Source: Trichosphaerium sp. ATCC 40318
Taxonomy: Eukaryota > Protista > Tubulinea
Length of the DNA: 64,000 bases
NCBI GenBank assembly: GCA_038496445.1
Contig: JALMLS010000516.1
Coordinates: 310,001-374,000, forward strand
Direction: 5' to 3'
Part shown: positions 1-64,000 of the stretch, piece by piece
How the letters are laid out: every line of letters starts with the position of its first letter
How positions within the stretch are numbered: the stretch's first letter is position 1
Translations under genes and position numbers: made by a program
The notes under the pieces: generated by a model
The model's database searches: none
What the model saw: only the letters and a program-made list of their open reading frames with translations
Told to the model about the DNA's origin: nothing

Positions 1-255
1 CCACTCCATAGCTCAAAATCAGGGGAATAACTTCCGCTCTTCGTCATACTACCAATGTAAAACGACGTTACAGAGAATACTAGACTCTTTTTGTTTCTTC
101 CAGCGTCCGCTATGGCGATTGGTTTGTAGTTCTTGGCTTTATTGGAACGCTTAAAATATATCTTGACAATTTGTTAGCGTAATCAATAGAGATCATAGCA
201 ACGCACCTCACGTCCCATGAAAGATGCTCTTCCCAGAAGCACCAATAAGTGGCTA
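1..255 (-). CDS. Possible 5' part of an unknown spliced gene running off the window start
   Basis: GTGCGT...TTAAG intron-like segment at about 151-206, followed by an open frame (SNKAKNYKPIAIADAGRNKK...) to position 1; no recognisable domain. Confidence 0.3.
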
Positions 256-917
256 TTTTTTATAGTAGCGAAGGCGAAGCACTTTCTCCTGAGCGGAGAA
301 ATTATCAGAAAATGCTCTCAGAGATAGTTTTGGAAAGTGTAGGTACTTGCGTTTAAAAACGCTGGAGAATTCCAGAAAAATTATGTAACGTACCCTTTCA
401 TAATCTTTTTCACTTTAACTACTGTTACGCCTTTGGTTTCTAAAAACGTCTTTAACGACGCGGGCGTCGCCTGTTTAAGGGGGTAAGAACGCAATGTACT
501 AAACTTTGAGTACGTTATAAGGCACGTTACCAATGTAAACTTCAAAAGCTTCCATTTGATGAACCCTAATATGTAACGTATTTTAATGCTTAGAAAGAAC
601 GAGTGGCTTTGCGAACTGCCTTTTACACAAGGAGTCAACTCCAGTAAACTGCATGACATTAATGCACGTGCGAGATAGTTATTGTAGGTTTTACCACGTG
701 ATAAAAATGGTTGCTTGTGTATAGCTTGTAGATTGATAGTTAATCCGTAACTCTTTATTTACAATCAAACTAGTTGGTTCTTCACTTAGATATTTTAAAT
801 ATCAATCTCGCGTGCATTTTGCTAGAACTGTATTACCAAGCTGTAGTTAGCATATTAACGTACTGTCTTTTCTCTCTTGAACGGCATTACAGTCCTTCTC
901 AATGGCTGAAACACAAG

Positions 918-2631
918 TTAGAAAAAGGTGTGTGTAAAATTTGTTTCTTTTAAGACACGTACCTTTACATAATATACCACTGCTGTAATTATAATGACAA
1001 TAGCTATAACACCAAATACAATTATTAGGGCTCCCCACCAACGTATCCCGCCAACCAGATTCTCCTGGCAAATGTCTTTGACTGCAAAAACTACAGACAA
1101 TGTTGTTTCGGTATACTCTGAACTACCTATTGTAACGTTCTTACAATTATCTTCTGACACTGTATGGATTGTTGAGAATTCAGATGTCAAGCAATTGTAC
1201 TCAAGCAAATCACGCTTTTCTCCGTCCTTCGGAGGCGTACCAATCTTTACCAGAAGGGTTCCATCCTGAGAATCAAGGCAGCCTTCAAAGGAATTTGGTT
1301 AGGGATACTAAAAACCATCACAGCCATACCGGACACTGTAATAGTAGCATCATCGGTAACTGTCAGAGTGCTATTTGTTACATTAAGGCCACCTGATATT
1401 TCCGTAGGTATAATAACGAGAATATCCTCATCAATGACTATGTCAATCTAGCAATTTTATTAATTCCATCAACAAGTATTAAGCTCACTTTTCGAGGTTC
1501 AGTGCGATTTACAGGAACAAATTCGTTAATAACTTCCTCTGCTGAAGATGTAGAGTCAGATTACAATTGTGTAAACAAAGAGAGGTATTATACCATATTC
1601 CATAGCCTTCTGGAGTAGTTGACGTGTTGATTGTTTGATCATCTGATCATTTATGAATACTGTAGCATCGCCAATAAGAATAACCCTTCCTTTGCCTGTT
1701 TATTGTTAAGCCCACAACACGACACATGAAAAACGCGTACCCAATTCAACATCAACTATGGCAGCATCTTTTTCATCGTCTTTGTATGTTGCCACAACGC
1801 TAGCGTTTGTACTTATAGAGAATCTCACTAACTACTATAAGTACAATACTGAGAAAAATAAATAAACAGTACCTCTATCATTGACAAACTCAGGATTGTC
1901 AGATAAGCTATCTACTATCGGATGCGGAGGGTCTGGAATATACACCTAAGTTCATTTAATTCTTCAAAGCGCAAAGTTAATACTAGTACCTCGTCTCTTC
2001 CAAAAACCCACCAATCTTTCCTACATGATCCATCACATTGTTGAGGTGTTATACCTGTTGTTAGCGTTATGAGCTGAGGTAGAATCAAAGATTCTTGCCT
2101 GGTATAGAACTACAATAGCTGTGGTTGGGTTCGTCGCACATTAGGTAAGCAACATGACCTTCTTTAACCCACTCCATAATAGCAGACTCCTCATTATTTT
2201 CTTTCATAGCTCCAGTAAATAGAACGTCTTGGTCGTATAGGGTTGAATTATTGAGCTCTGATACTAGTGTAACCGTGTGGCCACTGAACTCTGTATAATA
2301 GTTAATACGTTGACGCTGATACAAAAAGTAAAGAAAGCGTACCAAGCGCTTGTCTGGCGCCGTAATATTGACCGCCACCAAACGACCATGACAATCCGAT
2401 GATGCCGTATGGGTCCCTTTAAGTTCATTAGTTCTCTGACTGTCCATAGGACGGCTTTTTTAGGTTACAAGATAGACCGGTTACAAAGTGAAATAAACAA
2501 AAAAAAAGTCGGGCCTTTTGGGCGTACCTGAACGTGTCCGGTACTACTACTTTAAGGCAAATCACATGCGCGTGGAATATAGATAGCATAAATAATGGGA
2601 ATAGTAGCCTACGAAGCACAGTTTGTTCCAT
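918..2631 (-). CDS. Multi-exon type I membrane protein of unknown function
   Basis: Signal peptide MEQTVLRRLLFPLFMLSIFHAHVIC, about 10 short GT-AG introns, Cys-containing ectodomain, C-terminal TM helix WWGALIIVFGVIAIVIIITAVVYY followed by a basic stop-transfer stretch. Confidence 0.7.
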
Positions 2632-3533
2632 AACGCCACAGTTTCAGCTTCTAGAGAGTGTTGACACGTGTTTGACAATTTCTAAAGTTTTTAAGTATTC
2701 TCGAAGTAGAAAGAGAGCAAATCGGACTTTTTTGCTTGTAAATGTACAATAGTTGGTGTGTACAGGCTTGTGACAAATATTGCTTTCCGTCACGTGATGG
2801 GATAGGAAATAAACCCAAAATACCACGTGTTAAGTCACTTGGGTGTTAAGCCAATATTGGAAGCCACGTACTACGTTGCAATCATAACATAGTCGCAGTT
2901 GCTACCAATGTTCCAAATTGTGAACAAAAACCAGTTTCACTGGTAGACTCATATTTACCGCAGCTTGTTAGTTAGAATAAAATTCAGTATTTGTTGGTAG
3001 TTGCTTTGTGTTGTTGTTACAATATTGGTTGAGTCCTGAAAGTCACAAAAGACGGATACAATAATTCACCAAACCTTTTTTTGACGCACAAAGTAGTGGC
3101 CTTAGTGGCCGAAGTGTTTAAATTGGTACAACATGATTTACCAGAGCTAGCATTCGTTAACTCTGACTATTTATCATACTACTCTTATCTAGCAATCTAG
3201 ATTGTCTGCTAGTGGCTTAAAATATAGGCTTAGCCAAAGGGAACAAAACTCAGTCAGCCAAACTATTGTTCTTCCGTTATGAATACAAGCAATATTCGTA
3301 TTCATTGTCCTACATGGCATATTCATGAATATTATTCATGAATATTCACCGGCATTTTATTTCAAGGATTGTGGAGCTTTAAATTTGTAACACATATGCT
3401 GTTGTCACTTCACAGGAATCCTCGTTTTTTCGCCACAATCAGCAAAGCATAAAAGCCCAACAATCCAACAAAGTCAAATTGCACAATTCGACAATACAGT
3501 GGTTCTAATACAATTTATTGCGACTACTTCTTT

Positions 3534-4741
3534 TTAAGTCAAGTTATTGCCATTTGGCGTCACTTGAATGGACTTTTCGTTGCCTTGGGCCATATCTACG
3601 GCTGTTACGGTGAGCACACCGTTAGTATTAAAGTCAAACTTTACTTTCATTTGAGGGACACCTATTATCGTTTGTTAATAAACTGTACTTCTTCTGTAAG
3701 TCAGTTTGAGTGTACCTCTTGGTGCAGGGACTATTCCATCGAGGGTAAACTGTCCAAGTAGCCTATTATGCCGTACCATGGCTCCTTCTCCTTCAAATAT
3801 TTTTATATCCACTGCTGTCTGATTATCAGCGAAGGTGGAAAAGAATTGTTCTTTTGAAGCAGGCATCTTTGTGTAGCTAAAACAACAATCAAATGTAAGT
3901 CGGCAGAGCTCGATGCTTGTTATTTGTGTACCACGTTATGAGCTTTGTCATTACACCGCCAACAGTTTCAATGCCTAAACTGAGAGATGTCACGTCCCAT
4001 AACACTAGCTTGTCAATTAGAGCATATCTCGGTTGTGTCAATTTTATACGCTCAAATTGATATGTTCTCGCGCCTGTTATATTGAACTTCATAGGCAGGT
4101 TTCTTGTGGTTACGTGAGCATATCCAGGATATGCATGTCTATTAAACAGACAAGACCCTATCAGTTGTAAACCGCATTGATAAGCTAATCTGCAAACTCC
4201 CCACTGACTGTAAGGAAGCGCGTGGTCCTATTAGCAATTGGGCTCAGCTAACGTTAAAAAAAGCACATGTGCCTTTACTGTTATGTGAATGAAGCCACCA
4301 GGTTTAAGATGATTCTTTGCCGACGAAAAGAAACCCTTGACGAGCGACTGGTTGTAGCATATCGGGCGCTGTATTCCAGTATGTGGGAAGTTGAATATTA
4401 TACAATCAAACCTAGAATTGTTGAAAATAGGAAACAAAAAACAATAGTACTTCTTGGACTTCATGGTACGATGTAAACATGTTGCATCTACCTCAAGTAG
4501 TACACTTGTACGCATTTGAATCAGCTCAGTGATATTCCTCAAGGCGTTTTTGTACTTACTTACAACCACGAGATAGCTATCCAAAGTAGTTGCTGTAATA
4601 TTGGATGCATGTTTGAACGTGGAAGCAAGGCCTATAATTCAATTAAGCTTTTAGAGAATTAACGTCCTCACCCTTGCTAAAAGAGAAATCACCATCACCA
4701 ACAATGAGAATATCTTTATTAGCGGTATAAGGTTTGTACAT
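3534..4741 (-). CDS. Chimeric BMT5-like/DUF2431 rRNA (uridine-N3) methyltransferase domain fused to an Hsp70 substrate-binding beta domain
   Basis: Spliced frame contains [43 protein letters not shown] (DUF2431 motifs) and runs within one exon into [24 protein letters not shown]...FSTFADNQ...[14 protein letters not shown] (Hsp70 SBD); stop at 3534-3536, then AATAAA. The start may lie about 100 nt further upstream. Confidence 0.8.
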
Positions 4742-4975
4742 TGGTAAACAACCCTTTTCTTGCTTTCTTAAGGTTTTTGATTAAGCCACCTCTCTCAGAG
4801 GAAGTGTATGGATCTTGTAAACCAACCTATGTGATATCATGTCATACAGCAATGGTGGTTTATTATTATTGTATCAAAATTGCATAGAAAACTACATCCG
4901 AAAAGATAACGGTTTTTTTATTTGTTAACACGTTTCAACACAACGATACAATTTTGCAAAGTCACTTTAGTAATG

Positions 4976-6256
4976 TTACTCTTCATCAAAGTATTGCCGA
5001 CGAACCCATGGCTCATAGGAAAGCATGAGATCAACATGATATTTTACCTCTGAATTGATATATTTCTTGTTACTTTTAAGCTTGGTCATGAGAGAAGAAC
5101 TTAAAGCTTCATCTACATTTGGATAAACGTCATCACCACAGCAATACCAATCACACATTTTGGATGACTTGTTTTCAAGAATGGCATTGATAATAAGCGC
5201 TACACTTGCGTCTGATAGAATAGGTTGTCCGAGCTCGCTGACATGAATATCGAGCGCACAAAGGTGAGTATTGCAACGCAATCCACGTGATAAGTGTTGA
5301 CCAGCGGCATTCAACTGCAGACCGTTAACTCCTGGCAGTTTTAGTACCTTGAGGGACGGATAATTTGCAGCAATTAAGTCACCAATAGCCTTCCATCCGG
5401 TGGCAGATAATGTAACATATCGTAAACAAAGTTCTTTTAACTTGAAGTTCGATAGAGAAAGCAACGCGCCAAGAAATTCGTCAACATTCGTGCAGCTATG
5501 AATACAGAGAGTCTCAAGTGCATTGTTGGTTTCAAGTGCTTCAGCTATACCTTTTATACTTGCTACCCCTTCAGCTCCAAAGTCGAGTTTACGAATTACA
5601 CAATAAGGGTCTGCGATGAGTCGTTGGATTTCCTTAATATCAGTGCTGGACTCTCCGACATTTTCGAAAGAAAGGCATCTGACCTTGTCAGAAAATTCCA
5701 GTATAGCATCAACAATTGTCTTCACATGATCAGTTACAAGAGTATCAACAATACCTATGTTGAATATATTTGGGTCATTGTTGTCCTTAATAAAGTTGGC
5801 AACAATTGTTGCGTTGCTGCTTGGATTTTCAAAGTCGTTCAATCCAAAACATTTTTCAACACTGTAGACGTCAAAGTCAAGTAACGATTCTTGTTCTCCT
5901 TCTTTGTTTTCTTCAATTTCTATTCCTTCTAATTCATAGCTATATTGTTCCATAAAGTCCTTGCTGTTCTGTTTATTGTACTCGGTTTCCCACACTTGCC
6001 ATTTTCTCATTTTTTTCCACAAGGCCAATTTTGTTTTTGTTTCGTCACTGGAAAATCGTGGATCAAGCGAGACGTTGTAGTCTTCTTTGCATTTAAGAGA
6101 CCATATAAATGATGCTGATACAGCTGATTTGGTCATGTGAGAACATTGGAGTAGTTGGATAATGCTACAACCCTTTATTTCTTGTGCTATAATCTGAAGG
6201 AGATTCTCGTCAATGGATGGTGTGTTAGTTGTAACTGCGGTCATTTTTTTCTTCAT
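4976..6256 (-). CDS. Intronless F-box-like plus RNI-type leucine-rich repeat protein
   Basis: 426-aa ORF; N-terminal IDENLLQIIAQEI...LLQCSHMTK...IWSLKC fits the F-box pattern; repeats such as IAEALETNNALETLCI and LSRGLRCNTHLCALDI. Confidence 0.75.
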   Translation of the reverse strand: MKKKMTAVTTNTPSIDENLLQIIAQEIKGCSIIQLLQCSHMTKSAVSASFIWSLKCKEDYNVSLDPRFSSDETKTKLALWKKMRKWQVWETEYNKQNSKDFMEQYSYELEGIEIEENKEGEQESLLDFDVYSVEKCFGLNDFENPSSNATIVANFIKDNNDPNIFNIGIVDTLVTDHVKTIVDAILEFSDKVRCLSFENVGESSTDIKEIQRLIADPYCVIRKLDFGAEGVASIKGIAEALETNNALETLCIHSCTNVDEFLGALLSLSNFKLKELCLRYVTLSATGWKAIGDLIAANYPSLKVLKLPGVNGLQLNAAGQHLSRGLRCNTHLCALDIHVSELGQPILSDASVALIINAILENKSSKMCDWYCCGDDVYPNVDEALSSSLMTKLKSNKKYINSEVKYHVDLMLSYEPWVRRQYFDEE

Positions 6257-6869
6257 TATACGTTCCTAGTTGATAATTAGTATGTTGTGTACCCATTCTG
6301 GCAAAAACTTCGATTTGGCGGGTAAAGTGTTCTTCGAAAAAAAGAAAATCCCGCGCTTTTGAAAAAACAAGTTTGGTTTAGTTTAATAACGCTTGTGGAG
6401 GTGTTTGTTCGTATGTAGGCTTTTAAAACATACCTGTTTTAACCTTGGAGACAAAAAATGCTTAGTAGCTGTTGTTTGAGTCGTAGTGTTTAGTGGGTTT
6501 TAAAAAATTTTCAATATTTTCGAAAAACAACGACTTTTCTCCAACATTGTGCGGCACAAACGCGAAATTAGTACTCTTAAGTCTTTATATACTATATGAG
6601 AGCAATTTGCGACTATCATGACACCAGTTTGGTGAAAATATGTCAAGTTTCTGGAGACTAAGGCCTGTTTCTTAAAAATAAAGGAAAAAAAAATGGTAGG
6701 AAAACTCAAGGTTTAACATTTCTCCGACCACTCGTAGTCACTAGACTATAATCCCAATATCAAGACGTACGGACGATTCCAAAAGGAAGCTCAAGTTTCA
6801 TCTGTCACGTGAAACAATAGATTCCATCCTACACATAATTTTCGAACTATTTATTGAGAACCACTCAAA

Positions 6870-7545
6870 TTTGGTAGAAACTAGCGATGTTCCAAACGAA
6901 TAGAATACCGAATCTATCGCCAGAACGTAAAAAGTTGGAAATAGTCGAATATATTCCGATTCGGTTTTCAGAGAAGAGCGACTGTGAAACTGAAAGTTGT
7001 TGGCTTTTTTTTTAATCACCAAGTGCTTTTTGTTCATCCAAACCACTCTCATACGTTTTAAAATGCATATTTCTATACATAGAGTGGTTGAAAGCCCTAT
7101 ATTGAGTGAGTTTAAGATATCTACGTTTTAGCGGTAAAACTAAGTCACAGTAAGCCTAACCGACACTTTTGTTGTGTGAAATTGTGCCAGTGGTGACGTT
7201 TTTTTGACAATTCGAGCCAATCTTGAGCCCACCACGTGATCTATTTTTTTGCTGTCTCAAAACCACTTTTTAGTACTTTCCACGCGTAGAAATAGCCATC
7301 ACTTGAGGTAAAACATATTTTAACACAATTTTGTAGTTTTATCTATTCACTTGCTCTATTAAAAAAAAGTCTCAGACGTGTTCGGATGTAAAAAAATGGG
7401 TTCAGGACAGCAATAAGGATGTAATTTGTGCCGTTTTATCTCACCACAAAAAAAGCGAGAAGAATATATTCGAATAAACCAAGAAAATTTGGTTCAAATA
7501 CGAATTTTGCAATCTATCCGTTTGGAACATCGCTAGTAGAAACCA
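6870..7545. repeat. Degenerate long inverted repeat (foldback/MITE-like)
   Basis: Exact 19-bp inverted match 6880-6898/7519-7537, 12-bp match 6945-6956/7462-7473 and a near match at 7035-7043/7380-7388, all about one axis near 7209. Confidence 0.7.
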
Positions 7546-7931
7546 GTTTTTAGATGATTATTGTCTCATTCAAGTTTACAGCCATACTGTTCCTTTAGCA
7601 AAAACAAAAACCAGTTTCTGCCTGATCGATGACAGAACTAGCAAATCTCACTTTTTTAAACGTGATGCCCTCACGTGAGGTCAAGCGGAAAATTCTTGCG
7701 AATCCAGTGATAAAAACAATTGTAAAAACATATTTGACCCTGGTAGCGTTTACAAAGCCTACAACAACGTTGGTAGTGTTGTGAGAGGTTTTTACATTAA
7801 TACACCTGCTTTGCTGTTTGAATGCTGCGATAGCGCTTCCGTTAGCGTGGAGTAGGCACTAGCGTAGCGCTAGTAAGTTATACATGTACGTTGATTTTTT
7901 AGAGCAAAACAAACGGCAAACAGTGTTTGAG

Positions 7932-8038
7932 GCATTCTTTTGTTTAGAGATGTTGTGATTATCTAAATATCTAGATATCTACTTTTTTTTTCAAAACTAG
8001 ATATCTAGATAATCACAACATCTCTTTTGGTGGAATGC
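7932..8038. repeat. Near-perfect hairpin (28-bp stem), pre-miRNA-like
   Basis: 7946-7973 is the reverse complement of 7998-8025 with one mismatch; outer closing helix GCATTC/GAATGC. Confidence 0.75.
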
Positions 8039-10074
8039 AAAAGCTGTGTAGACCATCAATCCTTTTTCTTCGGTTTTAGCTCAATAGAGTAAGAAGAAAA
8101 ATACGAACCACAAGAAATGAATCTGATACTTTACACTAAAATATGTCGGTATTAGTGAGCACGTGCAAGATCCTCCAACACCACAAAGCCACGAACAACG
8201 CTACAATTCTGTATAAACACATTGTTCATAAAAAGTATTACAAAGCTCCGAGATATTACAATAACCTGTCCTGATACTTTCTAAGCTTCAAAAAATTTAG
8301 CTTAAACCAAAACAAACATGAAAAAAATGAGAAAATGAACTTCGCTAGCGTTTACAAATAAACCAACTACTACCCTTCTCAGCCTTCCAACCTGTGTGAA
8401 CCATATATTCCACTTACGCTGTAGGCAACCAGGAACTTAGAAAAAAGCAGCATACAGCCAAATCATCACGTTTAGCAATGCCAAGCATTCTCTACGCGTA
8501 GGGTATGCTATTACAATTATTTACACGCTTAAACGTAATCAGTGACAATCAGAATTCAAAAAGGAAAGAAGTATAATGTATGTAGCGTTTTAACACCATG
8601 TAAACGAACTGGCACAATATGGACCCTCACACAAAAAAAATAAAGTTTCGGTTGACTTGTGTTTACAAAAACACTTTTGTAGACTGCCGCTGTATGATGC
8701 TTTTCAGCTGTGTTTAGTTCAATATTATACAAAAGCGTAAAACGACCAAGAAGACCTGTTCTTGAGCGCTCAGTTTAAACTTATTTTCACAGGGTAAAAA
8801 ACAGCAGTAATGGCTTGACGCGAATCGCTTGTAACAGCACACGCATTTTATCGGTACTCACTTTTTATGGCCTTACTTATCTTGTTTTACGCACGTTAGT
8901 GGCTACAGCTGTCCTATCAGACATATTTCAACCCACGCGTGCGTTCAAAGTCTGTGTGTAAACCTACCCACGGCCACAGCTTTCTGGTACGTTACAGTAT
9001 CCACAACCATTCATTAAGGACCCACAGTCAAAGGACAGTGAGAAAATCAGGTACGTAGCTGAAACCTATCGCGACCACACAACGAACTAGCATACTGACG
9101 CGCATGCGCGTGTCGGTCGTACCAGAAGTTTGAAATAACAAGCGATGTAAATCCTAACTGTAACGGGCGATTCTTGATCCTTACGCTATCTGTACGCGTG
9201 CAGGCAAATGCTCAAGTACATGGCGTCGTGACAAGTTTTTTGAAATAAACCAAAAATAAATGCATTTTTTTTTGGTTTCGTCGTGTTTCTAAGGCATTTT
9301 GTCGTTTCAGCTTTTGCGGTTTATACGCACCTGTACGCACTATATTAGTCATCACAGGGCTCCATAGAGTCCAATTCAACCTAATATTGACGGAGTAATT
9401 GACAACATTGCTGAAAAAAAGTGAAATTTCATTGAAATACAAGATAAGCACCCTAGAATTACGCGTAGTTGCAACTCCAAATTTCCAAAATCACGCAATA
9501 CATGCAGGCGCATAACATACTGTGATTTTGTTTTAGTTTGCATCCCACTTTTTTTTTCCTGGATATTTTTTCGTGGTATAAAAAGTGCAGATATTTTTTT
9601 GCTTTCAGGTTGGGATTTGGTCTCCCTTCGGTGTCCTCTTCTTCCGCTTAACATACGGAAATGGCACGTCCCCCAAGGCTCAGGAGTTGACCGCCAACGA
9701 GCGAGCGCCTTGGCTTAGTAAGTCAGTAAACCGTTGCCCGAACCCAGATTAGAATGTCGACCTCTTCCTGGTAAGTACCGGCAAATCGGGGGTCCGCTTC
9801 TTCAAAAAGTATTCTACAAAACAAAAAGTCTAGCTGCAGCTACACAATGACTTCTTACACTAGTGAGCTTTTTTGACACTCTTACCTTTTGTTATAACCA
9901 GTTAATACCGTTTAACCTAATTGTATTGGCCCAAGTGCAACCTAGCGAGAGCTTATTCTTGTCTTTCAATTGAGCAAAGTTTATACTCTTTTTTAGCTGT
10001 AAGCTATTGTGATAATCACTATTGTAGAGTTTAAATCTTTTATAAACAAATGCTACACATTCCATATCTTTTGC

Positions 10075-12804
10075 TCAGTTCTTTACCGGTATAGATTGTA
10101 AGGTACTCACCGGCACTGGTACTATGTCACCGTTCCTGCTCACACCGTCAGGAGCGTTAGAACGTGATTTAGCTGACGTTCGGGAAGCTGTAAATATAGC
10201 TTGGCCGATAGGCTGTAAACCAAAACATTGTTAGTACAATTGATTGTTGAAATGTTTGACAGGAAAAAAAATATATATACCTTCCATGATTCTACATGCA
10301 TATTGAGAGCAAAGAAAAAAATGGTGCGGTATAGAATAGGCGATATCCAGTTAAGTACAGCGATAATAAACGGCACTGGTCTCTAATAACTACATCAGAA
10401 CAAATAAAAAGATATAACACTGTTGTTTTGGAGTTGTTTCTTACCAGGATATCTCTACAATTTGGTAATCCTCTAATGTTACAAGCTATCATATCAACAA
10501 CATTCTGTGCTCTACTGTCAATTTCGTAACGGGCTATAATACATGTTAATGACATGAACCATAACGAAGTTTTTGTTGTTATTTTAAGTTAGCTTAAGTT
10601 GTTTCAGCCTTGGATGCTACGTACCGTACCAAAACGATACAAAGAAAGGTATGATTGATAACACATGAACTGCTGATATGATTACTGTTCGATAAAAAAC
10701 AGCTCGTTGTCTCTTATGTTTAAAAACTTTTGCTCTCTTCATTTGCTAAACAAACAAACTATGTCAACAAAAGATACTTATGAAAACAAAATCAACCCTA
10801 AAATAAAAACAAGTGTAAGTATCTTATAACGTACCACAGCTACAAAGTACGATAGTACACTAAGTACTACACATCCAAAAAGCCATAACGCAAATTTAGG
10901 ATAGTAGTAAAGTCCTTCATAATACTGCAAGCTATCTGAACGTGCGAGCAAGTCTGTGTTAACTGTTGGGCTAAAACACAAAGAATATTAGTAACTGGTG
11001 CTTCAAAGTCACGTGATTTTAAACCAAAACTTACTGAGAGTGTAAATAACCGAATCCAAGCTTTCTTGTACTCACTGCTATTACAGGAAAAATCAAGGAT
11101 AAACCGAGACTTGTGCCATGTACTACAACCTTGTGAAGTGTCGTAGACAATGGTTTTAAATAAAAAATGACATATAATAATGCCAGTCCTAACCAAACAA
11201 TATAAAAATCAGCAGCCATAGATGCCCACATATGTACAAAACCTGCACAAAAGGAGTAAGCGATAACAGCAAAAATAAGAAAAAAATCAGAAAATAAAAG
11301 TCGAACCTGAGATAAGAGTGACGGGAGAGTTTCCTTGAGTACGGACTTCAGTATCATCAAAACATGCATAGGTTTTGTAACTACCATAAAAAACAGCTAA
11401 GCACGCTGGAAACATGTGTACAACAGACACTAGGTGAAGACAAGTTAACAGAACTCGTTTCCATTTCAAGAAAATTGAAACAATGAGGTGAACTTAAAGG
11501 GTTGGTTACAAGGAGTTTTGACAAGAACGTACATAGCAAATAAAAGTATTTTAGGTTGTATGGGAAATTGAATATGCCGTCTTTGGATGTAATAACCCAA
11601 GAAAGTAAGGCCACAGTATAAAGAACAAAAGTGAGCCAAGTTATAGTTAATGTAACTATCCATAAGCGCTGTAACCAAGCGTCAGGGTAATAAAAATCAG
11701 GGCAAGGCAACCTATTTATTCGAAAACAATGAGCCAATAGAACAAGAAAAACAACAATAGCAAGGTGAAAAAAAATATAGGATTAAAAAAAATCACTCCA
11801 GTTAACAATTAAAACCCTCGTACCCGCAAGTAGCATCATTAGTTGTAGGTTCTAAAGGCCCAGGACAAAAATTAAGCCTTTGATTACTTATATCATTAAC
11901 GTCAGTGCAGTTAATAGACAACCCAAAATAATTATCATATCCAATAGATGGATACGCTTCTAATCCAAGCACTGCATCTTTAAATGTGCAATTTGGTACA
12001 TTAATACCAGTACGTATCTAACAAGCCAAACATAGATGAGTAACAGAAAACAACAAGCACAAGAAAAGTAAAAACCTACCATCGCTGGTGCATCACCTTT
12101 GCACATTTCATTAGCCATCTCACATTCATTCTTACACACTGGTGTTGCTAATACTCACTTAGTTTGAATACATACACAATTATTTCGGTTTAAAAAACGT
12201 ACAAACAGGTACTGCCAACACACCCACAGTTAAATTGTAGCAAGGCCTATTTGATTTAGTAAGTAAGCAGTCTCGAAACGAAAATTTTTTGGGTTTGCTT
12301 TTTTTTTTATTGCAAAATTCATAATTGTTACCTAAAAAAGTCCTGACAGAAGAGTGACATATAAGCAGTCTTACATCCTCTTGAAGACGCTAATGTGGCT
12401 ATTCTAAAACGAACAATAAGCGTTTAGAGCTTAAATCAATAAATCCATGTTCAAAAGTAATCAAAAATGGGTTTGGAAGCCTATAAGATACTTTCGACGC
12501 TAAGCGTATACGAATTGACGCGTTTTTGTAGTTTTCGCCCAAATAAGTTATGAAATTAAAGTAAAGTCGCTATCGTACGTTTTAATCGCTTCATTGGCTA
12601 GTTTATACTGCGCCACTGGCGTATCAAGGATTTGTAAAAATCCGTTGCCATTTGTAATGTAATCCTCACAAATAGGCACAGATCCGCCTATGTAGGTAGT
12701 ACACGCTATAGTTTAGTTAGTATTTGAGATATAACGCATTTTGTACACTGTGACGCTGTAAACGCTAGTACAGAGGCAAATAATACCGCCAACAAGGTTT
12801 TCAT
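10075..12804 (-). CDS. Frizzled/Smoothened-like 7TM receptor with N-terminal cysteine-rich domain
   Basis: Signal peptide MKTLLAVLFASVLAFTASQ; CRD-like GCKTAYMSLFCQ and PVCKNECEMANEMC; linker CPGPL...LPCPDFYY; multiple TM exons; about 10 introns; architecture like Dictyostelium Fsl receptors. Confidence 0.75.
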
Positions 12805-13283
12805 GGCCTATTTGATAAAAATCTAAATACAACATTTTTATTGGCCAATAATTGTTTTAATAGTTGGTCAAACCTATGTACGGTGCCCTCGCGAGGTGTT
12901 TGATTGACCTATCTCTCTTTGTTCTAAATAGTAACTGTGCAAAGTCAGAACAAAGTCGTCAATTGTATAAGTCCAAAAAAAGAAGTCAAAGTGTTCTGTG
13001 GTTATAGAGACACAATTGTATCACCTCATAAGAGATGCTTGAGTCAGTCGTTTTAGGACCTGCTAGTATTTATTACGACACTTTCAACAACGAAATGCTG
13101 CGTGTAGCACGCGAACAACAAACCAATAGTACTGTTTTGGGTGTTTTGTTCAAACCCACAACCCTCAGCGCAACGCGTACACAGAGATCTAGGAGAGTTA
13201 CAATGGTATTGCTGCAATGGTATATTGTAATGAGTCGAAGATCTAAATTAGGCTGAGACTTGTATCGTTACAACTGCTTTTAT

Positions 13284-14040
13284 TTATTGACACTGCTGAA
13301 AACCAGAGAATGTCCATTGAGGTACACAAAATATACCATCACCGTTATTGTGCTTATAGTGTTTGTATCTCTTCAACTTTTTTACCTCTGATTTTCCCGC
13401 TCCACCAGAAATACAAATAAAGTCATCTTCCCTTCCAAGTGGTCTTACTTCATTGTTTTCATAAACAATACCATAACTGAGACGTTGTTCGCCTGTCATA
13501 TCGTGAACTTCCGCGTTGGAACTTCGTAATATTTCTAAAATAGTTCTCAATGTTCCCGAGTTTGCTCGAGAACCCACGATATAAAACTTTCTTGTGCTGA
13601 TAGGACACTTCTTTATAAACCCAGTAGACTTGCTTTCACGCAAAGAAACTAACCCTGCTCTAATTTTTTGTGATATAAATTCTCTCTTTCTCGTTTGTTG
13701 TGCATCGCTGAGGTTGTTCCAGTTCTTATCTTTGTCAGTGATATAAGCGCAGTAGCAACTTCCGTTACTGTTTGGGCTTATTATACCAACACCATGATCG
13801 ATATCATAAACACCACAAGGTTGTGCTAGGTACGATAAGACAACAGCAAAATGACATTCGAAAAAAAACTTTGGAAAAACAAAATTGACACGTGACTTAC
13901 GTAACGATCTCATAAAAGTCCCACTAGTCCCTTGTACGCCTGCATAACCTCCAACCAATAAAACCTTTGGTTCTGTTCTTACTTCGCTTGTTTTTCTTCC
14001 GTTTATTTGTCTGTTTAACTTCCGTATTCCACTACCCATG
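13284..14040 (-). CDS. Hypothetical basic protein, possible N-myristoylation (MGSG), probably one in-frame intron
   Basis: Long open frame; T-rich GTAAGT...CCTAG segment (about 13828-13900) looks like an intron; no domain recognised. Confidence 0.55.
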
Positions 14041-14526
14041 ATCTCTTTTTTGTTGCTTTCAAAAGTTTCACGAGTTGCTTTCACTTTCTTGTTAATGTTT
14101 TTGATAATGTATTTTAAGTTTTAGCATAACTTGGTTTAGCAAGGTCACTGAATTAGATGCTGCACTACCCGAAGGCTGTAAATATATTCCCGAGCCACTT
14201 AATGTCTCACGTGAACCACTCTGAACAAAAATACCAGTGAAATCTCGTGAAAACTTTATTTCTCATGAACACGGCTAAAACTGCTTTAACAAAACAACCA
14301 GTGCCTTGGTTAAAACATACGCTAATAATGGCCCGAAATAATTACACCAATCGCGCAATTCGTTAAACGAATTTTTGCTTAAGCAATTCTTGTGCTGTTC
14401 ACTTAATAGCAATTATAGGCCGCGCGTTGAAACATCGATGACACGGTTGTATACAGTAACTAAGTAGTACTTTAACAGAAAAAAAATTTGAGTAGTTTCG
14501 TCTTGCGGAGAGACTTCAACAGTTTG

Positions 14527-17500
14527 CTACGCCTTGTTTATCTTGTATGACTTTACATGCCAATCATACGTGTAACTGATGGCATAGTTTGGCTCCTCTA
14601 ATATTTGATTTATCCTCTTCTTTGTATCACCGGGTAAATACTGCACAAGCCATTCAAGAATTGAGTCTTCGGCATCTGTAAAGTCGGAAGAATACCAGTG
14701 AAACAAAGAAGGAAGAGAAACCTAAATAAAAAAAAAACAATTAAAAAATAGATCACGTGATCACAAAAAAAATTGTACAAGGCACAGGCTTGCACGTTTT
14801 AAATTTTCACATACCACATCGCGTCCTGGCAAAACTCGTACATTTGCAGTAGCATAAGATTTTGCAGCTTTTTCGAGTTGCTTTGAAAGTTGTTTGACTT
14901 GGATGATTTGAAGGTTTGGGCCGCTTCTAACGTTGTATTTTGTTATTCTTTTCAATTAGTCAATGCAATGTAATACTTACTTTGTATGAGATGCCAAAAG
15001 GAAATGTACTCGTGGTTCTTTAGCGTCAACGATAAAATCTCGTCTTTTGTCATTTGGTTTGAGAACTCTGCTTATTTCTTTTTCAGATAAAAACCCACCA
15101 CGGATAATGCACATTATTTTATCCTATCCAATCGGTTAAAGTGTTATCAAGTATGCTGGAACCTATACGTACCAATGTATACAAGAGTCCACCAATATCA
15201 TAACCAGCAAGTGCTGAAAAGTATCGCCAATCTAGAACAGTATAATTTTAGTTTCAAGATTTTTCAAAAAGAAAACAATATCTATACCTAGACGACACGA
15301 TGGGTGACCTGAGTATACGTATCTAAAATAGTGAGCTTCGAAAAACAAACAAAAATGTACCCATGCATTACTATGACATTGTAGATATTAATAAAAAACG
15401 CCATTAACTCCGTCTTTGAGAGTACACTTAAATCAATAAGTTGTAATTGCGTTGTACTTTCTAAAGAAAGATTAAGGCTAGCCTTTGAAGCCACGTAATT
15501 ACCTTGAAAACTAGCGAACTCTGCATTAGTACGTATACCAGTATAATTAGGTAGCTCTAGAGAATTTTTAGCGTTTATAGTCGTAACAAAAGGGCACACC
15601 TTGAGGCTCTTGGTATGTACTAAAATGACCAATGAAAATCTTTTTCATTTGTTTTAGTAAATCTACAGCAACAGCACATGGACTCTTTGTTCCTCCACCT
15701 TTGCAAACATTTCTGCAATTTAGAATACCCTGTATTCACGTGAGGACACATAAAAAACAACATTAGTAATACCTGTTTCTTGAGTTTTCTTCCGATTTGA
15801 TAGTAAGTCGATTGAGAAAAGTTCAGGTACGACATCAGTATGTCCTTTCGTACAATGTTAGTTCGCTCCCTTTTTTTTGAAACGTTAAAACAACACTGCG
15901 TACACATTTTTTGTTTGATACAGCGTCTATGGCTTGAGTTACAATACAATTTAGAATAGCAGCCGAGGAAAACTCCTCATCTTTCAGGGTTGCTGAGATT
16001 TTTACTGCTGCTACGAGTTCGTTCAAACAGTTAGCGCTAAAACAGATAAAGTGAGTTCCTAGGAAATCTTTATTGATAGTAGTGCGTACGTAAGGCTTCT
16101 ATCACCTCGTCTCAAAAAGCCTGGTTATAATCAGTATGATAGTTGTGGAAATACCAAAAAAAAAAACAGCACCTATTTCACATGAAGCTTTTGGTGGATG
16201 GTGTTGAATCCTCATACAACGCAATCCTAGTTTGAATGCTGATATACCCGTCCTGTAGTGGTATTTGCCAATATGACTTACAGATCCTAGCCTTATCATA
16301 GTCCTCTGAGAATTAGTCTTAAGCGTTCAGAAAAAATAGTTTCTTAAAAACTGTATCTCAAATTCACTGAGAAAACTTGTAACTGAAGTCAGAGCACTTT
16401 AAAGGATACTGTCATTATAAAATGTCTGTTTGTTAATATCATTGTCCCTCTGTTTGCTTCCATGTCTACGACAGCAGTAGATTGTAGAACTATTATATCA
16501 CTTGAAGGTACAAGCTGACGGTGCTTTGTTTGCATTTGTTTATTTGCAACCCAAATATTTCTAACTTCATCTATGAAAGCTTTTACAAGCTTAACACGAA
16601 TGAAAGTTTGTTTAGACATCTTTGTGAGTCCTCTGAAAATACTAAACAAGTCTTAGTTAAAAAATAAAAATCACGTGATAATCACGTGCTCAGAAGGAAA
16701 AAAAGCAGTAAAATAGTTCAGGTTTTTTGATGTTTGTTCTCGTACCGCTTTGCAGTTGGTACATCAGGAGCTAGTTTCATTGTTATAACAATGTTTGCGA
16801 ATTGGGCAATTGTTAATGTCGTTCGTTTTTCTGACGGTAACGACTCTGATACAAGTTTCTCTAAGTGTCCAAAATCAGGAGCTTCTGGTTGTTCCTTAAA
16901 CAGTTTATTAGATATGTACATATGTTATATAAGTAATGATAAAGTACGTACTATTTTGAATGCTTCAGGATCCAGGCTGACTGATGTTCGGAGTACTGTT
17001 TGGCTTCGTATTCTTGCAACAGAACCAACGGATAACATACTTTCACTTCCGCTATTCATGTTCATTGATTGAAGGCTGAAAGTTCTGGATCTATTTCTTT
17101 GTATCTCTTCTTCTTTCGCAGATACCTTAGCTTCTTCCGCAACAGTCGCCAAGTAAGTATCGATAACCTAAAAAATAAGTACAACCCTTGGTTTTTTTGT
17201 ACGAAAAAATATTTACCATTTTTACAGCATTTCCAATTTGCTGGGCTTCCTTCATCTCTCTGCCTGTCAGATGTGATATGATGCTACTCACGTATTAGGT
17301 TTTAGACATGTGATGAATTTATACCTCTTGACCAGTGGTTCCAGCTTTGCCCGAAGAGTGCGCCGCTTACCGCAAAGTTGCTAGGAAAGAGTCAGCCTTT
17401 AATGAAATCTTTTTTAAAGTCATTGTCACCTGGTAGTGTCTCAAGGCACCCATGAGATCTCCTTTCTTTGCACTATAGAACATTGATAGTTCTATTCTAC

Positions 17501-19651
17501 CATCTATGTAAAAAACAGTGTTAGATTAATCAAGAAAGACGTTAGTAACCTGGTAAAACAATCTCATTTTTTTCTTGTTCAGCGTTCAATGCACTGAAAT
17601 CAAAGCCAGCTGGTTTTAAATCCGTAATAGCCTCTGAAAACTCAATAGGTTCGCTCTTATCAGTGCAAGTAATGAAACTAGATGGCCTAAAAATACGCAC
17701 ATTAGACTCGAACATAAAAAAGGTTATACCTTCGCTCTATACGCTCGAAATTATGTGATTTCTTCCACGTGTCAAAAATACACTTTTTGGATGATTTGAC
17801 TTGATCTACGTAATGATAAAACGCCTGTGTATCAACAAATAGTCCCGCGAGTTCCTCAAAAGAATATTAAAGAAAAATAGCACAACGTTATGTCTGTACC
17901 TGATCGCCTCCTTTTGTTTTGGACCGTACAGTGCCGGTAGCACCAAGAATATCTAGACCTCTTGTAATTTCAGCCATGAATAAAAAGAAAGCTCTTTGGA
18001 TTTTATGCGGTTTTTCAGCTACTTCTTCTTTATCTTGAGGTGGGAACGCCATCTCACAGTATACAACATTAGGTGTCAGAATAGTCCTTGTTTACCTGTC
18101 AGTAATGGAAACACCAAAAAAATAAGATTTACTTGAGTCTATGTCTTAATTTTGCAACAGCTGGAGAATCGAAGTAAGGAGGCTCGAATTCTATTCTGTT
18201 GCGATCCAGATCTACGTATGATATCTGTAATTTATGTTAGACTGGAGGTATACAAGTTAGTTTGCCTGTTCGTAGTTGAGCTTCTTTTTTTTTAGATTTT
18301 GTTTTAGACATCCAAGAATAAAAGGACAAGGTGCTTCAAGAAGATCTATCATAGGAATGATTGGAACATACGTGTGCGCGTATTGAAATGGATGCATGAG
18401 GCTAACATAATGAGCTTAGTTTTTATATTCTTGGTAAAAAAGGTCACCTCACCAGGGCTTCAGCGCACTGTGCTAGCAGAGTTCCTCGCTCTATTAATCA
18501 CGTGCTTAATAAAAAGAGAACTAACAAATGACTTACCTGATGCCAGGACAACACGACGTTCCAAGAGCAAAGCCAAGAACACACCAACTAAATTATCTAC
18601 AGAGAGAACAGTGACTAGAAGTTCTATACTCACCTGTACAACGTGAGTCAAAGAAATAGTTCAACTGTCATTGCTAACGTACATCTAAGTCAATATTTTA
18701 GTAAACGCCTTGAAGCTAAAGGTTTCGTGCCTAACACCGCTATAGTATTATACTGTTCAAGAGGAGGTAGAGCGCATGTTAATATATCATCTGATACATC
18801 TATTGCTGTAGGAAGACTACGCTCAGCCCATTTTGGTGACTTTTCATGCAGAGGTATCCGCAAAATAACGCCTAGTCCATCACGTGGAATAATGACCTCA
18901 TCGCACAGCCACTTTAATCTCTTCTCTATTGGTATCACATGATGCATATGTTCCCACCAAACATGATACATAAGAACCTTTAACGTATCGTATCTAGGTC
19001 TACGAGATGAAGATGAAGGTTAACTACTTTCAATGCTAGTGTGACATGAACTAAAAAAGTGGTCTAACCTGCTTGATAGAAAGCAAATCGCTTCCAAGTG
19101 CCTATTTCCTGTTCTTGTACGCCATGCAAGCGTATGTCCATACTTTCTATGTCCCATCGCTGATGTCAATACAAATTGATGAAACAGGGGTGCAAGAAAC
19201 ATAGCGTTTGTGTTATCATTAGCGTAGGCGTCGTGTGGCATGCAAAACTAGATGAAAATGAACAAAGGTACTAGCGTAAAAAAAAACCAAAAAACACCTA
19301 ATCGATTAGCAATCCCTTCGTTCTTACCAATGTAACACTTTGTATGATACTATTATCTTGGTAAGAGAACGGATAATAATTAACCATCTGGGGACGTCCT
19401 TCGCCACCTAAAACAGCAAGAAACGGTTTGTAACACGTGATAAAAAGTATTAAAAAAATCGATAACACTTATCGGTTTTATTGCGAAAAAATCTACTGAA
19501 TGATCACGGTGTACTCACCTTTAACATAAAAACATACTTCTATGAATGGTTCGGCTATAAGTTCTGTCCCTTTGATTTGAGATGCGCGTTCATTAGTAAG
19601 ATACCTTTGCGAAGGCTTCTTTGATATTGACGCTCTCATAGAGGATGCCAT
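14527..19651 (-). CDS. DENN-domain (Rab GEF) protein with C-terminal DUF547 domain
   Basis: DENN motifs FVLTSAMGHRKYG, LALLLERRVVLAS, LMHPFQYAHTYVPIIP, LLEAPCPFILG, FVDTQAF; DUF547 motifs AFFINIYNVIVMHG, EPRVHFLL, LFHWYSSDF, YTYDW; about 24 introns. Confidence 0.8.
16318..16409 (-). other. U12-type (minor) GT-AG intron in the DENN gene
   Basis: Donor GTATCCTTT after HFIMT; acceptor at 16318 or 16306, both in frame; branch site less clear (TTTTCTGAAC). Confidence 0.7.
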
Positions 19652-19778
19652 CGCGAAACGACCTTGGCACAAAAAGCGAATCTCCACAAAATCTTCAATG
19701 ATGGTCAATACATGATTTATCAATTTGATGACGATACGGCGACTGGCCACTAAGACAGCTAGATAAAACCCTAACTGC

Positions 19779-20303
19779 ATGACTTGCCTGCCTTTTTTAA
19801 ACACGTCTAACGATAACACAAGTCTACAGTGGGCTTGTGTAATATTGCAACAAGAGGACACCACTACATCGTCACAGTGTACTCTGAAGTACTTACAATT
19901 AATACACATGTTGCTTTGTCTATGTAGGTTCACTTTCTTGTCTACTGTAGAAAGCTTGATTAAGGCGTATTCAATAGAATCCGCGCTACCTCCTAAAACG
20001 TAAAAATAATGCACTTTTTTTCCAGTAGTGCCGTAGCCGGAGATGACGCGCACAAGTCGCAACCGTTAAGGAAAATAACAGGACTTGCCTGTTTTGTTAA
20101 CATCAACAAAGAAAGGGTCGACGCCACCAATCATTTCCCTAATATTTGTCAACATCGGTCACAAAGCCCTTTAATTGCTGGAACGTACCCCCTAAAACTC
20201 CCAAATGATGCGCAACACAAGAAGGGAAGCTGTATTTACATTACACCGATATCGCTTGTTTGGGTACAAAACGCACGTTTCTTCACCTTGTAGCCCATCT
20301 ATA
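19779..20303 (+). CDS. Possible small spliced gene, unknown product
   Basis: Short ORFs linked by intron-like GTACTT...TGTAG and GTAAAA...AG segments; no domain recognised. Confidence 0.3.
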
Positions 20304-20335
20304 GGCTTATATCAATATTCAGGCTTCGCTATAAG

Positions 20336-21512
20336 ATGTTAATTTTATTTCTCGCGATGTGTTTAATAGGAGCACAAGCCAGGAGGCGAATATCACGTGA
20401 TAGGAAGAGGTTTAATAAGCGGACTATAGAAAATCACGAAAACAATACTTGTACCCCCGAAACAAAACCAACTATTAATGCAGAGTGTAAAGACGATGTA
20501 TGGCAATTTGATGCTCTTAATGATGTTATTATAACACCTCTTCAAGTTCCTAGTACGTTGTAAGAATAGAATTTGCAAATTTTTTCTTCCAAACAACGAT
20601 AAAAAAAGTTTTCGGACTTTGTCGAACCAGATAAACAGCCTCTTCGCGCCTTGCGTCATTTCTGACATCTTACCTATTTTAGTCGCAAGTTTCTACCTGA
20701 GGTCAGTTCATCAATTGGGTTTTACGACAACTGGGAGCATGAATTTCACAAGCGCTTGTATTGATCTCGTTTTGAGTGGTTCAATTTTAGTACGCACTTA
20801 ATAAACCAACCGTCTTTTTTTGTGCTTTCAATAAACCGCTAATAAAGATTTTTAAGATAGTACTCGAGGAAGTGCCAACAGAGCCTGTGCGTAAGACTTT
20901 TATATCATGGTCAGACTCGAACTGTCCTTCGACAATTGTGCGTTTCAAAAAAAGAAAAAGGGTTATGATTATTAACTAATGATTTAAATAAGGCTCTAGA
21001 ACGTGTTCACGCCCAGTTTTTTGATGATAAGGGCATAGATTGCTACAAACTCGATGCAACATATGAATTGATAGATAGGTCTCTCGTAATAAGTGTGACT
21101 GCTGATGACTCTGGTTGTAATAAAATACCGGTACGTTCATTAAGATATTAGATGCAAAAAAAATAATTGAAAACGAAAAAAAAAAAAAAGCAATTCTCCG
21201 TTGATATCTAACTAATTATTACGCTCTAGCAATATGTTCTATGGATATCTGTTGTAGTTGGTATAATTATCCTTGTTATGATAATAACGGCGTTCATTTT
21301 ACTATGCGATCGTAGAAATCATAGCAGTAATATTAGAGGTAATGTCTTCCGAATAATTACACTTTACTAACCTAATTTTAGGTGCCTTTGTATCCAAAAT
21401 ACAGAACCAACTGTCTACGAGCACAACGACAACAGCCGCTGTAATGACTCAAGATGAAGAATCGAGCGAACGTAAGGGTTCGGGTTTATTAGCATACGAC
21501 TGGCAGTCGTAA
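20336..21512 (+). CDS. Multi-exon type I membrane protein of unknown function
   Basis: Signal peptide MLILFLAMCLIGAQA; Cys-containing ectodomain ending SLVISVTADDSGC; TM helix WISVVVGIIILVMIITAFILLC; juxtamembrane layout resembles 918-2631. Confidence 0.7.
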
Positions 21513-22219
21513 TTCAAAAACAAAAACTGATAAAATTAGGATAGAAAACGACAAAGCACGTGATTGAGTTTACTAAAAAAAAGAAGATTCACGTGTTTTA
21601 TCGCGTGGAATGTACATAACAAAACGAAAATAAAACGGAGATCACTAAGGACCTACAAAAAAAAACTAAAACTGCGTGAAGTTTTTACTACTAGCGCACC
21701 TCCGTCAACAATAGCGAAACCTAAAATTTCTTACATAATAAATGAAAGTCTACACTGCCTTAAACACGTTGCTGCCACGCTCAAAAAAGTGTGAATATAT
21801 TTCCGTTACTTCCCTCAACACTGGCTAGTGCTACAACCACACAAGGCTAGGGCGAGTAGGTATCGTCATAACCTCGTCTACTATGTTCAATGATGAATGA
21901 GCTACCTTTATGTCACACCATTACTGAGGGCACAACTCGACAAGGACAGAATGTAGTGACAAACACAAATAGTGTCCTGATATCCTGACTACAACATTGC
22001 TGTGAATCAACTAGTTGTACCAAGGTTAGTTACATATGTTATCATCGCTCTCGTGATATATTAGAAGTCAGCGATAAAGACTTGCAAACTGCGCCATATA
22101 TTTCGAGAAAAGACGACGAAAAGCAGTTATAATCGCTGTTCTGTATTTAATAAACCATTTCTTGCAACTCTGTCGTTGGTTTTTATTTGCTGGGACTAGC
22201 GCTTTCTTCGAAAGGGTTA

Positions 22220-23279
22220 TCACATGATAACACATCTACTTTTAGTCTTGGCATCATGTTCCAGTATGGTCACAGCAGCAAGTATTGCTTCAGCAAACAC
22301 TACAATATTAAAGAAGTAAGCTGAGTTAACAAGGGAGCATTCTTTTTTTCGTACCTGCTTCCACGCCTTCTCCTGTCATAGAACTACACTCTACATACGA
22401 GTGTGCCTATTTAATAGTAAGCGTCAACAAACATGACATAAATTTGGTTTTCGTACACCAATTTGTTTTGCCATGTCTTGGGCTTCCTGTCTTTTAACAC
22501 AATCAACTGCACTTTCACCATCACTTTGTGATGTTCTCAAATCCATTTTTAAACCAGCAAGTAAAATGGCTGCCTCAGGGCAATACTTCTGCACTTCCTG
22601 TTTCCACTTAAGGCATAAGTGTAAGTGATACTGATAATTGACTTTCAAAACAAACTATGTTGAATCTTCTCGTACTACGGCAGCAACATTGTTGAGACTG
22701 TCTCTTGAAACAACGCTAAAACATGCCAACACAACATTTGTTTGCTATATATCACGTGAGTAAACCTAAATATTCAGGGTACCTTCACTAAAAAGGCACA
22801 AAACACTTCAATCATGAAACGTACTGCATACTTCAATGGTGTCAGTCTATCATAATGGCTTCCATGGATGTTAGCACCATACATATCCCATAGACCTTTA
22901 AAGAAGTTAATCACGAAAACTTGGAAGAAAATAAGAAGAGAGCACTAACCCAAACAATATGTTGTGCCCAAAAACTGTATGTTTGCGCTAACAAAAAAAA
23001 AACAGTTCTTACGAGAACAGATGGCATCAATATCTCAAAACCCTTACCTGTAATTGCCGTATACAGATGGTACTACGCAAAATAAACACTCTCGTGGTAA
23101 AATTTAAAGCGTGCCATAAGTTGGAAGCTTTTTATCGACATGGCGTATAAGTAGGCATGTTTTACCTGAAACAAAGGTTAAACATGCTATTGTATGCTAT
23201 TAGGCGTACCAACTGCGGTATCACCGATTACAAGAAGTTTAATACTTGGTAAGCGTAATGGAGGCTTGTTTTTATGCAT
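22220..23279 (-). CDS. Atypical Rho/Rac-family small GTPase
   Basis: IKLLVIGDTAVGKTCLL, YVPSVYGNYS, GLWDMYG, YDRLTPLKY, AGLKMDLR, YVECSS, CAAX box CVIM. Confidence 0.85.
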
Positions 23280-23671
23280 CAAACGTTAAAACAATTAGCC
23301 TAATAGTGTCAAGTTTAAGTTATGGTTTATCAAATTTATTGACTCAGACACGCTAAAATACGTGTACTTCTTTTTGTCTACTTTGTTTAGGACTTTTCGC
23401 AAGTACTGTACATCAATTGTGAGTCTCAAACAAAGCTATAACTATTGCTTGTTGGTCACATACTAAACCCTTTTCCCCACATAAGAATTAGATCACAATC
23501 TATACTTTCGACCACTGTCTACAGATCTTACACAAACTCAGCTCCCTGAATCATTTACACCCGAGCACAATAGTAGTTTTAACAGGGGCAAGTTTAATAC
23601 AATTACTTCAGCGTTAGGCTGTGTGTACAGCCCGTAGCTGTTTATTTTTTCATCTTTTTAACATTTTTTTT

Positions 23672-26600
23672 TTACTGTTCACCTTGAAGCCTCAAAAGTT
23701 GTTCTTGTATTGCTTTAAGAGTCTTATCACGTTGTTGACCTTCATTAACAAGCTCAATAACTATAGTATTCAAAGACTCGATTGCTCTCGTCTTTTCCTT
23801 TGCGTCTTGCTGAAGTGTCTTTACACGTGTTCTAAGTGCTTTTGCTTGTTGTTTTTGATGTTTTCTCCTCTCATCCAAATACTCAACAATATCATAAAGC
23901 TCCTCAATTTGCTTCAACATATGCTTCTCTCTCTTACTCAACTTTTTAGATCTATCAGAATCACCACTCGTTTCACTTTCGGACGTTTCTTGACTGTATA
24001 TGTGACGTCCTAAAAAAAAGGTTTAGCCTTTCTTTGAAGAAAGAAGGGGTTACCTTTAGGACTCTGTAGAATGGCTGTATTAGCATCCACGGATGCTTTT
24101 AGGCTCTCTCCTACTTGCCGTGCATCCTGTATAAAAGCATTTATAGCATTAACATCGAGGTTGGAGTGCATATGCTGTAGCTGATCAAATTTGGCTTCAA
24201 GTTTTGTAATACGTGACTCAAAGCGTTTGTGAGTATCAGAAGTGAAAAACCCGGAAACATGTGACATATCTACAGCTGATTTGCCCTTGAGCTTAACCAA
24301 GAATCTATAGTTCACAGATAATATCTCATAACCCTTTGGTGACTTTATCAATGCTGTCATTTGTAAATGTGCTGACGCCTAAAAAGAACGTTACAAATCG
24401 TTTAAGTATTTTGTTGCTGAAAGTCTCGTGCCTCCATGCTTATAATGTTACCAGTGAAGTAGAATTCCTTTACTAGCCAAGGCGTTTCTCCCTTGGAGAA
24501 ATGGATGTTAGTCTAACATTTAAACTGAGTTAGTAGTTAGCTTACCTCAAAACTCCAAATACACAATTTATTTTCTAAACCAATAAAGATGTTCCCACCA
24601 ATTCGTTTGATGCATGAACTCTCCTGCATCGAATTCCGATCGCTAACATCAACTTTCTATTCATACAAGTTATTAATAATATACATCCGCACGTCATCGA
24701 TATCGTACGTCATGACGACCTCTGGAAACCAAAAATCCTTTTTTTTCTTGTTTTATACAAAATCTTGCATGCTCAGCAAACAATCGCTCTCCCTATGGAC
24801 TAGAAGTTAATACACGAACAAATCATCTCAAATATCACACGTACCAACATTCTTACTATAACATCACCTGCTTTGTCCTGTACAATGACATATTTTGCAT
24901 CAACAATACATTTGACAATCTTAGTAGGGTATGGAATACGCATTGGTTCAGCAGTTCGTCCTTAAATACGAAAGTCAGTAAAACCTAAAAAGCACGTGTT
25001 ATTTATTCTTTTCGCACGTGATAAATCATTCCAAGCAAGGACTGTGTGCTCAGTATTTGCAATAATATAGTTCTCATTCACATAGTGTATGGAGCTCAGA
25101 GACTTTTTGCCTTTGCGAGAGTTAGTACATTGTCAGATTCGGGTAGTCTTTTTGATGCCATACTTTGCCAACTGAATTTCATAACGCCATGACTTACATC
25201 CCATAACTGGAAGCCAGCATATGAACCAATAAGGAGTGTATCACCGTACAAAGCACAAAATTTCTGTAGAGGCGCTAAACACTACACAAAAACAAGTCAA
25301 AAACCTTGTCTATTGAAAAAAAAAAAAATATGAAAGAAGCATACCGAAATATCACGTGGTGGATGCCACTTGGCTTGTTTGAAATCTCCCAGAAGCTGCA
25401 TCTTACCCTACTCAAAATAAACACTAGAACGTATTACCAATGTACTACCTTTTTCTTAGATGTAGAGCACCATGTCGAGGCGACATATTGGTGAGCATTT
25501 TCTGTGTGAGATAAAACAACAAGTTTCTTCGCATTTGATACTATTATCGTTTTTGTGTTGACTTTCACTTGTGTTTCTAACAAAGTGTTTTAGGTCATTC
25601 CTCTCTTAACTTTATAGATTGCTTTACCTTTTAAATACTGTTGATGAAACGGAGAAGTGAGGTATGACTGCCATCGATCAAATAGAAGGGTAAACTCAAG
25701 AGCTCTTTGAGCTTGTTCAAAGATATTATCAGGGCAAGGTGCTCCCTTCTCAACTTTTTTGATTGAATCGAATAGTGCATCACGAATCTTAGAGCTTATA
25801 TTCACCTACTCATTGTTACCACTTATATATAAGCTATGATTATTATAGCTCAAAAGGGAATTTAGCGTACTTCTTGGCGAGCTCCAGATTCAAAGAACTG
25901 TCTCCAAATTGTTTTTGTTGCTTTAATATGATCTTCTGCATCACTGCTTTTAAACTCTTCTATAGCCTCTAAACAACTTATGTTCTCTTCAGCATAAATA
26001 GACTTTAGGTAATCCTTAAAGTATGATCGTCCAACCACATCTCGAATAACATTGAAAAATGAAGCAGAATCTGTAAACAAAAAAAAAACATTAATTTCTC
26101 TAACCCAACTTTGCACCACCTACCACTCTGAGGTTCTGTACTCTTACCCAAGTTGCTAGGCGCTGCACTTGAAACCTCTGATGCACCAGTTGCTTTTTTG
26201 TGTTCCGTCACAGGGAGCAATGCACTCTGTTTAAAAATAAGCGAATGGACAGGTATAAAAAAGCAAGTGTTTCTTACCAACGTAACAGATCTACGACCAG
26301 CAGTAACCCTAGGTGCCCTTCCTGGCGGCGAGCAATTATCTCTTTGTTTTAAAGGAGATTTACTTCGTCCTCGAAGTTTATTTGGACTGATACTACGACG
26401 TTTGTGACTGTCACTGCTTTGATGTCTATGCTTGTGTCTTATGTTTTTGATCCGAAATTTCTTCGCAATCTTTGTAGGAAGCAATGAACTGCTTGCTGCT
26501 TTAGATTCTATGCCCGGTGGTGGATGCCCCGTTGCATTATTTTCAAATGCACCTGAGTCGTCATTGGAGTCACTGTCCGTCATGGCTACTTCTTCACTGT

Positions 26601-28642
26601 CAACCATATCTTGTGATTTAGAAGGAGAATCGAACTGTTCTGATACTGTAGGATCTGTCTCTTCTTGGAGAGAATCATCATCAGTATCTGGTGGCTACAG
26701 AATGTTAAATTTCTTAAAGAAAGAGAAAACAAAAAGGGTGAACATACGTCATCAAGATGGAAACTTTCACACGAATCTTTCTTTTTATCATAGGCTTGTA
26801 CTGTATTGTTTTTATGGTATGTATAACATCTTAAGTCTACTTTGGAGGAACACAAGATAGGTGATGTATTTGGAAGGTAACGTACATCAGAACCGTCAGT
26901 AGAAGACAGAATCTGAGTACCTATACCACTATAGGTAGCTACAACACCAAACTCGATCAAACAAATCTTCTCCAATTCCTCACCAGTATCAAGCTTGTCT
27001 GGAATCCAAGAAAGAGCCCACTGAGTTTTCTTCTTTTCCTTGGGTTCACGCTTCAATTTACTACCTACCATAGAAGAGAAAACAATGTCAGAACCAATCA
27101 GAACTCCAAACTTTAAAGATATTTTTGTTATATGTAATGCGCACCTATTTTTGAGTGTACACCCTTCTTCTTGTCTTTTTCACCTAGCATTGAGTGCAAT
27201 TTTGGATTTAGAGCCTATAAAGGGAGGGTTAAAAGTGTAAAAAACGTGTTTATCTATCTATACTCACAACTTTTGTAGCAGTATTTGTTGAAATCAAAGG
27301 CGGTTTTTTTGTTATCATCGGCTTTCCGTATTTCTAGAGATAGCTTTATCAATAAAATGAACTGATGATTTTCCAAGCCACGTACAGCTTCTACTTGTTT
27401 TTCTGTAACAACTTTTCCACCCAAAAGCTTTGACAGTTTGCCAGTATTTTGTGTTTCATCAACAACTTGAAAAAACATGTCAAAAAAAAAAATCTGATAA
27501 ACAAAAGACGTACTTGTCAAGTACCCACTGGCATTTGACTTGGTAACCTAGCTTCACATTAACACCCAAAAAATATTAATTGCATTATAAACACGAACCG
27601 CTTTATCGACAGAAGCCTGAGCCATTGACAACACATCTATAAAAAAAATTACAACTTGTTGTGACAAACAAATTGGGGTTTTTCACATACCAGCCTGTTG
27701 CTGTTGGTGTGATGGTGGAGCTCCTGAGGGAGGAGAAGGACGCGATACAGCTGGACAAGGTGCTTCCGCAAAAGCAAAGAATCCCATTGGTTCTCCAACC
27801 GCACCACGCTGCAAAGAAGTACTATCTCGAGCACTGCTTTGTAACTTTACACTACCTGCTATCCAACCTGGTTTTTCTCTCTCCCCTTCAATTGGTTTTA
27901 TATCTTCTTCTTGACTCTCATCGTCTTCTTCAGTTTTCCCTGTAACACGTGTCAATATTTATAAAAATTCTGGAAGTGTTTTGCTGTACCATCATCAGAA
28001 TCACTGTCAAGTACTTCCCTGGGTAGTGAGGAGAGCAAAGCTTCATCAGGATCTTGTTCTAAATTGGGAGAACAATTAAATTAATTATAATTTCGTTATT
28101 CTCAAAACAGATGTACACAAACCTTCTTCAAGATCATCAAGCGTTAACTCTGGCACTTTTACGGGTTTCTGTTGCGAATCCGATGGTGTAGACTGTGAGC
28201 TTTCCACTTGTTTGTGAGGCATCTGGTAATACGTTATAGGTACCATAGGAAGCCACTGATAAGCGGTTATATTGGTGGAAAAACGCATACCTCCGTGAGG
28301 GTGAAAATTGCGTCCATAGATAGGTCACTGCCCTCACCATCGACTGGTTCAAGTTTTCCTGCCTTGTAGAGCCCATCTAAAATTTCTAGAGCTATTTTTT
28401 CTGAAAGGGATTTTTCACGCATTAAAGCAGCTACTGCTTGCCTCACTAATTGTTTTAGAGCGTAACCGTTCCAAAACAAAAATAAAATGCACCTTCAAAG
28501 CAATATTTGTACGTTTTGCCGCTCCAACGTATCTTCTTCAATTCTATGGTGCTAAGAACCCCCATAGCCATTTGGTGCTGACCCGACGTGAGTACACGCC
28601 AAATTCTCGTGTTAATATACGTACAGAAGATTCGGAGGCCAT
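23672..28642 (-). CDS. Large signalling protein: RGS domain, probable beta-propeller region and C-terminal coiled coil (could be two genes)
   Basis: RGS signature YFKDYLKSIYAEENISCLEAIEEFK...GARQEVNIS...IFEQAQ...RWQSYLTSPFHQQYL; beta-rich exons at 24400-25600; heptad-rich last exon; about 22 introns. Confidence 0.65.
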
Positions 28643-29650
28643 TGCAGCCTAAGAGAAGCTGTGTTTTGTGTTTCCAATTTTTGCTTTTGTTGTACTATTT
28701 AAGACTTAGTTGCTAGATCACATTCTACATCGCAGCGTTGAAGGCACTACCACACGCCACCAAATATGTAAGTGCAACGGCACAAATACTGCATTTCGCA
28801 AAGGTGCCAGACGTTAAACTTGTGGACTTACACAAAGCGAAAATGACGAAAAAAAAGCTATTACAGCGATATAGAAGCTTTTATTCTTATTCTAAAAGTT
28901 TTATTTAAAACCGCGAGAGTGTCAGCGCCACTAGTACGTTGTATTTAATGACTATGCGCATTACTACGCTTCACATTTAGACTAAGTACTTTTACCCGCT
29001 TGTTCCGAATTTATTATTCCAAAATGGACAAGTAGAATAATACGCCTAACTGCGTCGTACACCACTGAATGTATATTTGAAAAGTGACACTTTACGTCAA
29101 AATCTTTACAAAAGTGTTGCCATGACAACTTACACGGTAATGTAGTGTAATATATGACAACGTGCCATTCACAGGGACCTATGTCCCTCGTACATTGTCT
29201 TGAGGTTCATTTTTCCAAATTTGTCCTGTCTGTTTTCCCGACAGTGCTGCTAGGTTGTCTTTAGTGGATTGCATATTCTACCTTGTCATCCTGGATGGTG
29301 ACCGTGGCAACCAATATCTGGGAACTCGCTACCTGTACCATAGCTTTCAGAGTCTCTAGTAGACACTCAATATTCTTGCCACCTTCGTTGATTTAGTAAA
29401 AAGACTTCTGGCTGCCTGCAGTTTCGGAATTGACTCGGAAGTACAGTACATTTTTTACCATACAATATTCTTATGTTTTACAAAGCATTGCGAGTGTTTA
29501 AACTCGTACCATTGCTTAGGGGAAACCCACTTTCACTTTTACCATTGCTCCTTAATTAACGAATAGTTACAGTACACAGTGCAAAACATAGTACGGAGCT
29601 AACAGCAAGTTTGTTTAATTATCTACATTAGAAATACTCTGACTATAAAA

Positions 29651-30460
29651 ATGACGGATGTAACAAGTATTGAAAACAGATTTACTCCAGAATCCGATGA
29701 TTGCCATCTATTTCACCTTCCTGTTGAGATTCAGCTTGATATCATTGATTTTGACGCACGGTGTCCGTATATTTAATGTGGCCGCTCCTTTCAAAACGCT
29801 GTGCAATGAATACGAGGTTTGATGGTGACATGAAAAAGCATGGGAAATGGCAAAAAAGAACAAAATGCTCCAAGCGTCTTGTGGTAAGTTGCTTTTTTGT
29901 CACCAACAGTTGTTAATGTTATATTAGATTTGTCAACAGCATTGGTCACATGGTAAGCAACATGGAAACGACACGTGGTACTACAAAGGGAAATTGACTG
30001 AGCAGTTGAATTATGTGAATGGTAAACGACACGGGGAGTACAAAAGTTGGCATACAAATTCCAAAGGCCAAACTGGCAATTCAATTTTGTGAATGGTAAA
30101 AGAGAAGGAGAGCAAAAGGATTGGCATTCAAACGGGCAATTGTATGAGCAGTATAATTGTGTGAATGACAAACGAGAGGGAGAGTTCAAGAGATGGTATA
30201 AAAATGGCCAATTGAACCATCAGTACAGTTATATAAATGGTAAAAAAGAAGGGGAGTACAAGAGTTGGTATACACTGGCAAATATAGTGAATGGCGAACG
30301 AGAGTACAAGAGTTGGTATGACAATGGCCAACTGAAACAGTGGTATAATTGTGTGAATGGTAAACGAGAGGGAGAGTACAAGAGTTGGCATAAAAATGGC
30401 AAACTGAATTTTCATGTAATATACACAAACGGAGTCCAACACCCACAGTTAGTGGAATGA
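29651..30460 (+). pseudogene. F-box-like plus MORN-variant (YwqK-like) repeat gene with frameshifts
   Basis: LFHLPVEIQLDIIDF (F-box-like); about 24-aa repeats NGKREGEYKSWYxNGQL; continuity requires frame changes near 29760, 29815 and 30070; one intron-like GTAAGT...ATTAG at about 29884-29928. Confidence 0.65.
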
Positions 30461-30971
30461 AGTGCACTTCACTACCATCCTAAGTTATCCTTACACAATC
30501 AATCAGGTTTGATTCTCGCTTGGGGTTACTGACTGGATCAGGTAATGGTGTCTGGTAATTAACGCATGTAATGTACAAATAAAATAAAAACAACAATCAA
30601 AATCAAATTACATGAATGTTAGCTAGAAGAAGTACTTGCCACTCAAAGATAAAGGCTGGTTCGAGCTATGACAATTCATACTATGTAGCAACTATAATTG
30701 TTACACCAACTTTATTTTATTGCAACCTTAACTCTATAAGGGACTAGACTTTGTGAATATTGAGCTAAGACAAATTCAATTCATCTAAGATGGTTTAATT
30801 TTGTAACCATAAACCACGTGACACTAGCTAGTAAGTATCATTTCAACACGGGATAGATTTCCAACGCTTACAAAAGACAGACAAAACAAGCATTCTTAAC
30901 GAAGAACAGGTCCTCAAAACGTACACGGGGTAAATATTTGACCATTTTTTTCTGAATTAACAAACCAAATC

Positions 30972-31545
30972 ATGACGTGCCAGTGGCGATTTCCTCTATG
31001 TTTTTTTGTTGACCTACTTAAACAACCATTGTGGGTTATTGTACGCATAATCTTGAATGATAAAAAAAAATTCCTTTCGTTTCATGTAGGTGTGGGTTGG
31101 ATGGCTAATAATTGCGAATTCAGCGAGTTTGGTGTTTGTTATTGTATCTGATTGGCGAGAAGTGGTTGTTATCGTTATTCTCATAGTATGGCTCATTAGT
31201 AAGCGATTTTAGCGTTTTTGTCGCGCTTTTAACAACCTCCAAGATGCCACAGCAATGTTGAGTGTTTACACTTTAATGGGCATGTCCAAAGCGCTAGGGT
31301 TAGTACACGCGGTACTTTGGACGCCATTGTGCGTCTACATCATAGTGATGCTATTCATACAGTCAGATGACTGGTCACGTACGTTAATTTACGGAGAGCA
31401 ACAACTAAAGGGGATAGGCGTAACTTTTGGTTACGTTATTGTGCTAGCGCTCACGGATATTGTTTCGCTTGGTTTTGATTACTTAGACGCTTATATTTAC
31501 TTCACACAAGAGCGTAAGGGCGAAGAGCGTGAGACACTGCATTAA
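30972..31545 (+). CDS. Small polytopic membrane protein of unknown function
   Basis: Three exons splice to QPLWVIVWVGWLIIANSASLVF...GMSKALGLVHAVLWTPL; four or five hydrophobic helices. Confidence 0.7.
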
Positions 31546-31628
31546 AACACTCGCTGAGAAGGTTTGGTCAATAAAGTTCTTTGATTGTTTTTATCTTTTC
31601 TTGAAACTTCCTTTTACACTAGCCGTTG

Positions 31629-32887
31629 ATGTATCCTACACCTGGCACAAACGCTCAGGTTTATCAGCAGTCTCCAATGCGCGGCGGTTACCACACGCCT
31701 AGCAGAGGGACGCCACAAGGAGCAAGAACGCCAGGAGGCTCGCTCTCAGCCCATCTATTCCCTTCTACGCCGATGCCAAGTACACCAGGACCAGTACGCG
31801 CCAATACATAATCTTTTCCTGTTTGACGTTTATGCAGCCTGCATCTTCACCTTATATTGGAAAGAGTGGCAGCAACACGCCTTCACTCCCATTGACTTCG
31901 TACTATGACAAAGTACGTGGTTACACCAAAATTGCCCTGTTTCCGTTGCGGTGCTAACAGAAATACTAATTTAACGAAGAACTGAAAGCATAGATCTGTG
32001 TTTTTTTTATTATGCCGCCAAAACGACTAATTCCATCACTAGGACGGAGACGCGCCACCAGGGTCACCATATGTAAGTACGTACTACTACTTATTTAAAA
32101 ATGAACTTTCACCGAGCCTTCATGGCTATTTACCATTCGCTTACACTTTACCCATAACTAACGTATCTAGATCCTCAACAATTCACTCCAAGCACTCCAG
32201 GTCGCAATTTCTTGAACGCACCTTCAACGCCTATGGCTACTGTTAATCCCAATCAATACAATGTCAGTGCACAAGCAACGCCAAACGCTTCAGCAGTAAG
32301 AAGAAACTGCTGGGTTACTGTTTTTGGCTTTCCAGCCGATTACCACTCTGCCGTGGCTACAGCCTTTAAGGTTCATGGCGCTATAGAATGTATAGAGCAA
32401 GCACAAGTACGTCAAAAGTTTTGAGTTGTTTTTGTACTCGAAATCCAACAACACGTTTAAAAAAATACGTTAGAAGTGTTTCTTGCTCATATTTTATTAT
32501 CAGGGTGGAGGCAATTGGTTTCATATATGTTACCGTACACCTGGCGCTGCAGAGGCTGCATTGGCCAAAAACCATATGATCATTGAAGGCAACATCATGG
32601 TTGGCGTTAGAAACTGTATTCGCGATTTTGAAGTTGGTCTCAAAACTGACATTCATGGATCTCCTAACCCAAATCTCTTACGTACAGCTACCTCCACAAG
32701 CACACCATTCAAGAGAGGCGCCAATAACAACCAAGGCTTCACCCCTAAGGCAAAGTACGCCAAAATTAATAATTTGTTATATTTACGTGCACTCACGCCA
32801 CCTAGCCGTTATCAAGTAGACAGCATCACTAAAAACAATTGGTTGACGTCTACTTATACATACGTTCGCGATTCCCTGTCAACATAA
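31629..32887 (+). CDS. NUP35: Nucleoporin Nup35/Nup53
   Basis: S/T-P-rich N-terminus, Nup35-type RRM WVTVFGFP...GNWFHICY...ALAKNHMIIEGNIMVGV, C-terminal amphipathic helix. Confidence 0.88.
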
Positions 32888-33329
32888 AAATACCAAAGTA
32901 ATAAACTGTACATAAAAGACTGTAACGATGGTTTCAGTGGAGCGAGTGACTGTGCTCTTATTTTTGCGATTATTTAGCAGTGTGTAGCGCTAATGTACTA
33001 AACCCGCCTATGACGCTACTTTCAAGCGCATTTAGGCCAATGTAGCGGTTTGAGTAAAAGACGCGCTTGTAACGTACACTAACTAAGTTACGAGCGTAAG
33101 GCGCTGCACGCAGCGCTAAGACGTATCAGTATTTGTCGTACTACGCTTGACAAAGGTCAATTTAGAGCAACGAGTCTGTATTGCTTGTAGCAGTTGTTGT
33201 ACTAGGCTATCGTGGTGCAATTGAGCTTTTTGGACTTTTGAAAAAGTTTTCTGGTGTTTTTTCTCAGCTTTAGTCATAATTTTTCGTTTCTCGTAGAGTA
33301 TCACTTTGTAATTTAGGATCGTAAACAGC

Positions 33330-34289
33330 ATGTCTGTACGTGTTTATAAGCGTTATACGTACCAATAAACGTAATGCTTATTTGTTGGGTAGAACAAAGG
33401 AAAGGGAGCGGCAAAGGAGAACCCAATGAAGAAGCTTCGCATTGAGAAGCTTTGTCTCAACATTTGCACTGGTGAAAGCGGCGACAGACTTCATCGTGCA
33501 GCTAAAGTTCTAACCGAGCTAACAAAGCAGGATCCATTTTTTTCCAGAGGTACAGCGCATTTTTAGTATCGTAAGCTAATTTTTTAGCCCGTTTGACGAT
33601 CCGTTCCTTTGGTGTTAGAAGAAATGAACAAATTGCTGCTTCAGTCACCATTAGAGGCTCTCGCGCACTCGAAATTTTGGATAAAGCACTCAGCGTAGGC
33701 GAATACGAACTCAGGGTACCATCCAACAAATTTCTCAATTGGATGTCTTTGTATTTACTGTTTTCGTTAGAAAAACTGCTTCAATGACAGCGGTTGCTTT
33801 GGTTTCGGTATTAAGGAACACATTGATCTTGGTATTCCATACGATCCATCCGTCGGTATTTACGGTATGAACGTTTTCGTCGTACTATCCCGCCCCGGCA
33901 AACGCGTTTCTAAGAGGTACGTTCAAAAAATACAAAAAAACAAAATACAGTTACAAGAGCAGAGCGCAACTAGCTAATGATTGTAAATGGTGGTGACGTT
34001 GATATCAACGCAAATGGCAAATGCAGAAAATTGCGCCATTATTGGCGTTTTCTTTTCATTATCTTTCTGTCAAATCGCTACCGTTTCAATTTGCGGCGTT
34101 TGCACTGTTCTTGCGCATTATTTTTTGAATTGCGTTTGTTTTTGGCACTTTCCCTCACATTTTCGCTCTAGGAGACGTTGCCGTTCACGAATGGGATTCT
34201 CACACCGCCCTACAAAAGAGCAAGCCCACAAATGGTTCAAAGACACATTCCCAGATGGCACTTTGAGCGACAAAAAAGAATTGCTCTAA
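33330..34289 (+). CDS. RPL11: 60S ribosomal protein L11 (uL5)
   Basis: [65 protein letters not shown]; four introns. Confidence 0.97.
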
Positions 34290-34489
34290 ATAATATTGAT
34301 GTAAACACTAAAACTATCGAAAGATTTTACTTGATCCCTTCTACATTATGTGTTTTAATTTTGTTGTTTGTTCCTTGTGTTTGTTGGTTTGGATGCGTGC
34401 TTAAGCTAAGATCTGATTAAGCCAGTTTTTTTGAAAACCAAACGTTTACAGCAAACTACAAGCATCGCTCTGTTAGTTAAGCGCTAAAT

Positions 34490-36239
34490 ATGGAAGATAG
34501 TACGCCCACTGCGAGTAGTATTGATCTTACAGAAGAGGAGGTATTATACTCCCTTTCGTTACAATTCCACTTTAATAAACTCCTATTAGATAGTCGGTGA
34601 TACTCCAAAGCCAATAACGAAGCCAGTTATTACATTGGAAGTATTGCGTAACGTTGTTAGTGTACGTTGAGCTCATTTATTTTATTCAACCGCCTTATTA
34701 TATTGTAGTATCAGCAAGGTGAAATTAGAGCGTTGAAGGAGCAAGTAAAAAAATTAGCCGCCAAGGTTGCGGATTCCAAACCACGAGAGCAGGAAGATAG
34801 ACCTGTGCGTGTAACATCAGCAAATAATATTCGCACATTCCAAATAACCGATTTTGTTCATAGGTTAGAGATCATCTTCGCCCTAGGCGCCGTCGCGGGC
34901 GAGGCGAGCCTTCTGGATTAATGTCTAAGGCGTTTGGTCTCCTAGTAGTCATTGTCGCTGCGATACTTTTTCACAAGATAACGACAGTACACGAGGTTCT
35001 AGTCCGCAACGTAGCAATGGAACACAGAAAAAGGTACACCTACAAACGCGTTGAATCACAAAAAAAAAAAAAGAAGGACAAGTTTTGGCATAAAACTCGC
35101 TTTTTACTCAACTATAACCCTTTTGTAAACAAAGTGTGCTGTTTATTAATAGCTCGAGTAAACAACGAATTGTCTACGTGGATGTGCTGACGTAGTTTGT
35201 TCAGAGCAATAACACAAGCTACAGCGCCTGTAATGCATCCTACCACCAGAGGAAGGAAGTATCATGAGGCAGAACCAATTACAGAATTTGTATACAAAGG
35301 ATGGAGCGGTGCTCTTTGGACAGTGTCTCTGACACAAGAGAATGGTGCGTTTTGTTTTTTTTTTTTGGGTTTGGTGACAGTTTTTTTGTGTTCGTTCTTT
35401 CATTCAGACTTTGACGCTTATGTCTTTGGTTTAGGTAGTATTAGAATGTTCCATAGGCCTGTTGAAGGATTAGGTCGTGGACATGATGATAATCGTATCC
35501 AGTTTTTGAACGAACAAGGACGTCGTGTTCAAGTCACGTACGTGAATTTTATCAAATGATCTCATTTTGATTTTTTTTCGATCGTTTGTTCTCTGACTTG
35601 GTGCCTTTTTTAGTCTTGCTGGTAGTAAGTACTACCTTCAATTAACTGAGGAGCAACCTTATAATACATGGAATGGATGGAAGAACTTTAAATCTTCCAT
35701 CATGTCATTCACCAGCGAGGGTGGTAAAACAATACACTTGCATTACTACAAGGGCGCTTTTTACAAAGTTAACCCTATTGACCACTTTGCTTATAAGACC
35801 TGGCAAGGTTCTATAAAGACTTTTACTGGTATCAATAAGCGTATTGGAGTATTTGTTGATAAGTACGTCAAAAGAAAGGAGTGCCAAATGGTCACCTGTT
35901 TTTTTTTTTTTTTGTTGTCGGTTACATTGTCTCATGTCTGTTTTTAGTAGTTTCGCACTTGGTGTTCACTCTGTGTCTGCTGAGTATATAGCATGGAACG
36001 GAAAGAAGTGGAGTGTTTACCTTGATAAGATTGGTAGTGATACTTTCTATCACGTGATTAACGTACGACAACTTCAAAAAATATGTTGTTTTATTTTTTT
36101 TTAATTGAAATTCTTTTAGGGCAATGCACAACAGACGTATCGGTCAAATAATATTCAATACCTTGGCAGCAATGGAACGAAATGTGTATGCCAGAGTTTA
36201 CAAAAAGATGATTTGTCTTGCTTCTGTAGAGCTCAATAA
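34490..36239 (+). CDS. Type II membrane protein with coiled coil and aromatic Y-x-x-W-x-G repeats
   Basis: About nine exons; TM helix AFGLLVVIVAAILF; repeated YKGWSGALW, YNTWNGW, YKTWQG, YIAWNGKKW. Confidence 0.6.
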
Positions 36240-36548
36240 TGCTGTATTGTATTACAAGATTTGTGTTAAGTACGGCTCACCTACGCCGTTTAGTAAAAAA
36301 TGTGTCATTAAGTTAAATATGATTGTAGTTTCTTTAGTTTCGTCAGTCACCTGTCACGAAATACAGGGAACAATCCGACCACCGCGGAGGTCAGAAACAA
36401 GTTGAAACGACTTGAGTTGAAAAAAAAACGTTTAACTTACAAAAACTTAATTTGTACCCCTTGTAGCATACACTAGCGTTCCTCAACAGGTCACGTTTAT
36501 ATTTAACATATACAGTCTTCCGTTCGGGTAAAGAAGTCGGTGTTTGTT

Positions 36549-37780
36549 ATGTCTATACCTGAGAAAGGTGTTGTAGAGTACTCTCATGCTTTTCATGTTG
36601 TATTTTTTGGAGACAGTGGTAAGAACTTTATCCTACACCCCAGAATGTTTAGATTTTGTCTTAATACGTTACGTAGGTGTTGGTAAAACAAGTATGCTCC
36701 TCCGTTTTGTAGATGATACATTTGTACCTAATACACGGGTGTACGTAATTTTCTTATTTTTTTAATCATATCTACGCGCGTAGCGGGCATAAAAAAGCTT
36801 TTTTGTGTTCAGAAAATCAACGATTTCGTTGATTTTATGCTGTAAATAGTTCTTCTTTACATCCTCCGGAGAGTGAGAGATATTTTTACCGGCCTAGTTT
36901 GGCGCACGTGCTCAAAATCTAAAAAAAAAACAAAAAAAAAAATCAGTTTCTGACAACAAAAACGGATTTAGAAGCGTAGAATCAAAGGATCGTGTTATAA
37001 ATTTTGACGGCAAATACTGCAAGTTTAAATGCTGGGTACAGTAATAGTTTCGTTATTGTAACAGTTTTATGAAGTGAAAAATCAACTAATTTTTATTTTA
37101 GGACTCAGCAGGTCAAGAGCTGTTTGTACGTATTTCTTTGACAACATGTTGTTTTCTTTTCTCGTTATTTTGTGAAGTGATTCCTTTTTTGTAGCGAACA
37201 GTGACTTCATCGTTCTCTAGAAAAGCACATGGGATCGTATTGGTTTACGATGTTACCGATAGGCAATCGTTTAAAAATATCTTTTTTTTTTTTTTGCATA
37301 AGATTCCGTGTAGTATTTTTTGTTTTTCCGTGTTTATACTGTTTCCCTTGATTCTGTTGTACATGTCAAATCATGGCTCGAAGAAATGGAAAGAGGGAAC
37401 CCCGGCATGTCACCAAAGAGTGTCATACTTGTTGGTAATAAGACAGATCTAAAGAATGATGTTGCCGTTAGAACAGAAGAAGGACAAAAAATGGCAGCAG
37501 AGTTGGGATTACAACGTTATCATACTTTTTTTGAAGTGTCAGCAAAAGACGGTGATGGCATTGATCAGGCATTTAAGGCATTGGGTAGAGCTATGTTAAA
37601 ACAAAAAGAAGACAGTGATGTTGATGTACCATTAGTACGTATAAATACATTTTTATTACATGGATTGCACGTGCTGTGAAACATTATTCAAACAATTTCT
37701 TTTAGGAATCAAAAAAGTCAAATATTATTCTCGATGATTTGCAGTCTGTTAAGAGTAAAAAGACATGTTGGTGTTTCTAA
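36549..37780 (+). CDS. Divergent Rab GTPase (Rab1-like)
   Basis: [55 protein letters not shown]-terminal CWCF prenylation motif. Confidence 0.9.
37277..37362 (+). other. U12-type AT-AC intron in the Rab gene
   Basis: Donor ATATCTTT, branch TTTCCCTTGAT about 11 nt from the terminal AC; removal restores the Rab consensus DRQSFKNVKSWLEE. Confidence 0.9.
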
Positions 37781-38114
37781 CAGTATGTACAATAAAGAGC
37801 CAATGCGGGATTTGGATGAAAAAAAAAACCAACATCACCTGCTAGGTCTATTTATTTGTAAATCATTTATTTCATTGAGAAAACCAAAAAAAGTGCGTAT
37901 CGCTTTTTTTTTGCATTCCTCAGTTGGCTGCTCTCGGAATACCAATTCTAGATATCGCACAATCTACTTTACAATTTTAACAACACCTATACAAGGACAC
38001 CTAACTATCCAAAGAAGTCTAGCCTACAAATACGCCAATAACTATAGGCAATACTAGTCACCTGAGATGCGAGCTTTTGTATCTGGACCACCTGTGGGTT
38101 AGCGCCACACATTC

Positions 38115-38649
38115 ATTAAATATGCTTGAAGGTGGTCATTACCAGAAATAATGTCACAGTTCCAGAACCTAACAGTGAAGAATAAAGACTCAACGCTAGT
38201 TTATTAATTGCACTATAAATATAAGGGTCCACCCTTGATTGAGTCTTGAATTTGTATTGTCTAGATAAAAACAGTTGAGCAAAGTAAAAAATCCAGTATT
38301 TTATTTTGTGTACACTACTTTAAACCTCTTCGCCACATGTCAGCTCTAAACGTTCATCTATGCATGGTGGTTCACCATCCCCATTGGAGCAATATGTCAT
38401 CAATGATTGGGTCCTATGTGAACATGTAAGTGTTGGTTCAGTGTCTGAGATAATGCTTGAAGGTACTGTGACCATGACATTAATCACCAAGTACTTCACT
38501 GCTAGAATTAGCCTCGACACTATAACCATAAGTATCAATTTTATAGTTAAGTGTTTGTATGTTTCCACAAGAGAACAAATTTATTCATATTGCTTAGGTA
38601 TACAAGTAAAAGGTTACAACCTCTTTGTTGCAGCAAAATTTTTTTTTTT

Positions 38650-38691
<42 letters not shown>

Positions 38692-38956
38692 TTCTTGGGC
38701 TTCCGCCTTCGAATGCCATTTTTGCTAGATCAATGTCATAGCTGGATATCATTATGATATTTGATACGCCTGTAGGTGGGTAGTAGAGGTCTTCTACCTG
38801 TGGGTCCCAAGTCAGAGCGTATGTGTAGTCTGGTCTGGTATTAACCAGGATGCTTTTAGGGACTGTGACCGTGACTTTAATCACTAATGGTCTGCCCAGG
38901 AGAGAATTGTATTTTTTACGAGCGTACTTTCGCACTGCTCGGAGTAGTCTTGACAT
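38115..38956 (-). CDS. Possible unknown gene or gene pair with an internally duplicated motif
   Basis: Two ORFs share LVIKVTVTVPKSIL / LVINVMVTVPSSII; intron-like segments present; model uncertain. Confidence 0.35.
38639..38688. repeat. Poly(T)/poly(A) tract, about 50 nt with one interruption
   Basis: Directly visible homopolymer run. Confidence 0.95.
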
Positions 38957-40087
38957 GTCAAGCAGAAGTATAGATATTGTAGTTTAGTATTCGTATGCTT
39001 CCACTAGATAAAAAAATCGATTTTCCTTTTAACCAAGTAATTTCTTGTTGCAAAAAAATTGTGGTTTACCACGGTTTTTGAGAAAACCGCTCCAATGCGT
39101 TGTACAGGGTAATCGAAGCATATCAAGTCGAACCAATAGCATATATACGTATTTCGATGTTGAGATTTAAGATGTGGAGTTATGAAGTAAATCGATAGAG
39201 TGGCTTGTTGAGAAAGAAAAGTGAAAAAAAGTGAAATTCGACAAAGCCTCAAATGCAACTTACAATGGTTTATTCATTTGCGTGCAATGTATTCCGGGCG
39301 TATTATGAAACTAATCTGTATTTTCAATGGATATTAATTCGCTAGGAATCCTAAGAACGAAGAATTTGTATGATCAACCATGTAGTAACGTGAGGTATGT
39401 TACTAGCGTAGAGGAAGACGTTTCCGAGTAGTTTGATCCAAAAACAGCTTCATCTTTCTGGGATCGCTTCCCTAAGGTGCTTATCACTCAAAACGTGCCC
39501 TATTTTTATAACATAAACGAAGTATAGCGTTGGTGACGCTTTGAACCAGATACTGCCCTTTTTAGTTTCAAAAAACGTGATCGTACCGTTACCGATTTCT
39601 GTTAGCTTTGCTCTTGTATAAAGCGTTTATATACTGACTACAAGAGATCTTCTTGCTTTGGCGCCATTTTAAACGCTCGTTTAAAAACTGGCTTTCACCA
39701 ACATTTTTTGACTCCAAAATACGTTGTTATGATTCGCAATGCGTACTAAAATGGATTGATGATGCTTTGAAGATCTTTTTCGTTGGCTTTGCATCAACAA
39801 AAGCGATCTTGCTGGGAACTCTCAATGGTTTGTTCACACGCTATGAAGCGTAGAATACTAAGTAGTGAACATGATCAATACGAAACAGTGTGCAGGTAAA
39901 GGAAAACTAACAAGGCTTAAACTTCGTTTCAGATAATGTTGCACGCCAGCAATTTGCTGTTCTAGTGTAAACAATATTGTGTGGAAAAAACTCAACAAAC
40001 GTAGAGAAAGCAAAAGAGCTGAACAAAAACCCAAAGTGAAACATAGAGAAGGTAAAAAAAAAAGGTATTTATTTTTCTTTTTTGAGG

Positions 40088-40792
40088 TTAAGGCTTCTTC
40101 ATAGTCATGCCATAAAGAGCCTCAACTTCGAATTCATGCTTCCATTGAGCGAGCAATTCCTTGCTGAAAATTGATTCAACTTGAATTTCGCTGCAATCTT
40201 CTTCCTCAAGTAAAACGTTAGCGCCACTACTTGCTCGTACCTTATTTCCCTTGCGCCTGCGTCTGCGCTGTCGTGAGGTCTGGCGGTTTTCTTGTCGAAT
40301 TTGGGAGGAAGTGTGCCGATCATCTTGAGGTGACTCTGCCCTAGAAACTGTTTTTGGCGTACCTTGTTGTACCTTGGCTTCCTCTCTTATCCTCTGTCGC
40401 TCGTAAAACCTTGCCAGCGCATCATCTGTATTCCTTGGTGTGTTGTCGTGAACCGGAAAGTAGCACCTATTCTTTGACTTCTTTTTGGCGTGCTTCTTCT
40501 TCTCCTTGGAGTGCTGCTTTCGTTGATGGTTTCGTTTTGGCGCTTGAATTGAACTTCGAAGTTTTGGTTTCCTCTTCTCGTTCTTCTTACCTGGTTTTTT
40601 CAGTTCCTTTGCCGGTAGTGGAACGATCACGCTTTCTCCAAGTTCTTTCGTCACCAACCGTTGTATTATCTCGTAATCAGTCTCTCCAGGGAACTGTGGC
40701 TGCATTTCGAGCGTCGGTTCTTCATCTGCCGATTCTGTACGTCTGAAAATGGCTGAAAAGATGCTTCTGAAGGCGTTCTTGATAATGGACAT
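40088..40792 (-). CDS. Intronless Lys/Arg-rich low-complexity protein
   Basis: Open frame from MSIIKNAFRSIF; basic tracts; no domain recognised. Confidence 0.55.
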   Translation of the reverse strand: MSIIKNAFRSIFSAIFRRTESADEEPTLEMQPQFPGETDYEIIQRLVTKELGESVIVPLPAKELKKPGKKNEKRKPKLRSSIQAPKRNHQRKQHSKEKKKHAKKKSKNRCYFPVHDNTPRNTDDALARFYERQRIREEAKVQQGTPKTVSRAESPQDDRHTSSQIRQENRQTSRQRRRRRKGNKVRASSGANVLLEEEDCSEIQVESIFSKELLAQWKHEFEVEALYGMTMKKP

Positions 40793-41647
40793 TTGTAGTG
40801 ATTCTTTGCTGCAACGAGGTGTCTCTATCGTGGTTTTGTAGAGACAAACTCCTTTTTTCGTTAAGACATGCCTGACTGAACACTTTCCCGCGAAATACAA
40901 AACCGCCAAGGCTGTCTTAAAAACGCACACAATGACGTTTCGTGGCAAAGATACGAAAATAGTGAAATTTCTGTCAAAAGTCACAAATTAAAGAGAAAAA
41001 CTGTGAACGCTCAAATTCCTGAAATACCGGTTAGAACTCATTTATTTGGTAAAAATACGCGTTGTTAGAAGTTGCAGTGCGGTTTTGATGGGTTTAGAAT
41101 AAAATTGGTTCAAAAAACGTGATTTGCCGTTTTTGGCTTCACAGCTATAAAAGTACTTGACTTTGCCCTTGATGAATCAACCCTTCATTGGTGCTTATTA
41201 TGAGGCCTCTGTTCGCCATATTCAGAACAAAGTTACTTGGATGAACGATTTAAATGGCCAAGTGCCTACCCTTCGCGAATTGCCAACGATACAACCACTC
41301 TATGCCGCTTTGCTGATATCAATATTCTATACTTGCTTATAGACGGGTTTCAATGAATGCATGGCGATATCTACGCTAGTACATCCACTTCCGTCCAAAA
41401 CAACGCCTTGGGTGCATACGTTATCTACTTTTCCTTAATAGGACCCTATTGAAGTGGTCGTATCAAACTCATAGAGGTACTGAAATAGCGGCAAAAGATA
41501 AGATAGCAAGGTTCAGTTTCTCACCAATTCTCGGGCGAAAGAATGCACAGCCTCGGATCTCAAATATTTGTTTATTACAGATGTACATTGTACAATAACT
41601 TGGCTGAATATAATACACTACTTCTGCCAGTTGTACGAAGTCCAACA

Positions 41648-44600
41648 TCAATTTACAACCAACAAAGACGATTGCTGTAAAATAACAAGTTAGCACACGT
41701 GAGGCGATTTGTTTAGTTGAAATATTGATGTACCTTGTGAAGCCTTGTTTGGACTGGTTCTATTAGTAGTGGAACAGTGTCATCCACTTCATCATCTGTA
41801 TCAGTATTAAAGTTGGAGGAGTGATATCTTGGAAGGTGGTTAGACTCATTACAAACAGACAACAATATTAGTGTACTTGACAGTAGGCGCAAGTGGTGAC
41901 TGTGGTCTAAGCTTCTCATTCGCCATCACAATATGGGATTGCATTGGGTAATAGTTAAACCGACAGTACTTCATTGTATATACAGGCATCATTGCAATTG
42001 TAGTGATGAGCTAACCAAATCCGTTAGCAAAAGAGAATGGTGTTGTATAGATAACAGCGTACAATTACTGTTGCCCAATAAACAGGATCCGTATAATGTT
42101 TCGTCATTATCTTTGTAAGTGAGTTAGATAACATTTCTACCACTTTTCAAAAAAAAAAAAGATGTGGTAGACGGAATGGCGTTGGTGTACCATGAACAGT
42201 CCTGAAGATGATAGCATATTGAAAACGTATATAATAATAAAGTAGCTAAGTCCAGTTCCCCATATTACAATGTGATTCAACACAGTACAGTTTCTAGTCA
42301 CAAAATCCAATTAGCAAAAAAAAAAGCAAGCCTAGAGTTGGAGGTTTTTTGTTTTAATAGTGCGTACGCAGATTCTGAGAATATTGTCAGTGTTTGTATA
42401 AGTATAGCTGCAGTAAAGGCTACCAAAGATATAGATTGGTAGTTTGAAGGAAAGCCATCGTGGTCCATATAGTCACATCCATAAACAGCTAAAATATTAC
42501 AAAAAGTTAGCTAGGTTATTGCTCAACAACTACTAGTTTAGAACCCTATGCGTACTTATTGTTATGAAGAAAACTACAGCAGCCTGGTATAAAGAACGCA
42601 AAAGCCAGTAGATGAACGACCATAAATTAATGAACCTAGAGAAACACGATTAGCAATGGAGTGCGTGTGATTAAGCCAACAACGTTTAAAACTTGTTGTG
42701 GCTTTTTTTTTGATTGTCGTTTCGTACATGCTTGTTTGACATTCGCCATACAATTGTGGGTATTTAAGGAGGTTCGTATGACTAACATCCTTGTCTAGTA
42801 CATACAAAAAGATTGGTAGTCCAGTAAAGAACACGTTATATGTTGACAATGTAAACGAATTGAACAGAGTGGTTCCCGAATATCCGGAATACGCAGCGTA
42901 CCTTTTAGTTTAGATAAGAAAAAAAAAAAAAGAAACCAAGTTGAGATGAATCAAGCAAGAGACTTGAAGTTGACGTACATAATTTGCATAAAAGCGATAA
43001 ATAAAGATTTCTGGAAGCAATAGTGTGCTGCGAATGCAGTGATACGGTTAGAATATCTTCCATGGCACAACAGTAGCTTTCTCAAGAAGTAAAACTCTAA
43101 AAGCAGAACAGTAAGGAAACAGAACCTGACGAGAAAGAAAAACAAAAATATGAACGTACTAGCAAAGCTGTAGTCAGCTGCACGTGCTGCTTGTAGACCC
43201 TCTCTTCCAGAGATACCGACACCAACATGAGCGGCCTAAAAGAGTATATTAAGATGACAGTATGGAAAGAGTCTTTAAAGTACTTGAATCATTGTGACAT
43301 CATTACCACCGTCACCTATGGCCAGAGTTCGCTTTCCATCACGTTTTACTAGATCCACAATCTATACCCAAGGTTACTAATAACCGAAGTATTATTAGGT
43401 AATACGTACAAATCCTTTAAGTTGTGGGGACACTCGACAGCAGATAACTGTGGATGCTTTCAAGGCTAGTAATCCGTAAGTAAAAAAAAAAAAACTCAAT
43501 CAAAAAAAGTAAGTTGTCAGGGCACTCACCAAAATCTAGTACTGTCCTCCTGTGTTCTGGATCGTTTTTAAGTACTCTTAACGCTTTCCCATCGATAATC
43601 ATAGCCTGTTGTCAACCAAATTAAACACACGCCTTTTTTTTTAGCAAAAGTGTTAAAAAGGGCTGTACCTTTGTGTCATCAGACAACGATTGTCTCTGGA
43701 TTGTAGCAAGGGATTTCTTTAAATCCGTTCCAGTTAATTTAAGTATCGTATGTGGACCTAAAGTAGTTCTATTAGTCCAAAGAACAATAACAGTGAATCC
43801 AATATACCAGGTGAAATTAGATTACATGATGTAGCAATCTGAACTGCAGTTTCATACTTGTCACCTACGACACCATATCAATAAAACATCCAACAAATAT
43901 ATGTAGTATATAGCACCTGTTATCATCCAAACCTTGATACCAGCAGCCCTACTCATAAAGTCAAATAAAACAAATACAAGGGTTGTGCTTTTTTCACTGA
44001 AAAAAAGGAAAATTGGTTGTGCTACTAACCTCAAATCTTTAATAGCTTCAGGTACTCCGTCTTGAAGTTTATCTTCTACGGCTGTTACACCCAAAAGATT
44101 TATATTAAGTTCAGCAGTATCACATACAGCAAGGACGCGATTCTAAAATGGAGTGTAAATGATTCATTCACGTTTTTCGTTTAACATGACTTCATAAATC
44201 AACACAAACCTTTCTATCCTCCATTGCTGTTTTCGCATTATGAAATTCGTGAGCCCACTTATCGTATTCATCCTGAGTGAATGTTTTACTTCCTACAACA
44301 AGTGTACGAAGTCCTAGTTTTGCAAAAATTTCCAAATTCTGAGACTCAGTTGTTTTCATGTCTTCCTCGTCTAACAACCGTATAAGATCATTGTCTTCTT
44401 TAAGAATCTAGCAAAAGACGCGTTTTAATATCCCTCAATTACATACCGTTACTAATACGTGGAAGGATTGTATCATCAGCACCTTAAGCATGCAGGATAA
44501 GCTACAACAGAACGAGTTCTACGAAATCTAAGTGTACCTTTGATGAACAGCGTTATGACTTCTGTATCACAGTTCTTTACTATAACGCTCATCCGACGTC

Positions 44601-46945
44601 TATTACTATCAAATTCTAGCTCAGCAAGCAATTCATAAGTTTCTGTAACACCGCCAGGAAGACGAATTTCTTGTTCAAAGTTAAAGACCCATTTCGGTTA
44701 AAAGTATAGATCGAAGTCAATCAAAAAAAAGTACTAAAGGATACTGATTATGCGATCATCTCGTTCTTGTAGTACTACACCGAGAAGGGAAGATGTTGTA
44801 ACTAACGCATCTTCATCAGGTGAAGCAGCCTTGTAACTGATGCCTCCAAACCTAAATAACAAACGCAAAAGTCAATCAACTTTAACAAAAAAAAAAGAAG
44901 AGAAATTGCGTACTCTAGTGTAATTGGTTCTACGCTGTTACACAGTGCAAGAGCACGGAAAAACATTGTAGCATTTCCATCTTTCTTCGAAAGTGCCTCT
45001 TTAAGTTCATCATCTATAAAAAACCTGTTAGCTCCCATCATGTGCGCTTCTTCAAAGAATTATATCACGTTTTATATCACGTGCCTTCTATAACGTCTCC
45101 ACACTCGAGATTGTGCCCATAGATGATGCCATTGATAGAGCACTTTACAAATTGCATAACATTTTCTGTCATTGTACCAGTCTTATCGGAGAAGATGTAT
45201 TCTATTTGACCCAAATCCTCACTAATGGATGTACTACAGAAACATTTAAATTCACATCTGACTAGCTTTTAACATCAAAACTTACTTTGAAGCTGCCGCT
45301 GCAGTATCTGTGTTAGCGTCATACATGTCCAGATCCCATTTAATGATGGTTGCATAGAAGTATCTTAAAGCAACTGTTAAGGGAATTTTTCTTTGAAGTG
45401 TGTTCCTTACTTTACTACATCTAGCGTTACTTTCAGTGAGATAGGTATCATGAGAGACATCAACAATAAGAAACGTAAAGGTATCACCAAGAAGAAATCT
45501 CTGTGTTGGTTGAGGTAGAGATACCAATGCTTTCCAATGTCAGCATAACTTTAAAAAAAAAAAAGTTCAAAAAAAAAAGAGCTTAAACTGACCTTTGTGC
45601 TCTCGAATTTCTCGAATAAATTACCAGCGAGTCCTAGAGATATTGCCAACAATAATTGTATGATGAATACAGCAACAACAAGTCGATTAATCATAATATC
45701 GACGCTTGTTCGCTTAATCTTGGGAATAGTTTTATTCTGTCCTATTTTTGTATCGGAACCTTTTTGAACAAATCAGTAACAATAGCAATGATATGAGAAA
45801 GAAAAACGTACCTGTAAAAACAGCAACCCCAATAACCCATTCAGTATTTCTTAAGTTGCTTGCTTGAGGAATAGAATTCTCGTAGGATAGAGAGACTGTA
45901 TCGTCTGTTCCATCCAAGTCCAGGCACGCATCAAAATCTTCTAGGTCTGCAGTAGGTGGAGAACAAGCGATAGTCCCCTACACGTTGGGTATCAGACAGT
46001 AACATTCATTGGAGGTTACTTACAGTTAAATTGTAGATGTCGTCTTCAGACAGACCTCTTGTTTCTACTGGTGCTCGACGGGGTTTAAAATCAGTCTCAC
46101 CATCTAAGTTGGCTGTCTGTAGTTCTTTAGTCTTGGCAGGGCGTAGAAAGAAAATCGACATGTGGGTTGAGGGACTTGCCTGTATAAAACATGCTCCTTT
46201 CTTTTCTGAAGTTGCCAGAAGTACAAGATCGCAAGGAGCTTCTTGACCATCTTGAAGATATACAAGATTACCAACTCGAATATGTTGCGATTGAATCTGA
46301 TTTTGAAAGCGTTAGTTAACACTCAATGACAAAAACAAAAAAAAACTGATCGATTTTTTCGAAAATTGATTGCTTTCTTCAAAAAAAAGCACCTGTCGTT
46401 TCCCTTGATCATCTAGTATAGTAAACATACGTTCATTAGCTTCTTTATCAGCTGTGTAACGAAAGTAGTCGTCTAGCAGCTATTATAGAGTGAGTACAGA
46501 CAAGAGTTGGTTTGACAGTTTAAAATTTGTTTTCGAATGAGATTTAAAACGTCTTGTCAATTGTGTTACCTCCTTTGCTGCCGATACTGAAAATATGAAT
46601 AAAAGTGGCACCCACGTCGTAGCTGGATTGACCTATAAGGCGTTATTGTGAATAACGGAAAAATAAAGTCGTTGAATTGCTTTTATACAGGTAAAAAGGC
46701 GTAATTCATGCACATACCGGCGTTAGGATGGAGAACAATTGAAGTACAGCTATCAAGAGGAAATAGCAGTTCATAAACTGACTAAAAAGCCGTCAATGCG
46801 ATAGTAGACGCGAAAGAATGTACCCGAATTGTTCTATTAAGTTGAGAGGTATAAACGAGTACCATGTGTATTTGGTGTTTGATATCTTGTTCTTACGGAA
46901 CCCAGCGTTGCTATGGGCATTTAGGTCGTGTAAGTTTGCGTACAT
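41648..46945 (-). CDS. P4-type phospholipid-transporting ATPase (flippase), ALA2-like
   Basis: [85 protein letters not shown]; about 28 introns; start approximate. Confidence 0.95.
44670..44744 (-). other. U12-type (minor) GT-AG intron in the P4-ATPase
   Basis: Donor GTATCCTTT, branch TCTTTAAC about 10 nt from AG, no polypyrimidine tract; splicing gives DDRIIKIRLPGG. Confidence 0.88.
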
Positions 46946-47190
46946 TCTTACCGTGTTATGTCATTAATAGCGACTAACCTCTTTGTAGCTGCCTTGAATG
47001 GTGGTTAGCATGCAATAGGACAATAAATTTATCAGCCAGTGTTAACCTTTGTAAAAAATAACCCCATTGCGCTGGTTTCTATCTATTTCTCTAAGGAACC
47101 ATGTAGCCGTAACGCCAACGCGTGTTTTAAGTTTTTTGTGAACTGAATAAGCCATCCTTTTAGTTTCTGTGAGAAATAGGCTTGGAGTGC

Positions 47191-48633
47191 ATGGAATTAC
47201 TACACCCAGTTAAACAGCTCGTTCAGGATTCTCCTTGTTGTTTACAGCTTGCCACCAGTACTAATGAGAGTGTTCTTGCTTGCAGCACCTCAAGGCAGCT
47301 TGTCCGCATATATGATACGTCTACAGGCGAGCAGATGTGCGTTTTCGGTCACCCAGAACGTGTCAATGGTTCGTAATAGTTTAATAAATTAACAAATGCC
47401 CGTAACGCAATCTAGACATCGAATTCTCACCTACAGCACCAAATGTACTCTTTAGTACATCAAAAAATCTAGTACACGTTTGGGACCTCAGAGTATCTTC
47501 TAAAACGCAATGGACATTCAATGGTATGCATTTTAACCGCTCATAGACTAAAAAAACCTAATAACGCGTAGCCGGAAGAGGCATGGCCTCTAGCGTATCA
47601 AGTAGTGGCGAAATAATTGCTGCAGGCTATCAAAGAGGAGAAATCTTCCTTTGGTACAATTAACGATTTATTCTCACTTCAGAATTTCCGTTTAAATCTC
47701 AAAGCCAATATAACAAGCCTTCTACGCTCGAAAAAACCTAATTAACTATTATCAGGGATGCCAGGAATCCGAATCAAGCCGTAAGACAATTTGAGTCCTA
47801 TCATAGTGCAGACGCTGTCATATCAGTACGTTACAACCGTAATGTATGCACGTTAACGTTCTCTTTTAAAACAGTTGGAATTCTCGCGTAAATACCCTAC
47901 ACAACTCCTATCTGCAGCGGAGGATGGCCTTGTTTGTTTGTTTGATGCTAGTAAGGATGAGGACGAAGAATTTGGTGTATACCCAATTGGTAGTGCAGTA
48001 GACAGAGCAGGTTTTATATGTAACGGTGAGCAGAGCATATACGTATTTACACATACGTGTAAAATACAATTGTGGGATAGAGATGATGCAGTAAGAGAAA
48101 TGTGACACATTCTCAAAGTTGACATTTCCTTTTTTTTTCTAGGATGCTGCTGAGCCTATTGTTGAAGGTAATGACCTTAGACAAGTCCTTAGTCAGAATG
48201 GCGCCCAGATTCCAGTTCAATACTATGTGGATATGTTCCATGTTGATGATAATGTATATTTAGCAGGCGGTAACACCAGGTACCTTGTTGTTTTGTTTTC
48301 CTATTTATTTCTTAGTATAATTGACTTTATTTTTTTAAAGTGGGAGTGGTATCGTCTTTTGTCTTAGGGATGGCAATTTCGTACCTCGATATTGCTTTAA
48401 TGGACCTCATCAAGATCGCATACGCGATGTATGTTGGCTCAAAAACTCAAATAGACTTGTGAGTTGCTGTGAAGGAGGTAAAGTAATTTTTTGGAGTCAT
48501 GAGACACAAAATGTTACAAACACAAACAAAGTACGCCCTAGATTAGTCAAACGACCTATCAACTCACAAAATTTTTAACTAGATGACTTCAAAGAAACAT
48601 ACGCGGATCAAGGACTATTCGGTGCCATATTGA
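47191..48633 (+). CDS. WD40-repeat protein, WDR89-like
   Basis: VHVWDLR, IFLWDAR, FESYHSADAV, LLSAAEDGLVCLFD, HQDRIRD, C-terminal PY; six introns. Confidence 0.8.
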
Positions 48634-49547
48634 GCAAATAATGTAACAAAATAAAATGAACAATGTACCCTTAAAATCCGTTTGCTGAAGTTACAAAGGC
48701 AGTTGATGTTTGCGATTAAATATTGTAACAGGAAGGTTATCCTATCAAGAATTGCATTGCTTAGAACACTAGTTAAGATTCACTATCAGAGTGTGCTTAA
48801 GTTGGTACAAACAATTGTGAAGCTCCGTTTCTCTTTGAAACTCATATGATTCTGCCGGCTATCGCGCAATAGTAACAACCACATACCAAAGCACTTTCCT
48901 TACTCTACAAATTATTCACTACGTGTTGTGATGACTCCACGCAGTGAAAGCTAGTATCAGTTTGCAGTATTTTATTTTTTGGTAAAATTTCGGCGAAATT
49001 TCTAAACGTTGTGCAGTCTAATAAGACGTGGTAAATTGTGGTTCGTTTACACATATCAAAGTTTGAAAGCGTTTGCAAGGGTATTTTTTTTTACAGTGAT
49101 TATTTCTGCTCTTAATTCCTTTACTTGCTTATTGTTAAGTTGCTCTTATTTTAGTGGTAGCTATTTGTTTATACTTTGCTTTTATTTCTTAGGTTGTGCT
49201 ACAGGTTGACATGTATTACTTCACACGTTTTTTTTCTCTTTTTCATTTGTCCTTTATTGTCCGAGTGCGTCCGTAGCCCCAGTACTTTAACTACGCAATA
49301 GAACATAAAATTCTGCAGCCGCCAAACGTAGTTGAGAATTTGGTGGAAATTGAGGTGTTATTTGAAAATGCTCTAACCTATTTTGTTGAACCGGTAATAG
49401 TATTTACCAGCTAGAATTTGTACGTTCGATGTTGTTAAAGGTGTTCGCAAAAAGGCAACTCACAATTATTTTCGACTAATTTCGTTCGGACTTGGGCTTG
49501 CTTAACGCCGTCAACATCAAAACCACCGTACCATTAATACAACAACA

Positions 49548-51725
49548 ATGGCAGAGAGAAATAACATGTTTGGCGAGTTAACAAGCTTCAATAAAGAGGG
49601 CTTAAACCCAACGAACACTGTAGTACACCACAACACATTTATAAACGAAGCAGGCGTAACCAGTCCAATAACACGCGGTCATGCCGATTTTGAAGATAGC
49701 ATAGAGTACTTTGACGATCCAGTAGACTTTAGAGCAAAGGTAAGCGCTCAAAGACGCTAAAATACGGCCGTTTACAATTTTAGATAAAAAAACTGGCAAA
49801 GTTAGTTAAAGAGAGCAAACACTTGGTGGTATACACTGGCGCTGGTATCTCAACCGCAGCGTCACTACCTGGTACAAATCTACAAAAAACACGTTGAAAA
49901 ACTTCCGCGTTAATCCCTGAACACCCACTTTCAACATCAAACAGCGTTGACATGATTTTTAGATTACCGTGGTCCTCAAGGAGTATGGACAATGAAAGAC
50001 AAAGGTTTAGAAGCACCAAAAAGCATTTCACTCGAAGCAGCACGCCCAACAGTACGCCAAAAACCCTTCCAAAAGCAATCGCTAACAGAACGTAAAGTAT
50101 ACTCACATGGCACTTGCTTCACTTGCCAAGGCTGGCGTATTAAAAGCAGTAGTTACAACAAATATCGATGGACTACATCTGAGAAGCGGTATAGACAAAG
50201 AAGCTGTACTAGAACTTCACGGAAACGCACACACTGATAGTACGACATGAGGCATTGGCGACAGTGCACTAACTAGTTTTTTTCAGCTGGAAGCGTCATC
50301 AACTTCGGTCAAAGCTTGCCAAAAGAAACTTATGATAAGGCAGATAAACACTCCATGAAGTCTGACCTTGCTTTGGTACTTGGTACGTACACTCTGCCTT
50401 TTTTGATTTTGCAGGCGCACGGCGGTTCGTTGTCAGTACTAATGGCCTTCCAAGGTACAAGTTTACGTGTCAAACCAGCTTGTATGTTGCCTCAAAACTC
50501 ATATGAATACAACAACGGAAATATGGTTATTGTAAACCTTCAAAAGACGCCTTTCGATGAAAAAGCAGCTGCTTGTATTCGAGTAAGTATTCAATTATAC
50601 ACTTGCAACCATATATACCTAACCGAAATTGTAGGGTTCAGTCGATGATGTTATGCAGTTGCTCATGCAAGAGCTCTCAATGGACGTAGATATGACTCTA
50701 CCAGATGGTACAAAGTTACCTGAAAGAACGCTACCGGATATTGATAGCATCCACAACGAAAAACGTAAAAACGTTGCAAAGGTTCGTGAGCATAGTGTAC
50801 GTAATTGTAGTTAACTCTATATGTCTAGCAAGTAAAGACACTTAAAAAAAAGCAAGGAGACCTGATAGTAGGTACTGTAAACAACAAGAAACGTGGATGT
50901 TTCTTCGTTGAGAATCAACGGTTTGATACACAAACCAAGAAGGTGCTGGATAAGCACAACAAAAGCGATGCACTATACGTTGCTAACTGTGCCAATGGCG
51001 ATTTTACAATTTCATCAACATGCGCCAAGCTTATCATCGGTACGGAAATTACTTAGCCTTACCCTCGCTTACGCCTACACAGAGCGATGTGAGAACTGTA
51101 GTTTTACTGTTACAGGCAAAGTTATTACAGCTATTGGAGAAGTCATAGACACAACGAACTGTACCCTACATATTTGCGTGCCAATGTATACATTAACAAT
51201 CGACAAGAGTGAGGTAGGTTTCTTGTATTTGTTGCAAGGCCAGTCTAGATACTAATCATGATATTTAAGAATATTACTGTGGCTTGGAGAACACCACACC
51301 TCCTAAAGAATATCTACACTAATAGATACAAAGCTGTACAAATTGTTTACCACAAGAGCTTGCCTGCCTACAAAGTGCCAGAAGTGTCAGAGGTATGCTG
51401 TTTTTCTTTGAGTCAAGTTTATCTTACAGTACTTAAGGATAATATTACCGAGACGTATATCACTCATATTGTTGCCAACGAGCTTCAAACAGAGTTGGTT
51501 ATACGCGAAGGTATTGGATATGCAACCACTGTACGTGAAAAGAAAATAGCAGACGATAAACTCGAGAAGAACTTAAAGATCATGGAGAAGGCCTTCAGGG
51601 CTATGGTAAATATTAAAAAAAAAGAAGCAGTAGCTAGCGGCAATTCTGATCCTAATTTTCTCAATTTTTAAATAGTGACTCCAAAAAGACGTAAGAGGGA
51701 CGACCCAACAGCATACTTGCACTGA
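49548..51725 (+). CDS. Class IV (SIRT6/7-like) sirtuin with N-terminal thymosin/WH2-like motif and C-terminal CAP-C/CARP-like domain; zinc subdomain absent
   Basis: [70 protein letters not shown]; beta-helix-like LYVANC, KLIIERCENC, LTIDKS; last exon uncertain (stop at 51671 or about 51725). Confidence 0.88.
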
Positions 51726-51998
51726 AGAAGCGCTAATGCTAATCCTCAAAAATTCTTATTATTTGTAAATAAATGGCCCACCGACACTTTTGAAAATTGA
51801 CAATTGTTCAAGTTAACTGCCGCTCTCAACACTTTTTTAACAGTCGCCCTTCGCCAGGAATAAAGTAACCACAGGCGAATGATTTACACTGCTTAGGACA
51901 ACAGTGGCATTTTAAGGGGAGCCTGCGAATTTGGAGATAAGTTAAGCAACCATTGATTTTAAGGTCAATTGTGAAATTTAACTATTTAGAATACAACA

Positions 51999-52899
51999 AT
52001 GCGTGCAGCTCTAGTTCTTTGCCTTGTAGCCTTTACATTTCTTTATTACGTCGACGCAAGGGTTTTATTTGACTTTACCACCAGAGACATCAATTCCAGA
52101 AGATGGTTTGAGGTCAGTGACACCGTCCGCTCTGTAGGTACGCTTACCGTTCGTACACCAATTCGATGAATGATTACAAGACCGCTAGCTCTAATACTTT
52201 GCGCTAGGAATGTCTTTCGCCACGATTGGAACTCAGACAGCGCAAATGTTTAAAAGAGCGATATTTTTTGCCCTATTAAATCCCCAACCAAGTACGTTTG
52301 ACCAAAACTGTTCTTCGTTCAAAAGCTGTAAAAAGTACATAACACAAACTAGAACGGTCAGGTCTTTCTTTACTTTCTCAAGTTTTATTTTCAGAAATCA
52401 CGTGGAGTGATCTTTTTTTACTTCCTTGGCTTTTTTTGAATAAAAACTCGAACAAAATTTATTTATTTTGGTGATAGATGGTGCTGCTTTTGCGAGTAGA
52501 CAACGTAATGTCAGATGGAATCTAAAGTCTTACACTCATTTGAAATTAAATATCCGAGCTCAAGGAAATAGCAGTCGATTCTCCATTGTCTTATTCTCGA
52601 AGAACCAAGAGGATGAATATCAACAATTTTTCTTATTGGACGGTGACCAGTTCACAGACGTCCTATTGCCTTTTGAAGACTTTGTAGCGTTTAGAAGAGG
52701 TACAACACGAGCTCTTGAAATTCATTTTTCTAAATTGTTGAAAGGCGTGGTTATTCCTGATGCAGATCCTATTGACACTAAACGTCTAAGAACCTTCGGT
52801 TTCCGAGTTGCTGGTGGCGTCTTCTTTGAGCCAGAAGAGAGACAATCCGGTCCTTCTTCACTAGAAATCAACACTGTGGAAGCTGTAACACTCCCATAA
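51999..52899 (+). CDS. CIA30 (NDUFAF1-like) domain protein with signal peptide
   Basis: MRAALVLCLVAFTFLYYVDA signal peptide; LFDF, WFEVSDTVRSVGMS, NGAAFAS, LPFEDFVAFRRG, QSGPSSLEI. Confidence 0.8.
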
Positions 52900-52984
52900 A
52901 CGATTGTGTAGTGGAAATAAACAGAATTCAAAACCCGTATTCATTCATAAGTCAGCCGTTTACTTAACTCAACTTAAAAACCAC

Positions 52985-54388
52985 ATGGGAAACGCTGCAG
53001 GACGAACGTTAACTGCCAAAACCACTGCAAATGAGGTAGCTATTCACCACAAGGCAAATTTAAAGGGTAAAAAAGTGGTAGTGACAGGTACAAATTATTT
53101 TACCTCACTTGTCATTATCCTACCTTAAAATACCTACTCAGGCGCTAATGGTGGGATTGGTATGTATTCACGGTGTTTTGAAGCGTATTCATCGTCGTAG
53201 GATACCAAACAGCTCGAACGCTTGCCAAAAATGGCGCAGACACTATATTAGCATGTAGAAACGCCGATCGGGCGTCAAAAGCAGTTAATAGTATTAAGGA
53301 AGAGCTAAAACGTGACGGTATCGATAGCGCTGTAGAGTACAAGCAGGTACGCCATCGACGTGTATTCTCAACAGTTAAATCCATCCAAGCTTGACCTTTC
53401 ATCCTTGCAATCTGTGCGCGATTTTGCAAGCAATTTGGATGTGTCAAAAATTGACATCCTGATACTTAACGCTGGTCAGGATAGCCACTGTTTTAAGGAT
53501 CTAAACCTATACTAGCTTGCCTGTACTCAGATAAGAAGGAAACATCAGAAGATGGGTTTGAGAAGCTTATTGGCGTCAATCACTTTGGGCACTTGTAAAA
53601 AAAACTAGCAAGCTAGTTTTTGATACTTACTTTCTTGTAGTTTGTTAACTCACCTCTTGCTTCCTGAATTGAAAGCTTCAGAATCTTCACGTGTTGTAGT
53701 GGTATCTTCTGAGGCATACAAGTGGGGTGATTGTACGTATCACGTTTTTCAATCTGTTTCCGTTTAACATACTCAGTACAGCTGGACGACATAAACTATG
53801 ACAAGAGATCATACCCAGTACGAGAAACCAATCTTACAGGTATTAACAATACTCTGTGTAGCCTTTAAGAGCGTATGCAAGTAGTAAGTTGGCCAATATA
53901 TTCTTTATGAGTAAGTCAAAAAAGCCCATTTCATCTCTAATAAAGCAAAGCCGAATTGAATACGAGACTACAACAGCAAGGTCATAAGATCACTGTAAAT
54001 GCTGTTCACCCTGGTAAATGAAAAAATAAGTGCCAGGATTGATCACTTTCTTAGGTGCTGTCTGGAGCGATGGACTCGACAAAGTAATTACTTCTTGGGG
54101 CACTTTCACTAGGATTTTTGAGCCAGCATTTAAAACTACCGAACAAGTACATCCACAATGAACAACACGATTCTAACACGAAACCTCAAGGGAGCGGCAA
54201 CATCTGTACATGTTGCTTGCAGTCCAGAGTTAGAGGGTGTTGGCGGAAAGTATTTTAATGATTGCAACGAGCAAGAAATGCTAAAATTGGCTAAAAACCC
54301 AGAGCTAGCTAGTAAACTCTTTGACTTTAGTTTGAAAGCTGTTGGACTTGACGAAAATGGAGTACCAAAGAAAAATAAAAATAACTGA
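52985..54388 (+). CDS. Short-chain dehydrogenase/reductase (RDH12/WWOX-like), probable N-myristoylation
   Basis: VVTGANGGIG, LDLSSLQSV, GVNHFGHFLLT, VVVVSS, YASSKLAN, AVHPG, EQGAATS, GKYFNDC. Confidence 0.93.
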
Positions 54389-54443
54389 AATTTCATCTTG
54401 TCTTTTGAAAACACGTGACATATTTTTGACTATTACGAACAAA

Positions 54444-56179
54444 ATGGCCTCTCCAACAGGCAAAAACGTACAAAGTACGACAGAACCAGAAATTGAGGTG
54501 CTAGGAAGCAGCGCAAGTGAAAACACGACCGTTCTGGACAACTTTCAAAAGCAATTCGCTCTACTGTCTAAAGACAAGCGAACAGAGTTCCTTGCCGCTG
54601 TTAATACCTTTGATGTACGCTTTAAGAGTTAGTTTACGTAAAAATGATTTATTGACGCGTAGGATGAGGAGGAAGGCGCTGACTTTGGCCAGCTATTAAC
54701 CAAGCTGGACAGTATCGTTGGTTTGTACCGACAACTTTCTTTTTCTTTTTGTCCAACCAAATTGTATCAAGTGTCATTCAAGCATAGGAGGAGAGCTCAC
54801 ACAGAAGTTTAAGGAGATTACAATCGAAAATAAAGAACCTCAAGAAGAGCCTAAGATTACCAAGTCTCCAACCGCTACAAAAAAGGGAGGATCTTCCATT
54901 TTGAAACGCGTTCAATCCAAAAACTTACCAAGCACGTGAAAAATCGAATTTTACATTACGAAAAGCATACTTACCAATGTGTAGAAGAACGTATCGATCT
55001 TGAGCTTGGTCCTGATTCTGGCACTTCTCCTCTACAACGCATAAGCTCTGTGCGTTTTGCTCCTCACCAAAACGATGATGGGGACAAAGACAAGAAGGTG
55101 AAGCTAAATGTTGGTATGTTAAATGTTAATTAACTCGCTAAATATTTGCTGATCTTGTTTTAGGAGGTGTCATTTACTATACACGTATTAAAACACTGAC
55201 GTCAGAGCTAAACACGTGGTTTACAAAGATACAAGACGAGTTGTACGATCTGGAAGATGGTCAGTAAAAAACCACAAAGTGTAACAACTAACATTTGAAA
55301 CAGGAGAAGAATTCTTTATTGATAGAAATGGACAACTTTTTGGCTATGTCCTCGACTTTATGAGGTAAGCAACCACGTGTTTTCGATTAATAGGTAACAA
55401 TTTTAAGGGACAAGGCTAGAGTGGTGCTACCTCCCGAACCACATAAGCAACAACAATTATTTAACGAAGCAGAACACTTTAACCTTCGAGCATTAGCACA
55501 TATAATTACACGTAAAACCGGTGTACGCTCACTTTTTACTCTGTACACCGCAGCTGAATATCTTGCAGTCATTTTTCTTTTGGCGCATCACTGGTGGTTC
55601 CAAATACGTTGTAGACAATGGACTTGGCATCCACAACACTGGAGGTGCAATGTGAAACGTCAACAAATTGCAACTAACTCTTCAAAGATGGTCCGCTGCG
55701 TGTTGAAACAGCTTTTCTACCTGTTACTGGAATATCTAAATCATCGTTCGCTCTTCGTGTTAACGACCGCATTGTATTTGGTCTAACAAAGGCAAAGAAC
55801 GATGAAGACAAGACTGAATCCCATTGGGTATTATTGGTTTTTTCAAACAGATTTCATTGTGGCTAAAATATTACTTATAGATGAGATGGCGTAGGCCAAA
55901 TCTATCATCATCTAGTGGTGTCTCTGTAGTATCAGACAAGAAGAGAAGTCTTCTTACAGCAAGTATCGTGTACGACGCAAACAAGAGCACTGTCATGTTT
56001 TATTTGAATGGCTTGCTAGTTGGCAGGTTCGAGGTAAGCTCATAATCACATAACCAATAACAGTACAATACTGACATTTCTCCTCGTAACAGGACAATAC
56101 CTTGGCAAAAAAACAGTGGGCTATATTTTTCGAACTAGCAAGAAGAGACAAAATTTTGTGCCTATCAAAAAATGAATAA
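54444..56179 (+). CDS. KCTD-type BTB/POZ protein with beta-rich (SPRY/ConA-like) C-terminus
   Basis: VKLNVGGVIYYT, FFIDRNGQLFGYVLDFMR, LFNEAEHFNL. Confidence 0.85.
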
Positions 56180-56255
56180 GTTTTTTGTACATTTTTTTTT
56201 TAAGTGAAGTTGTACAAACACAGTCAAGAATAATAAAATCCTGTACGCTCTTTGA

Positions 56256-57595
56256 ATGCACCTACATAGTATTGGTATCTTTTTTGTTGCGTTGTATTTG
56301 CTTCTAGGCGTGTGTACAGGCGATAATCATCCAAAACGTCACTATTTGCCTCTATTTAACGGTCAGCAATAATATCAAGCGTAGTCGTTCACCCACAGCG
56401 TAGATGAAGACGATTTCTCAATACCTACAGTAGAATACTCATCATTAACGCCTCAAACCTTCTGGAAGGATTATGTCGCTGAAAGCCGCCCAGTGGTACC
56501 ACAAAACGTTAAAACAACATTTGATTAAACGCGTAAGGTCATAAAAAACGGTATAAACAACTGGAGCGCTCTAAAGTAAGCGATTTAACTCATTCCACGG
56601 TCTTACACAAAACAAAGGTGGTCAATCAACAGTTTAACAGAAAGAGCGGGACATAATCGCGTTTCCGTTGAAACATCAAAGGATAACGACTTTTACTGGT
56701 ATGGTGATAGGTTTAAGCCTGTAACACTCCTCTTTCGTCAGTTCTTGCATGTACTTGAGCACCCTGATGGCCACCCAAACATGTACCTTGCCCTCTGCGA
56801 TGCAGAGTAAGTATATCACGTGATATTCGCCTTTAACATGTGGACTAGTGCGCTTCCTGAACTACTTGATGATGTACAAAATTTAACCTTCACGGAAAAC
56901 CTCACTCCATCGAGTCAGGGCTATGTTAGTTTTTTTGTTCACGTGTTAGTTGCACTTTAACGTTTATGTAGATATCGTTATGGATGGGAAGAGGAGGGCA
57001 GGTATCAAAGTTACACTTTGACGAGTTTGAAAATGTGATTTGCATGGTATGCACCAACATTTAGTCTTGAATCTCACCCACATGATCAGACTCATGGTTC
57101 AAAGTCGTGGACGTTAATCGACCCCACCTACACTGACAATCTATATGTAAAAGCAGGAGACTTCTCAAGGGCGATTCCTCCGTACAGCATGGTACAAACC
57201 GAAGCTTGGTAGAAAAGTGCGCTAAAGCACATTGCAGGTGGATATCAACAATCCCGATTTAAACAAATTTCCGTTGTTTGCTGAAGCACGTAAACACACC
57301 CTCGATATATCAGAAGGAGATTGCCTTTTTGTACCTTACTCATGGTGGCATCAAGTATCATCTTCACCAGGGTACAATACCTCACTTCACTAGGGCATAT
57401 TTCTGACGACTTTGTTAGGTTTAACTCTGCTGTAAACTTTTGGTTTGAACCGCATTCGACTCTCCTAGATCGATTAATGGGCGGCTGGATTAAAAACCTT
57501 ATTTTAACAAAGGTAAAACCAACTCTAACACGCACTATTATCCTATCTGATAAAGAAACCAGGCTATGGAAGAAGAAGAAAGAGAAGAATTGTAG
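56256..57595 (+). CDS. JmjC/cupin-8 2-oxoglutarate oxygenase with signal peptide and C-terminal REEL
   Basis: RPVVIKN, LWMG, LHFDEFEN (HxD), GDCLFVPYSWWHQV, AVNFWF; hydrophobic N-terminus; ends EEEEREEL-stop. Confidence 0.88.
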
Positions 57596-57953
57596 AGTAA
57601 ACAAAATGTTGGATACCTGCACAACCTGTCGTATTGACCCAACTATGTTACTCGAGAACATACTATTTTCAATTCACCATAAACTAGGCACTGTAACACC
57701 TGCGAATATTGTAATTATCAAACCAAAGGCATTGCTTTGGTCGATTTCATGGTTTCACCCTTTTTAACTTTTTTTCACATAATATTTTTAGAATTGAAGT
57801 CACTCGAAAACACTAATTAAAAACGGCACTAAACCACTCATCTGCTGTATTAGTTTATGAAAGTATAGCTTTCCTTGTGTTGAACACCCAGGCCAAAAAA
57901 AAATGAATTTTCTGTCAGTTACTTGCGATTTCTGTGTCAACTTTTATTGGTAA

Positions 57954-57968
57954 CTCCTGGAAAGTTCG
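57954..57968 (+). promoter_or_regulatory. Putative heat-shock element
   Basis: cTCCtgGAAagTTCg: three alternating nGAAn units with one mismatch, about 65 nt upstream of the Hsp70 ATG. Confidence 0.4.
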
Positions 57969-58031
57969 CAACATTTTGCTAGCTTTCCTACTCTTTTACC
58001 TAAATACACTACAAAGCAACCCACAACAAGA

Positions 58032-60585
<2,554 letters not shown>

Positions 60586-60647
60586 TAAATATAACACTAA
60601 ATTAGACGTGTGTTCCAAATAAAATTTTATTACAACAAACAATTCAG

Positions 60648-62471
60648 TTAGTAGTACTCTAGCAGCATGTCAAAAGAGGCTTTGAATGCAACTAATATTG
60701 TAGGACTATTAGTGTTTGCTGACGGAATATCTGGAAAGACTGAGGCGTCGATAACACGTAATCCATCAATGCCTAATATTACGTTACAAAAAAGTTACTT
60801 TTAGCAAACTGAGCCGTACCCATTACGCGAAGGTTCGTGTCCACAACTGCAAGTGGATCAGATGGTATACCCATTTTACACGTGCCAGTAGGGTGTGATA
60901 ATGAAGCGGAGAAGTTAACGATGAAGTTCTTGAAGAGGTTGTAAGCATAAAAACTTGATTGTTGTAAAAATATAATGTAAAAATATAATGTACCTCTATA
61001 TCCGCATCTGTCGCTGTAAATGGTAAAAATAGAGGGAAAACAGGCACTCCCAAATCTACAGCATTCTTGTACATATTGAGCGCATATCTGGTGCACATTA
61101 TAGCCTTGTCAAGGTCTTGTCTAGCCAACATAAACTGAGGATCAATAAAAGCGTTCTCTAGTGGATCGAGAGATGCAAGAGTGACGTTTCCTCTACCCTC
61201 AGGTCTCAATAACCCAACAATGGTCGCTCTCAGAGACGCCAAGAACTCGCAACTTGGTCTACCTGAAGTTTCAGGTCCGAAAACAAAGAAAGTAGGTGGC
61301 TGGGTATTTGTTATTTCAGGCTCTGGTGGATCTGGACGAAGGTATCGCAAAAAAATGAGAGGATGATCTTGAAGATTCTGACCAACGCCAGGGAGGTCCA
61401 AGACAACTGGGATGCCCATATCGGTGAGGTGCTGTGCAGGTCCAATACCAGACAACATCAAGAGTTGAGGTGTTTTGAATGTACCAGCAGACACAATAAC
61501 TTCCGCGTTCGCATCAATTGTGAATGTCTTGTTCCTTCGGATAGAAAATACTTCAACACCAGTAACACGTGATCCATCAGGAGAAATGATGAGTTTAGTG
61601 ACAAGGTGGTTCAGCATCACTTCCAAGTTGCGAGGTCGAGCACCAACCAAAGGTCGGACAAATGTATCGTATGTCGTCTCCCTTACAAGGTACTCGTCGC
61701 CTTGGTCAGGAGGGAATACGAGTTGCTCCATGGAAGAGATACCATACTGATCGCCTGAGTTGTATCCGGCAGAGTTAAAAGGAAATCCAGCGGCGGTTGC
61801 GGCTTGCACCATTTGATCAAAAAATGGTACGTTTTCTGGAAGGGTGTATACTCCCATTTTCCTTTCTGTAAAGTGACGCCAAAGTCCTAGTCTATTCCAA
61901 GACCATCTCGAATCGCCAAGGTGATTAGCTAATAAATCCCAATCTTCCCTATTTCCCCAGAGATGAGCCATTTGATTGTGTGTGTTGCATCCACCCGCTA
62001 TTTTTGCTCTTGGTATGAAAATCTCGCGGTTGGCAAGTCCTGGTTGAGGTACAGTATCGTACTCCCACTCCATGAAACTAAACTCTGGACTCCTAAACAA
62101 GCTTATCAGTAAAAAGCACAAAAAAAAAAAAAAGAACTTTAATTTATGGCGACAACATTTGTAAATTTCACGTGCCTTTGAACGAACACAGAGCCATTTC
62201 GAGCATCCCATATCGGTACTTCAGAATCGTGACCTCCTGCTTCGATTAACAAGACAGTTTTGCCTCTGAGCTTGGAAAGCTGTGATGCTACGATAGAACC
62301 CGCTGTACCGCTTCCAACGACAATAAAGTCATAATCTAATAAAGAGTTAACCTTTTTTAATTTTTCCTTTGCCCAAAATAAATAGGTAAGCTTACTTGTT
62401 CGAGATACTTTTGTTTCGGCAAATAGAGCCAAGCACGCGATTATTAGAACAAGCACGTGACCAAAATTCAT
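60648..62471 (-). CDS. Secreted GMC oxidoreductase (choline dehydrogenase/glucose oxidase family)
   Basis: Signal peptide; [62 protein letters not shown]. Confidence 0.93.
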
Positions 62472-62952
62472 GACAAAAAGTATGAGCAGTTGTTGCTGCC
62501 CAAGTTGTGAAGATGGAGAAATATACAAAACGCGAACACAAACTTGATCTGTACAAGTCAGGTATTCTGACTACCATAATTTTCCGTTTCGCCCCTGTTA
62601 GCGGTTTCTTTAATACATAAGCAGTCGTTGTTTTTTTTTCTCCCTGTTTGCTGCAGGCTTAGTTTTGCAAAATGTCTACTACCAAGTTAAGACCCAAATT
62701 AAACTGCACTCACGTTACAGCCATGGTAGTTATCAAAGAGTGACTTGAGATCCTTTGTGTTTAATAAATGTCACGATATTTCCTAAACGAAGTAGACGGC
62801 CGTGGCAATGATCTAGTCTATATTTCGCGTAAAATAAGAAAGTACCAATGGTTTTTTGAAATGTTTTTTTATTTTCCTAACTGCGTGATTATTTTTGTTT
62901 TTTGGTTTTGTTCGATTACAATGGCCTCTTTTGCAACGCAATAATACACTGA

Positions 62953-64000
62953 CTACATATTTAACTGGGTTAAAATATTACACTGCTCCTTTGCTTCTCG
63001 CGACGCTTGTACGACAGCCACGAGCTCTTCCTTTGGACAAGCCTCTCCTATTGAGAGATATTGATGCTAGCAATCCGTTAGAGATTTTTTCTGATATCAC
63101 AAAAATAAAAAAACAAATCTTACCTTTACAAGTACATTTGAGCCTTGGCGTTGAGCTGGCTCTCTTTGGAGGCATTGACCAACAAAATCCTTGAACGCAG
63201 CACTCCACAACTGAGGTTGTTTGAGACCAGGGATACCCTTTGTTGTAATCAAGAAGAGAGCACGCAAAGGAGGATACTCCTACAAAAACTCGTTAAGTAA
63301 ATTATTGCCAAACAACACTACAAACAAACAAAAAAAGATCGCGTGCAAAGTAATAGCGCGTACCATGTATGGTGGTTCTCCCTCAGCCATTTCCATAATC
63401 ATAATACCCAAACTCCATAAATCAACCTTTTGATCGTAATGTTGACCTCTAATGAGCTCAGGCGCCATCCAGTATGGCGTACCAACAATAGTGGTACGTT
63501 TTTGACGCTTTTGCGTGAGCTGTGCAGCGTAACCGAAATCGGCAATCTTAACAGTGCCGTCAGATCCAATAAGGATGTTATCTGACTTTATATCACGATG
63601 GATTCTATGTAAACTGTGAAGGAACAACAATCCTTTCAAGGTCTATAGCAACTTAGTACGAAAACAAAACAAAAGTGTGCGATTAAAAAAAACCCACCTC
63701 GCCAGTTACACGAGCGATTTGTCCTTCTGTCATTTGAACAGCTTCGAATTGTTCGAGAATCTCAGTTAGACAACCGCCGCCCATATATTCCATGACAACC
63801 CACAATTTGTTTTGCAAGAGGTACGACTCTATGAATCGTACAATATTGTCGTGACTACTCGATCGCATAATATCGATCTCGTTAATCAATAGCTTCATGT
63901 TTTGCGTATTTAGAGGCATAACCTTGATAGCAATAGTCGTATTCTCAATAACATCTTCTGCTTCAAATACTTCACCAGCAGCACTAAAAGAAACCAATTA
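62953..64000 (-). CDS. PAK/STE20-family protein kinase (3' part; runs off the window end)
   Basis: [67 protein letters not shown]. Confidence 0.96.

Follow-up and report, generated by a model that had tools for sequence, protein, structure and literature searches.

The analysis covered a 64-kb window, by which the whole stretch of DNA under study is meant, in a genome of 70 Mb and 642 contigs. On the minus strand of this window lies a gene in which a methyltransferase domain of the BMT5-like/DUF2431 family is followed by SBD-beta, the beta part of the substrate-binding domain (SBD) of Hsp70. A full-length Hsp70 gene is found on the plus strand (Table 1). The preliminary description of this DNA had read the locus as a DUF2431 methyltransferase joined in frame to an Hsp70 SBD-beta, and the Pfam searches agreed with it, as PF10354 and PF00012 were matched by consecutive minus-strand exons. 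With the introns defined by RNA removed and a 55-nt stretch (4559-4505) kept, the genomic ORF of the chimera was open across all 309 codons. The introns of the gene were 39-55 nt long. The stop codon TAA (3536-3534) falls at the end of SBD-beta and the AATAAA signal (3519-3514) just after it, in the arrangement first described. The first gene models, with five introns and ORFs of 321-326 aa, were dropped, as the RNA joints gave a different structure. For the GC-AG intron (4272-4228), the RNA joint had a 3-nt ambiguity and a known intron type was obtained only in the +1 reading; the spliced peptide of this reading (...HITVK joined to DHALPYSQW) agreed with the paralogues.

Table 1. Features of the chimeric gene and of its Hsp70 parent, in coordinates of the window.
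Feature	Position	Strand	Evidence or remark
Chimeric gene	3484..4741	(-)	ATG 4741; cDNA 5' end 4737; stop 3536-3534; RNA contig 3' end 3484
Exon 1, BMT5-like N-terminus with binding motif	4672..4741	(-)	RNA piece 4671/4672-4737
Intron 1, 40 nt, GT-AG	4632..4671	(-)	RNA joint
BMT5-like coding exon, uninterrupted in all paralogues	4451..4631	(-)	Contiguous Pfam profile 15-128; paralogue alignments
Exitron, 55 nt, GTAAGT...AG, in conserved coding sequence	4505..4559	(-)	RNA joint 4504>4560, no overlap ambiguity
Intron, 39 nt, GT-AG, position common to paralogues	4412..4450	(-)	RNA joint and paralogue alignment
Exon with GGFIHITVK motif	4273..4411	(-)	Pfam, RNA, paralogues
Intron, 45 nt, GC-AG (non-canonical donor)	4228..4272	(-)	RNA joint
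Last BMT5 exon, end ...YPGYAHV...GARTYQFE	4050..4227	(-)	Pfam, RNA, paralogues
New in-frame junction intron, 45 nt, GT-AG	4005..4049	(-)	RNA joint
Segment copied from the Hsp70 gene	3529..4028 (similarity maybe to 4059)	(-)	MAFFT, BLASTN
SBD-beta exon a	3932..4004	(-)	Pfam, RNA
Hsp70-inherited intron, 55 nt	3877..3931	(-)	Alignment to parent and RNA
SBD-beta exon b, equivalent to DnaK residues 415-467; pocket residues F426, V436, I438	3716..3876	(-)	Pfam, RNA, PDB numbering
Hsp70-inherited intron, 54 nt	3662..3715	(-)	Alignment to parent and RNA
SBD-beta exon c and stop TAA 3536-3534	3534..3661	(-)	Pfam and alignment to parent
AATAAA signal	3514..3519	(-)	Sequence; RNA contig stops about 30 nt downstream, 3484
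Hypothetical relic of ancestral last exon	3410..3504	(-)	Sequence and inference, weak; outside RNA coverage
Parent Hsp70 gene, full-length, intron-rich, cytosolic-type	58032..60582	(+)	NBD, SBD, lid, C-terminal ...VEDID; source segment 59605-60096

Yeast Bmt5 is the enzyme that forms m3U in 25S rRNA. In the chimera, PF10354 (BMT5-like/DUF2431) was matched with 92.9 bits over profile positions 15-128 (4629-4267), compared with a gathering cut-off of 24.7, and a further match covered profile positions 136-167. In a six-frame search of the genome, the chimera scored 120.9 bits and stood at the top of about eight BMT5-like loci. Moreover, the GDGDFSF, FNFPH, and YPGYAHV motifs were all present in its genomic ORF, as was the full BMT5-like domain. 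The nearest paralogue, C32, showed 48-74% identity per exon to the BMT5 part of the chimera, and the intron positions were common to both. The domain end TYQFE was shared by the chimera and the paralogues C32 and C136. Beyond it the tails differed: that of C136 is hydrophobic and tail-anchor-like, and that of C32 is proline-rich with a CCC motif. The BMT5 part is an old component of the gene.

The Hsp70 part is short. PF00012 (HSP70) was matched in the chimera only at profile positions 382-501 of 599, which corresponds to SBD-beta. The ATPase domain is absent, since homology to Hsp70 begins only at 4028-4059; the lid is absent as well, and a remnant of the linker lies within 45 nt that are spliced out. 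When all 70 Mb of the genome were searched at the DNA level, the segment was found in two places only, the chimera and the neighbouring parent Hsp70. The preliminary description had aligned 3534-4025 with 59605-60096 of the Hsp70 in the window. This alignment was reproduced by MAFFT and BLASTN, in which chimera 4028 (possibly 4059) to 3529 and parent 59605 (possibly 59578) to 60096 were 80-84% identical. The captured segment is inverted relative to its parent on the chromosome, and it is in sense orientation inside the chimeric gene. The stop codon TAA of the chimera stands where the parent has AAA, at the boundary between SBD-beta and lid helix A, and homology to the parent is lost about 5 nt beyond this codon.

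Both Hsp70 introns were present in the two copies at the same positions, 3877-3931 corresponding to 59699-59750 and 3662-3715 to 59912-59963, so that the coordinates first proposed were confirmed by alignment. Both introns of the parent were retained in the chimera and are still removed from its RNA. Their presence shows that the segment was copied as DNA and not by retroposition, as had been claimed. The shared introns were 67-69% identical between chimera and parent, with about four indel events in 107 nt, whereas the exon part (375 nt) was free of indels, in line with the earlier picture of drifted introns and exons without frame-breaking indels. A recount of the middle exon gave numbers identical to those previously reported, namely 11 synonymous and 8 replacement codon differences.

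The RNA evidence came from one public sample with three runs, available as Logan contigs, and one of the runs (X1) was clearly cDNA. Logan contigs drop rare variants, some records were filtered out, and isoforms are not quantifiable from such contigs. Over the chimera, the X1 contigs showed eight skips with zero mismatches, bounded by GT-AG (GC-AG in one case) on the gene strand. The joints 4050-4004, 3932-3876, and 3716-3661 placed the methyltransferase and SBD exons in one spliced transcript. At 4737, an X1 contig passed into the reverse complement of a template-switch oligo, which we take to be of the SMART type. This cDNA 5' end lies four bases inside the ORF, and the ATG is missing from that molecule. 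The RNA contig ended on the 3' side at 3484, about 30 nt past AATAAA. Furthermore, the LRR-like gene upstream had a separate contig that ended at 4904, indicating that the chimera was not a read-through product. Transcripts ending before 4025 would have spoken against a fusion gene; instead, spliced RNA crossed the junction and continued to 3484. An artefact of assembly, which had also been raised, was ruled out by independent RNA contigs in which the BMT5 exon was spliced to the SBD exons.

The structure of the transcript differed from the first reading at the junction itself. The junction had been read within a single exon, with the Hsp70 linker in the protein. In the RNA, an in-frame GT-AG intron of 45 nt (4049-4005) takes out the junction together with the remnant of the Hsp70 interdomain linker, and a leucine is left in place. 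The acceptor AG of this intron is derived, the parent having ATAT at the equivalent site.

The other departure lies within the methyltransferase domain, where the 55-nt stretch 4559-4505 was removed in the only isoform assembled from X1. This stretch encodes family-conserved residues with the pattern KY..A..NI..L, and it is continuous exon in the paralogues C32, C136, C1, and C13; C32 has a GTAAGT donor at the same codon. Such introns within coding exons are known as exitrons (review PMC10985678). The 45-nt and 55-nt segments both read open when retained, and both have GT-AG ends. No form retaining the 45 nt or the 55 nt was found in the X1 depth bins and contigs, and the contig was unbroken across both joints. 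The loss of 55 nt, a length not divisible by three, puts the sequence downstream out of frame, and the ORF from ATG 4741 then stops after 52 codons. In the observed mRNA, the GxGxFSF SAM-binding motif and the FNFPH motif accordingly lie in different frames. The gene had been called intact; its genomic ORF is indeed open, but the only assembled mRNA is frame-broken. The observed mRNA (921 nt) has an SBD-containing ORF of 230 aa (MKSKKFDC...) that starts from the sixth AUG. Retention of the 55 nt combined with splicing of the 45 nt would give a product of 309 aa. It follows from the removal of the 55 nt in the assembled mRNA that the fusion protein could come only from an exitron-retaining form, or that none is made. 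A minor productive form of this kind may exist.

Selection on the captured SBD was estimated over the 125 codons shared with the parent. The pairwise Nei-Gojobori values were 0.42 for dS, 0.126 for dN, and 0.30 for omega. For polarisation of the changes, five further Hsp70 paralogues from this genome were used, which aligned without gaps with the parent and the chimera. Seventeen amino-acid changes were derived in the chimera and four in the parent, and eight were ambiguous. Among the 53 positions invariant in the parent and the paralogues (six Hsp70s), seven were changed in the chimera, compared with none in the parent. When branch values were calculated from Nei-Gojobori dN with dS split equally, omega was 0.51-0.56 for the chimera (bootstrap 95% 0.28-0.97) and 0.04-0.11 for the parent or background. 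In an unconstrained three-taxon codon model, equal omega was rejected (p 2e-8 to 2e-7), and the comparison with omega=1 gave p values of 0.24-0.75. Saturation of the outgroup branch made this model unstable, and in a second run a clock was imposed on the two copies. With the clock, omega was 0.60-0.69 for the chimera and 0.017 for the parent or background, and the p values against omega=1 were 0.08-0.20. The SBD of the chimera was about 30-fold less constrained than that of the parent (omega about 0.6 and about 0.02, respectively), and no sign of positive selection was seen in the branch omega estimates or in the clock codon model.

The claim that the fusion is a selected gene was not established by these values, as the omega of the chimera branch (0.5-0.7) was not significantly below 1 (p 0.08-0.20 with the clock and 0.24-0.75 without it) and far above that of the parent (p<1e-6). 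A dN/dS near 1 on this branch had been named as evidence against the claim. The data spoke neither for nor against such a value: the point estimates were 0.5-0.7, and omega=1 was not rejected. The state of the reading frame gave additional information. In simulations of drift with 0.15-0.21 substitutions per site and an indel rate calibrated on the introns, an open frame together with four splice dinucleotides and zero indels had a probability of P <=5e-4, and the outcome was still unlikely when the indel rate was halved. In our reading, the SBD probably stayed translatable for a large part of its existence, although the constraint on it was strongly relaxed.

The residues of the captured domain were compared with DnaK, using a numbering from a PDB search in which residue i of exon b corresponds to DnaK residue i+414. 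The SBD part aligned gap-free to six Hsp70s. The hydrophobic pocket was retained at the equivalents of I401, T403, F426, V436, and I438, with V at 404 and M at 472. Frame and splice sites of the SBD part were preserved along with these pocket residues. The chimera-specific changes were clustered at the DnaK-equivalent positions 413-418, 445, and 478-480. Those at 413-418 were P to T, S to C, N415Y, and I418M, and that at 445 was R to G; the R445 equivalent faces the lid. The ATPase domain is clamped by SBD-beta through K414, N415, and D481 (PMC8215388). The pattern of changes would fit a clamp that has been freed from allosteric duties. Constructs of SBD-beta only are sufficiently stable for structures to have been solved, such as 1dg4 (DnaK 393-507, 115 aa), which was returned by the PDB search.

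As to the origin of the fusion, a piece of about 0.5 kb was duplicated at the DNA level from the Hsp70 gene, which lies at a distance of 56 kb; it comprised the end of one exon, two introns, and the sequence through the first lid codons. The piece landed directly past TYQFE in an old BMT5-like (DUF2431) gene, at its 3' end, inverted on the chromosome and in sense to the gene, and displaced the C-terminal tail that the methyltransferase gene had before. Since the tails of the paralogues vary beyond TYQFE, what was lost to the Hsp70 piece, by replacement or truncation, was a C-terminal tail of a variable kind. The new 45-nt in-frame intron trims the junction, its acceptor having arisen by substitution after the copy was made.

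Two versions of the landing fit the sequence. The piece may have been inserted into the coding tail, as chimera 4049-4029 weakly resembles the tail codons of C32, or it may have been inserted into an old last intron of about 46 nt, of which remnants of 21 nt and 25 nt would be left; sizes and splice phase agree with the latter version. The putative relic of the ancestral last exon in Table 1 would be joined through the phase-1 donor 4049 and a TTAG acceptor (3508-3505), and its frame would then read Q-PLYCRIVQFDFVGLLGFYALLIVAKKRGFL-stop, a tail-anchor-like end; no homology was found between the relic (3504-3410) and the tails of the paralogues. The extension of the Hsp70 homology to 4059, with a possible CAATT.TGAGC microhomology, was set aside as probably chance or microhomology, because TYQFE and its codons are shared with C32 and C136. 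Capture by a transposon was likewise rejected. No terminal repeats or transposon marks were found flanking the captured segment, and a 126-bp dispersed repeat (3271-3396) lies near the segment but outside it.

The locus is a genuine, transcribed, lineage-specific chimeric gene, and its origin and transcription are stated here with high confidence. The complete explanation that we prefer, in which some fusion protein is made and the SBD is kept under relaxed constraint, is held tentatively. According to this explanation, the chimera is transcribed as one mRNA from which both inherited Hsp70 introns are still spliced, and the productive product would be a protein of 309 aa with a complete methyltransferase domain and SBD-beta, but lacking an ATPase domain, a linker, and a lid. 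The fusion protein would come from a minor exitron-retaining form, with unproductive splicing as a brake, or it may no longer be made. The replacements are concentrated in the loops that dock onto the ATPase domain or the lid in a normal Hsp70, with the hydrophobic pocket retained. If the protein is made, SBD-beta would probably serve as an ATP-independent, fast-exchanging tail that binds hydrophobic peptides, in the place of a targeting tail.

A possible though less probable explanation is that the chimeric gene is in decay. It would once have been tolerated or useful, and a GTAAGT...AG intron would have arisen by mutation and would now be spliced constitutively, with the start inside the ATG and the SBD drifting. 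That only the frame-broken isoform was assembled, with its 5' end at 4737, is what decay would lead us to expect; the omega of 0.6, indistinguishable from 1, and the replacement of 7 of 53 invariant positions, with none in the parent, point the same way. However, the genomic ORF is still open over 309 codons and the BMT5 domain of the chimera is the highest-scoring among all paralogues. The SBD has neither an indel nor a stop, with all splice sites kept, after a dS of about 0.42, and the contigs are compatible with a minor productive isoform. The opposite possibility, a constitutive and positively selected new enzyme with the methyltransferase-clamp fusion as the main product, would account for the intact genomic ORF, the in-frame junction, the splice sites that are both kept and used, and the retained pocket residues. 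We consider it improbable, as the only assembled mRNA is unproductive, the constraint is relaxed about 30-fold compared with the parent without a sign of positive selection, and the Hsp70 linker is spliced out. An intact, selected enzyme-clamp fusion is unproven, because the only mRNA form seen is unproductive and the constraint on the clamp is weak.

The working product might instead be the 230-aa protein from the internal AUG, which is encoded by the longest ORF of the observed mRNA with the SBD in frame. Such a protein would join SBD-beta to only the C-terminal half of the methyltransferase fold, and would have no SAM motif and hence no methyltransferase activity. This is very unlikely: five AUGs with short ORFs lie upstream, half of a Rossmann-type fold would hardly be stable, and the conserved N-terminal exons would be left without a reason for staying intact. 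Least probable of all is that the fusion is an artefact of assembly or a chance open frame, the Hsp70 piece being a lucky 3' UTR. We found no point in favour of an artefact, and the independent RNA contigs, the GT-AG boundaries, and the absence of mismatches across the splice from BMT5 to the SBD all speak against it. A chance frame is compatible with the model of omega=1, which was not rejected, but the frame, the splice sites, and the indel-free state jointly had a probability of <=5e-4 under drift. A further reading was also considered, in which the exitron would be a regulated switch: in one state the mRNA would be unproductive, and in the other it would encode a methyltransferase of 309 aa with a lidless clamp in the place of an ancestral tail for membrane anchoring or targeting. 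The clamp could guide the enzyme to hydrophobic segments that are unfolded or nascent, such as those on ribosomal particles, and the gene would exemplify a more general tendency of this protist to use SBD-beta as a portable adaptor module. This reading is unlikely.

Whatever is made from it, the locus is a clean and datable case of gene birth through DNA-level exon capture. It shows a new intron exactly at the fusion junction, and coding sequence that is spliced out in an organism with introns of 40-55 nt. A fusion protein, provided that one is made, would represent a naturally occurring Hsp70 peptide clamp with neither ATPase nor lid, used as a plug-in module on an unrelated enzyme, and it would inform how chaperone parts get reused. 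The locus also calls for caution, as the coding capacity of the mRNA is smaller than the intact genomic ORF had suggested.

The preliminary description knew of no earlier account of this fusion, and the searches made here found none. A phmmer search with a 105-aa junction piece against 1.84 billion representatives, an insensitive test, gave seven matches, none with both families. A protein homologue search with a 132-aa BMT5 piece, in a length window that left out fusions, gave no matches. In a metagenome scan, nothing close was found, and one distant BMT5 fragment lay at a contig end. The literature search for DUF2431 together with Hsp70, or for chimeric genes with an Hsp70 SBD, returned nothing relevant.

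Compared with the BMT5-like/DUF2431 family, the chimera is alike in the full domain, the motifs, the intron positions of the paralogues in this genome, and the TYQFE end, and it differs in that its C-terminal tail is an Hsp70 SBD-beta. FDXACB1 is another fusion that involves DUF2431. Compared with constructs of SBD-beta alone (DnaK 393-507 in 1dg4, and other SBD constructs of 150 aa), the boundaries of the captured domain are essentially the same and the pocket is kept. However, in the chimera the domain is naturally joined to an enzyme of an unrelated family, without the ATPase domain, the linker, or the lid, and the equivalents of N415, which clamps the ATPase domain, and of R445, which faces the lid, have been replaced.

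Young chimeric genes that arose by partial duplication or exon shuffling at the DNA level are known in flies, plants, and mammals. The present gene resembles them in the retained introns of the parent, the nearby source on the same chromosome, the replaced 3' end of the recipient, and the relaxed constraint. It is different from them in that the junction was turned into a new in-frame intron, and the pair of domains is new. As for exitrons, the likeness lies in the GT-AG ends of both new introns of the chimera and in a frame that stays open if they are retained. Exitrons elsewhere are alternatively used, whereas in the chimera only the spliced form was assembled in the X1 contigs. In Drosophila Or88a, removal of an exitron leads to a non-coding transcript (PMC10990081), and with the 55 nt removed the transcript of the chimera likewise no longer codes for the full protein. 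Therefore, the kind of event, a partial-duplication chimera in which coding sequence became introns or exitrons, is known, and what is new is the pair of domains and the intron at their junction.

The RNA evidence on the chimera, the minus-strand gene joining a BMT5-like methyltransferase to a copied Hsp70 segment, was obtained as assembled contigs from one run (X1) of one public sample; neighbouring features were also matched by contigs of a further run (X2). Contigs 2 and 3 of X1 overlapped by exactly 30 nt at 3714-3743, which suggests that, at the chimera's last intron, the assembly graph has a branch. This branch could represent a minor alternative isoform, such as intron retention. The features recorded in and around the gene are listed in the table.

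Features of the window and related loci
Feature	Position	Strand	Remarks
Highly covered transcript	2600-2803	minus	46-nt intron (2682-2727); RNA contig ends at 2803
MITE-like dispersed repeat, ~126 bp	3271-3396		internal palindrome
Short ORF, in phase of the 4049 donor (junction intron)	3410-3504	minus	hydrophobic stretch and KKRGFL, tail-anchor-like
GC-AG intron, 45 nt	4228-4272	minus	RNA-supported; within the BMT5-like gene
Single-exon ORF, 426 aa	4976-6256	minus	leucine-rich-repeat-like look
Long single-exon ORF	60823-62211	minus	
BMT5-like loci	L006 (G000:C32:92116-95382), about 1640-1690; L002 (C136); L003 (C1); L009 (C13)		

The short tail-anchor-like ORF may represent a final exon of the ancestral gene that fell out of use. 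None of the RNA contigs of the sample covered this ORF, and no homology was found between it and the tails of the BMT5-like paralogues. Besides the chimera, the genome contains seven or more BMT5-like loci, whose C-terminal tails differ: that of the C136 paralogue was TM-like, and that of the C32 paralogue, the closest to the chimera, was proline-rich with CCC at the end. Furthermore, in C32 a GTAAGT lay at the codon matching the donor of the chimera's exitron (the spliced-out stretch 4559-4505), and an AG followed 46 nt downstream. The C13 paralogue had in-frame stops and may be a pseudogene.

The dispersed repeat beside the chimera had at least 40 copies genome-wide (75-88% identity). It was touched by contigs from both X1 and X2, whose loose ends lay at 3271 and 3310, indicating that copies of the repeat are transcribed somewhere. 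The highly covered transcript was part of the next gene downstream of the chimera. The 426-aa ORF was also transcribed, as an X2 contig spanned 4904-5289, ending at 4904; it showed no Pfam match at E<=0.01.

The long ORF at 60823-62211 encodes a putative GMC-type oxidoreductase, which its translation resembled by eye. In addition, the parent Hsp70 (58032-60582, plus strand), the source of the copied segment, owned an unusual linker, LLWDVT compared with the usual LLLLDV, and its C-terminus was ...VEDID instead of EEVD.

Follow-up and report, generated by a model that had tools for sequence, protein, structure and literature searches.

Two new families of class IV sirtuins were defined by Gold and Sinclair in 2022 (Mol Biol Evol, PMC9486876). 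The name SIR8 was given there to class IV sirtuins of sponges and cnidarians that carry a Pfam CAP_C domain, and six species were entered in Table S1: Amphimedon queenslandica (XP_011406188.1) together with representatives of Acropora, Actinia, Orbicella, Pocillopora and Stylophora (PMC9486876). The Amphimedon SIR8 protein was modelled by the same authors, who called its role unclear. A specific motif of ~9 aa and a clade of its own in the sirtuin tree mark the SIR8 family in that paper. Together with a second class IV family, SIR8 was lost by most bilaterians. In the literature searched, no paper besides that of Gold and Sinclair was found to link sirtuins with CAP_C. The fusion of a sirtuin with a CAP_C-type domain is not new, since this architecture has already been published.

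For CAP1, the CARP homodimer has been shown to sandwich two ADP-actins (Kotila et al. 2018, PMC5951797). The binding of ADP-actin was abolished in the K365/N367/D372 and Y418/F447 mutants and weakened in the K347/Y351/Y353, D446/E449 and L339/Q399/D446 mutants, and the free tail of CAP, EIAG, was required for nucleotide exchange (PMC5951797). As for the sirtuins, zinc coordination is regarded as essential to their activity, which is abolished when this coordination is disrupted (PMC7272460). In ThsA, the SIR2 domain lacks the zinc insertion and works as an NADase (PMC7272460).

A gene encoding both a sirtuin and a CARP-like domain was located in the window, by which the whole 64-kb stretch of DNA that was analysed is meant. 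All coordinates below are positions of the window, and all features lie on the + strand. It was concluded that the gene is probably a SIR8-type class IV sirtuin, in which a SIRT6/7-like core is joined to a CARP beta-helix on one 12-exon transcript and a partner would be recruited by the CARP part. Both domains that define SIR8, the class IV core and the CAP_C-type domain, were present on a single transcript, the assignment being one by domain content.

The coding region of 505 aa (49548..51678) was obtained from a splice model and from RNA contigs of X1, X2, X6 and X7. Three frames were read and joined at GT..AG sites, which resulted in an open reading frame of 11 coding exons spanning 49548-51605. 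Exons 1-4 were placed at 49548-49739, 49784-49871, 49963-50051 and 50098-50239, exons 5-8 at 50287-50382, 50455-50582, 50635-50781 and 50829-51039, and exons 9-11 at 51083-51213, 51270-51392 and 51438-51605. All 11 introns were short (43-91 nt) and of the GT..AG type, and the GC content was about 38%. The 5'UTR (49514..49547) was delimited by a loose template-switch-oligo end of the X6 contig at 49514, and the ATG at 49548 was the first ATG downstream of this mRNA 5' end (~49514). According to the RNA, the last (eleventh) intron occupied 51606-51675, so that the last exon opened with the TGA at 51676-51678 and the protein terminated in ...AFRAM. Exon 12 (51676..51790), as supported by the RNA contigs and by an AATAAA signal at 51768-51773, consisted of the stop codon and the 3'UTR; the X2 and X7 contigs ended at 51781 and 51774, respectively. 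When the model protein was searched against the 64-kb window by tblastn, no paralogue was found.

An earlier reading of this locus from the sequence only had proposed a frame running from the ATG at 49548 through canonical introns, from a sirtuin core into beta-helix-like repeats. Both the splice model and the RNA bore out this course, and the peptides quoted in that reading were present as written. Its end coordinate of 51725 had to be corrected, as the basic tail proposed there was not read in frame beyond the last junction seen in the RNA and belonged to the 3'UTR.

All 11 junctions were present in public RNA assemblies (contigs of X1, X2, X6 and X7). The whole spliced message was contained in one contig each of X1 (1629 nt) and X6 (1580 nt), the latter originating from another study and bearing another organism label than X1; the contigs of X2 and X7 were shorter and repeated individual junctions. 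Three runs belonging to two studies bridged the junction between the sirtuin half and the C-terminal half (50781|50829), and its shorter flank measured no less than 49 nt. The two halves could still be regarded as two adjacent genes that an erroneous gene model, read-through or a chimeric contig had fused, given the general point that a contig lying over two genes does not alone prove one transcript. Against this, the open frame ran unbroken through the 47-nt intron between the halves, neither a stop nor a start signal was found between them, the junction recurred as described, and a like architecture has been published for six species. A chimeric or read-through transcript was rejected in view of the continuous frame together with spliced contigs from two studies, and an artefact of any of these kinds is scarcely credible. 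Hence, the check for separate transcripts failed to refute the single transcript that had been assumed for both halves, and this transcript, in which a CAP/cofactor-C-type domain comes after the sirtuin core, matched the published SIR8 architecture.

Further, the RNA contigs were compared with the window. Eight coding differences were recorded, of which three fell in the sirtuin half and the other five in the C-terminal half; all eight were synonymous. About one quarter to one third of random coding changes are expected to be synonymous, which served as the yardstick for constraint. Such a result would be very improbable without purifying selection, and therefore both halves are functional protein sequence. 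Both halves of the fusion are under purifying selection.

The sirtuin half contained a class IV sirtuin Rossmann core (aa ~52-265, 49701..50694), as indicated by Pfam SIR2 and PDB matches. Exon 4 matched Pfam SIR2 with E=1.7e-8. Its best PDB matches were SIRT6 (41 bits) and SIRT7 (35 bits), and archaeal and bacterial Sir2 proteins and the other classes reached no more than 31.6 bits; the protein was therefore placed in class IV. Exon 6 likewise aligned to sirtuins. The core retained GAGIS (49838-49852), DYRG, N-x-D (within TTNID, 50155-50169), HGN with the catalytic His (His164, 50218-50226), GTSL and NLQKTPFD, the last corresponding to NLQxTxxD. In the QNxD motif the Asn and Asp were kept, and a Thr aligned with the Gln of SQNVD in SIRT6.

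The zinc-ribbon module was absent from this core. In the alignment to T. maritima Sir2 (chain 1yc5), the match to exon 4 ended at residue 119 and that to exon 5 began at residue 159; about six residues (AHTDTG) at the exon 4/5 junction (50227..50300) stood for residues 120-158, which follow the HG motif and precede the FGE loop. Intron 4 was only 47 nt long and was spliced out in three runs, so the exon 4/5 junction was confirmed by RNA. No CxxC motif was found in the sirtuin half, which contained just two scattered cysteines. The loss of the zinc module makes canonical deacylase activity doubtful: we consider canonical peptide deacylation by the fusion protein unlikely, whereas NAD binding or another NAD-consuming reaction is plausible.

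It might be argued from these losses that the sirtuin half has lost catalysis and serves as a scaffold or NAD sensor, possibly nuclear, with a structural or regulatory role exerted through a CARP dimer and a basic linker. The deletion of the zinc ribbon, the change from Gln to Thr in QNxD and the abolition of sirtuin activity by the loss of zinc coordination (PMC7272460) would all agree with such a role. So would the basic linker between the two domains (50761..50852), in which a KRK-x9-KKK stretch (aa 288-302) fits the pattern of a bipartite nuclear-localisation signal, as judged from its residues. The catalytic His and nearly all of the NAD-contact motifs were, however, retained, and the synonymous-only variation covered the core as well, which fits retained NAD chemistry, although it also fits NAD binding alone. 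A dead sirtuin half was accordingly rated as rather unlikely, and the reading of the gene as a SIR8-type sirtuin with some form of NAD chemistry or binding was preferred.

The C-terminal half was built of rungs of 18-20 residues with a Cys/Asn ladder and started with VENQ (aa 321), a start that we take to be a CAP-like motif. Using Atlas clusters of language-model features, the best named clusters for exon 9 were CAP_C/TBCC (0.90, 186 shared features), which is above the 170 shared features that mark same-family matches, and the top named clusters for exon 8 were again CAP_C/TBCC (0.87, 163-166 shared features). Two separate exons thus matched one small clan, which would be hard to obtain by chance, and a CARP-type domain was accepted for this reason. 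With considerable confidence, the C-terminal ~160 aa may be described as a predicted CARP-type (CAP_C/TBCC) beta-helix, that is, a right-handed beta-helix of the C-CAP/cofactor C-like kind at aa ~317-474 (50895..51512). The proposal of a CAP C-terminal or CARP-like beta-helix after the sirtuin core was supported by these matches of exons 8 and 9. The domain was followed by a Lys/Glu-rich C-terminal extension of 31 aa (51513..51605), which, from its composition, is probably helical.

Other searches with the C-terminal half returned less. No CAP_C or TBCC match was given by Pfam at E up to 10 with each exon singly and with two longer stop-free pieces, a weak negative, since each exon covers between a quarter and a third of the ~157 residues of the domain; among all exons and the two longer pieces, SIR2 alone was recovered. 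Sub-threshold Pfam matches to Polyoma_coat and Peptidase_M13 were taken as noise. The phmmer search of the PDB with exons 8 and 9 listed no CAP chain, the scans of metagenomes with exons 8 and 11 gave no matches, and three bacterial adhesin-type matches of exon 8 in a representative library searched by phmmer were judged spurious. No homologues were returned for exons 10-11 or for exon 1 in searches limited to a window of protein lengths, a blank that carries no weight.

Since the top Atlas clusters of both exons mixed TBCC with CAP_C and did not tell the two branches apart, and one of the best was 98% TBCC, the beta-helix could act as a member of the TBCC/RP2 branch, binding tubulin or an Arf-like GTPase and directing the sirtuin to it. 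This is very unlikely: the VENQ start is CAP-like, and no arginine-finger rung (QQxR) such as RP2/TBCC proteins have was seen in the sequence. Moreover, SIR8 was reported with Pfam CAP_C and not with TBCC (Gold and Sinclair, PMC9486876).

The N-terminal part of exon 1 had been described as a beta-thymosin or WH2 module on the strength of a 15-mer at aa 10-24 (49575..49619). An ungapped alignment to thymosin does exist, with 6/15 identities and a BLOSUM62 score of 29. The hydrophobic residues F8, L11 and F14 (i, i+3, i+6), followed by L19 and T22 (L-x-x-T), matched the thymosin spacing. Both lysines of LKKT were replaced, the motif reading LNPT, and with them the basic core was lost. When the whole protein was shuffled, the score had a P of ~0.013; in shuffles of exon 1 it was exceeded in 0.03% of cases. 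The six frames of the window contain 57,360 stop-free 15-mers, of which two non-coding ones scored 28, so the resemblance stood close to chance level. A short-motif match of this kind would often be met by a reader scanning 64 kb.

The module itself was not supported by the other tests of exon 1. The proposed profile check for Thymosin and WH2 gave no Pfam match even at E=10, the phmmer search of the PDB gave no match and hence no thymosin or WH2 chain, and the Atlas features yielded unspecific neighbours only (~100 shared features). A single-sequence AF2 prediction showed no helix, with low confidence (pLDDT 60), and counts as weak evidence. As a tentative rival reading, suggested by SIRT6 and plant SRT1, the 15-mer may be part of the N-terminal arm found a few residues from the start of class IV sirtuins. 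We concluded that the thymosin-like 15-mer is most likely either a chance resemblance or part of this arm, and that a working WH2 in the fusion protein is improbable.

The actin-contact residues of CAP1 were then mapped onto the CARP domain. The mapping was made by eye, and is thus weak and manual, with VENQ, a pair of ladder cysteines spaced by 19 residues in either protein and a shared VPE as anchors. The numbering of the mouse CAP1 sequence used reproduced every residue identity in PMC5951797. By this mapping, the residues K347, Y351, Y353, K365, N367 and D372 of CAP1 corresponded to S340, Y344, A346, T358, A360 and E365, and the residues L339, Q399, Y418, D446, F447 and E449 to K332, H394, A413, S438, L439 and A441, respectively. 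Only 1/12 of the mutated residues was identical (Y351 = Y344) and 2/12 were conservative changes. The equivalent of the CAP tail was not terminal, as 31 more residues came after it. Within the limits of a manual alignment, the single identity and the tail that is not free argue against a simply conserved actin interface of the CAP type.

These results bear on a model developed from the sequence-only reading of the locus, according to which the WH2 peptide and the CARP domain jointly grip an actin monomer, as CAP/Srv2 does, while the sirtuin strips acyl groups from actin lysines, for example those of the lysine-acetylated actin bound by CAP. A CARP-like domain is indeed present, and the 15-mer keeps the hydrophobic and L-x-x-T spacing of thymosin. 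The background is documented in the literature too: CAP and lysine-acetylated actin form a complex that inhibits INF2, which is attractive, yet not evidence for the fusion protein. On the other side stood the absence of Thymosin/WH2 profile, PDB and Atlas signals in exon 1, the loss of both basic residues of LKKT with non-coding 15-mers scoring within one point, and the low-confidence AF2 prediction without a helix. In addition, only Y351 of the 12 contact residues was kept by the by-eye mapping, with K365/N367/D372 replaced by T/A/E, the CAP tail was not terminal, and the zinc module on which sirtuin activity depends was absent. The model in this complete form was therefore regarded as improbable.

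Another working model was preferred. It was proposed that the CARP domain, which in CAP makes up an intertwined homodimer, would likewise serve here for dimerisation and for binding a partner, and that it would bring a partner protein to the NAD-binding site, which would have lost most of the usual small domain that binds acyl-lysine. In CAP the two subunits of the dimer exchange their final strand, and the matching last strand of the fusion protein looks conserved; because of this beta-strand, dimerisation would be the most transferable of the CAP properties. The candidate chemistry would be deacylation aided by the fused domain, NAD cleavage or ADP-ribosylation, or NAD sensing only. A CARP-mediated dimer bringing a partner to the NAD-binding site is, by analogy with CAP, the most likely arrangement.

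As for the partner, G-actin may tentatively be named as the leading candidate, and it is unproven because the actin-contact residues of CAP1 were mostly replaced. An actin-directed deacylase would be possible, with standard deacylase chemistry doubtful given the loss of the zinc module. One more specific arrangement may be mentioned as a speculation with little probability, namely that in this zinc-less class IV sirtuin a CARP dimer and a degenerate WH2-like peptide replace the small domain and hold G-actin, for example in its lysine-acetylated form, at the NAD site. If this were true, the protein would be a dedicated actin deacylase or ADP-ribosylase that couples NAD status to actin dynamics.

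The gene described here is an RNA-verified model in which both halves are selected despite the loss of a zinc module thought to be essential. It thus provides a test case for two questions: whether a CARP domain serves as the target recogniser, for actin or for another protein, and what chemistry is left to a eukaryotic sirtuin without zinc.

Among the known systems, ThsA of Thoeris and like bacterial zinc-less SIR2 proteins share with the fusion protein a Rossmann core, the catalytic Asn and His and the missing zinc insertion. They are distant prokaryotic defence NADases, whereas the fusion protein is a eukaryotic class IV sirtuin with a secondary loss of the module. With SIRT6 and SIRT7 the fusion protein has in common GAGIS, PD(F/Y)RGPxGVWT, PTxTHMAL, NxDGLH, ELHGN, GTSL and NLQxT. 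It differs from them by the lack of the Cys4 zinc ribbon, by Thr in place of the Gln of QNxD, by ~30 additional residues in the N-terminal arm, and by a CARP domain where they have a disordered basic C-terminus.

[quoted passage not shown] However, the free EIAG tail of CAP corresponds to an internal segment in the fusion protein, followed by the 31-aa extension, which has no counterpart in CAP. Unlike CAP/Srv2, the fusion protein is also devoid of polyproline regions, and its candidate WH2 lies ~300 residues away from the CARP domain, beyond the sirtuin.

The closest likeness is to SIR8. In the published table CAP_C is placed 'upstream' of SIR2, whereas the CAP_C-type domain of the fusion protein is C-terminal. 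Two SIR8 sequences in the supplementary alignment (PMC9486876) retain the region of the zinc module that is missing here, which makes the present gene an atypical one. What it shares with SIR8 is the combination itself, a class IV sirtuin core and a CAP_C-type domain within one protein.

At the exon 4/5 junction of the sirtuin-CARP gene (window 50227-50300), the whole Cys4 zinc-ribbon module of the sirtuin core was found to be gone, with approximately 6 residues standing in place of approximately 39. A second departure was observed in the QNxD motif of the core, where the Gln of SIRT6 was replaced by Thr. Despite the zinc-ribbon loss and this substitution, the coding differences between the window and the RNA contigs were synonymous throughout the gene (8 of 8).

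The linker that joins the sirtuin core to the CARP domain contained a KRK-x9-KKK arrangement (window 50761-50852), which matched the classical bipartite nuclear-localisation pattern. Because of this fit, the sirtuin-CARP protein may be nuclear, as SIRT6/7 are.

The last intron of the gene was 70 nt long, and with its removal the final exon opened directly with the stop codon, TGA (window 51606-51678). If this intron were kept in the mRNA, the reading frame would run on for 22 further codons before reaching a TAA at 51672-51674. Introns 5 (50383-50454, 72 nt) and 10 (51393-51437, 45 nt) were both of a length divisible by three and contained no in-frame stop; their retention would add 24 and 15 residues, respectively, rather than truncate the protein. 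Forms retaining intron 5 or intron 10 were not seen among the RNA contigs.

Further features were recorded elsewhere in the window. A neighbouring gene with a CIA30 domain (51999-53130, + strand, Pfam E=8.8e-13) began about 220 nt past the polyadenylation signal of the sirtuin-CARP gene, also on the + strand, and its first exon was signal-peptide-like. On the - strand, a 462-codon open exon at 60826-62211 encoded a GMC oxidoreductase N-terminal domain (Pfam E=2e-30); a look-up of this exact protein found no record of it. Also on the - strand, a 426-codon open reading frame with an ATG start occupied positions 4979-6256, for which the Pfam search returned no match.

The domain order was compared with that of SIR8, the class IV sirtuins with Pfam CAP_C named by Gold and Sinclair (2022; PMC9486876). 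For each of the six SIR8 proteins, Table S1 of that work listed the position of CAP_C relative to SIR2 as "upstream", whereas the RNA-verified gene described here carried its CAP_C-type domain at the C-terminus. It was proposed that either the label in the table is a loose one, or the order of the domains varies among the members of SIR8.

Follow-up and report, generated by a model that had tools for sequence, protein, structure and literature searches.

The Rossmann domain and the cofactor loop of a sirtuin provide its NAD+ pockets and catalytic histidine. The FGE loop and the GTS..V.P stretch grip the acyl-lysine peptide between them, and the zinc ribbon is a structural element that aids substrate docking; a helical module is absent from the class IV (SIRT6/7-type) sirtuins. 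The Cys4 module has been treated as a defining part of sirtuin enzymes, and to our knowledge every canonical sirtuin studied has it, its mutation being reported to abolish activity. A requirement for the zinc module in canonical sirtuin deacetylation is stated in the literature (PMC12700824, PMC10981675), in agreement with the initial annotation of the locus described here, which held that the module is normally needed for deacylase activity. In SIRT6, R175 of the zinc domain is the anchor to the nucleosome acidic patch (PMC10104460). In the full-text literature, zinc-less sirtuin folds are described only for the SIR2_2 type (bacterial ThsA and DSR2 and vertebrate FAM118A/B), which processes NAD+ and does not deacetylate (PMC12700824, PMC10981675). 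No zinc-less SIRT6/7-type protein was found there, nor a measured activity for any zinc-less canonical sirtuin. SirTM was considered as a zinc-less precedent and rejected because it has a zinc-coordinating domain (PMC4518038).

We analyzed a sirtuin gene on the forward strand of a 64,000-nucleotide stretch of the amoeba Trichosphaerium sp. ATCC 40318 (contig JALMLS010000516.1; the window, in whose numbering all positions are given), and compared its product, the window protein, with these systems. Contigs of four public transcript runs were mapped on 49400-51800; X6 and X7 derive from one sample and X1 and X2 from the other study, and mean word depth of the cDNA contigs is 42.9 and 21.3 in the two studies. 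The X6 contig begins with a SMART template-switch oligo followed by sequence from 49514, which identifies it as cDNA assembled independently of the genome assembly and places the cDNA 5' end at about 49514, giving a 5' UTR of 49514-49547. All 11 introns of the gene (43 to 91 nt, GT..AG) are confirmed in cDNA contigs, and the confirmed exons translate as an uninterrupted open reading frame of 505 residues.

Exon 1 (49548-49739, residues 1-64) carries a WH2/thymosin-like motif at 49569-49628, recognized by alignment with the N-termini of the family described below, since the exon alone has no Pfam match; its 3' end is fixed by the joint 49739|49784. Exon 2 (49784-49871, residues 65-93) encodes the first β-strand of the Rossmann fold and the GAGIS motif (49838-49852) and matches SIRT7 90-118 (E 2.4e-6), and exon 3 (49963-50051, residues 94-123) encodes the DYRGPQGVW cofactor-binding loop and matches SIRT6 64-92 (E 8e-5). 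Exon 4 (50098-50239, residues 124-170) holds TNIDGLH (50158-50178) and ELHGN with the catalytic H164 (50212-50226), ends in AHTD, and matches both Pfam SIR2 (PF02146, E 1.7e-8) and SIRT6 94-136 (E 6e-10). It is followed by intron 4 (50240-50286, 47 nt, phase 1), which lies exactly at the site of the zinc module in relatives. Exon 5 (50287-50382, residues 171-202) opens with a TG linker and continues with the equivalent of the FGE loop at 50292-50321, and exon 6 (50455-50582, residues 203-245), which aligns to SIRT6 215-250 and Sir2Tm 190-224, provides the GTS motif and IVNLQ (50529-50543). The last core helix and the beginning of a linker come from exon 7 (50635-50781, residues 246-294). Exons 8-10 (50829-51392, residues 295-449, with introns 51040-51082 and 51214-51269) encode the remaining linker and a CAP_C-like β-helix (matched by BLASTP to the corresponding region of relative P0264, E 1.5e-40), and exon 11 (51438-51605, residues 450-505) encodes a family-specific tail; exons 5, 7 and 11 rest on cDNA joints and the family alignment. 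The TGA stop (51676-51678) occupies the opening three bases of the final exon and is preceded by an intron of 70 nt (51606-51675), seen as the joint 51604/5->51675/6 in X1, X2 and X7. The parts flanking the sirtuin core are thus the WH2/thymosin-like motif and, at 50934-51392, the CAP_C-type β-helix.

The joint 50239->50287 is present in the intron-free transcript contigs of X1, X2 and X6 (three runs, two studies), which skip 50240-50286 and leave zero letters between the flanks, precisely the 47-nt GT..AG intron and spliced reading that the initial annotation had predicted. A contig of X7 has 50287 as its first aligned base, and the 11 unaligned nucleotides ahead of it are identical to the 3' end of exon 4. 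An alternative joint at 50239/50287 was not found in the cDNA contigs of the two studies; the joint is direct, and no missing Cys-rich exon is revealed at this position. In the translated exons, ELHGN occupies residues 162-166 and the stretch equivalent to the FGE loop residues 173-182, and residues 1-211 contain no cysteine.

In the alignment with SIRT6, exons 4 and 6 flank the gap and, together with the cDNA joint, bear out the proposal that the entire Cys4 module has been lost. Between the Asn of ELHGN and the Thr of GTS the window protein has 37 residues vs 79 in human SIRT6, so that the original estimate of about 45 missing residues becomes 42 when SIRT6 is the reference; with the closest relatives as reference it is about 35-43. 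The last 32 of the 37 residues align with SIRT6 DTILDWEDSLP...ITLG, and SIRT6 M136-R182 (47 residues, including the zinc ligands C141, C144, C166 and C177, all within the missing part) is replaced by AHTDT. The deleted stretch also includes the SIRT6-specific loop 167-176 with R175, and the cut that removed the zinc ribbon is a clean one, falling between the strand of the catalytic His and the FGE-type substrate loop. Intron 4 is too short to hide the module, as had been pointed out at the outset. An ORF with a paired CxxC...CxxC was not found in any frame of 49400-51800 outside the C-terminal domain, and since no intron of the gene exceeds 91 nt, a hidden or collapsed exon is excluded. The Cys pairs of the CAP_C part (ERCENC and NCTLHIC) were considered as a substitute zinc site and rejected, as they are not conserved in relatives.

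Human SIRT6 and SIRT7 are the best solved-structure matches of the core exons, and all such matches fall on SIRT6/7, Sir2Tm, Sir2Af and PfSir2, with no closeness to the ThsA type. The window protein shares GAGIS, DxR, NxDGLH, ELHGN, GTS and NLQ with SIRT6/7, and differs from SIRT6 in lacking the zinc ribbon and the 167-176 acidic-patch loop, in having Thr for Q113, Phe for W188 and Gln for the next Glu/Asp, and in carrying the WH2-like N-terminus and CAP_C β-helix in place of the SIRT6/7 tails. It resembles ThsA, DSR2 and FAM118A/B in combining a sirtuin Rossmann core with no zinc module, but those proteins never had the module, have a helical small subdomain and a seven-stranded sheet, form multimers and are NADases. 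Placement of the window protein in that group was rejected, because its core exons, and the structure models of its relatives, are nearest to SIRT6/7. By descent it is a class IV sirtuin, a canonical one that lost the module secondarily and with it one defining structural feature of the class.

The rest of the core is retained, as the initial annotation had claimed for the catalytic His and the NAD-binding motifs. The Rossmann and cofactor-loop motifs are present as GAGIST (residues 83-88) and DYRG (residues 94-97), GTS lies at residues 203-205 and IVNLQ at residues 228-232, and H164 aligns to SIRT6 H133 in a column that is 100% conserved. Conservation of at least 90% across 230 zinc-containing relatives marks out 41 core columns, and at all 41 the window protein carries the consensus residue; among them are GAGIS, the cofactor-loop D and R, N145, D147, H164, GTS and NLQ. 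In the FGE-type loop, which reads NFGQSLP, the F, G, L and P are kept and Glu is replaced by Gln. The QNxDGLH motif reads TTNIDGLH, with T144 for the Gln, and N145, D147, L149 and H150 are present. The replacement of QN by TN had been noted from the start and is real, but it does not mark decay and is not linked to the loss of zinc: Thr is the commonest state at this position (STN and TTN together account for 171 of the 292 class IV cores sampled, almost all of them zinc-containing), and we regard it as a clade trait of no bearing on decay.

Between the window and the transcript contigs there are eight coding differences, all eight synonymous (p ~5e-6 against a neutral expectation of ~22% synonymous sites). 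The gene is expressed and under purifying selection and is not decaying. Full retention of the core with purely synonymous polymorphism excludes a decaying gene and inclines us toward a working enzyme.

To place this deletion among its relatives, which were gathered by a search with exon 4 and then by searches with the relatives so found (spliced-protein comparisons were made by script), 292 cores spanning the region were profile-aligned and the residues and Cys between ELHGN and the FGE-type loop were counted. In this sample, which is biased toward relatives of the query, the zinc module is present in 289 cores (30-65 residues, at least four Cys) and absent from three (4-6 residues, no Cys). 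The zinc-less state is therefore not unique to the window protein (six residues) and extends, in these alignments, to P0018 from Arcella intermedia (five) and P0151, a EukProt transcript (four). P0018, listed in UniRef as 'Deacetylase sirtuin-type domain-containing protein', combines SIR2 with CAP_C, P0151 combines a WH2-like motif with SIR2 and is without CAP_C, and in both the module is missing at the same boundaries; identity to the window protein is 37% for P0018 and 47% for P0151, and the three share ~55-60% mutual identity over the core. Of the 41 conserved columns, P0151 retains 41 and P0018 40, vs a mean of 39.7 for the zinc-containing proteins. A zinc-less SIRT6/7-type sirtuin is thus not unique, but it is undescribed, P0018 standing unstudied in UniRef. 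Two residues beside the scar are shared by the window protein and P0018: H168 (50230-50232), in place of Tyr/Phe after HGxA, which occurs in 4 of the 289 zinc-containing cores, and Q179 (50310-50312), in place of Glu in the FGE motif, which occurs in 32 of them. The pair would fit common descent or the same compensation made twice.

Phylogenetic trees, all built without the zinc-module columns, nest the window protein among protist class IV cores, apart from the animal and plant SIRT6 outgroup. A quick core tree keeps the three zinc-less proteins separate, suggesting three losses, and the full-length family tree does not join the window protein and P0018, although joining them is not rejected by the AU test (p 0.10). 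Constraining all three together gave a likelihood above that of the free quick search (p-AU 0.61), and a careful 42-row tree, in which P0018 lies near P0151 and the window protein is unplaced, needs two losses. A claim of three independent losses was dropped on these results, since the AU tests do not reject a single origin, and we leave the number of losses suggested by the trees at one or two. The scar coincides exactly with the phase-1 intron 4, and loss of a symmetric exon would be an attractive origin; the Balamuthia homologue, the sole genomic homologue fetched, is intronless and so uninformative on intron positions around the module.

A full-length alignment of 18 members places the window protein in a mainly amoebozoan family that joins a WH2/thymosin-like motif, a SIRT6/7-like core and CAP_C. 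Its members have, in order, an N-terminal FxKxxLxxTxT motif, the class IV core, a helical linker, the CAP_C β-helix and a conserved tail with ...REGxGYATTxREK, and the window protein conforms to this order. The C-terminal 211 residues of the window protein match the CAP_C regions of relatives with E 1.5e-40, and Pfam recognizes CAP_C directly in P0264 (E 1e-11) and P0021 (E 1.6e-10), with Pfam SIR2 matches also among the relatives and a Pfam Thymosin match only in P0195 (E 1e-5). With single exons of the window as queries, only exon 4 reached Pfam SIR2, the C-terminal exons being too short, and PDB searches with exon 5 and exon 8 gave no significant match. The fusion proteins P0021, P0264, P0005, P0164, P0011, P0013 and P0287 share the three parts and the tail at 35-39% identity over full length and have the same STN/TTN motif in the core; 16 of the 18 aligned members have CxxC...CxxC, and only the window protein and P0018 are without it. 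Named members of the fusion are amoebozoan (Arcella intermedia; Pyxidicula operculata, P0013; Flabellula baltica, P0287), and a Balamuthia protein, which is shorter, combines the N-terminal motif with the core and lacks CAP_C. Identity to the window protein is only 37-39% for the closest retrieved relatives, and the searches turned up no orthologue from a closely related species. A profile of the relatives and exon pieces, a weak query in which MAFFT misplaced the pieces, retrieved no near-identical protein, and a metagenome scan with exon 11 returned 248 pattern matches, none of which was confirmed. A full-text literature search found no study of the WH2-like/SIR2/CAP_C family. The reverse order, CAP_C then thymosin then SIR2, occurs in other protist proteins (P0154, P0163, P0166, P0195 and P0297).

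Structure models were made with AlphaFold for the zinc-less relatives P0151 and P0018. The P0151 model (pLDDT 90.0, pTM 0.82, with pLDDT 90-96 across the junction) superimposes best on human SIRT6 (TM 0.80, rmsd 1.2-1.5 Å). In the P0018 model (pLDDT 86.8), which contains the core, the helical linker and the β-helix, SIRT6 is again the top match, and the junction is less confident (block 91-100, pLDDT 66). For each of the two models, the 50 best fold matches consist of SIRT6 and Sir2Tm/Af.

What can be said plainly is that the deletion, the expression of the gene, the selection on it, the retention of the core and the descent from this family are demonstrated. The explanation we rank first, at somewhat below an even chance, is that the window protein, an expressed and maintained class IV sirtuin that has lost a Cys4 ribbon of ~42 residues and has kept its scorable NAD-binding and catalytic residues intact, works without zinc as an NAD+-dependent enzyme, probably a lysine deacylase. 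Its targets may be chosen by the flanking WH2/thymosin-like and CAP_C modules, which would point to actin-linked, non-chromatin substrates, and retargeting away from nucleosomes could make a zinc domain of the SIRT6 acidic-patch type dispensable. Because class IV sirtuins have no helical module, deletion of the zinc ribbon would strip the protein down to little more than its Rossmann core and the two substrate loops, and deacylation would be the most likely reaction because the peptide-binding loops stay conserved. Counting against this explanation, no zinc-less canonical sirtuin with a measured activity was found in the literature, almost no small domain would be left to seal off the acyl-lysine tunnel, Gln replaces the Glu of the FGE motif, and the P0018 junction is modeled with lower confidence (pLDDT 66). 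A broader form of this explanation, possible but doubtful in our estimate, is that the zinc ribbon is dispensable for class IV catalysis in general, and that the three zinc-less proteins are Rossmann-only, metal-free deacylases of ~200 residues that arose once or twice in Amoebozoa, were long kept beside zinc-containing paralogues, and shed the module when the WH2-like and CAP_C parts redirected them from nucleosomes toward substrates linked to actin.

Several other explanations have to be weighed against a zinc-independent deacylase. Judged by the DNA only, a deletion that falls exactly at an intron resembles a missed exon, and the gene might then be an artefact or dying: an assembly collapse, a wrongly spliced gene model, an isoform skipping the zinc exon or a pseudogene. 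The same joint and no other is seen, however, in independently assembled cDNA contigs of two studies, and the 47-nt intron in a locus with no longer intron than 91 nt and no Cys-rich ORF leaves no room for such an exon; decay is already contradicted by the intact reading frame, the uniformly synonymous differences and the complete set of conserved positions. We consider an artefact or dying gene extremely improbable. More weight attaches to an NAD+ (or ADP-ribose/O-acyl-ADP-ribose) binding pseudoenzyme without catalysis, whose Rossmann core would act as a sensor regulating the actin-binding modules or as a scaffold. Loss of a module reported as needed for canonical activity speaks for this reading, and purifying selection with conserved NAD-contact residues would be equally expected of a ligand sensor. 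In a pure binder, however, nothing would hold the catalytic His and the substrate-loop residues in place, yet all three zinc-less proteins have kept them at ~55-60% core identity. We judge a pseudoenzyme unlikely, if not to be dismissed; the sequence does not separate it from a zinc-independent enzyme, and we lean to the working enzyme.

The protein might instead be a mono-ADP-ribosyltransferase or an NAD+ glycohydrolase, its opened active site no longer holding acyl-lysine, with actin or actin regulators as possible targets reached through the WH2-like and CAP_C parts. The retained NAD-binding residues and the His and Asn would fit either activity equally well as they fit a deacylase, the known zinc-less sirtuin folds ThsA, DSR2 and FAM118/SIR2_2 process NAD+ (PMC12700824; PMC10981675), and 'mono-ADP-ribosyltransferase sirtuin 6' is among the names given to relatives in their source annotations. 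The sequence and the models of relatives are nonetheless closest to SIRT6/7 and not to the ThsA type, and a plain NADase would have no need of the acyl-peptide-binding FGE-type loop and GTS..V.P stretch that are still conserved; we hold a change of reaction to be rather improbable. In the order of mechanisms it would come after the zinc-independent enzyme and before the NAD+-binding sensor.

A natural SIRT6/7-type protein without the zinc module, in which the rest of the active site is under purifying selection, offers a test of whether zinc serves the chemistry or rather the stability of the fold or docking (to the nucleosome in SIRT6). If active, the window protein would represent a minimal sirtuin core of use for engineering and inhibitor work and would connect sirtuin chemistry with the actin cytoskeleton of amoebae; if inactive but ligand-binding, it would be a clean case of a sirtuin turned sensor.

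The synonymous differences noted above lie at 50169, 50330, 50519, 50946, 51147, 51156, 51467 and 51524. They belong to two transcript haplotypes, each recorded under its own organism label (A and E), which differ from the window at three and five sites, all of them synonymous; the two labels probably stand for one or very close species. Five of the 11 introns between 49740 and 51675 begin with GTAC, and several have CTAAC/CTAAT-like branch motifs near the 3' end. Met505 closes the last exon of sense codons, and retention of the intron 51606-51675 would add 21 codons before a stop at 51669-51671. A neighboring gene begins downstream at 51999, ~320 nt past the sirtuin stop, and its product has a signal-peptide-like N-terminus (MRAALVLCLVAFTFLYY...).
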